A DNA stretch of 64,000 nt from Minisyncoccota bacterium (GCA_025453495.1 JALOQM010000001.1:90732-154731); one strand, 5' to 3'. Shown: positions 1 to 64,000, counted from the first letter of the stretch. Made by a program: numbers and translations. Notes: generated by a model not told the origin, from the letters alone.

Positions 1-197
1 CTGCCCGTGCAGTTGATGCGATCTACAAAAAATATGAAGTAGTGAATAAAAGTGTAATGAGTGAAGTAGAAAACATTCTCAAGCAAGTAAAAAAATCAAA
101 AGTAATTATTCAAAAAAACAAAGTTAGAGCAGACAAAATAAGAAAAATGCTGATTAAAAAATATTTTACTTTTTAATTTGTATCCTTGTATAATCAC

Positions 198-236
198 TAC
201 ACAAAATCCCCGCTTATTGCGGGGATTTTGTGTAGT
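198..236. terminator. Palindromic GC-rich hairpin flanked by A/T runs; bidirectional rho-independent terminator downstream of the minus-strand surface-protein gene
   Basis: Sequence ctacacaaaatccccgcttattgcggggattttgtgtag is a perfect inverted repeat with A-run and T-run flanks. Confidence 0.5.
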
Positions 237-239
237 GAT

Positions 240-2507
240 TTATATCAAGAAGTTTTTATCGATTACTCCCTTCTTCACCTCAAACGGTTCAGATGTATAT
301 ACCGGCACGTAGGAACCATCGGGATTTTTTACTTCGATTTTTGCATAATAGGTACCGTTCGGGACAAGCGCGTAGTACTGACCAAGCGCATTTGCGACCT
401 TGTGGATGATTTCAGGGTTGAGATTTGCTGAGAAGATACGCAAGATTGCAAATGAAAGTGGATTGCCGTACTTGTCCGTAAGCATACCGCGCTTTTTGCT
501 TTTCAAAAGTGTTTCTTTGAGAATGAAAACCACTGCATAAAGCACGACAATGCCGATATTGAGTGGCTCTGGAGCGACTGCAAGCGCGAATCCCGAGAGC
601 GCAAAACCAAACCAAAACAATATATTAGTAATACGAGAAATAATAAGATCACGCTTTGAATAAAATTTCATGAGATGTTGCTCGCGCTTTGCTGTCTCAT
701 TCCAGTCGGCACTGACCGGATCAAGTGGGATATTCTTGGTGATAACATCTCCTTTATTAAGGATGTCGATTGGACCACCAAAATACAAATCTGAATATAA
801 CTCATCACTTGCGCGACCAGAAAGATGTGCCGAAGGGAAGATATAATTTGTCTTATTTGCAACAATTGTAAACTGACCAGCATCGGAGAGAAATCCATAT
901 CGTCCATCAAGATCAGTGATGGAAGTAGTAATCTCACGACCATCAGCACCTTTAAGAACCACATATGCCGGATCAAGTGGCTGTTTAGTAACTGCATCGT
1001 ATACGGTACCCCATGGCTTACGCTTGCGGAATGCAAGCACCGAAAGTGCTGAACGCAACACTGAACCAGGTGTTGAGAGCACGGCACCAAGCGCACCGAC
1101 TAGAGCAACGGTCTTAAATGTAAGATCACCTCGTACTGTATTTATAAATGCGGCAAGATTCTCAAAACCTCGGAAAAGCACAGCGACTGCATCATCAAGT
1201 AGCGACGATCCAGTGATTTCTTCTGAGCGGCTTTCTAAAGGAACAGGCGAAGTCGGTTGCACTACAGCAGTAGATACTGGAGCAGCAACTGAAGGTTCAA
1301 TAGGCGGAAGTACGGGGATCTGAAGTGCTACTGTAGGACTTGTTGTCGGAGTAGTTGGCGAGATTACTGTTGAGGTGCTAGGAATTACAGATGTTGTCGA
1401 TATAACAGAAGTCGCTGAAGCTGTAGTTGTTGTAGAAGTTGCAGTTGAGACCGGTGAACCTCCACCAACTGATGATGGGGTGCTTGCTACTGATGATGAC
1501 GAAGAGCTTGATGTCGTCGTCGCCACGGTAGCAGCAGTATTTCCTCCTGGGCGCCATGCTGTCCGGACGCGAAACGGATCAGTTGCGCAGGTGCCAAGAG
1601 TATCACAGTCAAAAGCAATCCATCCAAGATTTTGACTCCATGCAAGACCCTGGAAAAAACCATCTCCATCAATTGTCACACCACCACCTGTCGGCGCAAA
1701 ATTAATCCATCCTGTACTTTGCCCCCATGCATATCCTGAGAGAGTACCGAACGCATCATTGAAGACACCGCCACCGATAGGATTCATAACAATCGGCCGG
1801 CCGTCTTGATCATATGCTGAGCCAGTCAAGAGATAATCAGAAACAACGACATCACAGTTTGTCAACTGACTTGTAGTAGTACTTGAAGCGACCGACGCCA
1901 TATCCACAGAGAAAAGATTTTCTGCGGTGTATTGTTCGACAGGAATGCCAGGTATTGCTTGTGTAATCGCTCCAACAATCTGAGCGCTGACGGAAGAGTA
2001 GATTTCATTTTGGTCAACAATTCGATATTTAACTGTGTATGTCTTATTTTCTGGAAGCCACTCAAAGTCAGAAAAGACAAGTGTGCCAGTTGCAACAAGG
2101 TCAGGAGACAAGATAATTGTCGGCGGATTGTTTTGATCTATTGACTCAGTAAAAGTGATGATGATCGAGAAAGGTCCTCCAGAAAGAGCATCAGTGATAG
2201 TCGCTGCTGAAACAGACACCGACTCAACACCCGGCACACCAACCGTCGGAACATTTTGTTGAAACGAACTTGTCAGAGAAAAATTCAATGAGGACGCCTC
2301 ACGAGAAAGAGTTTGTGCTGCGGTAGAAGAAGTATTTGCTGCAAGCGTCGAAGACGCGGCTGGACAGCCAAAATCGATATAGCTTCCATCAAGGACAACC
2401 TTTGCACGATAATCAACAGGATCGATATTTGTGGTTGCGACAGACATACTCGCGCTAAATGCAAAAAAGAGAATAAGAGCAATTAGTATTTCAGTTGTTT
2501 TTTTCAT
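240..2507 (-). CDS. Large secreted/surface protein (755 aa). It has a signal peptide, an Ala/Ser/Thr-rich linker, Trp-rich GWI(N/A)F tandem repeats, carboxypeptidase-regulatory-like beta-sandwich segments, and internal TM helices near the C-terminus
   Basis: N-terminal MKKTTEILIALILFFAFSASMS signal; long poly-S/T tracts; repeats YAWGQSTGWINF / LAWSQNLGWIAF; hydrophobic helices FWFGFALSGFALAV and IGIVVLYAVVFIL. Confidence 0.6.
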   Translation of the reverse strand: MKKTTEILIALILFFAFSASMSVATTNIDPVDYRAKVVLDGSYIDFGCPAASSTLAANTSSTAAQTLSREASSLNFSLTSSFQQNVPTVGVPGVESVSVSAATITDALSGGPFSIIITFTESIDQNNPPTIILSPDLVATGTLVFSDFEWLPENKTYTVKYRIVDQNEIYSSVSAQIVGAITQAIPGIPVEQYTAENLFSVDMASVASSTTTSQLTNCDVVVSDYLLTGSAYDQDGRPIVMNPIGGGVFNDAFGTLSGYAWGQSTGWINFAPTGGGVTIDGDGFFQGLAWSQNLGWIAFDCDTLGTCATDPFRVRTAWRPGGNTAATVATTTSSSSSSSVASTPSSVGGGSPVSTATSTTTTASATSVISTTSVIPSTSTVISPTTPTTSPTVALQIPVLPPIEPSVAAPVSTAVVQPTSPVPLESRSEEITGSSLLDDAVAVLFRGFENLAAFINTVRGDLTFKTVALVGALGAVLSTPGSVLRSALSVLAFRKRKPWGTVYDAVTKQPLDPAYVVLKGADGREITTSITDLDGRYGFLSDAGQFTIVANKTNYIFPSAHLSGRASDELYSDLYFGGPIDILNKGDVITKNIPLDPVSADWNETAKREQHLMKFYSKRDLIISRITNILFWFGFALSGFALAVAPEPLNIGIVVLYAVVFILKETLLKSKKRGMLTDKYGNPLSFAILRIFSANLNPEIIHKVANALGQYYALVPNGTYYAKIEVKNPDGSYVPVYTSEPFEVKKGVIDKNFLI

Positions 2508-2531
2508 TTTGTATTTTTTAGAAAGTGGTAC

Positions 2532-3269
2532 CTACAGTATACCTGTTAGCCAAGTAAAGATAAAGAAAATTGCTGGCGCAAAGTATTGCCAGATAAATAC
2601 CAAAAAGACAATGAGGAGGATAAACCCATAGCGCTCAAGCGCTGCCTCGATGGCATGAAATCGTGCTGGCAGAAGTGAGAAAAGTATTTTTGAGCCATCA
2701 AGTGGTGGTATTGGTACGAGATTAAAGACAGCAAGCAATATATTAAGAAACACAATCGTACCAATGAGAGAGATCGCGTGTTCATTGGCGATGCCATAGT
2801 GCGTAAGTATTCGCATCCCAAGTGCAAAGAGCACAGCTATCAATAGATTAGCAAAGATGCCAGCCGATGCGATGGCAAGAGTCCCCCACCGCTTGTTGCG
2901 CAGATTGTTTGGATTGTACGGGACTGGCTTCGCCCATCCAAAAACAAAGCCAGTTTTGGCAACAATCATAATGAAGGGTAAAATCACTGAGCCAAAAGGA
3001 TCGAGGTGTTTGATCGGATTGAGTGTCAGACGTCCAGCATTACGGGCTGTTGGATCGCCAAACATTTCTGCCACATATCCATGAGAAATCTCATGGAGTA
3101 TGACAGAAATAATAAGAATAATTATATAAAAGACAGCATCAAGCTCTTGCATATGTATAGGTTCCATGATAGCATCCTCACCACATATGGCAAAAATCTG
3201 TCCAATTACAAATAAAGGGCCAAAAAAGGCTGGCAAGTACGCAAACCGCACTCGTGCGACTATTTTCAC
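2532..3269 (-). CDS. Site-2 protease family (peptidase M50) intramembrane zinc metalloprotease
   Basis: HEISHG (HExxH) motif within a hydrophobic helix, LDGSK motif, multiple TM helices. Confidence 0.8.
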   Translation of the reverse strand: MKIVARVRFAYLPAFFGPLFVIGQIFAICGEDAIMEPIHMQELDAVFYIIILIISVILHEISHGYVAEMFGDPTARNAGRLTLNPIKHLDPFGSVILPFIMIVAKTGFVFGWAKPVPYNPNNLRNKRWGTLAIASAGIFANLLIAVLFALGMRILTHYGIANEHAISLIGTIVFLNILLAVFNLVPIPPLDGSKILFSLLPARFHAIEAALERYGFILLIVFLVFIWQYFAPAIFFIFTWLTGIL

Positions 3270-3465
3270 TCCTGTACCAAAGAAGTATAAATTGCCTAAC
3301 CTTCAGACAAAGACAATCTACGTGCCTGAGCTCAAGAAGTCTATGACATTGACTGCATCAAACAAGGGATTCCGCACTATCAAGAAAAACGGTGCTTTCG
3401 CAGCACTCACAAAAGCAGGAATCATCAAATAATGCATGACAAAAAGCGTCTTTCGGCGCTTTTTG

Positions 3466-4329
3466 TCATTTCCTCCAAAATGTTTTTCCGTCCGACTGTA
3501 TGACTATCGTCCCTTCTTCATATGTGATGAGTGTCGGGATATTGAGATTTTCCAACCGATGAAGTATTTCCTGTTTCGGTAATCCATACTTATTGTTATG
3601 ACCGACAGAGATAATCGCTAAATCAGGATCTACAGCTTCAAGAAATGAGATGCTTGATGATGTCTTTGACCCATGGTGTCCAACTTTTAATATATCTGAC
3701 TCTAGAGACTCTTTTGTATAATCACCTAATACAATTCTTTCTGTCTTTTCTGTCGCATCTCCAGTCAACATGACTGACACAAGATCATAAACAAGACGTG
3801 AGACGATCGATCCATCATTGCTCTTCCATGTCGACACATCCCTGTCGGGAAAAAGAATATCAAGATAAATAGTATGTTCTTCATCAAGCATAAAACGCAT
3901 CCCTTGCTTTGCAAGTAACGCATGTGTACCACGCTCTCGAACAGAATTTTCAAATCGCGCGAATGTATCTGTACCTGACTGAGTTCCAGGTACAATCACG
4001 GTACCTACGCGATATCGCTCGAGCACATCGATAAATCCAGCATAGTGGTCAAGGTCTGGATTTGTAACAACAAGCATATCTATTGATCGATCATAAAACG
4101 GCATAACTTTGCCAAGCTCAGAAAGAATTGCAGCATTTGGCCCACCATCGACAACAACCTGGGTACCATCGGGTGTCTCAATGTAAAGCGCATCTCCTTG
4201 TCCTATATCTAGAAAGCCAAGTGTCATATACTGTTTGTGCTCTATCTGCCAGAGTATCCACCAAATCAATATAGTCCCAAGCATGAGTATGATAAGCGCT
4301 CCTACTTTATATTTTTTTGTTTGCGTCAT
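3466..4329 (-). CDS. Stand-alone ComEC-type metallo-beta-lactamase-fold nuclease domain protein with its own N-terminal TM anchor
   Basis: N-terminal TM helix ALIILMLGTILIWWILW; MBL motifs LDIGQGDA, PDLDHYAGF, KVGHHGSK typical of the ComEC C-terminal domain. Confidence 0.75.
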   Translation of the reverse strand: MTQTKKYKVGALIILMLGTILIWWILWQIEHKQYMTLGFLDIGQGDALYIETPDGTQVVVDGGPNAAILSELGKVMPFYDRSIDMLVVTNPDLDHYAGFIDVLERYRVGTVIVPGTQSGTDTFARFENSVRERGTHALLAKQGMRFMLDEEHTIYLDILFPDRDVSTWKSNDGSIVSRLVYDLVSVMLTGDATEKTERIVLGDYTKESLESDILKVGHHGSKTSSSISFLEAVDPDLAIISVGHNNKYGLPKQEILHRLENLNIPTLITYEEGTIVIQSDGKTFWRK

Positions 4330-4379
4330 TTTTTTGCTCTAGGTATACTGTGCCTATTAGAAATCTAATTCACTATCGC

Positions 4380-4976
4380 ATGCAACAGTACGCCGAGAAA
4401 AAATTTACCATTCCTGAACTCAAAGGAATATCAGCAAAAAATATAGAAGAGCACATGAAGCTCTATACTGGCTATGTCAAAAATACAAACGGTATACTTT
4501 CGCAGATTGCGGAATTAACAAAAGATAGTGAAAAAAATGCCTATCTATTGGGAGAATTACAGCGACGCTTCGGATTCGAATTTGATGGCATGCGCAACCA
4601 TGAGTACTACTTCCGCTCACTTGAAGGAGGAGCACTACAGCTTGAAAGCGATTCTCTACTCAAAACTGCAATCGAGAAAGAATGGGGTTCATTTGATGAA
4701 TGGCTCACGCGTTTCAAAGCTGTTGCAATGACTCGTGGTATCGGTTGGGCAATGCTCTATTATGATAGACAAGAAAAAAGACTAGTAAATGCGTGGATTG
4801 ACGAGCAGCATCTTGGGCATCTCACTGGACTCTCACCAGTACTTGCACTTGATATGTGGGAGCACGCATACGTTGCTGACTATCAGCCAAGTGGGAAGAA
4901 GCAGTATGTAGAAGACTTTTTCGCTAATCTGAATTGGTCAGTAATTGAGGCGAATTTTAAAGAAGCAGATAGATAA
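4380..4976 (+). CDS. sodA: Fe/Mn superoxide dismutase
   Basis: Fe/Mn SOD signature DMWEHAYV and N-terminal metal-ligand His region; ORF-track start at 4317 is upstream of the conserved N-terminus, so ATG 4380 is preferred. Confidence 0.85.
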   Translation: MQQYAEKKFTIPELKGISAKNIEEHMKLYTGYVKNTNGILSQIAELTKDSEKNAYLLGELQRRFGFEFDGMRNHEYYFRSLEGGALQLESDSLLKTAIEKEWGSFDEWLTRFKAVAMTRGIGWAMLYYDRQEKRLVNAWIDEQHLGHLTGLSPVLALDMWEHAYVADYQPSGKKQYVEDFFANLNWSVIEANFKEADR

Positions 4977-5049
4977 CTCCACTAAACAAAACCCACTTTG
5001 ATCAAAGTGGGTTTTGTTATTTTAGATTTTTAGAGCTTAATTCAAAAAT

Positions 5050-6549
5050 CTACTGTAGCTTCTTAACAACATGTATGCTCTTTTCATTTCGCAGTACCCA
5101 CCATATAAGTAGTATATATATGCCGATCACGACAATAATTGGCATATGGCGGATAGTAATTGCAGAGAATGGCAAATCAGCAAACCACTTCACAACTGTA
5201 AGTATATAGTGCAATAGTCCATACGAAACAAAAGAAAATGGCAGTACTAGAATACTAGAAAGCATGCCTGTGACACCAGTCAAAAATCCCGAAAGCATTA
5301 CCATGGGAACAACCGGCAATACAAGCATATTTGCAGGAAGTGAGACAATCGAAAATACACCCGTCTTGTAGACAATCAGTGGAAATGTCGCAATCTGAGC
5401 TGCGAGTGTACCTGACAAAATATCTCGGATAGCAAAACGAGTGGTCACCCATCCGAGTTTCTCGTCTATGAGCGGCGAGAGATAGACGATGCCTAATGTT
5501 GCAAGAAATGAAAGTTGAAATGATACATCAGAGACAAGAATCTTTGGATTGATAGCAATCATGAGTGATGCTGCAAATACAAGTGCGCGTTCGACAGCAT
5601 ACGTCCGTCCGACATAGCGCGAAAGCACCAGGAGTACTGCCATGATTGATGCACGAAGTACAGTTGATCCACCACCTGCGAGAATTGCAAAGAGTGCAAT
5701 CGCAATAATCCCTGCACTTGATGCAAGCGCGATCGGCAAGAGTGCACACACACGCATGATCATCTCTGCGATAATCGTCACGTTGTAGCCGGAGAGTGCG
5801 ACCATATGGATCGTGCCAGTCTTTACAAAATCTTCCGTCAGAGATTCTGGGAACGATGCACGAGTACCAAGCAGTATCCCGAGCAAAAGCATGTCTTCAG
5901 GTGATGACACAGTACGAGAGATAGACGCAGCAAATGCGTGCTTGATTGTATAGAGACGTGTAACTATCCACGAACCATGTCCAGAAGAGATGTGTGTTAT
6001 GTCCGGGTTTTTTATACTGTAGTGTATGTTATCTTTTGCAAGATAAGAAACATAATCAAACTCCATACCAGAATCAGTCAGGAAATTTTTTGGCGCTGTT
6101 ACTTTCCCTTCTATACGGAGTAAGTCTCCATACGAAATAGTCGCATAGCGATCAGTAGAAATAATGAATTTTGTTTTTGTATCTATTGTTTCAACACCAA
6201 TGCGAGTGGGCTCTAATACAAAGCGAAGATTTTTTTCACGCATTTGTGGCTCATCGACGACAACTCCTTCCAGTACTATTTTCTGACCAAGTGACAGAGT
6301 ACTTGCCGATAAAGGTATAACCGAAGCTACTTGATTGTAACGAATACCGCCAAGCACTACCACAAAGGCACCAATCGCCATAAGTAAAAATATTTTTAAT
6401 TTTTTAGTAAGAAAAAAATAAATTAAAAAAACGGCGAGTGCCGCCGTGGTGATTTTGATGATTAGAGGCATCGGTATCGGTACATATGACCGAATCAATA
6501 CTCCGAGAATAAATGACAGGGTGATTGTATAAAAATAAATACTTCGCAT
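5050..6549 (-). CDS. comEC: ComEC/Rec2 DNA-uptake channel protein (DUF4131 OB-fold plus competence membrane domain), lacking the fused MBL domain
   Basis: N-terminal TM helices, then a periplasmic OB-like segment, then 8+ TM helices typical of the ComEC competence domain. Confidence 0.7.
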   Translation of the reverse strand: MRSIYFYTITLSFILGVLIRSYVPIPMPLIIKITTAALAVFLIYFFLTKKLKIFLLMAIGAFVVVLGGIRYNQVASVIPLSASTLSLGQKIVLEGVVVDEPQMREKNLRFVLEPTRIGVETIDTKTKFIISTDRYATISYGDLLRIEGKVTAPKNFLTDSGMEFDYVSYLAKDNIHYSIKNPDITHISSGHGSWIVTRLYTIKHAFAASISRTVSSPEDMLLLGILLGTRASFPESLTEDFVKTGTIHMVALSGYNVTIIAEMIMRVCALLPIALASSAGIIAIALFAILAGGGSTVLRASIMAVLLVLSRYVGRTYAVERALVFAASLMIAINPKILVSDVSFQLSFLATLGIVYLSPLIDEKLGWVTTRFAIRDILSGTLAAQIATFPLIVYKTGVFSIVSLPANMLVLPVVPMVMLSGFLTGVTGMLSSILVLPFSFVSYGLLHYILTVVKWFADLPFSAITIRHMPIIVVIGIYILLIWWVLRNEKSIHVVKKLQ

Positions 6550-6584
6550 GTGTTACATATCTGATACAAACTCCTTGATACAAC

Positions 6585-7307
6585 TCACAGTCCCCACTCA
6601 CGAATAATCGCTTCCTCATCTGCTTCGGAAAGTGCTTTCTTAAATTTCACTCCTGAGAGACTTTTGACACGTGCTTCACACTCTGCCCATGTCGCATGCT
6701 TTGCAAGCACACCATCGACAAGTGACAAGTACGAATACGCCTTGCCTTGACGTTTTGCAGGCATACCGGCATGCTCAGCAAATACACTACCGCCGATATG
6801 TGCGCTATATTCGTCGACCGTCCCATGGAAAAGCTCGACCTGGTTCTCATCAGCAAATGATGTAGCGATCACATCCGCGCGTTCATTGCCAAGATTACCA
6901 GAGTGGCCTTTGACTTTTTTCCACTCAAGAATTCCCTTTGCATTTCGCTCATGAGTGAGAAGCAAGAGTCGCTGCCACAAATCTTGATTCAAAACGGGTT
7001 TCTTCTGTGCAGTCATCCAATTATTTTTTTGCCATCCATGCACCCACAACGTGATGCCATTTAGTACATAGGCAGAATCCGTGTGTATAGTCACTCTGCC
7101 GATCACACCTTCAAGAGCAATCAGTGCTTCAATTACTGCTGTAAGCTCCATGCGATTGTTTGTCGTTTCACGCGCATAGCCGCCGATCTCGCGTACGATG
7201 TTTTTCTCGCGCCACACAATAACCGCACCAAAGCCCCCCGGTCCAGGATTACCAAGAGAGGAGCCATCAGTCCAGATAATTACATTTCTGTCGTCACTTT
7301 CATTCAT
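6585..7307 (-). CDS. rnhA: Ribonuclease HI with a C-terminal RNA/DNA hybrid-binding-like domain
   Basis: IIWTDGSSLGNPGPGGFGAVI catalytic N-terminus (DEDD RNase H); C-terminal KAYSYLSLVDGVLAKHATWAECEARVKSLSGVKFKKALSEADEEA resembles the Cauli_VI/RNase H1 HBD fold. Confidence 0.85.
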   Translation of the reverse strand: MNESDDRNVIIWTDGSSLGNPGPGGFGAVIVWREKNIVREIGGYARETTNNRMELTAVIEALIALEGVIGRVTIHTDSAYVLNGITLWVHGWQKNNWMTAQKKPVLNQDLWQRLLLLTHERNAKGILEWKKVKGHSGNLGNERADVIATSFADENQVELFHGTVDEYSAHIGGSVFAEHAGMPAKRQGKAYSYLSLVDGVLAKHATWAECEARVKSLSGVKFKKALSEADEEAIIREWGL

Positions 7308-7384
7308 ACTCTTTTTGTTTCACAAAATAATTTGTTCAATTGTCTTTCTGGATTTTATATAAAATACCAGCTACTAAATACTAA

Positions 7385-9130
7385 CTACTGTGTAATGTCT
7401 ACAATTCTAAGCCTGATCTCAGATTTGCGCAAAAATGTCGAAGACTCTATTGTCGCGAGAAGTTCCACTTTACTTCCCTCCTTGAGCGAAACACTGAAAC
7501 GCTCTGGCTCAGTAAAGAAACTAATTGCTTTTACCACACTACCGTCTGGTTTCACAAAACCTATCTCAAGATGTTCTTCTTGTTTGCCAAATTTTTTTAC
7601 ATAGCTGATTTCAGCGCTGTGAAACAAGAACACAGGCTTCGGATTGCCTATACCAAATGGCGCAAACGGTTCAACGCGTTTATATGTCTGCGCTGTGACA
7701 TCTGCGAGCGAAAGTATCGCTTCATAGGTGCCACCTTCGACTACTGCGACAGGTTTCTTCTCAAGAGTGGCGTGTGCCACAGAAAGTCGCTCTTCAAGGA
7801 AGTGCACACTCTCGTGCGAGACAGAAAAACCCCCAGCACCTGCATGTCCGCCAAAATCAAGAAACGTTCCTTCCCCCGCCGCCGTCATGAGTTCGACGAG
7901 GTTTGACCCGTCGCCCGAACGACACGAGCCTTTGATAGTGTCACTGCCTTCAAGTCCCCAGACAAAGACAGGCTTCTTGTGTTCATCTGCGAGTTTTCCT
8001 GCGACAAGTCCGAGAATACCAACGCGCCATACTGGTGAACCGATGACGATAACTGACTGCGCTTCTCGCTCTTTCAATTTCTTTTTTGTTTCTTTGATGA
8101 TAGTTGCGACAAGATATTTGCGTTCGTCGTTTATCTTCACGAGGTGATCAGCAAGCGCGCCAGCTTCATCTTCTTTTTCTGCAGCAAGTAATTCAAATGC
8201 CTTTCGTGGCGAGTCCATGCGCGACGCGGCATTGAGTCTCGGTGCAATCGTAAACGTGATATCTTCCTCAACGAGTCGCTCCGCATCGACTTTTGCTTTT
8301 GCAAAGAGCTTTCGCAATCCTGCACGACGATTCTTCTTGAGCACCTTCATGCCGAAATATGCAATCGCTCGATTCTCCCCTTGGAGCGGCACCATATCAG
8401 AAAGCGTGCCGATCGCCGCCATATCGAGCCACCATTTTTCTTCGCCGTCTTTGATCGTGAAAAATTCTCCGTACTTTTTTGCAAACGCACTCGCAAGCTT
8501 CCACGCGACACCCGCACCGCAGAGCATGTCGTACGGATAGTGATCATCTTCACGTTTTGGATTTACAAGTGCGTACGCATGCGGCACGTTGCCGTGCGGC
8601 AAGTGGTGATCAGTGATGATGACATCAATACCGTTTGCTTGCGCTTCAGCAACTTCATCCACATCAGTTGTGCCGAGGTCGACAGTGATGATAAGTTTCA
8701 CGTCTCCCTCAATCGCTTCTTTAATTGCTTCCATATTGAGTCCGTATCCTTCTTCGTGTCGATCAGGAATGTAGACTGCAAAATTTTCATATTTGATTTT
8801 TTTAAAGAGATCATGCAAGATCACCGACCCAGGAATACCATCACAATCATAATCTCCGTATATCAAAATTTTTTCATTTGCTTGCGTCGCTGCAAAGATA
8901 CGGACAATAGACTTCTCCATATCTTTCATAAGAAGTGGGTCATGAAGATCACGCTCATATGATGGAGTTAGAAATTGTTCAGCTGCTTCACGTGTCGTGA
9001 TTCCTCTATTTTGCAAGAGCGTCTGCACAAGCTCCGGATATCCGGCGAGTTCGTTGTCGGTAGTCATTGAGTCGAGTATAACATTGGCTACATAATTTTC
9101 CCCAAATTGTTTTAAATAGTTCTCGCACAA
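7385..9130 (-). CDS. recJ: Single-stranded-DNA-specific exonuclease RecJ
   Basis: DHH family motifs (YGDYDCDG, ITDHH), DHHA1-like C-terminal region. Confidence 0.85.
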   Translation of the reverse strand: MCENYLKQFGENYVANVILDSMTTDNELAGYPELVQTLLQNRGITTREAAEQFLTPSYERDLHDPLLMKDMEKSIVRIFAATQANEKILIYGDYDCDGIPGSVILHDLFKKIKYENFAVYIPDRHEEGYGLNMEAIKEAIEGDVKLIITVDLGTTDVDEVAEAQANGIDVIITDHHLPHGNVPHAYALVNPKREDDHYPYDMLCGAGVAWKLASAFAKKYGEFFTIKDGEEKWWLDMAAIGTLSDMVPLQGENRAIAYFGMKVLKKNRRAGLRKLFAKAKVDAERLVEEDITFTIAPRLNAASRMDSPRKAFELLAAEKEDEAGALADHLVKINDERKYLVATIIKETKKKLKEREAQSVIVIGSPVWRVGILGLVAGKLADEHKKPVFVWGLEGSDTIKGSCRSGDGSNLVELMTAAGEGTFLDFGGHAGAGGFSVSHESVHFLEERLSVAHATLEKKPVAVVEGGTYEAILSLADVTAQTYKRVEPFAPFGIGNPKPVFLFHSAEISYVKKFGKQEEHLEIGFVKPDGSVVKAISFFTEPERFSVSLKEGSKVELLATIESSTFLRKSEIRLRIVDITQ

Positions 9131-9219
9131 GTAATGATCGAGTGAAATACGACATCTACTTATAAATAAAAATTAAGCCCGACACGTTTATAGTGTCGGG
9201 CTTTTCTTATTGAATTTTT

Positions 9220-9717
9220 TTAGCGGAAACTCTTCAATGTTTTACTCCCACTGAAAAAGATTCCGACACTGAGCATCGGATTTTTATTCTCTGTTTTGAA
9301 CGGAGTTCCGAGTTCAACAAACATTGTCGAACTGAACCATTGAGCTGACCCCAGCCCAAGCATTGCCCCAACACCAATATAGCTACCTCGGTTATTGAAG
9401 TTTTTGGTTGCAACAGTATATAAAGACACCTGTTGCTGTTTAGGAATGCTTCGAAAAAGAAACATACCAAAAGAATTACTTCCAACAAAAAGTGATGTCC
9501 CGGCAGTGGCAGTCACAAATGTAGTAGTAAAGAAAAGACCGTTGACCTGTTGCGGTCTTTCGGCCCCAAATTGATACACAATCTGCGGGGCAAAGGTTGC
9601 TCCTACATTCCACCGTGCTCTTGAGGAAATGTTTGTATCAGATTGAACATTTGACTGTTGGCTCATTGCCAAGGTTGCGCATCCGAAGAACGCAATGAGA
9701 AAAAAGAGAGTTTTCAT
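9220..9717 (-). CDS. Secreted hypothetical protein (165 aa) with alternating-hydrophobic beta-strand pattern
   Basis: Signal peptide MKTLFFLIAFFGCATLAMSQQ; no recognisable catalytic motif. Confidence 0.5.
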   Translation of the reverse strand: MKTLFFLIAFFGCATLAMSQQSNVQSDTNISSRARWNVGATFAPQIVYQFGAERPQQVNGLFFTTTFVTATAGTSLFVGSNSFGMFLFRSIPKQQQVSLYTVATKNFNNRGSYIGVGAMLGLGSAQWFSSTMFVELGTPFKTENKNPMLSVGIFFSGSKTLKSFR

Positions 9718-9820
9718 TTTGAGGGAATTAATTGTTTACGAACTATTTCTATATATATTATATCAGATATAAATAGAAAGTCAATAATACAAAGATTCAT
9801 ATGTATGAAATAATCTATTT

Positions 9821-10231
9821 ATGGATTCTTGCCTATTTTGCAAAATTAGCAACGGAGAAATCCCGTCTACAAAAGTGTACGAAGACGATACCGTTTTGTC
9901 TTTTTTGGATATTCATCCAGTCAATATTGGTCACACACTAGTGATTCCCAAAAAACATTATCCAAATCTATATATGCTTCCGGATGATATCCTCAAAGAA
10001 ATGTCCCCAATGATCAAAAAAATTGCTATCGCTATCAAAGAAAGTCTCGGTTGTGACGGTATCAATATCGCTATGAACAATGACAGCGCTGCCGGTCAGG
10101 TTATTGACCATGCACATATTCACATTATTCCCCGCCACGAGGGCGATGGTTTCGCTCATTGGAAAGGAAAGAGAAAATATACTGAAGATGAAATAGCGCA
10201 AACCGCTATTGCTATAAAAAATCAGCTGTAA
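9821..10231 (+). CDS. HIT-family (histidine triad) nucleotide hydrolase
   Basis: DHAHIHIIPR histidine-triad motif. Confidence 0.85.
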   Translation: MDSCLFCKISNGEIPSTKVYEDDTVLSFLDIHPVNIGHTLVIPKKHYPNLYMLPDDILKEMSPMIKKIAIAIKESLGCDGINIAMNNDSAAGQVIDHAHIHIIPRHEGDGFAHWKGKRKYTEDEIAQTAIAIKNQL

Positions 10232-10250
10232 AAAAAATTATACTCTAGAT

Positions 10251-11024
10251 ATGAAAATAGTCTCTTGGAACACTAACGGCATACGCGCGACGTATAAACA
10301 AGGCTACTTCGAGCCAGTTTTTGCGAAGTTGAAACCAGATATCTTGTGCCTTCAAGAAACCAAGGCAGAACCCGAGCAGATGCCGGAAGAAGTCCGTAAT
10401 GTGAAGGGTTATTTCTCCTACTTTTCATACTCAAAAGTAAAAAAAGGCTACAGCGGCGTCGGCATCTACTCAAAGATTGAACCAAAAAAAGTCGAATATG
10501 GTATCGGTATTCCAAAATTTGACGACGAAGGACGTATTCTTATCGCACATTATGCTGACTTTGTGCTATTGAATGTGTATTTCCCAAACGGTGGCGGTGG
10601 ACCGGAGCGCCTCGCATATAAACTTGAGTTTTATGATGAATTCCTGAAGTTGATAAACAATCTTAAACGGAAAGATAAAAAAATTATTTTTTGTGGTGAT
10701 GTAAATACTGCTCATGAGGCAATTGATCTTGCTCGACCAAAGGAAAATGAAGAGAATACTGGATTCTTACCCGAAGAACGCGCGTGGCTCGATGAGGTGG
10801 TCGCCGCAGGCTATGTCGACGTATTCCGTCATTTCTATCCGACCAAAACCGGAGCCTATACCTACTGGGATATGAAGACGGCTGCGCGAGAGCGCAATGT
10901 CGGCTGGCGTATCGATTATTTTTTCACTTCTACAAATCTCTTACCTACGATAAAAGATATAAAAATCCACTCCAATATCTATGGGTCTGATCATTGTCCG
11001 ATTTCTCTGGAGATACAGCTCTAA
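10251..11024 (+). CDS. xth: Exodeoxyribonuclease III (AP endonuclease, Xth family)
   Basis: MKIVSWNTNGIRA start, QETK, GSDHCPISLE C-terminal motif. Confidence 0.9.
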   Translation: MKIVSWNTNGIRATYKQGYFEPVFAKLKPDILCLQETKAEPEQMPEEVRNVKGYFSYFSYSKVKKGYSGVGIYSKIEPKKVEYGIGIPKFDDEGRILIAHYADFVLLNVYFPNGGGGPERLAYKLEFYDEFLKLINNLKRKDKKIIFCGDVNTAHEAIDLARPKENEENTGFLPEERAWLDEVVAAGYVDVFRHFYPTKTGAYTYWDMKTAARERNVGWRIDYFFTSTNLLPTIKDIKIHSNIYGSDHCPISLEIQL

Positions 11025-11125
11025 AAAATTTATTGACTACAGAATATATTGTGTTATTATGTTTTCTACCTTGAAAAACAAGGTTAGTTCATTCAAAAAA
11101 ATGTCTCATTCTTAAAAAGAACACT

Positions 11126-11587
11126 ATGAATAACCAAGACTTATTTCAGATTGGTAGGCCGATTCTTACCAAGAAGCCTGATGGTACTGAATACCCTGAT
11201 CACTCAAACCACTATCCTGTAAAATTTGATACCGCTGTGACATGCGAAAGATTAAACGAATGTTTAGTAATATTGAGGGAAAAACACTACCTTGTTCCAG
11301 TTCCAGTAACTGAATTCAAAAACACAAGATATCCACGTGGCAAAAATTTTGTGCATCTTATTTTTGGCAATACAATGATTGGGACAGCAGACCCCATCGA
11401 GAATAATACTAGTATGCCTTTTTATATGGTTGCGGAAATCAAATGGAACGGAAAAATGAGCGAACCAAATAAGAATGGTTTACTCTTTAGAAGGACTGGG
11501 GTGCTCTGGAAAAGACACAAGATGCCAGTTCTGATGTTTATCAAACTTACAGATAGAGAAATTGAAGCTATGAATGATAATTCCTAG
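11126..11587 (+). CDS. Hypothetical protein (153 aa) with no recognisable motif, flanked by its own promoter region and two terminators
   Basis: Intact ORF with downstream hairpin terminators at 11651-11685 and about 11788-11808. Confidence 0.45.
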   Translation: MNNQDLFQIGRPILTKKPDGTEYPDHSNHYPVKFDTAVTCERLNECLVILREKHYLVPVPVTEFKNTRYPRGKNFVHLIFGNTMIGTADPIENNTSMPFYMVAEIKWNGKMSEPNKNGLLFRRTGVLWKRHKMPVLMFIKLTDREIEAMNDNS

Positions 11588-11650
11588 CCTAAAGTCGTGA
11601 GCATTACATAATCTGAAATATTGATTTAGCAATAAAAGTACTAACCACCA

Positions 11651-11685
11651 CAATCCCCGTCTGTTTTCATAGACGGGGATTTTTA
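11651..11685 (+). terminator. Rho-independent terminator
   Basis: aatccccgtctgttttcatagacggggattttt hairpin followed by a T-run. Confidence 0.6.
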
Positions 11686-11808
11686 AAATGAAAATATTCA
11701 ACGCTCTAGAATTGAGATAACAATTAATTGAAAGCAAAAAAAATCTGTAGAAGTTTTCAAAACCTAGTATATCTATCACAAAACACTCCCTTTATGGGGC
11801 GTTTTTTA

Positions 11809-13281
11809 TTACACGAAATGTTTTTTACGAATCGCGGCAAGTTCTGCTTCTTCAGCTTCTTCTTTTTTTTCTTTACCCTTATCACCAAGAGATCGTAGCT
11901 CGATATCAGATAATGCATCTAGTTCTCGTGCCCGCTCTACAAGGTACTCAGGAGTATTTTTACTATCATCCGTTAGACATTCTTCAAGCAAAGCGTGGAG
12001 CATCCACCCCATTCGTGGACCTGGTTGTATGCCGATTTCCATAAGTTTTGCCCCATCGATTTTGAGCATACCGACAGATGTTGGTGCGCGCAATGCTTCT
12101 TCAATCATGGCGTGATATTTGCGCAAACGATAGGGTGCCTCTTTTTTCTTCATACCCACACGATCGCACTCTCGAACCTCCATGAGATCCCAAATATTCT
12201 CACGCCCGACATTCACAATCGTTCTTCTGACAGCAGAAAGAGTAATTTGTTCTGTGTCTGAGAAAAACATGTGGTGTCTGACTAGTTTTTCTACTTTCTC
12301 CCCCGTTTCACGTGAAAATTTCAAACGCTCCATAATTTTTCGCACCATACGAGCACCGACAACTTCGTGACCGTAAAACGTATATTTTCCTCTCCCTCCA
12401 GCTTTTGATCCATCCCACCGCCTGGTTCGAGGCTTTCCAATATCGTGAAACAAGGCGGAAAGACAAATATCAAATGGCTTTTCTTTTTGAGCTGCATGGT
12501 CAAGTGCATGCAGCATATGCTCAAAAACATCATAAATATGCTCACCTTTCTGCTCAACACCAACCCCTTCTTCTAATTCTGGAATAAAGTACTTGAGAAG
12601 ACCGTACTTATGAAGCAACCGAATTCCCTTTGCTGGTTCACGTGAAACTACTATTTTGGTGAACTCGTCACGGATTCGCTCGATAGAAATAGCTTTAATC
12701 AAATGACTATTTTCGACAATAGCTCTTTCTGTGATTGGATCAATCTCAAAACCGAGCTGGACAGCAAATCTCACCGCTCGAAGCATACGAAGTGCGTCTT
12801 CTCTAAAACGCTCATTTGCATTCCCTACTGATCGGATAATTTTGTCTTTTATATCTTCTTGTCCTTTATATAAATCAATTATTTGTCCTTTAGAATCAAG
12901 TGCAAGTGCGTTTATTGTAAAATCTCGTCTTTTAAGGTCATCTTCTATATTTTGGCTAAAAATTATGCTGTCAGGGTGCCTATTATCACTGTATTTCCCT
13001 TCTATACGAAATGGTGTAACTTCTATTATTTTTGCTGTTTCATCACTTACTGTTTCATGAGTAACAGCAACTGTACCAAAAATGTTCTCATACACAGTTT
13101 TCGGAAAAAAAGAGATAATTTGCTCGGGAATCGCATTTGTTGTTATATCCCAATCCTTGGGTTTTCTATCCATAAGCAAATCACGGACACATCCGCCGAC
13201 CAAGTATGCCAAAAAACCCTCATTTTCGAGAGTTTTTGTTACTTGTGAAACTTCTACTGGAATGAAAAATTGATGTTTCAT
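11809..13281 (-). CDS. cca: CCA-adding tRNA nucleotidyltransferase (PolyA-pol head domain plus HD domain) with a K/E-rich C-terminal tail
   Basis: GGCVRDLLMDRKPKDWDITT nucleotidyltransferase motif, HDIGKPRT HD motif; start set at MKHQFF (13281) because the longer ORF (to 13416) would overlap tRNA-Arg. Confidence 0.8.
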   Translation of the reverse strand: MKHQFFIPVEVSQVTKTLENEGFLAYLVGGCVRDLLMDRKPKDWDITTNAIPEQIISFFPKTVYENIFGTVAVTHETVSDETAKIIEVTPFRIEGKYSDNRHPDSIIFSQNIEDDLKRRDFTINALALDSKGQIIDLYKGQEDIKDKIIRSVGNANERFREDALRMLRAVRFAVQLGFEIDPITERAIVENSHLIKAISIERIRDEFTKIVVSREPAKGIRLLHKYGLLKYFIPELEEGVGVEQKGEHIYDVFEHMLHALDHAAQKEKPFDICLSALFHDIGKPRTRRWDGSKAGGRGKYTFYGHEVVGARMVRKIMERLKFSRETGEKVEKLVRHHMFFSDTEQITLSAVRRTIVNVGRENIWDLMEVRECDRVGMKKKEAPYRLRKYHAMIEEALRAPTSVGMLKIDGAKLMEIGIQPGPRMGWMLHALLEECLTDDSKNTPEYLVERARELDALSDIELRSLGDKGKEKKEEAEEAELAAIRKKHFV

Positions 13282-13358
13282 GAATAACAAGGGCGAATCA
13301 TGATTTACAAAAACACACAGTACTAAAAAATCATTACTAGTACTGTTTTCTCTATATG

Positions 13359-13430
13359 CGCGCCCGGCAGGATTCGAACCCACAATAACGGTTCCGAAGA
13401 CCGTTGTGATATCCATTTCACTACGGGCGC
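13359..13430 (-). tRNA. tRNA-Arg (anticodon TCG)
   Basis: Cloverleaf folds by hand: acceptor gcgcccg/cgggcgc, T-loop GGTTCGAATCC, anticodon loop cttcgga. Confidence 0.75.
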
Positions 13431-13510
13431 ACTTTTATGATTATTACACAAAATTGTCGATAAATCTATTTGTATAGTTTTTTATACATGCTAGAATTCC
13501 AATGTTAATT

Positions 13511-13584
13511 GCGGGTATAGTTTAGTGGTAGAATGACTGCCTTCCAAGCAGTAGACGGGAGTTCGATTCTCCCTACCCGCACCA
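13511..13584 (+). tRNA. tRNA-Gly (anticodon TCC), CCA encoded
   Basis: gcgggta...tacccgcacca; anticodon stem actgc/gcagt with loop cttccaa; T-loop gagttcgattctc. Confidence 0.85.
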
Positions 13585-14116
13585 TAATAAATTCTATTGC
13601 CGATAGAAAAACTAGACATTTCCTACAGTGTTTTCAAGCACTCCATCCGATTTATATAAATTTACAAATTACATTTGCCATATAAAGTCGCACAAAAGAA
13701 GCAGAAGTAGGATAACTCAGACCAATTTTTATCAAAAATGCATAATTCATTACTGTCCTCGGAAAGATATAAATATTTACTGGTAAATACGTCATGCAGA
13801 CTTTTTTCATCTATAAAAGACAAAAAAGTGTCTAATTAAACTTGAGGCACTATAGAAATAAATCAATAAAACATATGCTGAAATTTCTTATAAAATTCAA
13901 TAAAAATTGTGGATAACTCTGTGCATAGTTTATAAAGGACATAAAAAATGCACTTTAACAAAACTTGAGTCCTTTTGTGTAGAATATGATAATACCCTTT
14001 ATTATCAATACTTTTATAGCAATTTATGATTAGAAAACATATTTATAAAATGATAAATAGTTACATAATAAGTTATTAACAGATTTAGTTTCACATGAAA
14101 CATATAAAAGTTATTC

Positions 14117-14515
14117 ATGAAACTTTTTACTTCAAAAAATCAAAAAATAGGTGAGTTAGGAGAGAATATAGCTTGTAGATTTCTTAAAAATAGAGGTTTT
14201 GAAATACTTGAAAGAAACTACACACGAAGATACGGTGAGATTGACATAGTTGCGAAATATAGCAAAATAATTCATTTTGTCGAAGTAAAGACTGTTTCAT
14301 GTGAAATTACTGATGCTACTTTACCTGAGACAGTAATTCGTCCGGAAGAAAACATGCATGAAAGGAAATTACATAGGTTTCAAAATACAGTCCATTCGTA
14401 TCTTGCAAATAATGAAATTAATGATGGGACACCCTGGCAAATAGACCTTGTTTGTGTCTATCTTGATCTTGATAGCAACAAAGCTAGGGTAAATATACTA
14501 GAAAACATATTATAA
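14117..14515 (+). CDS. yraN: YraN-family (UPF0102) predicted endonuclease
   Basis: N-terminal GE(L)GENIACRFL and GEIDIVA motifs typical of the YraN/PD-(D/E)xK family. Confidence 0.7.
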   Translation: MKLFTSKNQKIGELGENIACRFLKNRGFEILERNYTRRYGEIDIVAKYSKIIHFVEVKTVSCEITDATLPETVIRPEENMHERKLHRFQNTVHSYLANNEINDGTPWQIDLVCVYLDLDSNKARVNILENIL

Positions 14516-14647
14516 GTGTTTTTCTTTTTATAAAATTATGCTAGTATGTGAATCGTCTTTGTTTTTTGAAGTACAACCTACAGACAAGAAATAAGTTCAG
14601 AAGCTAGATTTTCAAAATATATTTACAAAAGGCGCAGAGAGTGATAT

Positions 14648-14720
14648 CGGGGTGTGGTGTAACGGCTAACATTCCTGTTTTGGGAACAGGCGACTCAGGG
14701 TTCGAATCCCTGCACCCCGA
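14648..14720 (+). tRNA. tRNA-Gln (anticodon TTG), tentative isotype
   Basis: cggggtg...caccccg acceptor, anticodon stem cctgt/acagg with loop tttggga, T-loop GGTTCGAATCC. Confidence 0.6.
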
Positions 14721-14735
14721 CCCGGTGAGTGTATT

Positions 14736-14806
14736 GCGGGTATGGTTTAGTGGTAGAATGCGTCCTTGCCAAGGACGAGACGGGAGTTCGATTCTCCCTA
14801 CCCGCA
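14736..14806 (+). tRNA. tRNA-Gly (anticodon GCC)
   Basis: Same acceptor as the 13511 Gly tRNA; anticodon stem cgtcc/ggacg with loop ttgccaa. Confidence 0.85.
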
Positions 14807-14812
14807 CAAAAA

Positions 14813-15646
14813 GTGAAAGAAAAAGATTTCGTTAGGGTTGTTTATCAATATTATAAAAAACATGGCCGAGATAGACTCCCGTGGCGCTTTCCTGCACTAA
14901 AAATTAATAAAAAAGGTGACATCGATCCATATGCCATACTTGTTTCTGAGGTAATGCTGCAGCAAACCCAGGTAGATAGAGTAATTCCGAAGTATCAGGC
15001 ATTCATGAAAAAATTTCCGACAGTTGAGAAATTAGCACAATCGAAACTCGATTCTGTGCTGACTCTATGGAGTGGCCTTGGGTACAATAGAAGAGCTAAG
15101 TTCTTGAAACGTGCGGCAGAGAAAATAGCCCATGAGTATAATGGAAAGTTTCCAAGAAATCGTGCTGCAATTGATGATTTACCAGGAGTAGGAGAGTATA
15201 CTGCCGGAGCCATATGTGCCTTTGCATTTAACCTTCCTGAACTATTTCTTGAAACAAATATTCGTTCGGTGTATATACATCATTTTTTCCCTGGACGAAA
15301 TGATGTTCATGACAAAGAACTCTTGCCATTACTCGAAAAGACGGTGGATAAAAAGAAGCCCCGCGAATGGTATGCCGCACTTATGGACTATGGTGCGCAT
15401 ATCAAATCTCAAACAATAAACCCAAATCGTCGGAGCACTAATCATAAAAGACAACCGAAATTCTCTGGTTCATTACGTGAGGTACGCGGAAAAATACTCA
15501 AATATATGGTCGAAAATGGCTTTTTAGCCACTACTATGGTGTCTTTTATAGAATCAGATGGCGAAAAAGCAAAAGAAGCGATTGAAGGGCTTTTATCAGA
15601 TGGACTTATAAGAGTTGCTGCAAAAGGTTTTCGTCTTTCTAGTTAA
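14813..15646 (+). CDS. HhH-GPD base-excision DNA glycosylase (MutY/Nth-like) without an obvious Fe-S cluster loop; probable GTG start just after tRNA-Gly
   Basis: LPWR...DPYAILVSEVMLQQTQV HhH-GPD N-terminus; no in-frame ATG after the tRNA, GTG at 14813. Confidence 0.65.
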   Translation: MKEKDFVRVVYQYYKKHGRDRLPWRFPALKINKKGDIDPYAILVSEVMLQQTQVDRVIPKYQAFMKKFPTVEKLAQSKLDSVLTLWSGLGYNRRAKFLKRAAEKIAHEYNGKFPRNRAAIDDLPGVGEYTAGAICAFAFNLPELFLETNIRSVYIHHFFPGRNDVHDKELLPLLEKTVDKKKPREWYAALMDYGAHIKSQTINPNRRSTNHKRQPKFSGSLREVRGKILKYMVENGFLATTMVSFIESDGEKAKEAIEGLLSDGLIRVAAKGFRLSS

Positions 15647-15745
15647 TCACAAAATTGAGCTGATTTTCCAGCACTATATTCCCATTGACAGAATTATCTG
15701 CTATTATAAAGATATTATTATTTTTAAATATTTATTTTTAATATT

Positions 15746-16030
15746 ATGGCAACGAAAATGACCAAGTCACAGATCATCAGCACGCTCGCTGACAAGTTTG
15801 GCAAGACAAAAAAGGAAGTGTCAGAAATGATCGACGCGCTCGTTACGATGGCATACCAGGAAACAAAGAAAAACGGTGAGTTCACTATTCCTGGTCTTGG
15901 TAAACTTCAGAAGAAGGCACGCGCAGCACGCATGGGTCGCAATCCTGCAACAGGTGAGCAGATCCAAATCCCAGCCCGCACAGTAGTAAAATTCCGCATC
16001 GCAAAGGCAGCAAAGGAAGCGATTCTCTAA
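15746..16030 (+). CDS. hup: HU/IHF-family nucleoid DNA-binding protein
   Basis: GEFTIPGLGKLQKKARAARMGRNPATGEQIQIPA signature arm. Confidence 0.9.
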   Translation: MATKMTKSQIISTLADKFGKTKKEVSEMIDALVTMAYQETKKNGEFTIPGLGKLQKKARAARMGRNPATGEQIQIPARTVVKFRIAKAAKEAIL

Positions 16031-16049
16031 TTCTCTCAAAGAATTGCTT

Positions 16050-16083
16050 ACAAAAAAACCCGCACCTGCGGGTTTTTTTGTAA
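16050..16083. terminator. Bidirectional rho-independent terminator between hup and rny
   Basis: aaaaaaacccgcacctgcgggtttttttg. Confidence 0.65.
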
Positions 16084-16084
16084 A

Positions 16085-17638
16085 CTATCTCGCGTATTCA
16101 ATAATACGAGTTTCACGAATCATGATAACTTTAATCTCACCAGGATACTTCAAATCACTCTCTATTTTGAGCGCTATCTCGCGTGCAAGATGTTTTGCTT
16201 CAATATCAGATACTTTTTCTGGTGTTGCAAAGACACGTACTTCACGCCCCGCGGAGAGTACATACGACTTCTCCACGCCAGAAAATCCATTAACAACTGC
16301 TTCAAGATCAGCAAGACGTTTGAGGTAATTTTCTACCGTATCGCGACGCGCACCTGGTCTGCCACCTGAGATTGCATCTGCAGTTTGGACAATAATGGAC
16401 TCAATTGTCTCATATGGATAATCTTCGTGATGCGATTTCATTGCAGTAATCACACGTGGATCAGCACCAAACTTCTGGAGGATACGCATACCGATTTCGA
16501 CATGAGTGCCCTGTACTTCGTGATCAAGAGCTTTACCAATATCGTGTACAAGTGCGCCCGCTTTTGCTATCTGCACATCAGCACTGAGCTCTTCTGCGAT
16601 CATGCCTGCAATATGCGCCATTTCTACTGAGTGCTGAAGGACATTTTGTCCATAACTCGTACGGAAGTGTAGACGACCTAAGATAGCGACAATACGTGGA
16701 TCAAAATTAAATATGCCGCATTCATAGACTGCTTGTTCACCTTTTTCTTTTATAATTTTGTTTATTTCTTCTTTTGCTTTTTCTACCATTTCTTCAATCT
16801 TCGCAGGCTGGATACGTCCATCGGCAATAAGGTTTTCAAGTGCAACGCGCGCCACTTGCCTGCGTACTGGATCAAAAGAGGAAATAACAATAGCCCCCGG
16901 TGTGTCATCAACAATAAGCTCAACACCAGCAGCTCTTTCAAATGCTCTGATATTTCGTCCTTCCTTGCCGATCACTTTGCCTTTGATCTCTTCTGAGGGA
17001 ATAGTGACATTTGTTGTCATGAGCTCAGCTGCGGTCGAAGAAGCAAGTCGCTGGATTGATGAGGCTAGAATATCTTTGGCTCGACGGTCTATTTTTTCAT
17101 CATTCGTTTGCTCAAGTTTTTGTGTACGAACAAGTAGATCCTCCTCATATTTTGCTTCCATTTGCTTGAAGAGTACTTCTTTTGCTTCAGTTTCAGAAAG
17201 TCGAGCAATCGATTCAAGTTCAGCAAATTTCTGCTTCTCAAGATTATCTGCTCGCTCTTTTATGAGCTTCACTTCCTCTGCTTTTTCTTTTATATGTTCT
17301 ACTTCCTTGTCTATTTCTGTCTGTCTTGCATCAAGTAATTCTTCTTTTTTGATAAGACGATCTTCTGTTTTTTTGTATTCTAATTCTTTATGTTTCTCTT
17401 CATCACGAAGCTCTGTCATCTTATCGTCTACCTTCTTTTTTGCATCATCGAGAATTCGCTGCGCTTCTTCTTTGGCGCCGATCAGCATCTGCTTGATCTC
17501 AAGCTCCATTGAGCCTCGCTTACCAAGCGAAATGATGAGACGCAGGTAATAGCCCAGCACCAAACCGGTGAGCAGGGCTCCTGCCGATATAAAAATTGTT
17601 AATAAATCCATGTTGGTGTCCGTCAAACGAACCAGCAA
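16085..17638 (-). CDS. rny: Ribonuclease Y
   Basis: N-terminal TM helix, long coiled-coil, KH domain (GKEGRNIRAFE), HD domain (HDIGK). Confidence 0.9.
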   Translation of the reverse strand: MLVRLTDTNMDLLTIFISAGALLTGLVLGYYLRLIISLGKRGSMELEIKQMLIGAKEEAQRILDDAKKKVDDKMTELRDEEKHKELEYKKTEDRLIKKEELLDARQTEIDKEVEHIKEKAEEVKLIKERADNLEKQKFAELESIARLSETEAKEVLFKQMEAKYEEDLLVRTQKLEQTNDEKIDRRAKDILASSIQRLASSTAAELMTTNVTIPSEEIKGKVIGKEGRNIRAFERAAGVELIVDDTPGAIVISSFDPVRRQVARVALENLIADGRIQPAKIEEMVEKAKEEINKIIKEKGEQAVYECGIFNFDPRIVAILGRLHFRTSYGQNVLQHSVEMAHIAGMIAEELSADVQIAKAGALVHDIGKALDHEVQGTHVEIGMRILQKFGADPRVITAMKSHHEDYPYETIESIIVQTADAISGGRPGARRDTVENYLKRLADLEAVVNGFSGVEKSYVLSAGREVRVFATPEKVSDIEAKHLAREIALKIESDLKYPGEIKVIMIRETRIIEYAR

Positions 17639-17836
17639 TCAGTGTACACACTCAACAAAAGCCAGATACTACTGTGCGAAATGTAGGGTAATTCGATTTT
17701 TTCTATTCGTTCATACTGATCTTGAAGGTTGCTAAAACGTCAAATTATTTTTTATAAGGTTGCATGCCCATAATAACAGAAATTTTTTCGATAGCTACTA
17801 CTACAAAAAACCGCCATTGTCGGCGGTTTTTTGTAG

Positions 17837-18436
17837 TTACTTTGTAGATGTGGATAACTTCGCTTTTTCAAGAACTCCGTCAATAATGCCATACTTTTTT
17901 GCCTCATCACTCGACATAAAGAAATCTCGCTCGACGTCCTTTTCGATCTGAGAGAGCTTTTGACCAGTATTTTTGGCAAGTAATTGATTGAGATCAGAAC
18001 GCATCTTAAGGATACGACGTGCCGAAATCTCAATATCGGTCGCTTGGCCTTCTGCACCACCATGTGGTTGATGGATCATGACTTCAGAGTTTGGTAGCGC
18101 ATACCGCTTACCCTTCGCACCACCGGCAAGCAGAAATGCACCCATTGATGCTGCCATACCGACGCAAATCGTAGAAACGTCAGGTTTTATAAACTGCATA
18201 GTATCATAAATGGCAAACCCAGAAGTAATTGACCCACCTGGGGAGTTGATATATAGATGAATATCTTTTTTCGGATCCTCATTTGCAAGGAAAAGGAGCT
18301 GAGCAATGACGATATTGGCGACATGGTCATCAATCGGACCACCAAGAAAGATGATTCGTTCTCGAAGTAGTCGCGAATAAATATCATAGGCGCGCTCACC
18401 GAATTGCGATTTTTCTATAACTGTTGGTATAAGCAT
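17837..18436 (-). CDS. clpP: ATP-dependent Clp protease proteolytic subunit
   Basis: [14 protein letters not shown] active-site Ser region, MIHQP His motif. Confidence 0.9.
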
Positions 18437-18629
18437 GGGTTTATTTTATCTTATTTTTTAAGTGAAAACAGTATACAAGTGCTGATTTTGTCTGTCTAGT
18501 GATATATTGACAAAAATATTGTATATGCTATAATAAGCTCAGATTTAAATAAGCTCTTTGTATATAGAGTAACGGACTTATGCACCTGACGCATATTGAT
18601 GAACAACCTTAAATCAATCCAGACATACC

Positions 18630-19088
18630 ATGAAAACTACTCTCAAACTTTTCCTTTTTCTGATCCTCGCGATTGGAGCAACATCATGCTCATTGAACCA
18701 GAACAACAACGTGGCTGTTCCGATTCATACGACAATTTCTCCTGCTCTTGCAGGTCAAGTCTTTTTTATTGGAGACCCGGGTCATCCTGGAAACTACCCC
18801 GGCGCCTATTCACCCAACGGTCCAGGGATACTTGTTCCTGTAAGTTTTGATGGGTTTACAATAGCACCCATTACTAATTTTACATTCGGACCAGCTCTCC
18901 AGGGGTATACCACACACGAGAGCATAAAGACTGTTTACGACAATGCAGTCAATAACTATTTTCGGTTAAGCGGAGGGATTCGACCCATCGACGATGGGAT
19001 CAAAATTGTTATGAGAATAAATTTTGTACAAAATTCTCAAAACAATAATCAATTAAGTACTGCTATCGAATACTACTATACTCGGTAA
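18630..19088 (+). CDS. Secreted hypothetical protein (152 aa), possible lipoprotein
   Basis: Signal peptide with ...ILAIGATSC; downstream hairpin terminator aaaaacccctgtcaaacgacgggggttttc. Confidence 0.5.
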   Translation: MKTTLKLFLFLILAIGATSCSLNQNNNVAVPIHTTISPALAGQVFFIGDPGHPGNYPGAYSPNGPGILVPVSFDGFTIAPITNFTFGPALQGYTTHESIKTVYDNAVNNYFRLSGGIRPIDDGIKIVMRINFVQNSQNNNQLSTAIEYYYTR

Positions 19089-19178
19089 AAGGAAAAGAAA
19101 AACCCCTGTCAAACGACGGGGGTTTTCTTTTTATATTATTACTCACTCTGAGAAACAGAAGCAGATATTACAGCAAAT

Positions 19179-20252
19179 TTATTCTACTTCTCCTGCTTCA
19201 AGAAATCGGAATACTTTTTCGGTGGTGAGTGTCGCTGTGATATACATTCGCGCTCGCATTGGATCAGCATCCTTGTAGTGTTCAAGTAGATGCTTGAGCT
19301 CATGCTCGACATCTTTTTCATCAGGGACAATCTTTTCTGTTTCAGCTATTTTTTGCACAACAAGCTGGAGCTTGGCACGCTTTTCTGCTTCTGGTAACCA
19401 TTCCTTACGGATATCTTCTTCTGTTTTCTGCATCTGCTTGAGATAGGCATCAAAGGTAAAGCCGATGTTTTCAATATCAGTCTTTAGTCGATGAAGCATT
19501 TTGTCTACTTCAGCATGCGCAAGTATCTCTGGTACATCAATCGTAGACTTTTCGATCAATGCTTCAATGATCGCCAAGCGGCGCTTTTCTTTTGCTTGGT
19601 GTTCTTTTTCAAGACGCATGTTTTCACGAATCTTCGTTTTGAAATCTTCCACGTCATTGAAACTGCCGAGTGTTTTTACAAATGCATCATCAAGTGGTGG
19701 AAGATCTGCTTCTTTTGTTTCTCCAGATTCCTCAAGCGGTGTAGATTCTGCTTGTGTACTTGCGGCTGATTCAGATTGCTCTTTTTTTGCACGCATCTTG
19801 CGTACTTCATCGACAGTCTTTTCGATATCTGCATCCGTCACAGCGACAACTTCTTCTTGTGGTGCATTCTTGGCAATTGTTTTGTAGTCAGGGAGTATCA
19901 CTTCCGGGATGACAGCAGTGACGATCTTGAATGTGAGTGGGTTACCCTTCGCAAGTTTCGTAAGCGTGATCTCTGGGTGTCCAATCGCAGAAATGTTTTC
20001 TTTCTCAAGAATATGTCCGTATGCATCAGTAACTGCGAGTTCTGCCATCTCTTCGAGTATGCGAATTTCAGGAATGTTTTTTCTGAGAATAGTTTCAGGT
20101 ACTTTACCTTTTCGAAAACCAGAAATCTCAGCATGCTCACCAAGATGTGTGAGTGCCTTTGCTTCATACTCAGAAAATGTCTCCGCGTCGATCTCTGCTA
20201 TTATCTCAACTCTGCTCTTATCGAGCTTTTTTACTTCGCTTGTAGTATTCAT
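19179..20252 (-). CDS. tig: Trigger factor lacking the central PPIase (FKBP) domain (N-terminal ribosome-binding plus C-terminal chaperone domains only)
   Basis: GFRKGKVP ribosome-binding signature; the linker TDADIEKTVDEVRK runs directly into the C-domain start LPPLDDAFVKTLG; only 357 aa. Confidence 0.75.
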   Translation of the reverse strand: MNTTSEVKKLDKSRVEIIAEIDAETFSEYEAKALTHLGEHAEISGFRKGKVPETILRKNIPEIRILEEMAELAVTDAYGHILEKENISAIGHPEITLTKLAKGNPLTFKIVTAVIPEVILPDYKTIAKNAPQEEVVAVTDADIEKTVDEVRKMRAKKEQSESAASTQAESTPLEESGETKEADLPPLDDAFVKTLGSFNDVEDFKTKIRENMRLEKEHQAKEKRRLAIIEALIEKSTIDVPEILAHAEVDKMLHRLKTDIENIGFTFDAYLKQMQKTEEDIRKEWLPEAEKRAKLQLVVQKIAETEKIVPDEKDVEHELKHLLEHYKDADPMRARMYITATLTTEKVFRFLEAGEVE

Positions 20253-20839
20253 TAGTTTTCAAGTTTTGGCGCGTATTCTTTGTGATATCGCTCCGTACAC
20301 TCTTTAATAACTTGTATCGCTTCCGCAGGGCCATGGAAGGTTTCGACGACACCGGTACCCGGCTTTTTGAGTGCTTTGTAATTCTCCCAATAATATTTAG
20401 TTTCTTTCTCCCAGTACTCACCAAGGTCAGCATACGAGGTAATGTGATCGGAACGTTTGTCGTCGTTAAGCACCGCGATAATTTTGTCATCAACTTCACC
20501 GCCGTCAATAAATTTCATCACGCCAATAACACGAGCTTCGACAAGTGAGCCTGGCACAAGCGGCTCAGTGATATTGACGATCTCAACATCAAGCGGATCG
20601 CCGTCATAATCCCAAGTCATTGGAATCGCACCGTAGGTAAACGGATAGGCGAGTGATGAATACCCGACACGATCGAGCTTGAGCTGACCGGATTCAGTAA
20701 TGAGTTCGTATTTATTAATACTTCCGGCAGATACTTCGACAATAGTGTTGATCACTCCTTTTTCTTCATCCACAAATGGAGGAAGCGCGTGCAGAAGATT
20801 GAGCATATACTTTGACGGTTTTGCTTTGATGTTGGCCAT
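20252..20839 (-). CDS. ppa: Inorganic pyrophosphatase (family I)
   Basis: IVEVSAGSINKYE and DGDPLDV motifs. Confidence 0.9.
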   Translation of the reverse strand: MANIKAKPSKYMLNLLHALPPFVDEEKGVINTIVEVSAGSINKYELITESGQLKLDRVGYSSLAYPFTYGAIPMTWDYDGDPLDVEIVNITEPLVPGSLVEARVIGVMKFIDGGEVDDKIIAVLNDDKRSDHITSYADLGEYWEKETKYYWENYKALKKPGTGVVETFHGPAEAIQVIKECTERYHKEYAPKLEN

Positions 20840-20952
20840 ATAGTTTTTATATAGATATAGTTAATAATACAAACAAAGAGAGTGAGGCTTCTTATAGCAA
20901 GTCGAGTGCATATGACACAGATACTTACTTTTTAAATGAGGACTGCTACTAA

Positions 20953-22209
20953 CTACGAAGCTGTTTCTTCTGTTGATTCCTCGGCGGATTTTTCTTCTGT
21001 AAGTGTTTGAGGGTCAGCAGTATTCTCTAGAGCTGTCTCAGTCGCGTCAATCTCTTCTTCAGACATTTCTTCTTCATCAGCACCGATTGTCTCATCGGCT
21101 GCAATGCCTTTGATGTCAATTCTCCAGCCAGTCAATTTCGCTGCGAGACGCACATTTTGTCCGCCTTTACCAATAGCAAGCGAGAGTTGGTCATCAGCAA
21201 CATCGATTGCTGCTTTCTTTTCTTCTTCGTTAATATCAATATTGAGGACACGAGCTGGCGAGAGAGAGCTTGCGACAAATGTTGTCGGATCTTCTGACCA
21301 CGGGATAATGTCTATCTTTTCACCAGCGAGTTCATTCATGACAGTCGTAACTCGCACGCCACGCTGACCGACACATGCGCCGACAGGATCGACATTTTCA
21401 TCATGTGACATAACGGCAATCTTTGAACGTGAACCTGGTTCACGCGCGATACTTTTGATCTCGACAGTACCACTTGCGATTTCTGGTGCTTCAAGCGCAA
21501 ATAGTTTTTCGATAAATTTTGGATGGGTGCGAGAGAGACGCAAGTTGATGCCGCGTGGTGTCTCTTCGACACGATACAAGTATGCGCGAATGCGCTCACC
21601 ACGTGCATAGCGCTCACCAGGGATTTGCTCTTCATATGGAAGCACACCTGTCGCACGTGCAAAATCTATAAACACATTGCCACGCTCGATTTTTTGGATA
21701 AATCCATTTATAATCTGCCCTTCTTTGTCACCATATTCACCAAGGATAGACTCGCGCTCAGCTTCTCGAATCTTCTGGATAATAACTTGCTTTGCGGTCT
21801 GCGCAGCGATGCGACCATAGTCATCTTTTGCTTCAAGTGGAAAAACAATTTCGTCCTCAAGCTGTACATCTTTTTTTATTTTCTTGGCATCTTCAAGAAG
21901 GATATGGTGTTCGGGATTGAAACGAGAGCGCTCATCTCCTTCGATAACTGGTTCTTCTTCAGATTCTTCTTCGCCTTCCTCAGGAATACGTACAATGGAT
22001 TCATCAACAACAATTTTTACTTGGAAAAAATCAGTACCTCCGGTTTCAGTATCGAACTTTGCTCGAACAATCTGTCCTTTCTTACCGTAATCTTTTTTAT
22101 AAGCGGCTGCGAGTGCCTGCTCAATAGCTTCAAATATCTTTTCTTTCGGTATTTTGCGCTCTTCTTCAAGTTGCTCAAGCGCTGATTTCATTATTTTTAG
22201 GTCTAACAT
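20953..22209 (-). CDS. nusA: Transcription termination/antitermination factor NusA with an acidic C-terminal tail
   Basis: S1 and two KH domains (GxxG loops, VMSHDENVDPVGACVG), C-terminal E/D-rich tail; start chosen at MLDLKIMKSAL. Confidence 0.85.
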   Translation of the reverse strand: MLDLKIMKSALEQLEEERKIPKEKIFEAIEQALAAAYKKDYGKKGQIVRAKFDTETGGTDFFQVKIVVDESIVRIPEEGEEESEEEPVIEGDERSRFNPEHHILLEDAKKIKKDVQLEDEIVFPLEAKDDYGRIAAQTAKQVIIQKIREAERESILGEYGDKEGQIINGFIQKIERGNVFIDFARATGVLPYEEQIPGERYARGERIRAYLYRVEETPRGINLRLSRTHPKFIEKLFALEAPEIASGTVEIKSIAREPGSRSKIAVMSHDENVDPVGACVGQRGVRVTTVMNELAGEKIDIIPWSEDPTTFVASSLSPARVLNIDINEEEKKAAIDVADDQLSLAIGKGGQNVRLAAKLTGWRIDIKGIAADETIGADEEEMSEEEIDATETALENTADPQTLTEEKSAEESTEETAS

Positions 22210-22313
22210 ATATTCTGTTTTAGTTATTAAGTTTTTTGTAAAAAAGAAAATCCGTTTCGCGACGGACTTTACTTCCTCAATATACTGTCTCAAGAGTGAT
22301 AAGTCAAACGACC

Positions 22314-23654
22314 TTATTGCACTGCCCAGGACCCATCAACTCCAGGATTTTTCGCCCCACGAACCTCAAAGTGCAAGTGCGCACCAGTTGATCTTCCGGC
22401 ACCAAAGGTACCCGGACGACCACCGGTCGTACCGATATTTTGACCTTGTCTGACAGTATCGCCTGACTCTATAGATACCTTGGAAAGGTGTGCATAGAGC
22501 GTTTGTGTTCCGTTCGGATGTGCAATAACGATGTAATTTCCGTAACCGCCATTGTAGCCACCTGAACCACTCGCGACAACAACGGTACCACCTGCTGCTG
22601 CTCGTATTGTTGTACCGACAGAGCAACCCCAGTCAGTACCATTGTGACCATGAAGCCCTTGTGTTCTTGGACACGCAACTGGCTTTATGTAATAGCCATT
22701 TTGAGCTGGACCACCTGAACCAGGAATTACTCTTCTTGAAACAGATCCTTTTGATTTTGAGGCAGGTGGTGCTGCGGCAATAACCCCATCGGGAATAATA
22801 ATAGTATCGCCCACAATAAGCACCGCATTTGGTGCAATACCATTAAAAACAGCTATATCTCCTGCATCAGCACTGTATTTCTTGGCAAGAGAAGCCAAGG
22901 TATCACCTTTTTTAATAGTGTATTGGACACCTGTTACGGGCAAAATAACCAGGGTACGACCTTCTACGAGTGCCTGCCCTCTGGTGAGATCGTTTGCCCA
23001 AAGAATAGTATTTGTTGAGACAGAAAACATCTCAGCAATTGCCGCAACTGTGTCTCCTTTACGTACGGTATAGACACTGATTTGGTCATTTGTAGAAGTG
23101 TCAGCTACATCTGCTGCTGTGCCAAGTGGACCGCTTTCGGCAACAAGCGCTGATCCATCGACAATTTCTACAGCATCAAGTGTCTTTGCTTGAGGGTCAA
23201 TAATTGGCTTTGCTTCAAGAAGAGTGACTGTTTGTGAGTTTTCTTGATTTTCTACTGTCTCATCAGCTTGTACTGTTCCAGCTGAGAAAATACCAAATGG
23301 ATTCCAAGCATGAGTGTCTTTAGGAAGTGTCAACATGCCAAAGACTAGAAAGACGGAAAGAACCACCAAAAATACTCTGGAGTTCAAAAAAATCGATTTT
23401 TCAGTCCGGCTGCGTGAAAAAGCTTTAAAATAGCCGGATTTTGTATTGTAAGATTTGATAAGCCTAGGAAATACCGCGCAAAATAACCCCTCTTTGTTAT
23501 ACGTACTTAGAGATTTACAGGGCGACCTTTTGGAAAAGTGTCTGTAAAGAAAGTTATATTTAAGCGATTTGTTACAGTCATGCAATCGCTCCGACTCAAA
23601 AATACTCCAGAAATAAGGTGTTTTTTGATATTCGGACAGCTGTTTCAGGAACAT
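22314..23654 (-). CDS. Membrane-anchored LysM-domain M23 (LytM) peptidoglycan endopeptidase; true start probably an internal non-ATG codon just upstream of the TM helix
   Basis: Two LysM-like motifs (YTVRKGDTVAAIA, YTIKKGDTLASLAKKY); M23 motifs HGHNGTDW and HLHFEV; no ATG between the ORF-track start and the TM helix. Confidence 0.8.
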   Translation of the reverse strand: MFLKQLSEYQKTPYFWSIFESERLHDCNKSLKYNFLYRHFSKRSPCKSLSTYNKEGLFCAVFPRLIKSYNTKSGYFKAFSRSRTEKSIFLNSRVFLVVLSVFLVFGMLTLPKDTHAWNPFGIFSAGTVQADETVENQENSQTVTLLEAKPIIDPQAKTLDAVEIVDGSALVAESGPLGTAADVADTSTNDQISVYTVRKGDTVAAIAEMFSVSTNTILWANDLTRGQALVEGRTLVILPVTGVQYTIKKGDTLASLAKKYSADAGDIAVFNGIAPNAVLIVGDTIIIPDGVIAAAPPASKSKGSVSRRVIPGSGGPAQNGYYIKPVACPRTQGLHGHNGTDWGCSVGTTIRAAAGGTVVVASGSGGYNGGYGNYIVIAHPNGTQTLYAHLSKVSIESGDTVRQGQNIGTTGGRPGTFGAGRSTGAHLHFEVRGAKNPGVDGSWAVQ

Positions 23655-23729
23655 TTAAAATGCTAACGCACCCTCACTGGCAAGTCAATGCCAAAAAATG
23701 CCCAGTGGGGAAAACTATATATTTGACTT

Positions 23730-25688
23730 TTGAGACACACTAACGAAGAATTGACTCGAATGAACAAAAAAGATGAGCTCAATGTAGCGCAAAAAGAAGC
23801 AGTCCTTCACACTGAGGGGCCACTTTTGATTGTTGCCGGAGCCGGAGCTGGTAAAACAAAGACCCTTACTGCCCGAATCGCGAGCTTGATTGCCTCTGGT
23901 ACCCCGGGAGAGAGTATTTTGGCAGTCACATTTACGAATAAAGCAGCAAAAGAGATGAGAGAACGAGTAGCCGCTCTGATCAGTGCTGATCAGAGCGGCA
24001 GTATGCCATTTGTCGGTACGTTCCATTCTCTGGGTGTGCGGCTTATCCGGGACAATTCCGAGAAACTAGGTGTCACCCGGCACTTTACGATCCTCGACGA
24101 GGAAGATGCACGGTCAATCATCAAAGACTCACTTATATCCCGAGGTCTCGACCCCAAGCAATTTGAACCCCGCAAAATAAAGGCGATTATCTCCAGAAAC
24201 AAAAGCGACTTCGTTACTCGCGAGCAGTTTGCCGAAAAAACCTCCTCCTATATTGAAGAAGTGACGCATGCAGTATGGGAAGAATATGAAGCACGAAAAA
24301 AACGGGAGAACAGCCTTGATTTCGACGACCTCCTGCTTCTACCGACACTACTGCTTAAAAGTGATGCCTTTGTAAGAGAACAATATCAGCGTCTCTGGCG
24401 ACATGTTCATGTCGACGAATATCAAGACACGAACAAAGTGCAGTACACACTCGTCACACTGCTCGCTGAGAAACACAAGAATATCTGCGTGGTTGGCGAC
24501 AGCGATCAGAATATCTACAGCTGGCGCGGCGCGAACATCGAAAACATCCTACGCTTTGAACGCGACTACCCGGGGGCGAAAGTAGTGCTCCTTGAAGAAA
24601 ATTACCGTTCCACCAAAACGATCATCGAGGCGGCAAATGAAGTGATCAAAAAAAATGCAGTTCGTATCCCAAAAAATCTCTTCACCAACAACAAAGAGGG
24701 AGAAAAAATTTCACTCTTTGAAGCCTGGAACGAAGAAGATGAGGCGCGTTTTGTCGCACGCACTGCTGACCGTCTGATCCAAGAAGGGGCACAACCAAAT
24801 AACATCACAGTTCTCTATCGCGCCAATTTCCAATCACGCGTACTTGAAGAAGCATTTCTGATGGCAAATGTCCCGTATCAAGTGCTCGGAACGAAATTTT
24901 TCGACCGCAAAGAAATCAAAGATGTCATATCCTATATCAAGGCTGCACTCAACCGCGAAAGCCTTGCTGATGTGAAACGCATCATCAATACCCCAGCGCG
25001 TGGTATTGGTAAAACCACGATTGCAAAACTATTTGCTAATCAATTTGGTGAATTACCAGCTACCATGCAAAAAAAGATCAATGGATTTTATGCAGTACTT
25101 GCAGAAATAAAAGAAGCGGTAGAAACAACGAAACCCTCCGAGGCGATAAAATTCCTCATCAAAAAGACTGGTATCGAGGAAGTACTTGCAACTGGCAGTG
25201 AGGAAGACAAAGAGCGACTTGAAAATATCAAAGAATTGGTAACGCTCGCAACGCGCTATGACCCGCTTGAAGGAATGGAAGGTGTCGAAAAACTACTTGA
25301 AGACGCAGCACTTGCGAGTGAACAAGATTCGCTTGAGGAAAAAAAAGAAAAAATCGGCGTGAAGCTCATGACCGTGCATACATCAAAAGGGTTGGAATTT
25401 CCACATGTGTTTGTCGTTGGTCTTGAACAAGGACTCTTTCCGCACGACCGCATGGATACACAAAAAACAAAAGATGAAGATGAAGAAGAACGCAGGCTTT
25501 TTTATGTCGCACTTACTCGCGCCCGAGAAAAAGTATATCTCTCATGGGCAAACATGCGTACCATATTTGGTATGAAGCAAGTAAACACGCCAAGCGAATT
25601 TCTTTACGATATTCCTGAGCAACTGATTGAAAGAAAAGAACGTGAGCACGAAAATGAATTTGGAGGGAAAGTGATTTATTTAGATTAA
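23730..25688 (+). CDS. uvrD: ATP-dependent DNA helicase, UvrD/PcrA/Rep family
   Basis: AGAGKTKT Walker A, VTFTNKAAKEMRERV motif Ia, DEYQDTN motif II. Confidence 0.9.
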   Translation: MRHTNEELTRMNKKDELNVAQKEAVLHTEGPLLIVAGAGAGKTKTLTARIASLIASGTPGESILAVTFTNKAAKEMRERVAALISADQSGSMPFVGTFHSLGVRLIRDNSEKLGVTRHFTILDEEDARSIIKDSLISRGLDPKQFEPRKIKAIISRNKSDFVTREQFAEKTSSYIEEVTHAVWEEYEARKKRENSLDFDDLLLLPTLLLKSDAFVREQYQRLWRHVHVDEYQDTNKVQYTLVTLLAEKHKNICVVGDSDQNIYSWRGANIENILRFERDYPGAKVVLLEENYRSTKTIIEAANEVIKKNAVRIPKNLFTNNKEGEKISLFEAWNEEDEARFVARTADRLIQEGAQPNNITVLYRANFQSRVLEEAFLMANVPYQVLGTKFFDRKEIKDVISYIKAALNRESLADVKRIINTPARGIGKTTIAKLFANQFGELPATMQKKINGFYAVLAEIKEAVETTKPSEAIKFLIKKTGIEEVLATGSEEDKERLENIKELVTLATRYDPLEGMEGVEKLLEDAALASEQDSLEEKKEKIGVKLMTVHTSKGLEFPHVFVVGLEQGLFPHDRMDTQKTKDEDEEERRLFYVALTRAREKVYLSWANMRTIFGMKQVNTPSEFLYDIPEQLIERKEREHENEFGGKVIYLD

Positions 25689-25742
25689 CTTTACCTGACA
25701 TATCTATACTTTCATTCCAAGGTTAAACCTTGGAAATAAAAC

Positions 25743-26531
25743 ATGAAGCACATACGACCAAAAAAATCTCTTGGACAGAATTTCCTAAAGTCACACACTG
25801 CGCTCACGCAGATTATCGCTGCTGGAAAATTAAATAAAAAAGATGTCGTGCTTGAAATTGGTCCCGGCAAAGGCGCGCTCACAGAAAAATTACTCGAGCA
25901 CGCGGGTACAGTTATCGCAATAGAAAAAGATACTAATTTGTTTGTCTATCTTTCCGAGAAATTCTCTGACGAGATACAAGAAGGTACGTTCATCTTACTC
26001 AACGATGACATACTTGATTTTTCATTTTCGAACTACAAAATACGAGAGACAAAATACAAACTCATTGCCAACATACCTTACAACATTACCGGTGCAATTC
26101 TTCGAAAATTTCTCTCATTAGAGACGCAACCAGAAAAAATGGTGCTTCTTGTCCAAAAAGAAGTCGCTGAGCGTATCGTCGCTCGTGACAGGAAAGAAAG
26201 CATTCTTTCTATTTCTGTCAAAGCATATGGTACACCGAAATATATTGCCAAAGTACCAGCGCGGTATTTTTCACCGGCACCCAAAGTAGACTCAGCAATC
26301 ATCTCTATTGAAAATATTTCAAAAGCACACTTCGCAAGCATTAAAGAGGAAAGTCACTTTTTTGAACTTCTCCGCGCTGGATTCGCTCACAAACGCAAGC
26401 TTCTTACGAGCAATCTCTCACATCTTGGTATTAATACAAAAACAGTACTCATCGAGTGTAGTATTTCGACACAAGCACGAGCTGAGAATCTGACACTTAA
26501 GCATTGGATTTGCCTCTCAAAGAAGCTATAA
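25743..26531 (+). CDS. rsmA: 16S rRNA (adenine1518/1519-N6)-dimethyltransferase
   Basis: SLGQNFL and EIGPGKGALT SAM-binding motifs. Confidence 0.9.
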   Translation: MKHIRPKKSLGQNFLKSHTALTQIIAAGKLNKKDVVLEIGPGKGALTEKLLEHAGTVIAIEKDTNLFVYLSEKFSDEIQEGTFILLNDDILDFSFSNYKIRETKYKLIANIPYNITGAILRKFLSLETQPEKMVLLVQKEVAERIVARDRKESILSISVKAYGTPKYIAKVPARYFSPAPKVDSAIISIENISKAHFASIKEESHFFELLRAGFAHKRKLLTSNLSHLGINTKTVLIECSISTQARAENLTLKHWICLSKKL

Positions 26532-26538
26532 TATTTGT

Positions 26539-26901
26539 ATGAAGTATTGTATTTTCTTTTTTTCGATTACACTCTTTTCTTTCTTCTTCGCTGCACATAT
26601 CTCGTTTGCCGCACTCGGGACAATGCGCTCATTCGGCGGAAGAGTGATAAGTACGACGACACCAGGTATTACTTGCGGAGCACAATACGGCATGATGAGT
26701 ATTCAGCCTGTCGGAGTATTTCCAGCAACAGGCTATACCATCACTGCAACCACTCAGTCTGTTAATCCTGGAGGTTGGATTTTGGGACTCTACAACGCGA
26801 CACCCACAACTGGTATTTGTTATACCAACACTGCTCCACCAATCCCTGTGCCTTCATTTAACATACTTAAATTTAGCACCTCAAAACCTTCTCTTTTTTA
26901 A
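26539..26901 (+). CDS. Small secreted protein (120 aa), first gene of the T4SS-like operon
   Basis: Signal peptide MKYCIFFFSITLFSFFFAAHISFA; Gly/Thr-rich mature part with two Cys. Confidence 0.45.
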   Translation: MKYCIFFFSITLFSFFFAAHISFAALGTMRSFGGRVISTTTPGITCGAQYGMMSIQPVGVFPATGYTITATTQSVNPGGWILGLYNATPTTGICYTNTAPPIPVPSFNILKFSTSKPSLF

Positions 26902-26912
26902 TTTTTTAAATT

Positions 26913-27854
26913 ATGAAACAAAGCGTAATTGAGAGATATCGAAAATACTTACCAAGCAAGCGATTTATTAGTATCACCATCTCAGTATTTGGAGTGTTGG
27001 CACTTATTCTTCTTGGGAGAGAATTTTTTAGTGGAAGAAAAAAAATAAGCGGCGATACCGAAAATACTTCTGCTTCTAATGGCACACTGATCTCAATCAG
27101 CGAACTTGCCGAGAACGACCGCGACAAAGATGGCGTCGCAGATTGGGAGGAAGCGCTCTGGGGCACCGATCCTAACAATACTGATAGCGATGGTAATGGA
27201 ATAAGTGACAAAGTTGAGATTGATGGAAAAAAAAATACTCTTACTCTTTCTTCTGCAGAACAATCAACCGAGGCACTTGATGAAACAGAAGCTTTTTCTC
27301 GTGAATTGTTTATTTCAATTAGTGCACTAAAAGAATCAGGTAATCTCAATGAACAATCAATACGCGACCTTGCGGAAACTATCAGCCAAAACGCAGGTGA
27401 AAAAGAATTCATTACGCCAGTCTATACAAAGGACTCAATACAAACAACAAATGAGGCAAAGGTAGCTGTCACAAACTATCATTCTGCCCTGCTTACCGTT
27501 TTGAAGCGCTATGACGAGAGCGGTATTGGCACTGAGCTCTCAAGTATAGAGGCTGCGCTATCTACAGAAGACCAATCTACTATTACAGATATTGAAAATA
27601 TCGCCAAAAAATACCAATCGCTTGCAAAAGACCTTATAGGCATAACAGTACCTTCTGCGATAGTAGACACCCATCTAGAGCTTGCAAACAGTGCATCTGG
27701 TATTAGTGTCTCACTTACAAACACTGCAAAACTGTTTGACAACGCCATGCTCGGTTTGATTGGTATCTCACAATACGAGAAACAAAGCTCTGTATTTGAC
27801 ACTACATTCTCAAAACTACAAGAGTATTTTAAATCGCATGGTATACTCAAATAA
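26913..27854 (+). CDS. N-terminally membrane-anchored protein with Asp-rich calcium-binding-like repeats and a helical C-terminal region
   Basis: TM helix ISITISVFGVLALILLG; DKDGVADWEEALWGTDPNNTDSDGNGISD (thrombospondin-type-3/dockerin-like DxDxDG). Confidence 0.5.
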   Translation: MKQSVIERYRKYLPSKRFISITISVFGVLALILLGREFFSGRKKISGDTENTSASNGTLISISELAENDRDKDGVADWEEALWGTDPNNTDSDGNGISDKVEIDGKKNTLTLSSAEQSTEALDETEAFSRELFISISALKESGNLNEQSIRDLAETISQNAGEKEFITPVYTKDSIQTTNEAKVAVTNYHSALLTVLKRYDESGIGTELSSIEAALSTEDQSTITDIENIAKKYQSLAKDLIGITVPSAIVDTHLELANSASGISVSLTNTAKLFDNAMLGLIGISQYEKQSSVFDTTFSKLQEYFKSHGILK

Positions 27855-30530
27855 ATGAAATCTGCCACTCGACCAACACGGATACTTGCCGGCATGTTGC
27901 TCGGAACGATAGCTTTGCAGTCGGCTTTTCTTGCACCACCCACAAAAAGTGCTGAAGCGCTCGACTTTACTGCCGCATCACAAGGAGTTCTTTCTGCTAG
28001 TGTCAGTTGTGGTGTAAACAATCTATTGCAAAGAAACCTTTCGAGTAAACTAGGTGGCCTTATTGAAGGTGAGGCGCTAAGTGAAGTGAGTGGTGCAGCT
28101 AGTGTACAAGTAGGCGACAGAGAAGTAAGAAGGCAACAAGAAGCTTTAACATTTAAAGAAACATGTCTAAAAAAAATTGCTCGCGCTGCTTCACAGGTTG
28201 TCTTGAGAGAGATAACGAGACAGACGGTCAACTGGATTAATACTGGCTTCAATGGTCAGCCACTTTTTGTAAGAAATCCACAATCATTCTTTAAGAGTCT
28301 TGCTGATAGAGAAGTACAGCGTTTAACGTCGACATTTAGAAATAGAAATAACTATCCGTTTGGACAATCGTTTATCAGAGGCTACGTGCGTGCAACACAA
28401 AGAACATTTGAACAAAATAGCGTTTATAGTCTTCGAAATTCTCTTGGCGGCTATACACCACAGCAATTTTATAGTGATTTCAATCTCGGTGGTTGGGATG
28501 GGTGGCTTGCAATGACACAACAGCCACAGAATAATCCTATTGGCTTCAGTATAGAAGCATCACGAGAACTCAGTCGTCGTCTTGCAGGTACACAACAATC
28601 AGTGGCACAAGACATACGAGATGAGCTACAGCAAGGAATGGGATTTCTCTCACCAAAAGTCTGTGTCGACCCAGTCGGCTATATTCCACCATCTGGGGCA
28701 GTGATCAGTATTACTGAAGTCGAAAATCTCGCATTAAATGATCCTATTAGTCTCATAAATCAAATGGGTATAACACCAGAGCAGGCAGCAGCAGCAATCG
28801 GTGTTAGTGTAGCTGATCTCCAAGATCTCAATGAAGAACAAATTGCAAGTCTTATAGGTGCCGCACAAACAGCTGGCTATGACCAATATGTTGATCAGTG
28901 TCGCCGCTATGAAACTACAACTCCAGGAGGTGTAGTTTCAAGTCAACTGACCAAAGTTCTTAATATACCAACAGACAATCTCTTACTTGCACCAGAAGAT
29001 CTCGACAGCAGTCTACAAGCAGTCTTTGATGCACTACTCAACCAGCTTTTCAAAAAAGGTCTTGCTTCACTTTCTGATCTTTCAAATGGTGACACTGGTG
29101 GAACTGGAGCAAGTAATATCGAAGTATATAGCGGTGGCGGGTATGGTTCAAATGCAAGTGCGACGCAAAATTTCTCGGCAACTACAAATGTGAATGATCA
29201 ATGGTTCAATCAAAACCGGCAGTTTGACATTACTAATATTGCTTCAATCCAAGAAATTATTGATACTCAAAATGAGTATATACAAGCAATCATTGATGAT
29301 CCAGCAATTGAATCCCCACTACCAAACCCAACAATAAATTCAGCGAACTACCCTCTTCCTGCAGTGCTCTATACAAGCGCAAAAGGTCAAAATTACTGGC
29401 TGAATAGAATAATCCCTGAAATCTATCAACTTGACTACTGTATACCTGGACCACACCCAGGCTGGGAAAATGAAGCACAAGCAAACTTCTTTGCTATAAA
29501 ATCTAAAATTACTGATACAAAAAATCTTAACGAAACAGCGCTTGGCAGGATATACGATACATTTACCTTTGGTTTAGGAACATCAGTTATTAATTTTTGG
29601 ACAAATGTAGCTACACCGGGTGACGTAAATGCTGATGATCTTAAACATATAAGATACTATGGCGCGCTTATACAGAATCTCACAGGCATACAGGCAGAAG
29701 CTGACAAATACATTCTCTCATACGAAAAAGTGATAAAAATTCTTGATACGCTCTTTGAGCGGTTCGTTGTACAAATGAATAGACAGTTTGATCCAGTCAA
29801 TCTCCCCTCATCCGCAGGTGAAGCAGCACTCCTTTATGCCAAAATTCCTGGATATACATCAATTCTTCAGAAAAATACCCAAGACATTGTATCGCTTAGG
29901 GGTGTTGTACGTAGACTTGAAGAAATCAAACAAGAAATAACACTCATCAACACAGAACAAGCGACACTTGATTCGCAGACGCTCTCTGGTGCTATAAGTC
30001 AATCACAAGCTGAAATTATACAAAATCAACTTGACAACAGGCTTGATTTTGCAAAGCGCTCATTTGGTAATCAAGCACAAAATTTTGTCACAGATGCTAA
30101 TACCTTAGCAATAAAAGATCAAACACGGCAGTTAATTAGTGACATTGTGTATATACACAACACCTTACTCAAAGGTCCAAGCGGGTGTGAAGCACAAATA
30201 CAGTTTGTACCAGTCGAATCTCGAGTACGTGCATGGCCGTACCAGAATCCTCATTATTATGATTATCCAAAAGGTGGAAGTGGTACTACACTAGTTGATA
30301 TTGGTAGTCTTAAACTAGACCCAATCACTAACAACCTTATCGGTGCTCCACTACGAAGCTATACGACCTATTATCCATTTATGGAATACTCTTATTTCGG
30401 TAATTCAAACTGGAGTGGCTATCGACCAACCTGGAGTCAGATTTATATTACAGATCTCATGAATTTTGACACCGGTGAAGTAGGTAACACTGTCGGTATA
30501 TTTGAAGCACGACTTATGTTTGGAGAATAG
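27855..30530 (+). CDS. Large secreted protein (891 aa) of unknown function, translationally coupled to the upstream gene (TAA-ATG)
   Basis: Signal peptide MKSATRPTRILAGMLLGTIALQSAFLA; no recognisable catalytic motifs. Confidence 0.55.
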   Translation: MKSATRPTRILAGMLLGTIALQSAFLAPPTKSAEALDFTAASQGVLSASVSCGVNNLLQRNLSSKLGGLIEGEALSEVSGAASVQVGDREVRRQQEALTFKETCLKKIARAASQVVLREITRQTVNWINTGFNGQPLFVRNPQSFFKSLADREVQRLTSTFRNRNNYPFGQSFIRGYVRATQRTFEQNSVYSLRNSLGGYTPQQFYSDFNLGGWDGWLAMTQQPQNNPIGFSIEASRELSRRLAGTQQSVAQDIRDELQQGMGFLSPKVCVDPVGYIPPSGAVISITEVENLALNDPISLINQMGITPEQAAAAIGVSVADLQDLNEEQIASLIGAAQTAGYDQYVDQCRRYETTTPGGVVSSQLTKVLNIPTDNLLLAPEDLDSSLQAVFDALLNQLFKKGLASLSDLSNGDTGGTGASNIEVYSGGGYGSNASATQNFSATTNVNDQWFNQNRQFDITNIASIQEIIDTQNEYIQAIIDDPAIESPLPNPTINSANYPLPAVLYTSAKGQNYWLNRIIPEIYQLDYCIPGPHPGWENEAQANFFAIKSKITDTKNLNETALGRIYDTFTFGLGTSVINFWTNVATPGDVNADDLKHIRYYGALIQNLTGIQAEADKYILSYEKVIKILDTLFERFVVQMNRQFDPVNLPSSAGEAALLYAKIPGYTSILQKNTQDIVSLRGVVRRLEEIKQEITLINTEQATLDSQTLSGAISQSQAEIIQNQLDNRLDFAKRSFGNQAQNFVTDANTLAIKDQTRQLISDIVYIHNTLLKGPSGCEAQIQFVPVESRVRAWPYQNPHYYDYPKGGSGTTLVDIGSLKLDPITNNLIGAPLRSYTTYYPFMEYSYFGNSNWSGYRPTWSQIYITDLMNFDTGEVGNTVGIFEARLMFGE

Positions 30531-30596
30531 TAGTAGTCATATACGTACTATGGGCATACGCGAAATTGCCATACTCTGATACAATAAAGTGTATTA

Positions 30597-33500
30597 ATGA
30601 ATCGTTTAAAACGAAAAATAAAATCTGGCTTTAAACACTTTGTGCTCACGCTAGTGCTTCTTGGCGTGACTTTTGCATCACTATTCTCTAGTCCGCTACA
30701 AGTACACGCAGCAGACAGTATGCAAGAGGTATTTCCAGCTACCTCTTCCAGTGATTCAGGAGTAGGCGATATTCTACCAATTGGTACTGTACCCTATAGC
30801 GGCAGGGATGGTGATGAATATATCATTAATGAAAATAATCTGAGTTTGACTCTTGAAGGTACACCAACTTCTCAGACAGTCACATTCAAAATGAATCTCC
30901 GCCTTGGTGGTGATTCTATACAGGGTATAAATCCAGGTAGAAATGGCAATAACACTCTTTACGACGAGGAAGAAGACCTTGGTAGTTGGCAATCAATTTA
31001 CGACACCAACAGTGATGGTAGTTGGCCACCTACTAGCGATAGTGGCAGAGGAATATGGCTTGATATTGGCACAAGTGTAGCTCCTGGACAAGCAAGTGTA
31101 GGATTTGGCTCACCTCCAATTGCACCTGTTATAAACGATCTTGTGCAAGAGTATGACCTCGCGACTCTCATTAACTTCAGGTACACATCGCAAGAAATTA
31201 ATATCACTGTAGGCACAGCAGCTGGACTTACCCCAAATACACAATACTACGCTCGCATTCGTGTTGAAGAATCAGATTCAACAGACAATGCCTACAGTAA
31301 GATTGTCGGATTCAAAACAGGTGCTGCTGGTGATACCGGAGAACAAAGCGAGGAAATCACAGCAAGCCTGACGCAATCTGAAATAAACAATGAAGGACAA
31401 CTTATTGATCTTCTTGACTGCGGTATAAGCACTATATTTACTGATTGTTTGGTTATAGGTTTCTATTACCTTTTTTATGTCCCATCATCATGGATTCTCC
31501 GTGCTGCTGGTTGGTTGCTTGACGCATTCGTTACATTTTCAATCAGTACCAAAGTATATAGTGATCCAAGTTTTATAACAGAAGGATGGAAGATCGTCCG
31601 TGATATAGCAAACATATTTTTCATTTTTGTCCTTGTATATATTGCATTTAAGCTAATACTTGGCGTTAGTGGCTCTGATGTGAAACGTATGCTGACCACT
31701 ATTATCATAGTCGGTGTCCTTATAAACTTCAGTCTATTTTTTACCAAAGTCGTTATCGACTCATCAAATATACTGGCACGCATTTTTTATCAACAGATCC
31801 AAATCACTGGTACTGAAGGTAGGGCAATCACAGATGCCTCAAAACTAGGTGTGGAAGAAAAAAGTCTCTCACAAGCTATTGTCAGTGGTGTAAGTGTAAA
31901 CAAAATGCTCTCTGATGAGACTATTACAAAACTACGTACTATGAATTGGCATAGTACTAGTTCAACATTTTTGATTATTATACTTGGCTTAATTGTCAAT
32001 CTCGTTACTGCTTGGACATTATTTATGAGTGCACTGTTTTTTATAGGGAGGATTGTCGCCTTGTGGGTAGCTATGATATTTTCAGCATTCGCCTTTATGT
32101 CAAACATTGCACCTGATTGGTTTAAACAAATTCCTATGATTAATTGGAGTAGTTGGTTCTCTGACCTTTTAAAGGTTTCCTTTTTAGCGCCGATCTTTCT
32201 GTTCTTTATTTATTTGATTATTGCATTTGTGAATAGCAAATTTCTCGATGGGTTACTGCTTAAAGCAAACGATTTTGATTTTACACAACTCCTCGTCTCT
32301 ATTATGCTCCAGTTTGGAATTTTAATTGTCCTTATACAAAAAGCAAAAGATATTGCTGAAAAACTTGCAGGAGACACAGCTGGTGCCGCTGTAAGTGCTA
32401 TAAAAAAAGGAGCTTCCGCTGTTGGTTCAGTAGTTGCTGGAGCAGGACTTGCTGTAGCAACTGCTGGAGCAGGATTTGCACTTCGTGGCACACTTGGCAG
32501 ATATGCCGCAGATCAGATGAATTCTGAAGAATACAAAAAGAAAATGGCCGAACGCATAGAAAAAGGTGGTGTTCGTGGTTGGCTTGCACAACGAGAACTC
32601 AAATCATATGAAAGTTTCAGTAATGCAAGTTTTGATGCTCGTGGATCAAAAAGATTTCAGAGTGCTCTCACTAGGTTTGGTGGTGCAACTGGTATAAATA
32701 TAAACACTGGAACTGGACACGAGGGAGGACATCTAAGTGATAAAGAAAAGAAAGAAAAAGAGCATCTTGCTATGGTAGAGCTCCTGCGATCAAAGAAAAG
32801 CGATGAGGAGTGGATGGAGTCACTCAGCGAGGATGATCCAGAAAAGAAAAAGTACATGGATGCAAAAAAGAAATACGAGACTGAGAAAGCTGTGTTTGAT
32901 GAGTATGAAAACAAATACAGAGAAGCATACGAGGCTGCAAAAAACTTGCCTGGCTTTAATCTTGACAAATTTAGAATTGACTATGAAAAAGCAAATGGAA
33001 AAGCACCAGATGCGCCAAAGGAAGTCAAAGCATCAGACTATGTTGATGTTTCAAAAATAAACAAAGAGCGCGAACTTAAATATGCAAGATACCTTAGAGA
33101 GAATACATTGCGCGCAAAGATAGAGCGTGCAACAGGTGATGGAGATCTGCTTGGCACGGAGCGTAGCGCACAATTGTCAGCAGCCAAAAAGATCGAAAGA
33201 GAAGCAGCAATGACTGAGAAATCATCAGTAAGTATGTCGAAACTTGCTCGCGCCGCAGAACAAGCAGAATACGATATTGGTCGCCTCAATAGAGAAATTG
33301 AAGCACATCAAACTAAATACTCTGGTACGCCTGAAGAAGTAAAACAAAAAATTACTCTTGAGATAAATACGGCAAAGAATGAACTGAAAGATATTGATCT
33401 AAATGCTGAAATGATGAAACAAAAATATGAAAGTGTAAAAAAGAAAGGTGGAAATACTGCGAGACAAGCTTATATTGCATGGCAAGCTGCTGAAGACAAG

Positions 33501-33632
33501 AGAAAAGAGAAACAAGAAGAAATCGCGGCTCTTGGTAGGGTAACAGAAGATCAGAAAAAACGTATAAGCGAACTTGAAAAGAAAGAAGGAGATCTTGAAA
33601 AGCTCCGAGAAAAGATAGACAAACTTAACTAG
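30597..33632 (+). CDS. VirB6/TrbL-like polytopic inner-membrane protein (1011 aa) with an N-terminal secreted domain and a K/E-rich coiled-coil C-terminal tail of about 450 aa
   Basis: Signal peptide; about 270-aa exodomain; at least 7 TM helices (e.g. IFFIFVLVYIAFKLILGV, TIIIVGVLINFSLFF, FLAPIFLFFIYLIIAF); Gly-zipper AGAGLAVATAGAGFA; C-terminal heptad-like KKKYE/EKKEGDLEK repeats. Confidence 0.55.
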   Translation: MNRLKRKIKSGFKHFVLTLVLLGVTFASLFSSPLQVHAADSMQEVFPATSSSDSGVGDILPIGTVPYSGRDGDEYIINENNLSLTLEGTPTSQTVTFKMNLRLGGDSIQGINPGRNGNNTLYDEEEDLGSWQSIYDTNSDGSWPPTSDSGRGIWLDIGTSVAPGQASVGFGSPPIAPVINDLVQEYDLATLINFRYTSQEINITVGTAAGLTPNTQYYARIRVEESDSTDNAYSKIVGFKTGAAGDTGEQSEEITASLTQSEINNEGQLIDLLDCGISTIFTDCLVIGFYYLFYVPSSWILRAAGWLLDAFVTFSISTKVYSDPSFITEGWKIVRDIANIFFIFVLVYIAFKLILGVSGSDVKRMLTTIIIVGVLINFSLFFTKVVIDSSNILARIFYQQIQITGTEGRAITDASKLGVEEKSLSQAIVSGVSVNKMLSDETITKLRTMNWHSTSSTFLIIILGLIVNLVTAWTLFMSALFFIGRIVALWVAMIFSAFAFMSNIAPDWFKQIPMINWSSWFSDLLKVSFLAPIFLFFIYLIIAFVNSKFLDGLLLKANDFDFTQLLVSIMLQFGILIVLIQKAKDIAEKLAGDTAGAAVSAIKKGASAVGSVVAGAGLAVATAGAGFALRGTLGRYAADQMNSEEYKKKMAERIEKGGVRGWLAQRELKSYESFSNASFDARGSKRFQSALTRFGGATGININTGTGHEGGHLSDKEKKEKEHLAMVELLRSKKSDEEWMESLSEDDPEKKKYMDAKKKYETEKAVFDEYENKYREAYEAAKNLPGFNLDKFRIDYEKANGKAPDAPKEVKASDYVDVSKINKERELKYARYLRENTLRAKIERATGDGDLLGTERSAQLSAAKKIEREAAMTEKSSVSMSKLARAAEQAEYDIGRLNREIEAHQTKYSGTPEEVKQKITLEINTAKNELKDIDLNAEMMKQKYESVKKKGGNTARQAYIAWQAAEDKRKEKQEEIAALGRVTEDQKKRISELEKKEGDLEKLREKIDKLN

Positions 33633-33649
33633 CCAGATAAGAAAAAATT

Positions 33650-34339
33650 ATGATAGATTTTACTGAACAACAAATGGAAGAAAAATTCAATGCGGTCCCG
33701 CGCTCGGTGCGCGCGTTGATCTTTGATCCTATAGTTGGAGAAAAAACACAAAGTATCGGCAAGAAGTATGGATTACTGCTTGATGCATCAAGTGACTTGC
33801 TTGCAATTGTGCAATTTGCTCTTTTTGGATTCATTACTCAAGAAGATATCAAAAAAGAAATTATCGAAGCACTCAAAGTAAGTAATACTGTAGCATCTGC
33901 CATTACTGTAGATATAAAAAACGAAATAGTAGCGCCTATTTTTGAAAAAATGCGCAAGCAACAAGAAGAAACTACTACAGAAAAAATAACTGACGAAGAA
34001 ATTGCACTCCTTCTTACTGAACCTGAAGATGACAGTAGTGGTTTTGCGCAAGCTGGTATTGAAATACAATCAGAGAAACCTTTCATTGGCGACGAGGAAA
34101 AGGAAGCCTTTGAGGAGCATAAGGTATTGCTCAAGCAAATAGAACGTACTACCTCGCCAATACAAACGTCAAACGAGATACAGCGAGGTATTACAGGTGA
34201 AAAATTTTCTGGTAATTTCAAAATTCCTCATGAAGAGCGAGATTATTCGATAAATAAGCAGTCTGACGCAGATACAGTTTCACTCAAAGTAATAAGGCAT
34301 CGTGACCGTGTCGATCCATACCGAGAACCTCTTGAATAA
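33650..34339 (+). CDS. Acidic cytoplasmic hypothetical protein (229 aa)
   Basis: Intact ORF in operon; hairpin aaaatgcccgtagtttgcgggcatttt immediately downstream. Confidence 0.45.
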   Translation: MIDFTEQQMEEKFNAVPRSVRALIFDPIVGEKTQSIGKKYGLLLDASSDLLAIVQFALFGFITQEDIKKEIIEALKVSNTVASAITVDIKNEIVAPIFEKMRKQQEETTTEKITDEEIALLLTEPEDDSSGFAQAGIEIQSEKPFIGDEEKEAFEEHKVLLKQIERTTSPIQTSNEIQRGITGEKFSGNFKIPHEERDYSINKQSDADTVSLKVIRHRDRVDPYREPLE

Positions 34340-34404
34340 CAAAATGCCCGTAGTTTGCGGGCATTTTGCTTTGCCGGCAGTGGAAGATACCATATAATGA
34401 ATAT

Positions 34405-34842
34405 ATGCGATTTGAAGTGCCGCAATTCATTGACGTCGAAGACAAGATTTTCGGCCCATTCACTTTTAAGCAATTTTTATATCTTGCCGGAGGAGCGGGT
34501 ATCATCTATGTCCTTTGGAAACTTCTCCCAGCGATCATCGCCATACCACTCATACTTCCTGTCGCTGGACTCGCACTTGCTCTGACATTTTACAAAGTAA
34601 ATGGTCGACCATTCGCACAAACTATTGAGTCTTGGATGAAATACATCACTCAGGACAAACTCTATCTTTGGAAAAAAAGAGAGCGCAGAAAGACGCCAGA
34701 AAAAACACCAATGCCTGAGACAGAACAAGTACCAATTCAAGCACCACGTCTTTCTGGGAGTAAACTCAAAGACATCGCATGGAGTCTTGATGTTCTTGAT
34801 ATGCAAGAGAACGCAAAGCTCGATAAACTCGACACAAGATAA
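34405..34842 (+). CDS. PrgI-family-like small membrane protein of Gram-positive-type T4SS (functional VirB3 analogue)
   Basis: MRFEVPQFIDVEDKIFGPFTFKQFLYLAGGAGIIYV then a second TM helix; classic PrgI-family N-terminus and two-TM topology directly upstream of VirB4; start moved to ATG 34405 because the upstream in-frame Met lies inside the preceding hairpin. Confidence 0.6.
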   Translation: MRFEVPQFIDVEDKIFGPFTFKQFLYLAGGAGIIYVLWKLLPAIIAIPLILPVAGLALALTFYKVNGRPFAQTIESWMKYITQDKLYLWKKRERRKTPEKTPMPETEQVPIQAPRLSGSKLKDIAWSLDVLDMQENAKLDKLDTR

Positions 34843-34849
34843 CTAACAT

Positions 34850-35488
34850 ATGGCTATCAACGCAAAAGCATCACAAGAATTTGTACCTGTTAAAGAAGTG
34901 CGCGACGGTATCGTCGTCTTAAAAGATGGCAGCCTTCGTGCTATTTTGCTTGCTTCATCAATCAATTTGTCACTCAAGTCATATGAAGAACAACAGGCAG
35001 TTCTTTTACAATTTCAGAACTTTCTCAATTCAATAGATTTCTCAATGCAGATCGTCGTCCAATCTCGCCGACGTGACATGCGTCCATATCTTACACTACT
35101 TGAAAACAGAATGCGTGAACAAACTGAACCACTCTTGAAAGTGCAGACGCGCGAGTATATTGAATTCATCAAAAGCTTCACGGAGTCAGTGAGTATTATG
35201 ACAAAAAACTTTTTTATCATCGTTCCGTATTCATCAGTATCATTGCCTTCAGCTGAGGGTGTTATAAAAAAACTATTTGGTGGCACAAATAAAAAAACAG
35301 TAGCTCAAGAAGAATTAGCAAGCTTTGAAGAAAAACGTACACAACTTGAGCAAAGAGTTGGCACTATCACACAGGGACTTTCCCGTATGGGTGTCAGAAC
35401 AGCACAGCTTGGTACTGAGGAGGTTATAGAACTTTTCTATAAGATATTTAATCCGGGAGAAATAACTGCAAGTATTAAATCACAATAA
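34850..35488 (+). CDS. virB4: VirB4/ConE/PrgJ N-terminal domain encoded as a separate ORF (first part of a split VirB4)
   Basis: EFVPVKEVRDGIVVLKDGSLRAILLASSINLSLKSYEEQQAVLLQF matches the conserved Gram-positive VirB4 N-terminus; TAA stop 1 nt before the ATG of the ATPase ORF. Confidence 0.6.
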   Translation: MAINAKASQEFVPVKEVRDGIVVLKDGSLRAILLASSINLSLKSYEEQQAVLLQFQNFLNSIDFSMQIVVQSRRRDMRPYLTLLENRMREQTEPLLKVQTREYIEFIKSFTESVSIMTKNFFIIVPYSSVSLPSAEGVIKKLFGGTNKKTVAQEELASFEEKRTQLEQRVGTITQGLSRMGVRTAQLGTEEVIELFYKIFNPGEITASIKSQ

Positions 35489-35489
35489 T

Positions 35490-37538
35490 ATGGGCTTTTT
35501 TGATACATTGTTTGGGAATAAGTCAAAAGTAAAAGAAGCGGAAAAAACGCCAGTGCTTTCTGTCTTACCTGAACAAATCTATGAATCAGCAACCCTCGAA
35601 TTCCAAGACATCATCGCACCATCTGCTCTTAAAATAGAGTCGAAATCTCTAAATCTTGGCGAGAAAATAACACGCACGTTTTTTGTTATTTCCTATCCAA
35701 GATTCCTGACCGATAATTGGTTCTCACCGATAATAAACCTCGACAAGATTTTTGATGTATCAATCTTTATTCATCCTATAGATTCACAGAAATTGCTTCG
35801 CGATTTCCAGAAAAAAGTCGCAGAAGTTCAAAGTCAGATCAACACCAGAGAAGCAAAAGGACTTGTCAGAGATCCAATGCTTGATACTGCTTACCGTGAT
35901 CTTGAGGCGCTTAGAGACAATCTCCAACAGGCGCAAGAACGGGTCTTTGAGGTTGGACTGTATATCACAGTATATGCTGACAATGAAAATGAGCTTTTCA
36001 AAGTTGAAAATGAGATAAAAACTATCCTTGAATCACGCCTTATTTATCTAAAACCAGCACTCTTTCAGCAAGAAGAAGGATTTAAGAGTGTTTTACCGAT
36101 CGGTAATGATCTTCTCTCAGTACACCAAAAACTCAATACTGAGCCGCTTTCGTCTATTTTTCCATTTGTGTCCTTCGACCTCACAAGTGACAATGGGATC
36201 CTTTATGGCGTAAATCGACACAATGCGTCACTTGTTATCTTTGATCGTTTCTCCCTTGAAAACTATAATTCAATTATCTTTGCAAAGTCCGGAGCTGGAA
36301 AGTCGTATGCGACGAAGCTTGAGATTATCCGTACACTTATGTTTGATACTGACGTGATCGTTATCGACCCAGAACGTGAGTATGAGTATCTTGCTGAAGC
36401 AGTCGGTGGACGCTATTTCAATATAGCGCTTTCTTCTGATCACCACATCAACCCATTTGATCTACCAATTCCACGTGAAGATGAAACGACAGCTGACGTG
36501 CTTCGCTCAAACACAATCAATCTTGTCGGCTTGTTTCGTATCATGCTCGGCGGACTAACACCAGAAGAGGACGCGCTCATAGACAGAGCGATTACAGAAA
36601 CATATGCAATAAAAGATATTACTGCTGATTCAGATCTCAGTGACATAGAACCACCACTGTTGTCTGATTTTGAGCTTGTTCTTGCTGGTATGGAAGGAAG
36701 CGAAAAAGTACTCCAACGTCTGACAAAATATACTAAAGGATCTTGGTCAACCTTTATAAACCGCCCATCAAACGTCGACATCAACAAGAAATTTGTCGTC
36801 TTCTCTGTGCGCGACATGGAAGATGAGTTGAAGCCTGTCGCTATGTATATTGTCACGCACTTCATCTGGAACGAAGTGCGTAAATCAATAAAAAAGCGCC
36901 TACTTGTCGTCGACGAAGCATGGTGGATGATGAAATCAGAAGACACCGCTTCATTTCTCTACTCAATCGCAAAAAGAGGGCGTAAATACTATCTTGGCCT
37001 CTGTACTATCACCCAAGACGTTGGAGACTTCATGAGAAGTCCCTATGGTGTGCCTATTGTAACAAACTCTTCATTGCAGCTTCTCCTTAAACAATCACCG
37101 TCATCGATTGATCTTCTACAGAAGACATTTAATCTCACCGATGAAGAAAAATATCTTCTTCTTGAATCTGCCGTTGGTGAGGGCATCTTCTTTGCAGGAC
37201 TCAAGCATGTTGCCATAAAGATCATTGCCTCATACACCGAAGATCAAATTATTACCTCAGATCCATCACAAGTACTTGCTATAAAACGCGCTAAGGAAGA
37301 ATTTGAAGCATCTGAAACGCAAAGAGAACAAGCTATTGTTTCAGAGACAGAAATAGTAAGAGCGCAACCATTTGAAACAACAATAGCACCTAAAACAATA
37401 CCTGAGACAGAAGAAACAATAGACGCAGCTGAAATGACACCTGTCCGACAAAAAACAAAGGAAGAGTCACAACTTGATGAGCTTGCCATCCTTGATGAAG
37501 ACCTCAAAGAAATCGAAGAGGATATTGTCGGAAAATAA
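35490..37538 (+). CDS. virB4: VirB4/TrsE/CagE-family T4SS ATPase (central and ATPase domains)
   Basis: Walker A IIFAKSGAGKSYATK; HINPFD motif; Walker B LLVVDEAWWMM; RKYYLGLCTITQDVGDF motif. Confidence 0.85.
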   Translation: MGFFDTLFGNKSKVKEAEKTPVLSVLPEQIYESATLEFQDIIAPSALKIESKSLNLGEKITRTFFVISYPRFLTDNWFSPIINLDKIFDVSIFIHPIDSQKLLRDFQKKVAEVQSQINTREAKGLVRDPMLDTAYRDLEALRDNLQQAQERVFEVGLYITVYADNENELFKVENEIKTILESRLIYLKPALFQQEEGFKSVLPIGNDLLSVHQKLNTEPLSSIFPFVSFDLTSDNGILYGVNRHNASLVIFDRFSLENYNSIIFAKSGAGKSYATKLEIIRTLMFDTDVIVIDPEREYEYLAEAVGGRYFNIALSSDHHINPFDLPIPREDETTADVLRSNTINLVGLFRIMLGGLTPEEDALIDRAITETYAIKDITADSDLSDIEPPLLSDFELVLAGMEGSEKVLQRLTKYTKGSWSTFINRPSNVDINKKFVVFSVRDMEDELKPVAMYIVTHFIWNEVRKSIKKRLLVVDEAWWMMKSEDTASFLYSIAKRGRKYYLGLCTITQDVGDFMRSPYGVPIVTNSSLQLLLKQSPSSIDLLQKTFNLTDEEKYLLLESAVGEGIFFAGLKHVAIKIIASYTEDQIITSDPSQVLAIKRAKEEFEASETQREQAIVSETEIVRAQPFETTIAPKTIPETEETIDAAEMTPVRQKTKEESQLDELAILDEDLKEIEEDIVGK

Positions 37539-37570
37539 GAAAAGCAATGTTTTAATGGTATACTCTCTGT

Positions 37571-37996
37571 ATGGATGAGATATCAGCTAATACTACAAGC
37601 GATCAAATACAACCAAGTGCAACAGCACAAGACGATACTATAACACAAATGACAACCGTGAGCGCTATTGAAGAGGAGGTGGCGAAAGAACTCGGCACTG
37701 GTGATACAGTTGCTCCTGCAGATAGCTTACAAGACAAAGCAAAAAAACTTGCTACTGCTCGCCTTGCCCTTGAAGAGAAAATTATAGCTCTTGAGCGAGA
37801 TGTCAAAGCAAAGCTTGCGGCGCTAAAAGAGCTCAAAGCGGCACTAGAAGAAGAGATAGGGAAGATCAAAGAACTCAAAGAAACTGAAGGAAAAATCGAT
37901 ATACAGTTACAGAAAATCGATGATCTTGAGAAAAAGCGAGAAGAAATCGAGAATGAAATAAAAAACATCGAAGCCACTACAGCAGGTGTCTCATAA
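37571..37996 (+). CDS. Acidic coiled-coil protein (141 aa)
   Basis: ALEEKIIALERDVKAKLAALKELKAALEEEIGKIKELKE heptads. Confidence 0.45.
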   Translation: MDEISANTTSDQIQPSATAQDDTITQMTTVSAIEEEVAKELGTGDTVAPADSLQDKAKKLATARLALEEKIIALERDVKAKLAALKELKAALEEEIGKIKELKETEGKIDIQLQKIDDLEKKREEIENEIKNIEATTAGVS

Positions 37997-38022
37997 CTGC
38001 ATATAAGTGATATAATCAAAAC

Positions 38023-39033
38023 ATGCATCGTATCGGCAAAATCATACTCCTTGGCACACTCTTGATGGGCGTACTTTTGTTTTCCCCAGTTACTATAGAT
38101 GCACAATTTACTGGAAATACTGACATCACAGTAAATGTTAGTCCTACTATTCCAGGTCCAAATGAAGAAGTAGTGGTGACTCTCACTAGTCTTTCAGTAA
38201 ATCTTGATACAATTACTATTAGGTGGGAAATAAATGGAAAAACAGAACTTAGTGGTGTTGGAGAGAAAACGTTGACATTCAAAACTGGTGGAGTCGGATC
38301 AACAACGACAATTGAAGCTTCAATTGATGTTCCAGGTGTGCCGACCATAACCAAGCGTATAGTTATCCAACCACTAGCAATCGACCTGCTTTGGGAAGCA
38401 ACTGACTCGTATACACCTCCGTTTTACAAAGGAAAAGCACTGCTTCCGTCTGAAGGAGTAGTAAAGGTAGTTGCCATACCTGAGATTAAAACAACTAGCG
38501 GAAAGATGCTAAAACCATCTGATTTTACTTATACATGGAATCGCAATCAAAGGGAACAAGCCATTAACTCAGGAAATGGAAGAAATTATTTTTCTTTCCA
38601 GCAGAATTACCTGACAAATGAAGAAGTTATAACAGTAACAGCAAAATCAGTTTCTGGTAACTATCAAGCAACAAAGAAAGTAACAATTACACCTCGTGCC
38701 TCAAAAGTGTTATTCTATGAATTTGATCCAGCGCTTGGAGTCAGATATGAACGCATGCTTCAAGATATTACTGGTGTACAGGTAAATAAAGAAGGACTAA
38801 TTATTACCGCTGAGCCGTATTATTTTTCAGCAAATACTGCTGATACAGCACAGCTTTCATTTGAATGGAATGTGAACAATGAGGAAATTACGTCGCCAAC
38901 AAAAAAACATATGTTACCAGTACAAGTAACCACAAACGGCGTAGCAGAAATTCGAGTTAAGACAGAAGCTAGGATGAAATTATTCCAGGAGGCAACACGG
39001 TCGCTGTTCGTTAATCTTGAAGCAAATGAGTAA
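38023..39033 (+). CDS. Secreted beta-rich (Ig-like repeat) protein, 336 aa
   Basis: Signal/anchor MHRIGKIILLGTLLMGVLLFSPVTIDA; repeated VTxTxK beta-strand patterns. Confidence 0.5.
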   Translation: MHRIGKIILLGTLLMGVLLFSPVTIDAQFTGNTDITVNVSPTIPGPNEEVVVTLTSLSVNLDTITIRWEINGKTELSGVGEKTLTFKTGGVGSTTTIEASIDVPGVPTITKRIVIQPLAIDLLWEATDSYTPPFYKGKALLPSEGVVKVVAIPEIKTTSGKMLKPSDFTYTWNRNQREQAINSGNGRNYFSFQQNYLTNEEVITVTAKSVSGNYQATKKVTITPRASKVLFYEFDPALGVRYERMLQDITGVQVNKEGLIITAEPYYFSANTADTAQLSFEWNVNNEEITSPTKKHMLPVQVTTNGVAEIRVKTEARMKLFQEATRSLFVNLEANE

Positions 39034-40135
39034 TATATTTTTAGTAATTCGTATTCTAGCAATTAGCAGCTCTTTATTAAGTGTGCTTCTTTTCCAAACC
39101 GTAGATTTGGTTTTTGCTCAGGTGCCAACAAGTGACACTACTTCAATTGTAAAAGAAATTTGTGACAACAATATTGACGATAATGGCGATAATCTTGCAG
39201 ACGGAAAAGATCCTCAGTGTTATTTTCTTCTTGCTCCTCTCCCTGGTCTTTCAACAATCAATACAACACAAGGGCTTCCTGCATATCTAAAGGTATTATA
39301 TCGACTAGCAATTGGTATTGCTGGTGTTATCGCAGTAGTTATCATCGTATGGGCAGGTATAGAATATATGATGAGTGATGTTGTGTTTAAAAAAGATGAT
39401 GCAAAGCAACGAATTTGGAACGCACTCGGTGGTCTTGTCTTGCTTATCGGATCATTTGTATTACTCAATACAATCAACCCTGATCTTCTTAATCTAAATC
39501 CTCGGGTGCCCATTAAGGAAATCAATATTGAAGAGGAAGTAGGTGGCGATACTGGTGATGTATTTATCGCAAATTATACTTCTCCGTCAGGAATCTTCTA
39601 TCCACGAAGTGGTGGAGCATCACAAATAAGTCGCATTGTCAGCAGTCTTGATGGAAAAGTTACCTACCGCTTTGGCGGTAAAGGCGGCCCAGCACCGTAT
39701 CCAAGTGATACAAAGATGTGCGAAAATGGTCCGTGCAAAAATTACTGCCCACCGGGAACTGTTTGTCTTGATTGCTCTGGATTTATAAATTATATATATG
39801 TTGGTGCAGGTATTGCACCTATTAATGGCGGGACAGGAACGATATTTTCGTCATCTGAAAAAATTACAAAGATAGAAAACAGAATTATTAACGGAGAAAC
39901 TGCTACGTACGTCAACGATATAGCTCTTAAAACAGGGGATCTTTTAGGATGGGTGGCAAACGAAAATGGAAATAAGGTCGGACATGTTGTTATGTATATT
40001 GGTAATGGTCAAGCAGTAGAATCTACCTCAGGTGGGAATGGGAGAAGCTCTGGTAATGGGTTAAAAAAATTAGAGGTAACACAAAAGTATCTTCGAAAAG
40101 AAGTCCAGCTTTTGACAAGAGTTAAAAGACTATAA
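39017..40135 (+). CDS. Fusion of a pilin-like (VirB2/TrbC-like) two-helix hydrophobic hairpin with a C-terminal NlpC/P60 (C40) cell-wall peptidase
   Basis: Long signal peptide; hydrophobic hairpin LAIGIAGVIAVVIIVWAGIEY ... ALGGLVLLIGSFVLL; NlpC/P60 catalytic motifs CLDCSGFINYIY (Cys) and GDLLGW...GHVVMYIGNGQAVES (His); Asp-rich CDNNIDDNGDNLADGKD loop. Confidence 0.7.
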   Translation: MKQMSNIFLVIRILAISSSLLSVLLFQTVDLVFAQVPTSDTTSIVKEICDNNIDDNGDNLADGKDPQCYFLLAPLPGLSTINTTQGLPAYLKVLYRLAIGIAGVIAVVIIVWAGIEYMMSDVVFKKDDAKQRIWNALGGLVLLIGSFVLLNTINPDLLNLNPRVPIKEINIEEEVGGDTGDVFIANYTSPSGIFYPRSGGASQISRIVSSLDGKVTYRFGGKGGPAPYPSDTKMCENGPCKNYCPPGTVCLDCSGFINYIYVGAGIAPINGGTGTIFSSSEKITKIENRIINGETATYVNDIALKTGDLLGWVANENGNKVGHVVMYIGNGQAVESTSGGNGRSSGNGLKKLEVTQKYLRKEVQLLTRVKRL

Positions 40136-40144
40136 TTAATCATT

Positions 40145-41716
40145 ATGAACAAGCGACAGCGTCTTATACTTATCACAGCAATAGTGCTCCTTGCTCTATG
40201 TGGAGTCTTTGTTTTCTTTTCTATTAGCCAAAAAAGAGTTTCTCTTGAAACTCCAACACTGCGTGAGTTTTTTACTTTTGGAAGATCAAACCAAATTCAA
40301 ACAGAAAGGATGAGTGAACCATCTTCACAAAGAGGAGAAGAAATCGATTCAGAAGCAAGAGGAGGTTCTTTTTTTCTAAAACAAATTACGTCTCGTCCTG
40401 TTGCAGGGGCTGCGGCTGTCAGTGTATCGCGCAAAATAATTAATACAGAAATAAATACAACAGAAAATGAAACTACTGCGCAATGGACAAGAGACCTTAA
40501 GGAAGGTGACACTGGTGAAGATGTTAGAGAATTACAGATATTTTTGAACACCAATATAGAACCTAGTGGTGGTAGTGATAAAACAACCATTGTCGCTATA
40601 AAAGGTGCTGGATCTAAAGGAAATGAGACGACGTATTTTGGTACAGCAACTACAGCTGCGCTTCGTATTTTCCAAGAAAAATTCGAAATAGAAAGCACTG
40701 GGATTGCTGACGAAAGAACAAGAAAAAAAATATTTACACTACAACAAAGTATTCCAAAAGAAGAAAAAGTAACTGCAGTGCGATACGTTGATAAGAGAGA
40801 TGGGACTATTTTTCAAACATTTATAGATACTATTGAAGAAAAAAAAATATCTGGGACCAAGATTCCGAAAATACATGAAGCGTATTTTGGCAAAGATGCC
40901 CTAACTACACTTTTGCGTCTTGTGGAAGAAGATGGTGTAACTATTGCAACCTACGCTGGTACACTTCCAAAGATTATTGAGGGAGGGGATTCAATTACAA
41001 ACATGAGAGGTTCTTTTATAGAAAGAAATATAGAATCACTTTCTTTTTCTCCTGATAAAAGTAAATTCTTTTACCTTGTGAGTTCTGGTCAATTTACAAA
41101 TGGGATCATTGCAAGCGCAACAGGTGGATCAAAGATACAAGTATTTTCATCTCCATTTAGTGAATGGTTACCTCAATGGGTAGATGATCGTACTATCGCA
41201 CTAACAACAAAACCAGCAGCATCTTTTGGTGGTTATCTCTATACGCTTGATACAAAAACCAAAGAATTCAAAAAAGTGATGAGTGAGGTACCGGGACTTA
41301 CCACCCTCTATAGTCCGAATGGTAAAAAAGTACTATACTCTCGGGCAACAAAAAATAGAAACAGCTTTCTTACTGCGATATACGATACAGAAACAAAAAA
41401 ATCTACTGATCTTGATGTGCACACACTTCCTGAAAAATGCGTATGGTCTAATGATAGTATTACACTCTACTGCTCTGTACCTAAATATATAAACGGAGGA
41501 GAGTACCCGGACGTGTGGTATCAAGGAATACAATCGTTTAGTGATATGATCTGGCAAATAAATACAAAAGACGGAATTCTAAAAAGAGTGTCTGATCCTT
41601 TCCAAGAAGCAGGAATCGAAATTGATGGAATACATCTTTTCCTTGATACTGAAGAATCAAATCTTTTTCTCACCAATAAAAATGATTCTTCTCTATGGAC
41701 ACTCACACTCAACTAA
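40145..41716 (+). CDS. Membrane-anchored protein with a peptidoglycan-binding domain (PG_binding_1-like) and a C-terminal TolB-like beta-propeller
   Basis: TM helix LILITAIVLLALCGVFVFF; GEDVRELQIFLN...TTAALRIFQEKFEI PG-binding helix pair; YSPNGKKVLYSR / TAIYDTETKK propeller blades. Confidence 0.6.
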   Translation: MNKRQRLILITAIVLLALCGVFVFFSISQKRVSLETPTLREFFTFGRSNQIQTERMSEPSSQRGEEIDSEARGGSFFLKQITSRPVAGAAAVSVSRKIINTEINTTENETTAQWTRDLKEGDTGEDVRELQIFLNTNIEPSGGSDKTTIVAIKGAGSKGNETTYFGTATTAALRIFQEKFEIESTGIADERTRKKIFTLQQSIPKEEKVTAVRYVDKRDGTIFQTFIDTIEEKKISGTKIPKIHEAYFGKDALTTLLRLVEEDGVTIATYAGTLPKIIEGGDSITNMRGSFIERNIESLSFSPDKSKFFYLVSSGQFTNGIIASATGGSKIQVFSSPFSEWLPQWVDDRTIALTTKPAASFGGYLYTLDTKTKEFKKVMSEVPGLTTLYSPNGKKVLYSRATKNRNSFLTAIYDTETKKSTDLDVHTLPEKCVWSNDSITLYCSVPKYINGGEYPDVWYQGIQSFSDMIWQINTKDGILKRVSDPFQEAGIEIDGIHLFLDTEESNLFLTNKNDSSLWTLTLN

Positions 41717-41719
41717 GCA

Positions 41720-42226
41720 CTATTGTGAAGTATAAGAAATTATAATTCTTCTTTGCTCACCTTCTCCTACAGATTCAGTCTTGATATATTCTCTTTCTGA
41801 TAAAAATTCATGAACAATACGCCGCTCAAAAGAGTTCATCGGGTCAGTTGAGATAGTTGAAGCAAAAAACTTTGCTCGTTCAGCGAGCATGTGTGCCACG
41901 CTTTGTATTTCTTCGATTCTTTTTTGCTGATACCCGTCAATATCAATAATCAGATTTTCTTCTAGTGCCTTATCTTTTCTCATATACTGAACCTGCTTTT
42001 TGTTGATGATCTTTTTTACTAGGTGATTAATACAGGCAAGTACTTCTCCATGCTTGCCGATTAAAGAACGAGGATCAGACACAGTAACACAATAGAGCAA
42101 CGTATGCTCTTTGAGACTATGGGGCACGGGCACTACCTCAACACTAGTAGTAGGAAAAGATAGTTTTTCAAAGAAATCACTGATAGTGCTTCGTATTTCC
42201 TTCTGTGCATCCATGTAACTACTCAA
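41720..42226 (-). CDS. jag: Jag/KhpB RNA-binding protein (KH plus R3H domains)
   Basis: R3H motif ERRIVHEFLSER; conserved position downstream of yidC. Confidence 0.8.
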   Translation of the reverse strand: MSSYMDAQKEIRSTISDFFEKLSFPTTSVEVVPVPHSLKEHTLLYCVTVSDPRSLIGKHGEVLACINHLVKKIINKKQVQYMRKDKALEENLIIDIDGYQQKRIEEIQSVAHMLAERAKFFASTISTDPMNSFERRIVHEFLSEREYIKTESVGEGEQRRIIISYTSQ

Positions 42227-43001
42227 TAACTTTTGCTTGTACAGACACAGTGTTTCCTTCTGTCTTTTTTGCTAACCTGCGACGTATTATGATTTCTTGA
42301 AAAATAGTGAAAATATTACTTGTTGCCCAATAAAGTGCTACTGCTCCAGCAACTTGATATGAAATAATTCCGACGAAAATAGGAAGTACATACTGCATTT
42401 GCATTTGCATACTTTTAGCAAACTGTTTTTGAAAAGATCCGTCATTCGTTTGTTGCTTTTGTTTGGGAAGTGTTAATCTAGCCTGTATAAACTGGGTGAC
42501 AGCTGCCAAAATAGCAAGAACAATACTTTTCCCACTCATATCAAGAAATCCTAGAAATTGTGTATTTATAACAGGCGGAAAGGAGACACCCTGATACAAA
42601 AGACCAGCATCCAAAGAAAGTGCTCCAAGAAAAACCTTATAGAGAGCAAAAATGACAGGAAGTTGGAGAAGTACTAGTAGGCATCCTGAAAACGGATTAA
42701 CTTTATATTGTTTATATAATTCAAACGTTCTTCTAGATTGCTCAAGCTTATCAGTATATTTTTCTTTTATTGCATCAATCTCTGGCTGCAGGTTGCGAAG
42801 ATGTATTTGGCTTTCAATCGATTTTTTAGCTATAGGATACAAGATAAAACGAACGAGTATTGTTAAAAGAATAACAGCAACACCAATATCTCCTCCAGGG
42901 ATTAAAGATACCAAAAAAGCAAGAGCGTTGTAGAGCGGTTCGTAAAAAATATTATTCCAAAGAGTAGTAATCATTTGCCTATTGTATCGAAAAAAGAGCA
43001 A
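42219..43001 (-). CDS. yidC: Membrane protein insertase YidC (short monoderm type)
   Basis: 5-TM YidC/Oxa1 core, conserved synteny with yidD-rnpA-rpmH. Confidence 0.85.
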   Translation of the reverse strand: MLFFRYNRQMITTLWNNIFYEPLYNALAFLVSLIPGGDIGVAVILLTILVRFILYPIAKKSIESQIHLRNLQPEIDAIKEKYTDKLEQSRRTFELYKQYKVNPFSGCLLVLLQLPVIFALYKVFLGALSLDAGLLYQGVSFPPVINTQFLGFLDMSGKSIVLAILAAVTQFIQARLTLPKQKQQTNDGSFQKQFAKSMQMQMQYVLPIFVGIISYQVAGAVALYWATSNIFTIFQEIIIRRRLAKKTEGNTVSVQAKVIE

Positions 43002-43015
43002 AAATCAATCCCATT

Positions 43016-43237
43016 CTATACTGGGTCAATGTGGTTTTTTTGCCATGGATGACATCGTGAAATCCTGCGGACTGCACGCAGTGTTCCTGAAATCCATCCA
43101 TATTTCTTAATTGCGTCAATTGCATACATTGAACAGGTCGGGTAAAAGACACAGTTGTCTTTTAGGATGCCAAGTTTTTTTAAAACACCAACACTATATT
43201 GATACATTCGTATACACCCGATAAGTAAATACTTCAT
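43016..43237 (-). CDS. yidD: Membrane protein insertion efficiency factor YidD
   Basis: YQ...CRF/YPTCSMYA Cys motif of the YidD family. Confidence 0.85.
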   Translation of the reverse strand: MKYLLIGCIRMYQYSVGVLKKLGILKDNCVFYPTCSMYAIDAIKKYGWISGTLRAVRRISRCHPWQKNHIDPV

Positions 43238-43239
43238 TT

Positions 43240-43587
43240 TTATTTTCTCAATTCTATAAGAGTATCTCTTAATTCATGTACTAAAAGATCATAACTTATT
43301 TTATGAGATCCTTTTTTAAAAAACAAAATACAGAACATGGGTTTTTTTGGCCATAACAGAGAAAGCTCTCGGAGGGCACTATATACTCTACGACGAAGAG
43401 TATTTCTAGAAACTGCTTTTTTTGCGATGGTTTTTGGGACAACAACAGCAAATGCAGTTTGTCTAGTTATTTTTTGTTCAGGTATTACAACACAAGAAAA
43501 AGCGAAAAAACGCTTGTGCAGCAAGCGGGTATTTCTCGTATTTCGGGGAAACTCAGAGCTCCGTATTCTGTTTTTTGACGGGAGCAT
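43240..43587 (-). CDS. rnpA: Ribonuclease P protein component
   Basis: Basic RNR-like motif SRNTLRRRVYSALRE; synteny. Confidence 0.8.
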   Translation of the reverse strand: MLPSKNRIRSSEFPRNTRNTRLLHKRFFAFSCVVIPEQKITRQTAFAVVVPKTIAKKAVSRNTLRRRVYSALRELSLLWPKKPMFCILFFKKGSHKISYDLLVHELRDTLIELRK

Positions 43588-43598
43588 GAATAAAAAGC

Positions 43599-43733
43599 TT
43601 ATACAGAAAGCTTCTTGCGGCCTTTTTGTCTTCGCGCTTTAAGTACTTTTTTGCCGTTTTTTGTTTTTGTTCTGACGAGAAAACCGTGTGTAGTCTTTCT
43701 TTTTCGCTTCGAGGGATTGTATGTTTGCGACAT
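43599..43733 (-). CDS. rpmH: 50S ribosomal protein L34 (44 aa); not in the ORF track
   Basis: Manual translation of the minus strand: [44 protein letters not shown], matching the L34 consensus. Confidence 0.85.
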
Positions 43734-43789
43734 GTGGGTAGTCTAGCGTATTATTAAGAATAAGGCAATTAGCTTTTTTACTACTCTCA

Positions 43790-43855
43790 GATTTTAGTTA
43801 TACACATATTATCAACAAAGTAATCCAGTGATTGTATTTTTTTATCAATCAACAC
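43790..43855. promoter_or_regulatory. DnaA-box-like cluster in the rpmH-dnaA intergenic region (candidate oriC part 1 / dnaA promoter)
   Basis: ttatacaca (43798-43806), ttatcaaca (43809-43817), ttatcaatc (43842-43850); each within 1-2 mismatches of TTATCCACA. Confidence 0.5.
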
Positions 43856-43897
43856 CCATACTATAATGATTCCCAATAGCCACTGGCTAAAAAACCT

Positions 43898-45253
43898 ATG
43901 ATTGATTCAAAAAGAATTTGGGACACCGCCCTTACTGAAATAGAAGCTGTTGTTTCAAAAGCGAATTTTAATACTTGGTTTAAAAATACCCGTATTGTAC
44001 GTGAAGATGGAGGTACTATATTTATAGGAGTACCAAATGAATTTGTCAAAGATTGGTTGAACAAAAAATATCATAAATTGATAGCAAAAACACTCAGGGA
44101 CTCCTATGAGCAACTGCGTTCTGTTGAATATATTATTGCTAAATATGACCAAAAAGAAGAAAAACAAGAACCTGTCAAAGAGCACACAGTGACCATAAAC
44201 AAAGAACTTCCTTTGGGGGACTTGTACATAAACAAAGAGGACAACCTTAATCCCAAATATACTCTTGATGCATTCATTGTGGGTTCTTTTAATGAACTCG
44301 CGCATGCTGCATCACAAGCAATCATCCAAAATCCTGGCACGAATTACAATCCTTTTTTTATCTACGGCGGCACTGGTCTTGGAAAAACACACTTAATTCA
44401 AGCTGTAGGTAATGAAATAAAGAAAAAATTTTCTGACAAAAAAGTACACTACGTCTCATTTGAAAAATTTTCAAATGATTACATCAGTGCTGTTCAAAAC
44501 AAAACTATAAATATATTTAAAGAAAAATATAGAAAATACGATCTTCTTATTATTGATGATATTCAATTCATAACTGGTAAAGAAAAAACACAAGATGAAT
44601 TGTTTCATTTGTTTAATACTTTATACGAAAAAAATAAGCAAATTGTCTTTTCATCAGATAAACACCCAAACTTTATTATTGGACTTGAAGATCGTCTCAA
44701 GTCACGTTTCTCCGCTGGGATGATAGTAGATGTGCAAGAACCTGATTATGAATCACGTGTCGCTATTTTAAAGGCAAAAGCACGTGCTAATGGGCTTGAA
44801 ATAGGGGATGATATTATTGATTATCTTGCTTCTTCAATACAAGGAAACATTCGTGAACTTGAAGGGACACTAAATTCAATTATCTGTCATATTCAACTCA
44901 AACAGCGACCTCTTTCGGTACTCGAAGTAAAATCACTTATAAAAAACAATATAAAACCAAAGAAAAATGTAGCAGTAAAGGATGTAGTAAAAACAATTGC
45001 TGATTTTTTCAACATAGAAGAAAACACTATTTACGAAAAAACAAGAAGAAAAGAGATAGTAAAAGCACGACAAATAACAATGTATGTACTCCGTGAGGAT
45101 TTCAATGTGTCATATCCATCAATAGGACAAAAACTTGGTGGAAAAGATCACACAACTGTAATTCATTCTTGTTTAAAAATAAAAAATGATCTTAAAAACA
45201 ATCCTTTACTTGTACAAGAAATAGAACAGATACGAGCGTTGTTTAAAAGTTGA
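43898..45253 (+). CDS. dnaA: Chromosomal replication initiator protein DnaA
   Basis: AAA+ Walker A GGTGLGKTHL, Walker B LLIIDDIQF, C-terminal DNA-binding HTH (SYPSIGQKLGGKDHTTVIHS). Confidence 0.95.
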   Translation: MIDSKRIWDTALTEIEAVVSKANFNTWFKNTRIVREDGGTIFIGVPNEFVKDWLNKKYHKLIAKTLRDSYEQLRSVEYIIAKYDQKEEKQEPVKEHTVTINKELPLGDLYINKEDNLNPKYTLDAFIVGSFNELAHAASQAIIQNPGTNYNPFFIYGGTGLGKTHLIQAVGNEIKKKFSDKKVHYVSFEKFSNDYISAVQNKTINIFKEKYRKYDLLIIDDIQFITGKEKTQDELFHLFNTLYEKNKQIVFSSDKHPNFIIGLEDRLKSRFSAGMIVDVQEPDYESRVAILKAKARANGLEIGDDIIDYLASSIQGNIRELEGTLNSIICHIQLKQRPLSVLEVKSLIKNNIKPKKNVAVKDVVKTIADFFNIEENTIYEKTRRKEIVKARQITMYVLREDFNVSYPSIGQKLGGKDHTTVIHSCLKIKNDLKNNPLLVQEIEQIRALFKS

Positions 45254-45491
45254 TAGCAGTGTGTATAGACTGTTAAAAAAATAAACAATATATGTGAATT
45301 AAGAAGAGTAATTATGTAAAACAAACCATCTATTCAAACACAGCACACAACACAGTATTGTTTTTACACACATATGTATATCAATCTATATTAAAATGTT
45401 CAGTAATAACAACACTATTAGTATCTATCCACATATCCACAGGTCTTTATAGTAGTAGTATGTATTTAATTAATAAATAATATAAAAATAT
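45254..45491. promoter_or_regulatory. AT-rich dnaA-dnaN intergenic region with tandem DnaA boxes (candidate oriC / DNA-unwinding element)
   Basis: Two adjacent TATCCACA 8-mers at 45426-45433 and 45435-45442; very AT-rich flanks (aattaataaataatataaaaatatatg). Confidence 0.55.
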
Positions 45492-46589
45492 ATGAAAATA
45501 GAATGCTCAGCAGAAAAACTAAAAAATGGACTTATGCTAGCTGAGCGTATAACCGGAAAAAATCTCAGTCTTCCTGTTTTAAATTCAGTTCTTATAGATG
45601 GCTCAAGGAAATCGTTAAAAATAAGAGCCACAAATCTCAGTCTTGGTATTGAAATAGAAATTCCAGGAAAGATTACAGTTCCAGGAATCGTTGCTGTTCG
45701 TGGAAATGTTATTACGAGTGTATTTTCGAACATTACGACCAGTTCTCAGGTGGTACTTGAAACAGCAAATGATAATTTGGTAGTTGAGACAAAAAAAGAC
45801 AAACTAGTCTTGAAAAGCCAACCTACAGATGATTTTCCAACCCTACCGTCCGTTTCAGGTGTTGAGTTTTCACTACCAGCACATTCCTTTATTGAAGGGC
45901 TTAAATCGGTGTATTATAGTGCTGCTGTTTCTGATATAAAACAAGAAATAGCCACTGTATACATATATCCAGATGGAGAGTATTTAGTTTTCGTTTCTAC
46001 AGACTCGTTTAGGTTGGCTGAGAAAAAAATTAAAATAAAGAAAATCACTGAATTTGAGGGGTTTCTTATTCCATTTAAAAATATAAACGAAATAATAAGA
46101 ACGTTTAGTGGTCTTGATGAGGATATTCGTATAATAATAAGTAAAAATCAAGTCTCTTTTTTTACCCAGTATATATATCTCACCTCTCGTGTTATAGATG
46201 GAGTGTTTCCAGATTATAAACAAATTTTACCCAAAGAATTTAAAAGTACTCTTGTGGTGCTTCGAGAAGATCTTCTGGCAGCACTTAAGATGGCAACTGT
46301 TTTTTCTGACTCATTCAATCAGATTACACTTTCGCTTATGCCAAAAGAGAAAAAAGTTGAGATCTATGCAAAGAGTGCCGATATAGGAGAAAATAGAACC
46401 GCACTTGATGCCGCGGTGAATGGTGAGTCTGTTGAGGTAAATATAAATCTGCGCTATCTTCTGGATTGCTTCCAGTCAATTACTAGCGATAGCGTGACTA
46501 TCTCACTGAATGAATCAACTCGCCCGATTGTAGTCAGTGGTGTTTCAGATACGTCCTTCTTGTATCTTATTATGCCAATGAATCGCTAA
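45492..46589 (+). CDS. dnaN: DNA polymerase III beta sliding clamp
   Basis: MKIECSAEKLKNGLMLAERITGKNLSLPVLNSVLI N-terminus; three-domain length; synteny after dnaA. Confidence 0.9.
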   Translation: MKIECSAEKLKNGLMLAERITGKNLSLPVLNSVLIDGSRKSLKIRATNLSLGIEIEIPGKITVPGIVAVRGNVITSVFSNITTSSQVVLETANDNLVVETKKDKLVLKSQPTDDFPTLPSVSGVEFSLPAHSFIEGLKSVYYSAAVSDIKQEIATVYIYPDGEYLVFVSTDSFRLAEKKIKIKKITEFEGFLIPFKNINEIIRTFSGLDEDIRIIISKNQVSFFTQYIYLTSRVIDGVFPDYKQILPKEFKSTLVVLREDLLAALKMATVFSDSFNQITLSLMPKEKKVEIYAKSADIGENRTALDAAVNGESVEVNINLRYLLDCFQSITSDSVTISLNESTRPIVVSGVSDTSFLYLIMPMNR

Positions 46590-46680
46590 TATAGACTCTT
46601 TTCGAAACCTACTTTGAGTAAAAATACGGGTATGAATATAGTGCTTACAAACAGAGGTTTCTTTAAGAATTTCTAATCAA

Positions 46681-46941
46681 ATGGAATATCACAGACTTAC
46701 TACGTTTTTAGAAAAGATACAGTCGGTTATTTCAGCAAAATACCTAGAAAAAAAGCATATTATAGAGAGTGTGTATCTTTATGCAAAGATTGAAATAAAA
46801 GAAGAAAATATAGAGGTGCAAGGTAACATACTTAGGATAAAAATAAGTGGCTCGCAAAAAGCGGCACTTATTCTCCGTAAAAAAGAAATACTTGAAAAAA
46901 TAAATCTCTCAAGAAAAAACACTTTAGTAAATATTCTTTAA
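46681..46941 (+). CDS. DUF721/DciA-like small protein downstream of dnaN
   Basis: 86 aa; VQGNILRIKISGSQKAALILRKKEILEKINL resembles the DUF721 motif; conserved position after dnaN. Confidence 0.45.
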   Translation: MEYHRLTTFLEKIQSVISAKYLEKKHIIESVYLYAKIEIKEENIEVQGNILRIKISGSQKAALILRKKEILEKINLSRKNTLVNIL

Positions 46942-49490
46942 TTACGTGATGGGTCAACAAAGAATGAACTCTCAACTTCAGCACTATTGTATACAACATC
47001 ATAAGCGACAACTCGTATATTATTGTTTCCTTCTGTAATACCAAAATTAGAAGGAGTAAATGAAAAAACAAATGGCTGGTTTTTGACACTACCCACAAAT
47101 TGCCCATTTATAAAGATATCTCCTTTTACCAATGGATATCTCCCGGAACTAGTAATGGCAATAGTTACCCGTTCGTTGGGAAGATAGGAAGTACCGACTA
47201 CAGGAGAAGTAATCGCAATTTTCGGGACTGTTTCGAGTGTGTGTATATCATCAAAAGTTGTTGGTATATCTGATGCTCGGATGATTGGGTATCGAGCTCT
47301 ATTCTGTTCCCACCATTGTCTAATAGGGAATTCCCAATTTCTAAACTGAGGATCTTTTTCTGGTTCTTCAGGTCTTGCACCAAGTGGGTCATTTTTGTTT
47401 ACCCAATACAAAATTGAGCGGACATCGGTAATAACTTTTTCTTCAAGTGTTTCCTTTGGAGTAAAACTAGTAGCACGTTTCCCGGAAATTGTGTCAACAA
47501 GAAAACTTTCTCCACCAAGCCAAACACCTCTGATAACTGGTTTAAGTTTTTCTAAGTCATTTGGTATAACCGGCGGCTCAAATTCTTCTTCTGGAAGCAA
47601 TGGAAGCACTTCTTCCATAAATGCACGCCACAATGGAGCTATAATAGTTCCTGATGTTTTTTTGACCATTGGTGAATTGTCATTATTTCCAGCCCAAGTA
47701 CCTACTACAAGCGATGGGGTATACCCAACTGTCCATACATCGCGGTAATCGTTGGTAGTACCTGTTTTTGCCGCAACAGCACGTTCTCTAAAATAGAGTG
47801 GTGAGTTCGCCCCAAATAGGGGAGTTCTCGCGGTGTTATCAGAAAGAATATCAGAGATCATAAGTGCAACATTTTTTGGAAGTACTGTCGCCTCGGCGAT
47901 GATTGCTTCTTCTAGTACACTACCATTTGCATTTTCTATTTTTAATATAGAGCGATATGGATTTCTTACGCCACCATTTGCAAAAACACCATACGCGGAA
48001 GTGATATCAAGTAGTGATACTTCACCACCACCAAGCACAAGAGTCAGTCCATAGCGCGAAGGATCAGTAAGTGTTTTTATTCCCATATCCTTTGCTGTTC
48101 GCAACGCATCCTTTATACCGACAAGATACAGTGCTTTGACTGCCGGGACGTTTATTGACTGTGCGAGCGCATTGCGTAGGTTTATTGGTCCACGATAGAG
48201 GCCATCATAGTTTTCTGGCATATAGCAGTCATTTTGATTGTAGCCAGGGTAGGCGCGACCAAGTGGATCACAAGTAGTTTGGAATTCTGTCGGCAGATCA
48301 AAGAGCACAGTATTTGGCGTATATCCTTTTTCAAATGCTGCTGCGTAGACGAATGGTTTAAATGCTGAGCCAGGCTGTCGCTTTGCAAGGGCAATATTGT
48401 AATTCCCATCAATTTCCTTATCGAAATAATCTTTTGAACCAACCATTGTCAAAATGTCTCCATTTTTGGGGTCAATAGCAACAAGAGAAGCGTTTGAAGC
48501 ATTAAATTTTTCTTTGTTCAGCGTCGCATATTCTTTAACAACCGCTTCACCTTTTTGTTGCATTGTGTAATCAAGTGTTGTTGTGACCTTTAGACCACCA
48601 GTTTCTAAAGTATCTTTTCCGTATTTGCTCTCAAGATATTCTTTTATAAAAAACACAAAATGTGGTGCTTTGATGCTGCTTGGTGACTGTGGAAGGAATG
48701 CAACAGCTTCTGCTTGTGCGATTTCATTCTCTGTTTTTGTGATAAATCTAAGAGCTTCCATGCGATCAAGTACTAGATTTTTTCTCTTATCAAGATCTGC
48801 ACGATTCTTTCCATAAGGAGAATAGTACGTAGGGAGTTGTGGAATCGCGGCAAGATAGGCTGCTTCGGCAAGAGTAAGGTCTTTGGCAGCTTTGCCAAAG
48901 TATTGTCGTGATGCTTCTTGTATACCGTATATAGTGCCACCATATGGAGCCTCGTTTAGATATAAAGCAAGAATATCGTCTTTGCTCATTGAGGCATCGA
49001 GCTTTATAGCAAGTACCCATTCTTTTGTTTTTCGCGCAATTGTTTTTTCTGGAGACAACAGTGTCATTTTTATGACTTGTTGGGTAATGGTTGAGCCACC
49101 TTGTGTTGAGCCACCCGGGATAGTATTTGAGAGCACTGCGCGTATGATTGAAGTAATGCGGATACCATGGTGGCTATAAAATTCCGCATCTTCAATCGCA
49201 ATAGTAGCGTTTTTTGAATACTGGCTTATTTCCGAAAGTGGTACAACAGTTCTCTTTTTATCTTGATGTAGATCATAGAGAAGTATCTCTCCTGTACGAT
49301 CATATATTTTTGTTGATCCTTTTGTATTGATATCCTCAAGTACCTTAAAATCAGGGATTTTTACCGTCGCAATCCAGACAATAAGAGTTCCAATGAGTAA
49401 AACACCAATACTCATAAAAAGAAGGGCGAGGTTTGTCGCAGTGCTTCGGTGTTTGTGCCAGTGTTTCTTGAGTTTTGTATTAAGCTTCAT
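46938..49490 (-). CDS. mrcA: Bifunctional class A penicillin-binding protein (glycosyltransferase plus transpeptidase) with a C-terminal extension of about 200 aa
   Basis: GT51 motifs (EDAEFYSHHGI, GGSTITQQ); transpeptidase SAFK, SIN and KTGT motifs; N-terminal TM; start chosen at MKLNTKLKK. Confidence 0.9.
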   Translation of the reverse strand: MKLNTKLKKHWHKHRSTATNLALLFMSIGVLLIGTLIVWIATVKIPDFKVLEDINTKGSTKIYDRTGEILLYDLHQDKKRTVVPLSEISQYSKNATIAIEDAEFYSHHGIRITSIIRAVLSNTIPGGSTQGGSTITQQVIKMTLLSPEKTIARKTKEWVLAIKLDASMSKDDILALYLNEAPYGGTIYGIQEASRQYFGKAAKDLTLAEAAYLAAIPQLPTYYSPYGKNRADLDKRKNLVLDRMEALRFITKTENEIAQAEAVAFLPQSPSSIKAPHFVFFIKEYLESKYGKDTLETGGLKVTTTLDYTMQQKGEAVVKEYATLNKEKFNASNASLVAIDPKNGDILTMVGSKDYFDKEIDGNYNIALAKRQPGSAFKPFVYAAAFEKGYTPNTVLFDLPTEFQTTCDPLGRAYPGYNQNDCYMPENYDGLYRGPINLRNALAQSINVPAVKALYLVGIKDALRTAKDMGIKTLTDPSRYGLTLVLGGGEVSLLDITSAYGVFANGGVRNPYRSILKIENANGSVLEEAIIAEATVLPKNVALMISDILSDNTARTPLFGANSPLYFRERAVAAKTGTTNDYRDVWTVGYTPSLVVGTWAGNNDNSPMVKKTSGTIIAPLWRAFMEEVLPLLPEEEFEPPVIPNDLEKLKPVIRGVWLGGESFLVDTISGKRATSFTPKETLEEKVITDVRSILYWVNKNDPLGARPEEPEKDPQFRNWEFPIRQWWEQNRARYPIIRASDIPTTFDDIHTLETVPKIAITSPVVGTSYLPNERVTIAITSSGRYPLVKGDIFINGQFVGSVKNQPFVFSFTPSNFGITEGNNNIRVVAYDVVYNSAEVESSFFVDPSRN

Positions 49491-49558
49491 CTTTGCATAA
49501 TACCATGGAATACCTAGACGAACGGACAAATTCGTACAGTTGTGGTACAGTACTACGT

Positions 49559-50764
49559 ATGAAAAATACGCGCAAAGAGGGCGAAAAACTGTGGGCATTT
49601 CTGGAGAGGGGGGTTGCCTCTGTATATCCAAGCAAGGAATATGTCACCGCGCGTTTGCTGGAAGGCAAAAAACTAAAAGTGTATTTTGGTATAGATCCGA
49701 CCGGGCCAACATTGCATCTTGGCCATATGATTGGAATTAAAAAACTGGCTGAATTTCAAGAGCTTGGGCACTCTGTTGTTCTCCTCATCGGTGACTTTAC
49801 TGCGATGATTGGAGATCCGACGGACAAAGGAGCGACACGCAAACAACTTTCACGGAAGGAAATTCTCACAAACATGAAGCTGTATAAAAAACAGGCCTCG
49901 GCACTTCTGCGGTTTTCCGGAAAAAACAAGGCAGAGATCGCGTATAACTCAAAATGGCTCGGCAAAATGAAATTCGGAGATGTGCTTGATCTTGCATCAA
50001 AGATGACCGTTCAGCAAATGCTCGAACGCGATATGTTTGAGCGCCGAATAGAAGAGGGGAAGCCGATACATATACACGAGTTTCTCTATCCGCTCATGCA
50101 AGGATATGACTCGGTTGCCATGCAAATAGACGGAGAAATCGGCGGCAACGACCAGACATTTAATATGCTCGCCGGCAGAACACTTGAAAAACTTCTGCTT
50201 GATAAAGAAAAATTTGTCATTGCGACGAAGTTACTTGAAGACGCAACAGGCAAGAAGATGGGAAAAACCGAGGGCAATATGGTAAGCCTTATCGATACAC
50301 CAAAAGACATGTTTGGAAAGATAATGAGCTGGACCGACGGATTGATTATCCCAGCATTTGAACTGTGCACCATGGCAACAATGGAAGACATTGAAGCAAT
50401 CAAAGAGTCTTTGGTAAACGGTGCGAATCCGCGCGATGCCAAAGCGCGACTCGCCCGAGAGATTGTCTCCTTGTATCACGGAGAAAAAAAGGGAAAAGAA
50501 GCGGAAGACGCTTTCTTCCAGACGTTTCAGAGGGGAGAAGTGCCAACCGATATCCAGACTGAGAAAGCAAAAAAAGACGAGCAACTTGTCGCCGTATTGT
50601 TGCGCTTGGGGGTTGTTTCGTCAAAAAGTGAATGGCGGAGACTTGTAGAGGAGGGTGCAGTGACACATCTTGAAAGTGATACTAAAATAACTGATCCACA
50701 AGCGAGCCCTGAACTAGGAACCTACAAAATCGGCAAAAAACGCTTCCTAAAGATTACTAAATAA
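49559..50764 (+). CDS. tyrS: Tyrosine--tRNA ligase
   Basis: GIDPTGPTLHLGH (HIGH), KMGKTEGN (KMSKS), C-terminal S4-like domain; the upstream alternative start at 49493 would put the two divergent gene starts (tyrS 49493, PBP 49490) only a few nt apart. Confidence 0.85.
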   Translation: MKNTRKEGEKLWAFLERGVASVYPSKEYVTARLLEGKKLKVYFGIDPTGPTLHLGHMIGIKKLAEFQELGHSVVLLIGDFTAMIGDPTDKGATRKQLSRKEILTNMKLYKKQASALLRFSGKNKAEIAYNSKWLGKMKFGDVLDLASKMTVQQMLERDMFERRIEEGKPIHIHEFLYPLMQGYDSVAMQIDGEIGGNDQTFNMLAGRTLEKLLLDKEKFVIATKLLEDATGKKMGKTEGNMVSLIDTPKDMFGKIMSWTDGLIIPAFELCTMATMEDIEAIKESLVNGANPRDAKARLAREIVSLYHGEKKGKEAEDAFFQTFQRGEVPTDIQTEKAKKDEQLVAVLLRLGVVSSKSEWRRLVEEGAVTHLESDTKITDPQASPELGTYKIGKKRFLKITK

Positions 50765-50767
50765 TAA

Positions 50768-50797
50768 AACTCCCACAATGTGGGAGTTTTATTATTT
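50768..50797. terminator. Bidirectional rho-independent terminator
   Basis: aaaactcccacaatgtgggagtttta palindrome between tyrS and the acidic ORF. Confidence 0.6.
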
Positions 50798-51011
50798 AGT
50801 AGTTTTGGTCGGCGTCGCCTCCTATGAACTCTTCTTCCTCTTCCTCATCTTCATCATCAAGGTCGAAGTCTTCGTCTTCATCATCTTCGTCATCCATAGC
50901 GTCGTCATCTTCAGTCATATCATCTTCATCATCTTTGTCGTCTTCGCCATTATAACCAAGTACTTCCTCTTCTTCATCTCCTTTTGAATAATTTTCGTCG
51001 TCGTAACTCAT
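50796..51011 (-). CDS. Hyper-acidic small protein (71 aa, about two-thirds Asp/Glu)
   Basis: MSYDDENYSKGDEEEEVLGYNGEDDKDDEDD...; intact ORF bracketed by a terminator and an AT-rich upstream region. Confidence 0.45.
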   Translation of the reverse strand: MSYDDENYSKGDEEEEVLGYNGEDDKDDEDDMTEDDDAMDDEDDEDEDFDLDDEDEEEEEEFIGGDADQNY

Positions 51012-51173
51012 GTACTAATTTTTTTATCTAGTAATCGGTATATATGTAACAAAAACTTTTTCGCTTTGCAATGAAAAATTCAATTTTATGTGGATAACCC
51101 AGTAGGTCATTTTGTGAACCATATTGGCACTCAGAAGCATTGTTACAATCAACAGTAAAGTATCTACATTCGG

Positions 51174-51653
51174 CTATATACGATCGATTGCAAGCGAAGT
51201 GATGGCGATTGCAATTGCGTCCATTTCATCATCTGAATGCACTTTTTTGTCGAGTATTGCTAGTTTTTCAGTCATACGCATAACCTGTTGCTTGTCCGCG
51301 CCACCTGCGCCAGTTACTGCCACTTTTATCTGTATTGGGGTGTACTCAAAGATAGGAAGACCGACTTGCGCGGCGCTATACAGAATCACACCACGTGCTT
51401 CAGCTACCGCGATTGCAGTTTTTCGGTTCTTTTCCATAAAAAAGAGTGTTTCTGTGGCTAGCCGTTCAGGCGCGTACTCTCTTATAATTCGCGTGACTTC
51501 TGCGCCAACAAGAGCGAGACGTTCGGGATGGGGGAGTTTTGCACTTGTCTTAAAACAATCTGAATAGATAACATGCTCCTTTCCAGTGCCGTTTTTTTCG
51601 ACGATTGCAATTCCAAGGCGCTCATATCCAGGATCAATAGCAATGATTTTCAT
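51174..51653 (-). CDS. ruvC: Crossover junction endodeoxyribonuclease RuvC
   Basis: MKIIAIDPGYERLGIAIVE N-terminus with catalytic Asp; RNase H-like fold length. Confidence 0.9.
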   Translation of the reverse strand: MKIIAIDPGYERLGIAIVEKNGTGKEHVIYSDCFKTSAKLPHPERLALVGAEVTRIIREYAPERLATETLFFMEKNRKTAIAVAEARGVILYSAAQVGLPIFEYTPIQIKVAVTGAGGADKQQVMRMTEKLAILDKKVHSDDEMDAIAIAITSLAIDRI

Positions 51654-51740
51654 ACTGGTGTTTTTACAAGTAGTGTAGTTTACTATTTTTTAATACTTAT
51701 TTTTACTATACGCAAAATACCAGAAAGATCCAATTTTATT

Positions 51741-52045
51741 TTGACAATATATATAGGTTTATATATATTGTAGTTAGGGAAATACTTTGAAGAAAATAAT
51801 AAATGATTCCTTGGTACAGGGAATAGGACAAACCAGACCCTCTGGGATAGATTGATTGGAGAAATCCACAAAAAAATCGATGCTTCTGGGGTTGTAGGAC
51901 CTTAATGCAAGGCTCCTGAGTATGCTCTATGTTAGAACGTACGAAAGTATTAAGACTAACTTAGCAGAACCTGCGTGCTTGCAACACGCAATCCTAAACG
52001 AAGTTATTTCTCTTGCCTGCTCTTGTAGCAGGCTTTTTCTTTTTG
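51741..52045 (+). ncRNA. Candidate small RNA in the ruvC-ruvB gap: sigma70-like promoter, several stem-loops, strong terminator
   Basis: TTGACA (51741-51746), then 17 nt, then TATATT; terminal hairpin gcctgctcttgtagcaggc followed by tttttctttttg (about 52015-52045); no ORF over 62 aa; no gene on the plus strand upstream. Confidence 0.25.
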
Positions 52046-52064
52046 TAAGTATTGTTTTGTTTGA

Positions 52065-53093
52065 TTAACACTCATTCGAATCTTTATTTTCTGGATAATC
52101 AAAACCAAGATGGTCATAGGCTTTTTGGGTCGCAACGCGACCTTTTGCGGTGCGCTCGAGAAGTCCAAGTTGGATAAGATAGGGTTCAGTTACTTCTTCA
52201 ATTGTTGCCTCTTCTTCAGCAGTTGCTGCGGCAATAGTCTTGAGTCCCACTGGGCCGCCATCAAATTTATCGATAATTGTTTCGAGTACTTTTCGGTCAG
52301 ATGAGGAGAGACCAAGTTCGTCGATACCAAGTAGCGAGAGCGCTTCATGGACAGTTTTTTTTGATAAGGATTTTTTGTGGACTTGGGCAAAATCACGCAC
52401 TCTTTTTATAAGATAGTTTGCGGTACGTGGAGTGAAGCGACTTCGTCTAGCTATTTCCTCAAGCGCATCATCTTCGAGTGTATGTTCTGTGCCGAGAATA
52501 GAGAGTGATCTGCGAGCGATTTCCTTGATCTCTTCATCAGTATAAAATTCAAGACGAAATACACCACCAGAAAATCGCGATCGCAGTGGAGAAGAAAGAA
52601 GTGCAATCCTTGTGGTTGCTGCAACAAGCGTGAATGGTGGCAAATCAAGCTGGATAGTACGTGCTGATGGCCCTTTACCGATGATAATATCGAGTGAGCC
52701 GGATTCCATAGCAGGGTAGAGAATTTCTTCCACCATTTTATTGAGTCGATGAATCTCATCGATGAAGAGAATATCTCCTGGAGAGAGGTTTGTGAGTATT
52801 GATGCAAGGTCACCAACCTTCTCAATTGCGGGTCCAGAAGTGACTTTCATCTGTCGTCCAGTCTCGTGTGCAATCAAGTGGGCAAGGGTAGTTTTCCCCA
52901 GTCCAGGCGGTCCGTAAAAAAGGATATGTTCGGGTGGTTGATTGCGCCCTCGAGCAGCTTCCAAGAGGATGTGTAGATTATCCTTTATCTGTTTTTGACC
53001 AATATATTCAGCCCATTTCGAAGGTCTAAGCTTTGAATCAAGGAAAATGTCATCTTCTCTCTTTTCTTGTTTTTTTTGTGTTGGACTTGACAT
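52065..53093 (-). CDS. ruvB: Holliday junction branch-migration ATPase RuvB
   Basis: AAA+ Walker [12 protein letters not shown], Walker [12 protein letters not shown]-terminal winged-helix region. Confidence 0.9.
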
Positions 53094-53496
53094 AATAATT
53101 TAGTATGCTATACTTACTCACAGTAAATCCACAAAGTGACTTTTGTGAGTTACGAATCGTGATACAGTATACCACGTTGGTTCATTACATGAATTTTGAA
53201 ATAAAAGAGAATATGAATCTCTAAGCAATCAGGCTCCGGTCATAGGAGTCTAAAAAGGACGTCTTGGTTATTATTTATAATCTACTGGGGCTATCCTCTG
53301 AGGACTTCTTACTTTTGCGGTATAACTGCAAAAGGATTGTTTGGAGATTCATGCTCTTTTTAAAAAATGTATCAGAGTCGTATCGCGGACTTTGGTTGTA
53401 ATTAGGACAGCGATATATCGCTTGGTGTCAGGCTACCGACCTTGCGATGAAGAAGAGTAGCGTGTTTGATTGCGACCGTGGCAGTAGGCCTCGGTG

Positions 53497-53530
53497 TCCA
53501 AAAAGCGGTTCATTTCTGAACCGCTTTTCT
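53497..53530. terminator. Palindromic hairpin (bidirectional terminator-like) in the ruvB-pilB intergenic region
   Basis: aaaagcggttcatttctgaaccgctttt. Confidence 0.5.
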
Positions 53531-53582
53531 TTTTTATATATATTCCACCGATTCCGTTTCAAAATGTCTGGTTGGGCAAGTT

Positions 53583-53620
53583 TTGTAGTTTTTGCTTTTG
53601 CAAAAACTACAAAAGTGAAG
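53583..53620. repeat. Perfect 15-bp inverted repeat hairpin downstream of pilB
   Basis: ttttgtagtttttgc tttt gcaaaaactacaaaa. Confidence 0.5.
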
Positions 53621-53710
53621 CGACCCTGAGGGCTTTTGAAACAGAACGGTAGAAAAAAGAACACAGTATGTATGTTTGTCCTTAAATGATGAACGAGCGG
53701 AGCGAGGTAT

Positions 53711-55408
53711 CTAGTCTTCCTCAATATCTACCACACTTCTGACTTCTTCAAGTGAGGTAATACCATGTAGTGCTTTGATGATACCGTCTTCTTTCATATC
53801 GAGTATGCCTTGTGTTTGGGCGACGCGTTTGATTTCTCTCTCACTTGGATTTTCTGGAATAATTTTTTCGATAGCCTCATTTGTCAGTATCGCTTCAAAG
53901 ACGCCAATACGTCCTTTGTAGCCGGTGTTATCACATTTCTCGCAGCCAACAGGTTCCCACAGTGTGATTTTCTGATCAGGTGTGACACCGTAGCGAGACA
54001 ACTCTTTGCCTTTTTGCGCTGCCGACTCTAGTATTTTGCGCAGTAGGGTGTCATCTGGTTGTGTTGCTGTACGTTCTTTTTTGCAGTGTTCGCAGAGTTT
54101 TCTGATGAGACGCTGTGCCATTGAGACAGAAAGAGCACTTGGGATAATTTTTGGATTGACTTCAAGGTCAATCAGACGAGGAATGACGCCAGCAGCATTG
54201 TTGGTATGTAAAGTAGAAAATACCATATGGCCAGTAAGTGCTGCTTCGACTGCGATTTTTGCTGTTTCAGCGTCGCGGATTTCTCCCACCATTACCACAT
54301 CAGGATCTTGTCTGAGTGCTGAGCGAAGACCCTCAAGAAAGGTAAATCCTTTTTTGTGATCAGCTTGTGTTTGCGTGATACCGGTAATGTGATATTCTAT
54401 CGGGTCTTCGATAGTGATGATTTTTATCTCAGGATTGTAAATTTTTCGAAGGAAGGCGTAGAGTGTCGTTGTTTTACCACTACCTGTCGGACCAGTGAGT
54501 AAGATGAGACCGTGCGGTTTTGTGATTTCTTTGTTTACGATCTCAAAGAGCCGCGGTTCCATACCAAGGTCTTCGAGTTTTCCTTTTATTGATTTTGGAT
54601 TGAGGACACGCATGACGATCGTCTCGCCATACGCAGATGGTATTGTTGAGGTGCGAATGTTTACTTCTTCACCAGATTTCAAAAATATACTGAAGCGGCC
54701 ATCTTGTGGAGTATTTTCTGCAGTAATCTTCATACCAGAGAGCAGTTTGATACGCGAGTTTAGTAAACGATTCGTTTTTTGCTCAAGGACCATAGCGTCA
54801 TGCAAGAGTCCATCCAAACGATAGCGTAGACGAACTGTTTCTTGTTCAGGCTCTATGTGTACGTCTGAGGCATCAAGCGCAATAGCACTACCAAGGAGCA
54901 CTTCGAGAAGCTGTGATGTTTTGTGTGTTTCCCTAGTTACTTCTTCGACGACACCTTTTATGTCAGTTATAGATCTGACTTTGTCGGCGATAGAAAGCAG
55001 TATTTGATTAGAAATATCAAGACCGCCCGATTTTGAGGCTGAAGCAAGAGAGATTTCATGGTAGCGCTTCCAGACTTTTTCGACGCTGGCATGTGATGCC
55101 ATATAGAGCACTGGAGAGAAGCCTTGTCCTTCAACGCGTTTTTCTACTGATGAGACAAGCTCAGGTCGAGGAGAGAGTATGGCAACGTGCGCTTTTTTAC
55201 CCACTAATTTGAATGGTGCGATACCAAGCACACGCGCCTCATCTTCTGGGATAATACGCAGTGCTTCATTGTCGATAACAACACCAGCAAGATTGATATA
55301 GGGAATGTTGTATTTTGATGCAGCCAGGATGGACACCAGATCTTCCTCTTCTTGTTGTTTCAAATCCTCAAGCTGTTTTTGTTGTTTTTCTTCGTCAAAT
55401 TGGAGCAT
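53711..55408 (-). CDS. pilB: Type IV pilus assembly ATPase PilB (GspE/T2SS-E family)
   Basis: N-terminal T2SE_N-like domain, Walker A GPTGSGKTTT, Asp/His boxes, tetracysteine CEHC...CEKC motif. Confidence 0.9.
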   Translation of the reverse strand: MLQFDEEKQQKQLEDLKQQEEEDLVSILAASKYNIPYINLAGVVIDNEALRIIPEDEARVLGIAPFKLVGKKAHVAILSPRPELVSSVEKRVEGQGFSPVLYMASHASVEKVWKRYHEISLASASKSGGLDISNQILLSIADKVRSITDIKGVVEEVTRETHKTSQLLEVLLGSAIALDASDVHIEPEQETVRLRYRLDGLLHDAMVLEQKTNRLLNSRIKLLSGMKITAENTPQDGRFSIFLKSGEEVNIRTSTIPSAYGETIVMRVLNPKSIKGKLEDLGMEPRLFEIVNKEITKPHGLILLTGPTGSGKTTTLYAFLRKIYNPEIKIITIEDPIEYHITGITQTQADHKKGFTFLEGLRSALRQDPDVVMVGEIRDAETAKIAVEAALTGHMVFSTLHTNNAAGVIPRLIDLEVNPKIIPSALSVSMAQRLIRKLCEHCKKERTATQPDDTLLRKILESAAQKGKELSRYGVTPDQKITLWEPVGCEKCDNTGYKGRIGVFEAILTNEAIEKIIPENPSEREIKRVAQTQGILDMKEDGIIKALHGITSLEEVRSVVDIEED

Positions 55409-55526
55409 ACACGATATTTACAGTATAGCCTGTAATTCTTTTTCTATAACTTGACAGAATTATTTTATTATGCTAATCTTTGTACGGAAAAATCGAAAAA
55501 TAAATAAACTCAAAAAACCAACGATT

Positions 55527-56807
55527 ATGAAACACTTCATTATCCTCCTTCTGACGATGCTTCTCGGAGTTTCTGCGTTCGCGCAGGTAAAAGGACTTGC
55601 CTTTGAAAAAAAGGGCGAACAAAAAGAACTGCCTGACGTATGTGATGGCCGTGCTAAAAAGGTAAACAATAGCAATACTTTAAATTGTACTCAGGAAATT
55701 ATGAATGAGGCAATCGATGTAGGTTTTGCGCTTAATCGACCGCTTTTTTTAAGTGAACCGAAAAATAGCTGGATGACTAAAAGGGACGCTTTCGGCAGTG
55801 ATCAAATTCTGTTTATTATGGAGCGTTCAAAAAAAGTGATTATCACCTTTAAAAAAGGTCAGCTTAACATCTCTCGCGTTCTTGTTAATGATAACGGTCC
55901 GAATACTTTTGAATTCAATTATTTTCGCGAACCACGCGGAATAAGGGAATTTAGGGGAGATTCAATTGTTGAGGCACTTGATGTTGCAACTGGCCGTATG
56001 GTCAAAATTGCAGCTCAATTTACTGAGTATGCTTTTGCGTATCAACCACCCGGAGGAACGGTTATCGTTCCTTGGATGTTGTACGACTGCAAAAATCCTT
56101 GTGCAGTTGTAATGACTCAAAAAAGAGTTCAATACACAGAAGAAAATGAAAGCGAAGATGATCCACAATCCGAAAGTATTGTAACTCAAGATCCGCTTTT
56201 GAATGCAGGAGGTCCGGATGGCGCGACGATTTACCGCGATTCATTGGATTTCAGAAAAGTAGCTTCTGTGCAGCAGACTGGAGGCAGCGGAGATGTCAAC
56301 GTCTTTGTCGATGCACGTTCTTATCAGAATGTGAATGCCGGCAATAACAATGGCAATGGAACTGTAGCTTCGTCTCCGCAACGTGACAGTGTTGTTGTCC
56401 GTCTTGAACCGATTCCTACATACCGTCTCTGCACTCAAGTCGACAACCAGGGGTATTATGCATATAGTCCAAGTCAACCACCACCGCAAGCACAACAACA
56501 GTGCTACAACTATTATGATCCACGGTACGGCACTCAGCCACAACAAGTGTATCGTAATAGAAACGGTATTTGGTATTTTTTGGGAGGTGCTGCAGTGGGT
56601 GCTGGTACAGCATTATTGCTGGATCATCTTTATGGTGGCGGTCGCGGTGGTAATACCGTAATTCACAACACTTTTGCCCCGCCTTTACTGAATACCCCTG
56701 GAGTTATTTCCGGTGGACCAGTTAATCCGCAAAATGGAGGACCAGTTATTTATGGTCCTGGGTATGGTGGGCCCGGAAATCCGGGCAACAGGATGATGAG
56801 ATTTTAA
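55527..56807 (+). CDS. Secreted protein with a Gln/Pro/Gly-rich low-complexity C-terminus and a C-terminal hydrophobic segment
   Basis: Signal peptide MKHFIILLLTMLLGVSAFAQ; QPPPQAQQQ and GGGRGG tracts; IWYFLGGAAVGAGTALLL helix. Confidence 0.55.
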   Translation: MKHFIILLLTMLLGVSAFAQVKGLAFEKKGEQKELPDVCDGRAKKVNNSNTLNCTQEIMNEAIDVGFALNRPLFLSEPKNSWMTKRDAFGSDQILFIMERSKKVIITFKKGQLNISRVLVNDNGPNTFEFNYFREPRGIREFRGDSIVEALDVATGRMVKIAAQFTEYAFAYQPPGGTVIVPWMLYDCKNPCAVVMTQKRVQYTEENESEDDPQSESIVTQDPLLNAGGPDGATIYRDSLDFRKVASVQQTGGSGDVNVFVDARSYQNVNAGNNNGNGTVASSPQRDSVVVRLEPIPTYRLCTQVDNQGYYAYSPSQPPPQAQQQCYNYYDPRYGTQPQQVYRNRNGIWYFLGGAAVGAGTALLLDHLYGGGRGGNTVIHNTFAPPLLNTPGVISGGPVNPQNGGPVIYGPGYGGPGNPGNRMMRF

Positions 56808-56931
56808 AGTATATTTTTGTTTTCAAAAACAAAGACGCGTATTGGATATTCCATACGCGTCTTTTTTCATATCTATTGACAATTATCACGATATATGATA
56901 ATATACACTCATCCATTATTGGAGTAATTAT

Positions 56932-58863
56932 ATGAAACATTTTATGAGAAAAAAAATACGTATCGCAGGGCTTGCTCTTGCGCTCTCGCTTTTTGGAGGG
57001 CAAGCAGCTCATGCAGCAACGACATTCAATACCAACTCGCAAGATTTTGCGACGGTACGTGTGTCAAACTATACCTTGCACCCGAATTCATCTACTAACT
57101 GGAATAGTTCAGTAAATGCGACACCAGGGCAGATTATCTCGGTTGCAATTTATTATCACAACACTGGTACAGAGCCAGCGACAAATACTACTATCAGACT
57201 CTTTGGTGGTTCATCAATGGGTTCATCGATGTATCATTCAATCTCAGGTTCTGTCGGTGCATCAAATGCAACAACTGCATCAGGACAAGCACAAGTCATT
57301 CTCTCAAATGCGCAGACACTGACGTTTATCCCAGGAAGTGCTTCATGGCATCCAAACCAGACTTCGGTCGGACAAAATTTGCCAAATGGTCAGAGTGGTC
57401 TTGAACTCTTCAGTGGTGGCTTGAACATCGGCACTATCGCTCCAGGATGGGGTGCACAGGGTTCAGTCGTGCTGCGCTTCCAGGTTGGCGGCTCACAGCA
57501 GCAAACTGCTGCATGTAATGACGGTACTGACAATGACGGTGACGGCCTTGTCGATATGAACGATCCAGGTTGTACATCTACAAGTGATACCGACGAATAT
57601 AACTCTACCAACAATAACGGCTCTTCTCCTGATGTCACCACCAACAATGCAACTGGTATTGATGTTGACGAGGCAATACTCAGAGGAACGTATGATGCAA
57701 ATAACGCTTCAACGACAACATGGTTTGAGTATGCTCGAGATTACGACGATGTTGCTGATGGAGATGGCACACGAGTTGGTTCCCAAAATCAGGGCACAAG
57801 CTCAGGTTCGATACAGTATCGCCTAACTGGTCTTCGTGAGAACACTACGTATTATTTCCGTGCAGTCGCACAAAATAGCCATGGCACTGATTACGGTAGC
57901 ATCAGATCTTTCAAGACTGATGTTGAAGAAGAGGAGAACACTGGCTCAGTTACTGCGCTTACATCTCTTTCGACTGCAGTCACTCAGACATCAGCGACCA
58001 TAAACGGGGTTGTTACCAATTCGACAGATGCTAGTGCGACTGGTTGGTTTGAATACGGACGCACGACATCACTTGGTGCAAAGACACCTACTCGCTCTCT
58101 TGGCACATCATCATCTCGTTCCATGATAGAGACAGTCACTGGTCTTAGCTCAGACACTATTTACTACTTCCGTGCAGTCGCAGAATCAGACAATGGAGAG
58201 ATTTCACGTGGTGATATTCTCACATTCAAAACTGCTGGAGTGCAAACAGTACAAGTCGTAACCACTCCGACAACAGTAGTGACTACACCAACTACGGTTG
58301 TTACCTCACCAATGACAGTTGTCTCAACTGGTGCATCTCGTTTTGTCTTCATAAAGATTGAAAACCGTTTCGAGAATGTCGCAGTCGGAGATACGATTGA
58401 CTATACAGTAACGTACAGAAACATCAGCTCTCGTACTCTTCAGAAAGCGGTGATTGAAGTTGTATTTCCTAAAGAAGTAAAATTCGTCCGCTCAAGCGAT
58501 GGTGAATATGACGACAAACGTAATGTACTTGTCGTTCCTATCGGTACGCTTGTCCCTGGTGATGAAGGTACTATCACTATTGATGCAAAAGTACTCTCTG
58601 TTGCAAGATCAAAAGATGCACTCCTTACCAATGCACTCTTTAAGTACACCAATCCGGTGACAACAGTGCAGGAAGAAGCGATTGCATATGTCATCAATAG
58701 AGTTGAGAACCAGAATGGTACAAGTCTTGGCGCAGCATCTATCTTTGGAGATGGAAGCTTCCTCCCAACAACGTTGCTCGGATGGCTTTTCCTTATCCTT
58801 GTGATCTTTGGACTTATTGTTCTTGGTCGCATGCTCTACAACAAGAGTCAGCTCGGTAGATAA
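56932..58863 (+). CDS. Cell-surface protein with fibronectin-III/Ig-like repeats, a DxDxDG Ca-binding-like motif, and a C-terminal TM anchor with basic tail
   Basis: Signal peptide; repeated TTYYFRAVA.. Fn3-like modules; CNDGTDNDGDGLVDMNDPGC; C-terminal FLPTTLLGWLFLILVIFGLIVLGRMLYNKSQLGR. Confidence 0.6.
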   Translation: MKHFMRKKIRIAGLALALSLFGGQAAHAATTFNTNSQDFATVRVSNYTLHPNSSTNWNSSVNATPGQIISVAIYYHNTGTEPATNTTIRLFGGSSMGSSMYHSISGSVGASNATTASGQAQVILSNAQTLTFIPGSASWHPNQTSVGQNLPNGQSGLELFSGGLNIGTIAPGWGAQGSVVLRFQVGGSQQQTAACNDGTDNDGDGLVDMNDPGCTSTSDTDEYNSTNNNGSSPDVTTNNATGIDVDEAILRGTYDANNASTTTWFEYARDYDDVADGDGTRVGSQNQGTSSGSIQYRLTGLRENTTYYFRAVAQNSHGTDYGSIRSFKTDVEEEENTGSVTALTSLSTAVTQTSATINGVVTNSTDASATGWFEYGRTTSLGAKTPTRSLGTSSSRSMIETVTGLSSDTIYYFRAVAESDNGEISRGDILTFKTAGVQTVQVVTTPTTVVTTPTTVVTSPMTVVSTGASRFVFIKIENRFENVAVGDTIDYTVTYRNISSRTLQKAVIEVVFPKEVKFVRSSDGEYDDKRNVLVVPIGTLVPGDEGTITIDAKVLSVARSKDALLTNALFKYTNPVTTVQEEAIAYVINRVENQNGTSLGAASIFGDGSFLPTTLLGWLFLILVIFGLIVLGRMLYNKSQLGR

Positions 58864-58907
58864 AGATCTAGTCGCCAACTAAAAACGCGCAAAAAATAAT
58901 TACTTCA

Positions 58908-58934
58908 ACACAAAACCCCGAAAGGGGTTTTGTG
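58908..58934. terminator. Rho-independent terminator after the surface-protein gene
   Basis: acaaaaccccgaaaggggttttgtgtg. Confidence 0.6.
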
Positions 58935-59251
58935 TGTTTTTATGGACTCGCTCCGCTCGCTTCCACTTCAGTAACATTACTCACTACGTGTATTTTTTTT
59001 CGCTACCCCGCTTTTTTCTAGCTGCAGGTCTGCGTATGTATTTCTGTGTATTTTTTTATTTGCGATATAAAATAAATTTTTGCTTTATTTTAAGTAGTGT
59101 ATGCAGACCTGTTCTCACTACGAAAGAAAGCGGGTGCGGGCAAAAAAGAGCACTGAACCGTAGAATGAGTACAGTAGTAACAGCGAGATATCGAGCCACT
59201 CTACCCAAAACGCCACTTTTGCCTTACAGTAGTCGCATGAGACGAAAACAC

Positions 59252-59695
59252 ATGACCGCCACACATCTTGATCATACAAAAGCATTTGCTGCACATGTCA
59301 TCCGCGAACTTGCGTCTTGTGGTCCCGGGAAGCAGGCGACAGTCATTGGTCTATATGGAGAGCTTGGCGCAGGGAAGACGACGTTTACAAAAGAAGCAGC
59401 ACTCTTGCTCGGCGTTAGACGAACCGTGTCTTCACCAACATTTGTCCTTGAGCGAATCTACACACTATCGCCGAAATACACATTTTCAAAACTCATTCAT
59501 ATTGATGCATACCGTCTCAAAGATGGTACCGAGCTTGCCCATCTTGGGTGGGCAGAATTGCTTGCAGATCCCAAGAATCTCATTTTTATCGAATGGCCAG
59601 AAAAAGTGATGGATGTCATGCCAGTGCGACATATTGGTATTTTCTTTACCCACAAAGGAGAGAATGAGCGTACTATAGAGCTTCGACGTGTATAG
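59252..59695 (+). CDS. tsaE: tRNA threonylcarbamoyladenosine biosynthesis protein TsaE (YjeE P-loop)
   Basis: GELGAGKTTFTK Walker A and SPTF motif; start set at MTATHL because upstream residues are low-complexity hydrophobic. Confidence 0.75.
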   Translation: MTATHLDHTKAFAAHVIRELASCGPGKQATVIGLYGELGAGKTTFTKEAALLLGVRRTVSSPTFVLERIYTLSPKYTFSKLIHIDAYRLKDGTELAHLGWAELLADPKNLIFIEWPEKVMDVMPVRHIGIFFTHKGENERTIELRRV

Positions 59696-59704
59696 ATGCT
59701 CTGA

Positions 59705-62116
59705 ATGCTATACTTAGTCTATATGCCAAAGAGCGTCCAAATAAAAAATAAAAACACAGTAAAATCAAAAACTAAGAAGACGCTAGTACTCTTGGATGCG
59801 CATGCGATTATTCATCGCGCGTATCATGCACTTCCAGAATTTGCTTCAAGCAAAGGTGAACCGACAGGTGCCCTCTATGGTGTCGTGACAATGGTGCTTC
59901 GTATTGTCGCTGAATTTAAGCCAGACTATATAGTCGCCTGCTACGACTTGCCTGGAAAAACATTTCGCCACGAGAGCTATGAAGGATACAAAGCAGGGCG
60001 CAAAAAAACTGATGACGCACTTATGGTCCAGATTGAACGCTCGCGTGATGTTTTTGCCGCACTTAATATTCCAATCTATGCAGAACCAGGATTTGAGGCT
60101 GATGATATACTCGGTACAATCACTTCAAAGGTTGCAAAAGATACACAGATAGAAATTATCATCGCGTCAGGTGATATGGATACTCTTCAACTTGTTGATG
60201 CTGCCCGCGTACGGGTATTTACGCTCAAAAAGGGTCTCAATGATACTGTACTTTATGACGAGAAAGCCATTATTGACCGCTTCGGCTTTGGCCCATTACA
60301 AATTCCTGATTTCAAAGGGCTCAAAGGTGATCCTTCAGACAATATTATTGGTGTGCCAGGAATTGGAGACAAGACAGCAACGACACTTATACAAGCCTTT
60401 GGCACTGTCGAAGGTATCTATAGAGCACTCAAGAAGGATCATTCAGCACTGCTTGCAGCAGGTATTACCGAACGAATCATGCATATTTTGAAAGAACACG
60501 AAGAAGAAGCGATATTTTCAAAAACACTCGCAACCATACGTCGTGATGCACCGATCGAGTTTATTCTTCCTCATAAAGAATGGAAAGAAGGAATAGTTAA
60601 AGAAAATATCCAATCTCTTTTCAAAGAGCTTGAATTCAAGAGCCTTATAGATCGCTTTGAGCGTAGTATCGATAGTGAAGAGATAAAAGAAGAACCAGCT
60701 CTAGTGTCAACGGAAGACAAAGAACATATAAATCAAGATGCATTACAGAAGCTTGCAATCGCGCTCTGGCTCATTAATTCTGAAAGTACTAATCCAACTC
60801 TTGATGACATCTATGCATATGCTGGAACTCACATCTTTGCTGACGCAGAAAAGAAAATTCTCGCTGAAGTAAAAGCCCAAGGACTCGAAAAAGTCTATAC
60901 TGACATTGAAGTACCACTTATCCCAATCATAGAAGCTGCAAAGAATTGGGGTGTATGTATTGATCCAGAGCATTTTGCAAAACTTTCCAAGAAATATCAT
61001 GTGGAGCTTTCTGGTATTGAAAAAAAGATATACACGCTTGCTGGGAAAAAATTCAACATCAACTCACCAAAACAGCTCGGAGTGATCCTTTTTGATGATC
61101 TCAAACTTGTGGTTCGTGGACTCAAGAAAACTGCTGGTGGCGCAAGATCAACACGTGAATCAGAGCTTGAGAAGTTAAAAGATGCACATCCTATCATTGA
61201 GAAGATTCTTGAATACCGTGAATTGCAAAAATTACTCTCAACCTACATCGATACCATCCCAGCAATGGCAGACGAAAATGGCAGACTGCATAGCACACTC
61301 AATCAAACTGGGACGACAACCGGTAGGATGTCTTCACAAAATCCAAATATGCAAAATATTCCCGTGCGTGGAGAAATTGCACGTGAAATTCGCAAAGGGT
61401 TTGTCGCAAGTCCTGGACATGTATTTGTTGCATGTGATTATTCTCAGATTGAAATGCGAGTGCTCGCACTTCTTTCTGAAGACGAGAAATTGCTTGATAC
61501 ATTCAAAAAAGAAAAAGATGTACACGCAAGTGTTGCCTCATTTGTCTTTAAAGTTCCCGAAGCTGCAGTTACTTCTGACATGCGTCGACAGGCAAAAGTT
61601 ATAAACTTCGGCATCATCTACGGCATGGGGGTCACTGCACTCAAAGCGACTCTTGGTTCAACTCGAGAAGAAGCAGAGCGCTTTTATAATGATTATTTTG
61701 AAACATTTCCAAGTATTCGCATGTATTTTGAAAAAGTGAAAAATGAGGCAGCACGACGTGGGTATACTGAGACACTTTTTGGTCGCCGTCGGTATTTCCC
61801 AGGATTAAAATCGAAAATTCCATATGTCCGAGCGATGGCAGAGCGCATGGCAATGAATGCACCACTACAGGGTACTGCTGCTGATATCATCAAGATTGCT
61901 ATGCGAGAAGTTGACAGAGAACTCAAACAGCAAAATCTTGTGGAGCATGTACATTTGGTGATGCAAATTCATGACGAACTCATCTATGAAGTGGCTGAGT
62001 CAGTAGAAATAGCTACAAGAGAGCTCGTTCGTCGTGTTATGGAAAATGCTATCGAAGCACGATTACCCTTTTCTGCAAATGTTTCCAGTGGCAAAAATTG
62101 GGGGGAATTAGCATAG
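59705..62116 (+). CDS. polA: DNA polymerase I (5'-3' exonuclease plus polymerase domains; reduced proofreading region)
   Basis: N-terminal 5'-nuclease LLDAHAIIHRAYHA; pol motif A DYSQIEMRVLA, motif B RRQAKVINFGIIYG, motif C VMQIHDEL. Confidence 0.9.
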   Translation: MLYLVYMPKSVQIKNKNTVKSKTKKTLVLLDAHAIIHRAYHALPEFASSKGEPTGALYGVVTMVLRIVAEFKPDYIVACYDLPGKTFRHESYEGYKAGRKKTDDALMVQIERSRDVFAALNIPIYAEPGFEADDILGTITSKVAKDTQIEIIIASGDMDTLQLVDAARVRVFTLKKGLNDTVLYDEKAIIDRFGFGPLQIPDFKGLKGDPSDNIIGVPGIGDKTATTLIQAFGTVEGIYRALKKDHSALLAAGITERIMHILKEHEEEAIFSKTLATIRRDAPIEFILPHKEWKEGIVKENIQSLFKELEFKSLIDRFERSIDSEEIKEEPALVSTEDKEHINQDALQKLAIALWLINSESTNPTLDDIYAYAGTHIFADAEKKILAEVKAQGLEKVYTDIEVPLIPIIEAAKNWGVCIDPEHFAKLSKKYHVELSGIEKKIYTLAGKKFNINSPKQLGVILFDDLKLVVRGLKKTAGGARSTRESELEKLKDAHPIIEKILEYRELQKLLSTYIDTIPAMADENGRLHSTLNQTGTTTGRMSSQNPNMQNIPVRGEIAREIRKGFVASPGHVFVACDYSQIEMRVLALLSEDEKLLDTFKKEKDVHASVASFVFKVPEAAVTSDMRRQAKVINFGIIYGMGVTALKATLGSTREEAERFYNDYFETFPSIRMYFEKVKNEAARRGYTETLFGRRRYFPGLKSKIPYVRAMAERMAMNAPLQGTAADIIKIAMREVDRELKQQNLVEHVHLVMQIHDELIYEVAESVEIATRELVRRVMENAIEARLPFSANVSSGKNWGELA

Positions 62117-62173
62117 TAGTATTGCAATAGAGCTATTCCTATACAGTCAGAGTCGTGGTAGAATCATGAAGTC

Positions 62174-62647
62174 ATGTCTGACAAAAATACTAAGAAGCCA
62201 GTACCTGGGGTACATGCAGTCCTTGCGCATTCGTACTTAATGTATTTCTTTGCAGTTGTCGCTGGACTCCTTCTCGATCTCACGATTCCAATAAAAATAA
62301 TTCCTGATCATATTGCCACAGCAATTGGTATGGTATTTCTTTTTGCTGCTCCGGCACTTATCATCTGGGCACAGATGACATCGCATCGTTTTGAAAAGGA
62401 GAAAAACAAGACTGATGCACTCAATTTCTTTAAGGGGCCATACGTCTTTACTAGAAGTCCGACACATCTTGGTCTTGATATGTTGGTTATCGGATTTGCG
62501 CTCATTTTGAATTCTCTTTTTCTTGTTGTCTTTTCTCTTGTTTCGTTTTTTCTTACTCGCTCTATTTTTGTCCGCAAAGAAGAACGGATACTTGGTCAGA
62601 AGTATGGTGATCAGTATCACAAATATCGTAAGTCAGTCCGTGCATAG
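62174..62647 (+). CDS. ICMT/PEMT-family membrane methyltransferase-like protein
   Basis: 4 TM helices; GPYVFTRSPTHLG resembles the GxYxxxRHPxYxG motif of isoprenylcysteine carboxyl methyltransferase-like enzymes. Confidence 0.55.
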   Translation: MSDKNTKKPVPGVHAVLAHSYLMYFFAVVAGLLLDLTIPIKIIPDHIATAIGMVFLFAAPALIIWAQMTSHRFEKEKNKTDALNFFKGPYVFTRSPTHLGLDMLVIGFALILNSLFLVVFSLVSFFLTRSIFVRKEERILGQKYGDQYHKYRKSVRA

Positions 62648-62659
62648 TTTTTATTTCAC

Positions 62660-63376
62660 ATGCTCTATCTTATAGCAGGTACAGATACAGAAAAAAAAAG
62701 AAGCGCCGCAGGGCGCCTTTTTGAAACGTATGCCAAAGGGAATGTATTTTTTGTCCGTAAGGGTGAGTCGTATAGCGCACTCTTAGATGAACATATAGGA
62801 AGTACGTCTTTGTTTGGTGCACCGACGGTTGTTTTTCTTGATGAAGTGCTTACCGAAAAAGAAGCACGAGCGTATATACTTCCACGCACTCCAGAGCTTG
62901 CGAATTCTCTCAATGTGTTTGTTTTCTCTGAAGAAAAACCAGTAAAGGAGATTATAGATGCATTCAAAAAATCTGACGCGGAAATGATTTCATTTGAAAA
63001 GCTAGAAAAGAAAGAGGTAAAAAATGATAGTGTCAATTTGTTTGCTCTTACTGATGCCGTCGCTTCACGTGACAAGAAGTCAGCATGGATTTTGCTTCTT
63101 GGTGCATTCAAAGCAGGCAAAAGCCCAGAAGAAATTGCAGGACTCCTATTGTGGCAGATAAAGAATCTGATTCTTGTAAAAGATCTCCGCGCATCAGCGT
63201 CGTCTCTTGGCATGAAACCTTTTGTATACTCAAAAGCCTCAAGTGCCGCAAAGAAATGGGAGATTGCTGATCTTGAACGATGTATGGGTGCAATCATCTT
63301 TGCTACGCATGAATCTCGTCGCGGTGAATCTGATCCTGAGACGGCGCTAGAAACAATTATTTTGCAGTGTGTGTAA
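62660..63376 (+). CDS. holA: Putative DNA polymerase III delta subunit (HolA-like), short form
   Basis: MLYLIAGTDTEKK N-terminus resembling the delta 'LYLLYGEE' start, alpha-helical C-terminal region; weak assignment. Confidence 0.4.
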   Translation: MLYLIAGTDTEKKRSAAGRLFETYAKGNVFFVRKGESYSALLDEHIGSTSLFGAPTVVFLDEVLTEKEARAYILPRTPELANSLNVFVFSEEKPVKEIIDAFKKSDAEMISFEKLEKKEVKNDSVNLFALTDAVASRDKKSAWILLLGAFKAGKSPEEIAGLLLWQIKNLILVKDLRASASSLGMKPFVYSKASSAAKKWEIADLERCMGAIIFATHESRRGESDPETALETIILQCV

Positions 63377-63391
63377 GCACAAAAAAGAAAA

Positions 63392-63418
63392 AGCGCTCAA
63401 GAGAAGAGCGCTTTTTAT
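63392..63418 (+). terminator. Rho-independent terminator
   Basis: aaagcgctcaagagaagagcgcttttt. Confidence 0.55.
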
Positions 63419-63655
63419 ATATTAAGTTTTTTGCCTGTTTATTTATTGTACTATGTTTTGATGAAAAAGAATTTTCTTTTATATAAATCCTGTTGCCGGA
63501 CCGTGGCTTAGAAAATTTTTGCTCATAAAATCTGCATATAGTATACCTCCGCTTTTAGTTTCTCACAAAACAAATATGTGGATAAATAAAAATGTAGTAT
63601 TACTAAGCGTATTTCATTGACCCTGAGAGCGTAGTATGGTATTTTGCCTTAGTAT

Positions 63656-63728
63656 CCGCTCGTAGCTCAGTCGGTAGAGCACCTGCCTTTTAAGCAGAGG
63701 GTCGCAGGTTCGATTCCTGCCGAGCGGA
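63656..63728 (+). tRNA. tRNA-Lys (anticodon TTT)
   Basis: ccgctcg...cgagcgg acceptor, D-arm GCTCAGTCGGTAGAGC, anticodon loop cttttaa, T-loop GGTTCGATTCC. Confidence 0.85.
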
Positions 63729-63730
63729 CA

Positions 63731-64000
63731 ATGAAAAAAATAAGTGCCGTACTTATCCTCCATGACATTAGGAGTGCGCATAATGTCGGCGCGATATTTA
63801 GGACTGCAGATGCTGTTGGTATTACAAAGATATACCTGACAGGTATCACACCACTACCAATCGATCGATTTGGTAAGGCACGCAAGGATATCACAAAAGC
63901 GGCACTTGGCGCGGAAAATACTATTCCCTGGGAAAGTAAAAAAATGATCCAACCACTTATCACCACACTACAAAAAGAAGGTTTTTTCGTTGCTGCTATT
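63731..64000 (+). CDS. SpoU/TrmH-family RNA 2'-O-methyltransferase (5' partial, runs off window)
   Basis: Manual translation MKKISAVLILHDIRSAHNVGAIFRTADAVGITKIYLTG... (SpoU motif 1); begins 3 nt after tRNA-Lys. Confidence 0.7.
   Translation, partial: MKKISAVLILHDIRSAHNVGAIFRTADAVGITKIYLTGITPLPIDRFGKARKDITKAALGAENTIPWESKKMIQPLITTLQKEGFFVAAI

Follow-up and report, generated by a model that had tools for sequence, protein, structure and literature searches.

A candidate orphan structured RNA at the ruvB–ruvC junction of an uncultured Paceibacterota-type bacterium, where most relatives carry yebC

What occupies the 410 nt between ruvB and ruvC at this locus, and is a gene missing from the site? 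The first-pass annotation took the interval for the place of a ruvA absent between ruvC and ruvB, and described in it, on the strand opposite to the two genes, a promoter, stem-loops and a terminator that together would bound a small RNA. The window, i.e., the whole 64-kb stretch of DNA analyzed here, is of the type of the uncultured Patescibacteria (CPR), Paceibacterota/Nomurabacteria: among the species representatives of GTDB, its RuvB finds best matches of 73–81% identity, which all belong to Paceibacterota, Nomurabacteria and other Patescibacteria MAGs. Proteins identical to both its RuvC and its RuvB are confined to the contigs of one population (JGI metagenome 3300037462, contig Ga0392395_0000052), and the same RuvC/RuvB-bearing organism is found in NCBI as 'Candidatus Pacebacteria bacterium'. 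Read along the minus strand, the locus consists of ruvB, a 410-nt spacer (51654–52064) and ruvC, in that order; the features discussed below are listed in Table 1. Beyond ruvC, a strongly acidic (D/E-rich) ORF of 71 aa, 50796–51011(-), is kept in position between ruvC and tyrS; it is 69% identical in the closest relative and has no Pfam family. A non-coding block 3' of ruvC, at 51034–51098 (core 51039–51072), shows 78–91% identity in three other relatives (L162, L163 and L164), and its minus strand resembles a promoter, TTGCAA-17-TACATA, for the acidic ORF downstream.

Table 1. Features of the ruvB–ruvC spacer and its surroundings, in positions of the 64-kb window
Feature	Position	Strand	Remarks
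ruvC	51174–51653	-	159 aa; downstream gene of the pair; Pfam RuvC 1.5e-37
AT-rich part of the spacer	51654–51740		GC about 20–27%; directly upstream of the ruvC start codon
Sigma70-like promoter TTGACA-17-TATATT	51741–51769	+	11/12 match; predicted start A51776 or G51777
AT-only inverted repeat ACAATATATATA/TATATATATTGT	51744–51771		perfect 12 bp, 4-nt loop
Candidate RNA body	51776–52013	+	238 nt, 40% GC; MFE and RNAalifold structures
48-aa ORF	51922–52068	+	called in the JGI annotation of source contig Ga0392395_0000052
Intrinsic terminator GCCTGCTCTTGTAGCAGGC + T-run	52015–52045	+	7-bp stem, 5 G-C pairs, 5-nt loop
ruvB	52065–53093	-	342 aa; upstream gene of the pair; Pfam RuvB_N 1.1e-71, AAA_lid_4, RuvB_C
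R1 promoter-like site	53087–53114	+	11/12; leader 53121–53202
R1, conserved structured RNA	53203–53365	+	about 160 nt; in the ORF-free gap 53094–53710 between pilB and ruvB

The canonical ruv layouts are ruvC-ruvA-ruvB operons and, in E. coli, yebC-ruvC plus ruvA-ruvB. For comparison, 80 loci were fetched through RuvB (GTDB genomes) and 80 through RuvC (metagenomes), together with five closer ones, and the junction was counted in the 108 loci that have both ruvB and ruvC. Since in the window ruvB lies upstream of ruvC, the ruvC-ruvA-ruvB operon, with its middle gene lost, is the wrong template for this site, and the expectation of ruvA between the two genes does not hold. The same order, on one strand, is found in 103 of these 108 loci. 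What most relatives carry there is a gene of the yebC/TACO1 family, assigned by Pfam, which encodes 175–196 aa (about 177) reading MSGHNKWAQIKHKK... and lies between ruvB and ruvC in 67/108 loci; the two genes are adjacent, with nothing between them, in 16/108, and separated by other inserts in 20/108. The YebC/TACO1 proteins of this clade have only 175–180 aa (e.g., L165:7037–7570 and L162:1612–2142), the usual bacterial YebC being of about 240 aa. The window and its relatives resemble the canonical layouts in linking ruvB and ruvC on one strand, and the relatives resemble E. coli in that yebC immediately precedes ruvC; they differ in the relatives' order, ruvB-(yebC)-ruvC, in having ruvA off the locus in Paceibacterota-type loci and, for the window, in lacking yebC.

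The search for ruvA itself agrees with this picture. By tblastn with E. coli RuvA, no ruvA was found in the neighbourhood of ruvB or ruvC in any of the Paceibacterota-type loci, among about 160 fetched, and nothing below E 0.5 was obtained in the gap or in the 64-kb window; Pfam scans of the window's mid-size ORFs returned no RuvA domain. The query was validated by its matches in five distant, non-Paceibacterota loci (L152–L156), in which it finds ruvA right after ruvC with E values of 1e-17 to 1e-24; in one of them (L156) the order is ruvC-ruvA-ruvB. With these positive controls, the suggestion that a ruvA might be recovered from the gap can be set aside: ruvA is unlinked to ruvB and ruvC in this clade, and the gene that is notably absent from the site is yebC.

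In Paceibacterota, the content of the ruvB–ruvC junction varies from locus to locus, which makes it a hot spot. Relatives without yebC have, at this place, small ORFs on the opposite strand preceded by good Shine-Dalgarno sites, and an opposite-strand terminator abutting the ruvB stop recurs there; because yebC-less relatives often carry such cassettes, opposite-strand units appear to be tolerated at this site. The cassette of the window is unlike those of the relatives in being devoid of an ORF. Among the individual junctions, that of L004 holds a pair of opposite-strand ORFs of 87 and 89 aa, the size of a toxin-antitoxin pair, and that of L076 a HIT-like gene, and GC-rich palindromic elements flank the inserts in L004, L023 and L076.

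The closest relative, L165 (Logan SRR31089965_4919, 84 kb), was found by a RuvB search of a large protein collection. It has the gene order of the window, but its ruvB, yebC (177 aa) and ruvC are separated by 4-nt spacers, from which we conclude that the tight operon is ancestral and the spacer new. At the protein level the window and this relative share 94% identity in RuvB, 89% in DnaN, 88% in PilB, 87% in TyrS and 84% in PBP, while at the nucleotide level identity is 76–82% on both flanks, absent across the gap and 65% across ruvC, the alignment ending at window position 52090, about 25 nt (some eight codons) before the ruvB stop. RuvC (51174–51653 vs L165:7575–8051) is 62% identical, about 20 points under the prediction from its neighbours (84–94%). 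As RuvC is discordant and homology breaks in the tail of ruvB, a recombination or HGT tract may extend over the ruvB tail, the spacer and ruvC. The divergence of RuvC from L165 may also reflect accelerated evolution, since between L165 and L162 RuvB is 88% and RuvC 65% identical, RuvC being fast-evolving throughout the clade. Judged from these alignments, the spacer is recent, lineage-specific DNA in the place of yebC, and on the simplest reading a single recombination or replacement event would have removed yebC, rewritten the last codons of ruvB and brought the spacer. The event possibly brought a foreign ruvC too, and the ruvC change alone may lie in the L165 lineage.

No donor of the spacer DNA was found. 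A repeat, MITE or mobile element was rejected, as the spacer lacks terminal inverted repeats and a target duplication and occurs only once in the window. A phage or plasmid origin was rejected as well, blastn against INPHARED and PLSDB having returned no match and IMG/VR no shared exact 28-mer. The idea that the gap is a remnant of the genes found at the relatives' junctions fared no better, tblastn of 994 spacer ORF fragments giving only noise.

As to the signals within the spacer, the elements that the first-pass annotation described are present. The plus-strand promoter matches the sigma70 consensus at 11 of 12 positions. Both strands of the 64 kb together have 4 sites of at least 11/12, where first-order Markov simulations predict about 1.7, so that the excess over chance is only modest; each of the four is intergenic, and those other than the present one stand before ORFs (9784- and 18507+) or the conserved RNA R1 described below (53087+). 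The sole perfect 12/12 site of the window, TTGACA-16-TATAAT at 18507–18534(+), sits upstream of a 152-aa ORF (18630–19088) for which Pfam has no family. The promoter spacer and the -10 box are covered by an AT-only palindrome, which had been overlooked before and which could be an operator or merely AT-rich palindromic DNA; since the promoter sits in DNA of this kind, promoter-like matches arise easily in it.

The plus-strand intrinsic terminator, described before as strong and ending at about 52045, is there as well and works in one direction only: its stem (52015–52033) is followed on the plus strand by the T-run TTTTTCTTTTT / TTTTTCTTTT, whereas on the minus strand it is trailed by AAGAGAAAT. 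Its end lies 20 nt short of the ruvB stop codon, and its orientation is convergent with ruvB. No upstream gene on the plus strand needs it, tyrS having its own terminator at 50757–50799. The promoter and the terminator lie in the same orientation about 270 nt apart, as would be required of an sRNA gene. For ruvC itself, the sigma70 match scan found no minus-strand promoter of at least 9/12 upstream, so this gene probably relies on read-through from ruvB.

The RNA delimited in this way would be closed by a helix of 14 bp, in which 51776–51789 pairs with 51999–52013, directly before the terminator. Within it are hairpins at 51806–51824, 51833–51845 (ccagaccctctgg) and 51973–51989 (gcgtgcttgcaacacgc), the last two being the internal stem-loops named earlier, and a branched 3' domain. 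The GC content of the body stands against 19–27% in the adjoining promoter region. For 51776–52045(+) the MFE is -75 kcal/mol, with a z of about -3.2 to -3.3 against shuffles, and the same 270 nt on the minus strand reach -2.6 to -3.1; when the terminator is left out (51776–52013), z is -3.6 on the plus and -1.7 on the minus strand. Most control segments of the window, intergenic or coding, fall between -1.5 and +0.7, with two other control spacers at -2.3 and -3.3, the one at 11588–11808 being similar to the candidate RNA. There is thus a strand-specific structure beyond composition, of the kind looked for in an sRNA gene, at a moderate z of about -3.3. The earlier reading of the spacer as a plus-strand candidate ncRNA of about 260 nt, bounded by a promoter and a terminator, fits both of these signals, the folding excess confined to the plus strand and the closing helix.

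Conservation tells otherwise. Neither blastn nor nhmmer found a homolog of the gap in 165 related loci or in the rest of the window. We built a covariance model of the candidate RNA (R2) from the single sequence (270 positions, 83 pairs, self-score 342 bits), and against 1.06 Mb of related DNA it gave at most 18.6 bits, on hairpin and terminator look-alikes of 50–130 nt. No genome sharing the spacer was found through RuvB (GTDB), through RuvC (JGI metagenomes), or through either protein in a set of 5.8 billion proteins and the contigs behind it. The first-pass annotation had counted a lack of conservation in relatives as evidence against its RNA, and neither a sequence nor a structure homolog exists among those compared. 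The claim of a structured ncRNA is therefore unsupported by comparative data; its intrinsic signals are better than chance and mutually consistent. Our search of the literature for the status of ruvA or for described structured RNAs in Patescibacteria found nothing relevant.

We tentatively favor an orphan structured RNA unit of about 240–270 nt that converges with ruvB, is antisense to the ruvB-to-ruvC read-through and would act by interference or antisense pairing, a reading that we regard as quite possible though somewhat short of probable. Young lineage-specific DNA would have replaced the yebC of an ancestral ruvB-yebC-ruvC operon and would carry a transcription unit on the opposite strand. 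Transcription would start at about 51776 from the promoter in the AT palindrome, the first 14 nt of the RNA would pair with 51999–52013 to close a branched structure of about 240 nt, and at the terminator, shortly before the ruvB stop is reached, a non-coding RNA of about 265 nt would be released. With ruvC expressed by read-through from ruvB across the spacer, the RNA and the convergent transcription would act in cis, by transcriptional interference and/or by pairing, as a perfect antisense, with the ruvB-ruvC mRNA between its two cistrons, and the outcome would be a ruvC expression uncoupled from, or dampened relative to, that of ruvB. What the analysis shows is the anatomy of the spacer, its plus-strand folding bias, that it codes for no protein, that it stands in the place of yebC and that it is confined to one lineage; we infer the transcription of the unit, the co-transcription of ruvB and ruvC and the cis-antisense action, the last of which presupposes that the two genes are indeed co-transcribed.

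The strongest rival holds that the spacer is a non-functional scar, that is, DNA left or imported by the event that removed yebC, in which the signals are products of AT-rich chance or relics of a decayed cassette, and any transcript is without selected function. We consider this somewhat unlikely, and much of what is described above is in keeping with it: the spacer occurs in one lineage only, with no homolog in the related loci or in the phage and plasmid collections; the junction is variable in relatives, with its 20/108 assorted inserts and 16/108 empty cases; the discordant RuvC (62% vs 84–94% in the neighbours) and the break of homology in the ruvB tail point to a recombination tract; and the promoter statistics are weakly above chance. 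It leaves unexplained, however, why the promoter, the terminator, the closing helix and the folding bias should agree in orientation and spacing, and why a terminator should be there at all, being purposeless without a plus-strand transcript. Moreover, with the flanks diverged by about 18–24% at the nucleotide level, unselected signals of such quality would be expected to have eroded.

It is also conceivable that the structure belongs to the minus strand, as an intercistronic element of the ruvB-ruvC mRNA serving in processing or stability, or as a spacer for the translational coupling of ruvC. That the whole 270 nt fold beyond their shuffles on the minus strand too, and that ruvC has no obvious promoter of its own would suit such an element. 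Nevertheless, we find it improbable, since removal of the terminator hairpin lowers the z of this strand to -1.7 and leaves the plus strand at -3.6, the promoter and the T-run are on the plus strand only, and the relatives make do with spacers of 4 nt.

A known RNA (6S, RNase P, SRP, tmRNA, a riboswitch or a T-box) so divergent that the Rfam models miss it is a very improbable explanation. At the gathering score, Rfam identified only five tRNAs in the whole window and no known family in the gap, where the first-pass annotation had proposed to look for one. At E<=10 the gap gave Trp_leader with 17.9 bits (GA 41), Hrs1 and rliA, weak matches for which the terminator or AT-rich sequence accounts in every case; ARAGORN found no tmRNA, and no RNase P RNA, SRP RNA, 6S RNA or tmRNA was detected within the 64-kb window by these two programs. 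RNAs of Patescibacteria can be divergent, which counts in favor of this explanation, and so does the presence in the window of rnpA, the gene for the RNase P protein, at 43240–43587(-) in the usual rnpA-yidC-jag cluster, given that the genome must encode an RNase P RNA somewhere. However, a housekeeping RNA would be conserved, and the candidate is found neither at the syntenic site nor in 1 Mb of related DNA. The idea of a paralog of the neighbouring R1 was likewise rejected: the R1 model gives only 8.6 bits in the gap, on the AT palindrome, against 152 at 53203–53365.

Still less credible is a small-protein gene in the form of the 48-aa ORF. As the first-pass annotation stated, no ORF of the 410-nt gap exceeds 62 aa, which our ORF scan confirmed, and the three frames of each strand are full of stops. 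In favor of the 48-aa ORF are its having been called by the JGI gene finder, its hydrophobic C-terminus and the occurrence at this site, in some relatives, of small opposite-strand ORFs with good Shine-Dalgarno sequences. The window's ORF has no good ribosome-binding site, though, and it crosses the terminator, with hairpin and T-run inside it and ahead of its stop, before running 4 nt into ruvB. It has no Pfam match, and among 1.84 billion representative proteins it found, besides itself, two marginal and non-convincing matches; its GC by codon position (0.41/0.35/0.35) is not that of the real genes (0.59/0.40/0.33). On the grounds of the homolog searches, Pfam, the codon-position GC and the internal terminator, we ruled this ORF out as a gene. 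Finally, a decayed ruvA or yebC pseudogene, which the presence of yebC in this slot in 67/108 related loci, the closest relative included, might suggest, is effectively refuted, because a YebC profile of 44 sequences (hmmsearch --max) gave a best E of about 1 in the six frames of the gap, tblastn with the 44 YebC proteins gave nothing in the gap or the 64-kb window, the RuvA search was equally empty, and the gap shows no homology with the yebC of L165 by blastn or MAFFT although the flanks are 76–82% identical.

On the other side of ruvB, the analysis brought to light a second RNA, R1, which has the conservation that the candidate RNA of the spacer lacks. It occurs at the same site in 80/80 of the loci selected through RuvB, in L162, L165 and L166 (further close relatives whose sequence reaches far enough upstream) and in 20 metagenome loci. 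In an alignment of 79 sequences, 49 pairs are supported and 23 of them show compensatory changes; paired cells amount to 96.8%, against 40–57% with the partners slid, and 0/500 shuffles reach the observed covariation. The strand is fixed by invariant G-U pairs. A closing helix of 26 bp, with its inner half invariant (AAUCUCUAAGCAAUC/GAUUGUUUAGAGAUU), is followed by a U-run. Searched with the R1 of the window and with those of 16 relatives, Rfam 15 gave no family, even at E<=10. The layout of R1, with a closing stem, a large junction, a terminal arm and a small 3' hairpin, may be loosely likened to that of 6S RNA. In the R1 promoter of L162 the hexamers and their spacing are kept, while the sequence between them has diverged.

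The candidate RNA of the ruvB–ruvC spacer resembles R1 in lying on the same strand, antisense to pilB-ruvB-ruvC, and in its promoter close to consensus, its long closing helix and its U-run; the difference is that R1 has 23 covarying pairs and occurs at the same site in over 100 loci, whereas the candidate occurs in the window only. A probable ruvB promoter, with the extended -10 box TGGTATACT at 53140–53165(-), appears conserved in L162, and since it lies inside the R1 leader, the R1 transcript would be antisense to the promoter and 5' UTR of ruvB. Between R1 and the pilB stop there are about 300 nt of extra non-coding DNA (53366–53710), absent from L165, in which R1 ends 48 nt from pilB. This stretch folds very strongly on both strands (z of -6.4 and -7.9) and holds a bidirectional terminator at 53500–53535 (A-run/stem/T-run) and a perfect 15-bp hairpin at 53581–53614; its GC-richer part, 53400–53499, might be another small RNA.

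With R1 taken into account, a bolder version of our preferred reading can be formulated, in which a newborn or imported antisense RNA gene ousted yebC and gates ruvC, so that together with R1 two opposing ncRNA genes would bracket ruvB; this we regard as doubtful. The nearest known analogs of the candidate would be the GadY-type antisense RNAs, which act on an intercistronic region and belong to the class with a sigma70 promoter and an intrinsic terminator. Like them, the candidate, at about 250 nt, has its own promoter, a Rho-independent terminator and paired 5' and 3' ends, and sits opposite the spacer of a two-gene transcript. Unlike them, it is a predicted RNA with no homologs and a proposed target, and it resides in a Patescibacteria host, a group in which, to our knowledge, such small RNAs have hardly been studied.

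If the preferred reading is true, the spacer would represent the datable birth of an sRNA gene at a defined site of a streamlined Patescibacteria genome, gained after the split from the relative with 94% RuvB identity and at the cost of a conserved yebC, and the expression of the resolvase RuvC could be rewired relative to that of RuvB. As the evidence stands, an annotation expectation has been corrected, in that yebC and not ruvA is the missing gene, and no new biology has been revealed. Of greater value is a by-product, R1, a widely conserved, covarying RNA of the Paceibacterota that lies outside Rfam 15.
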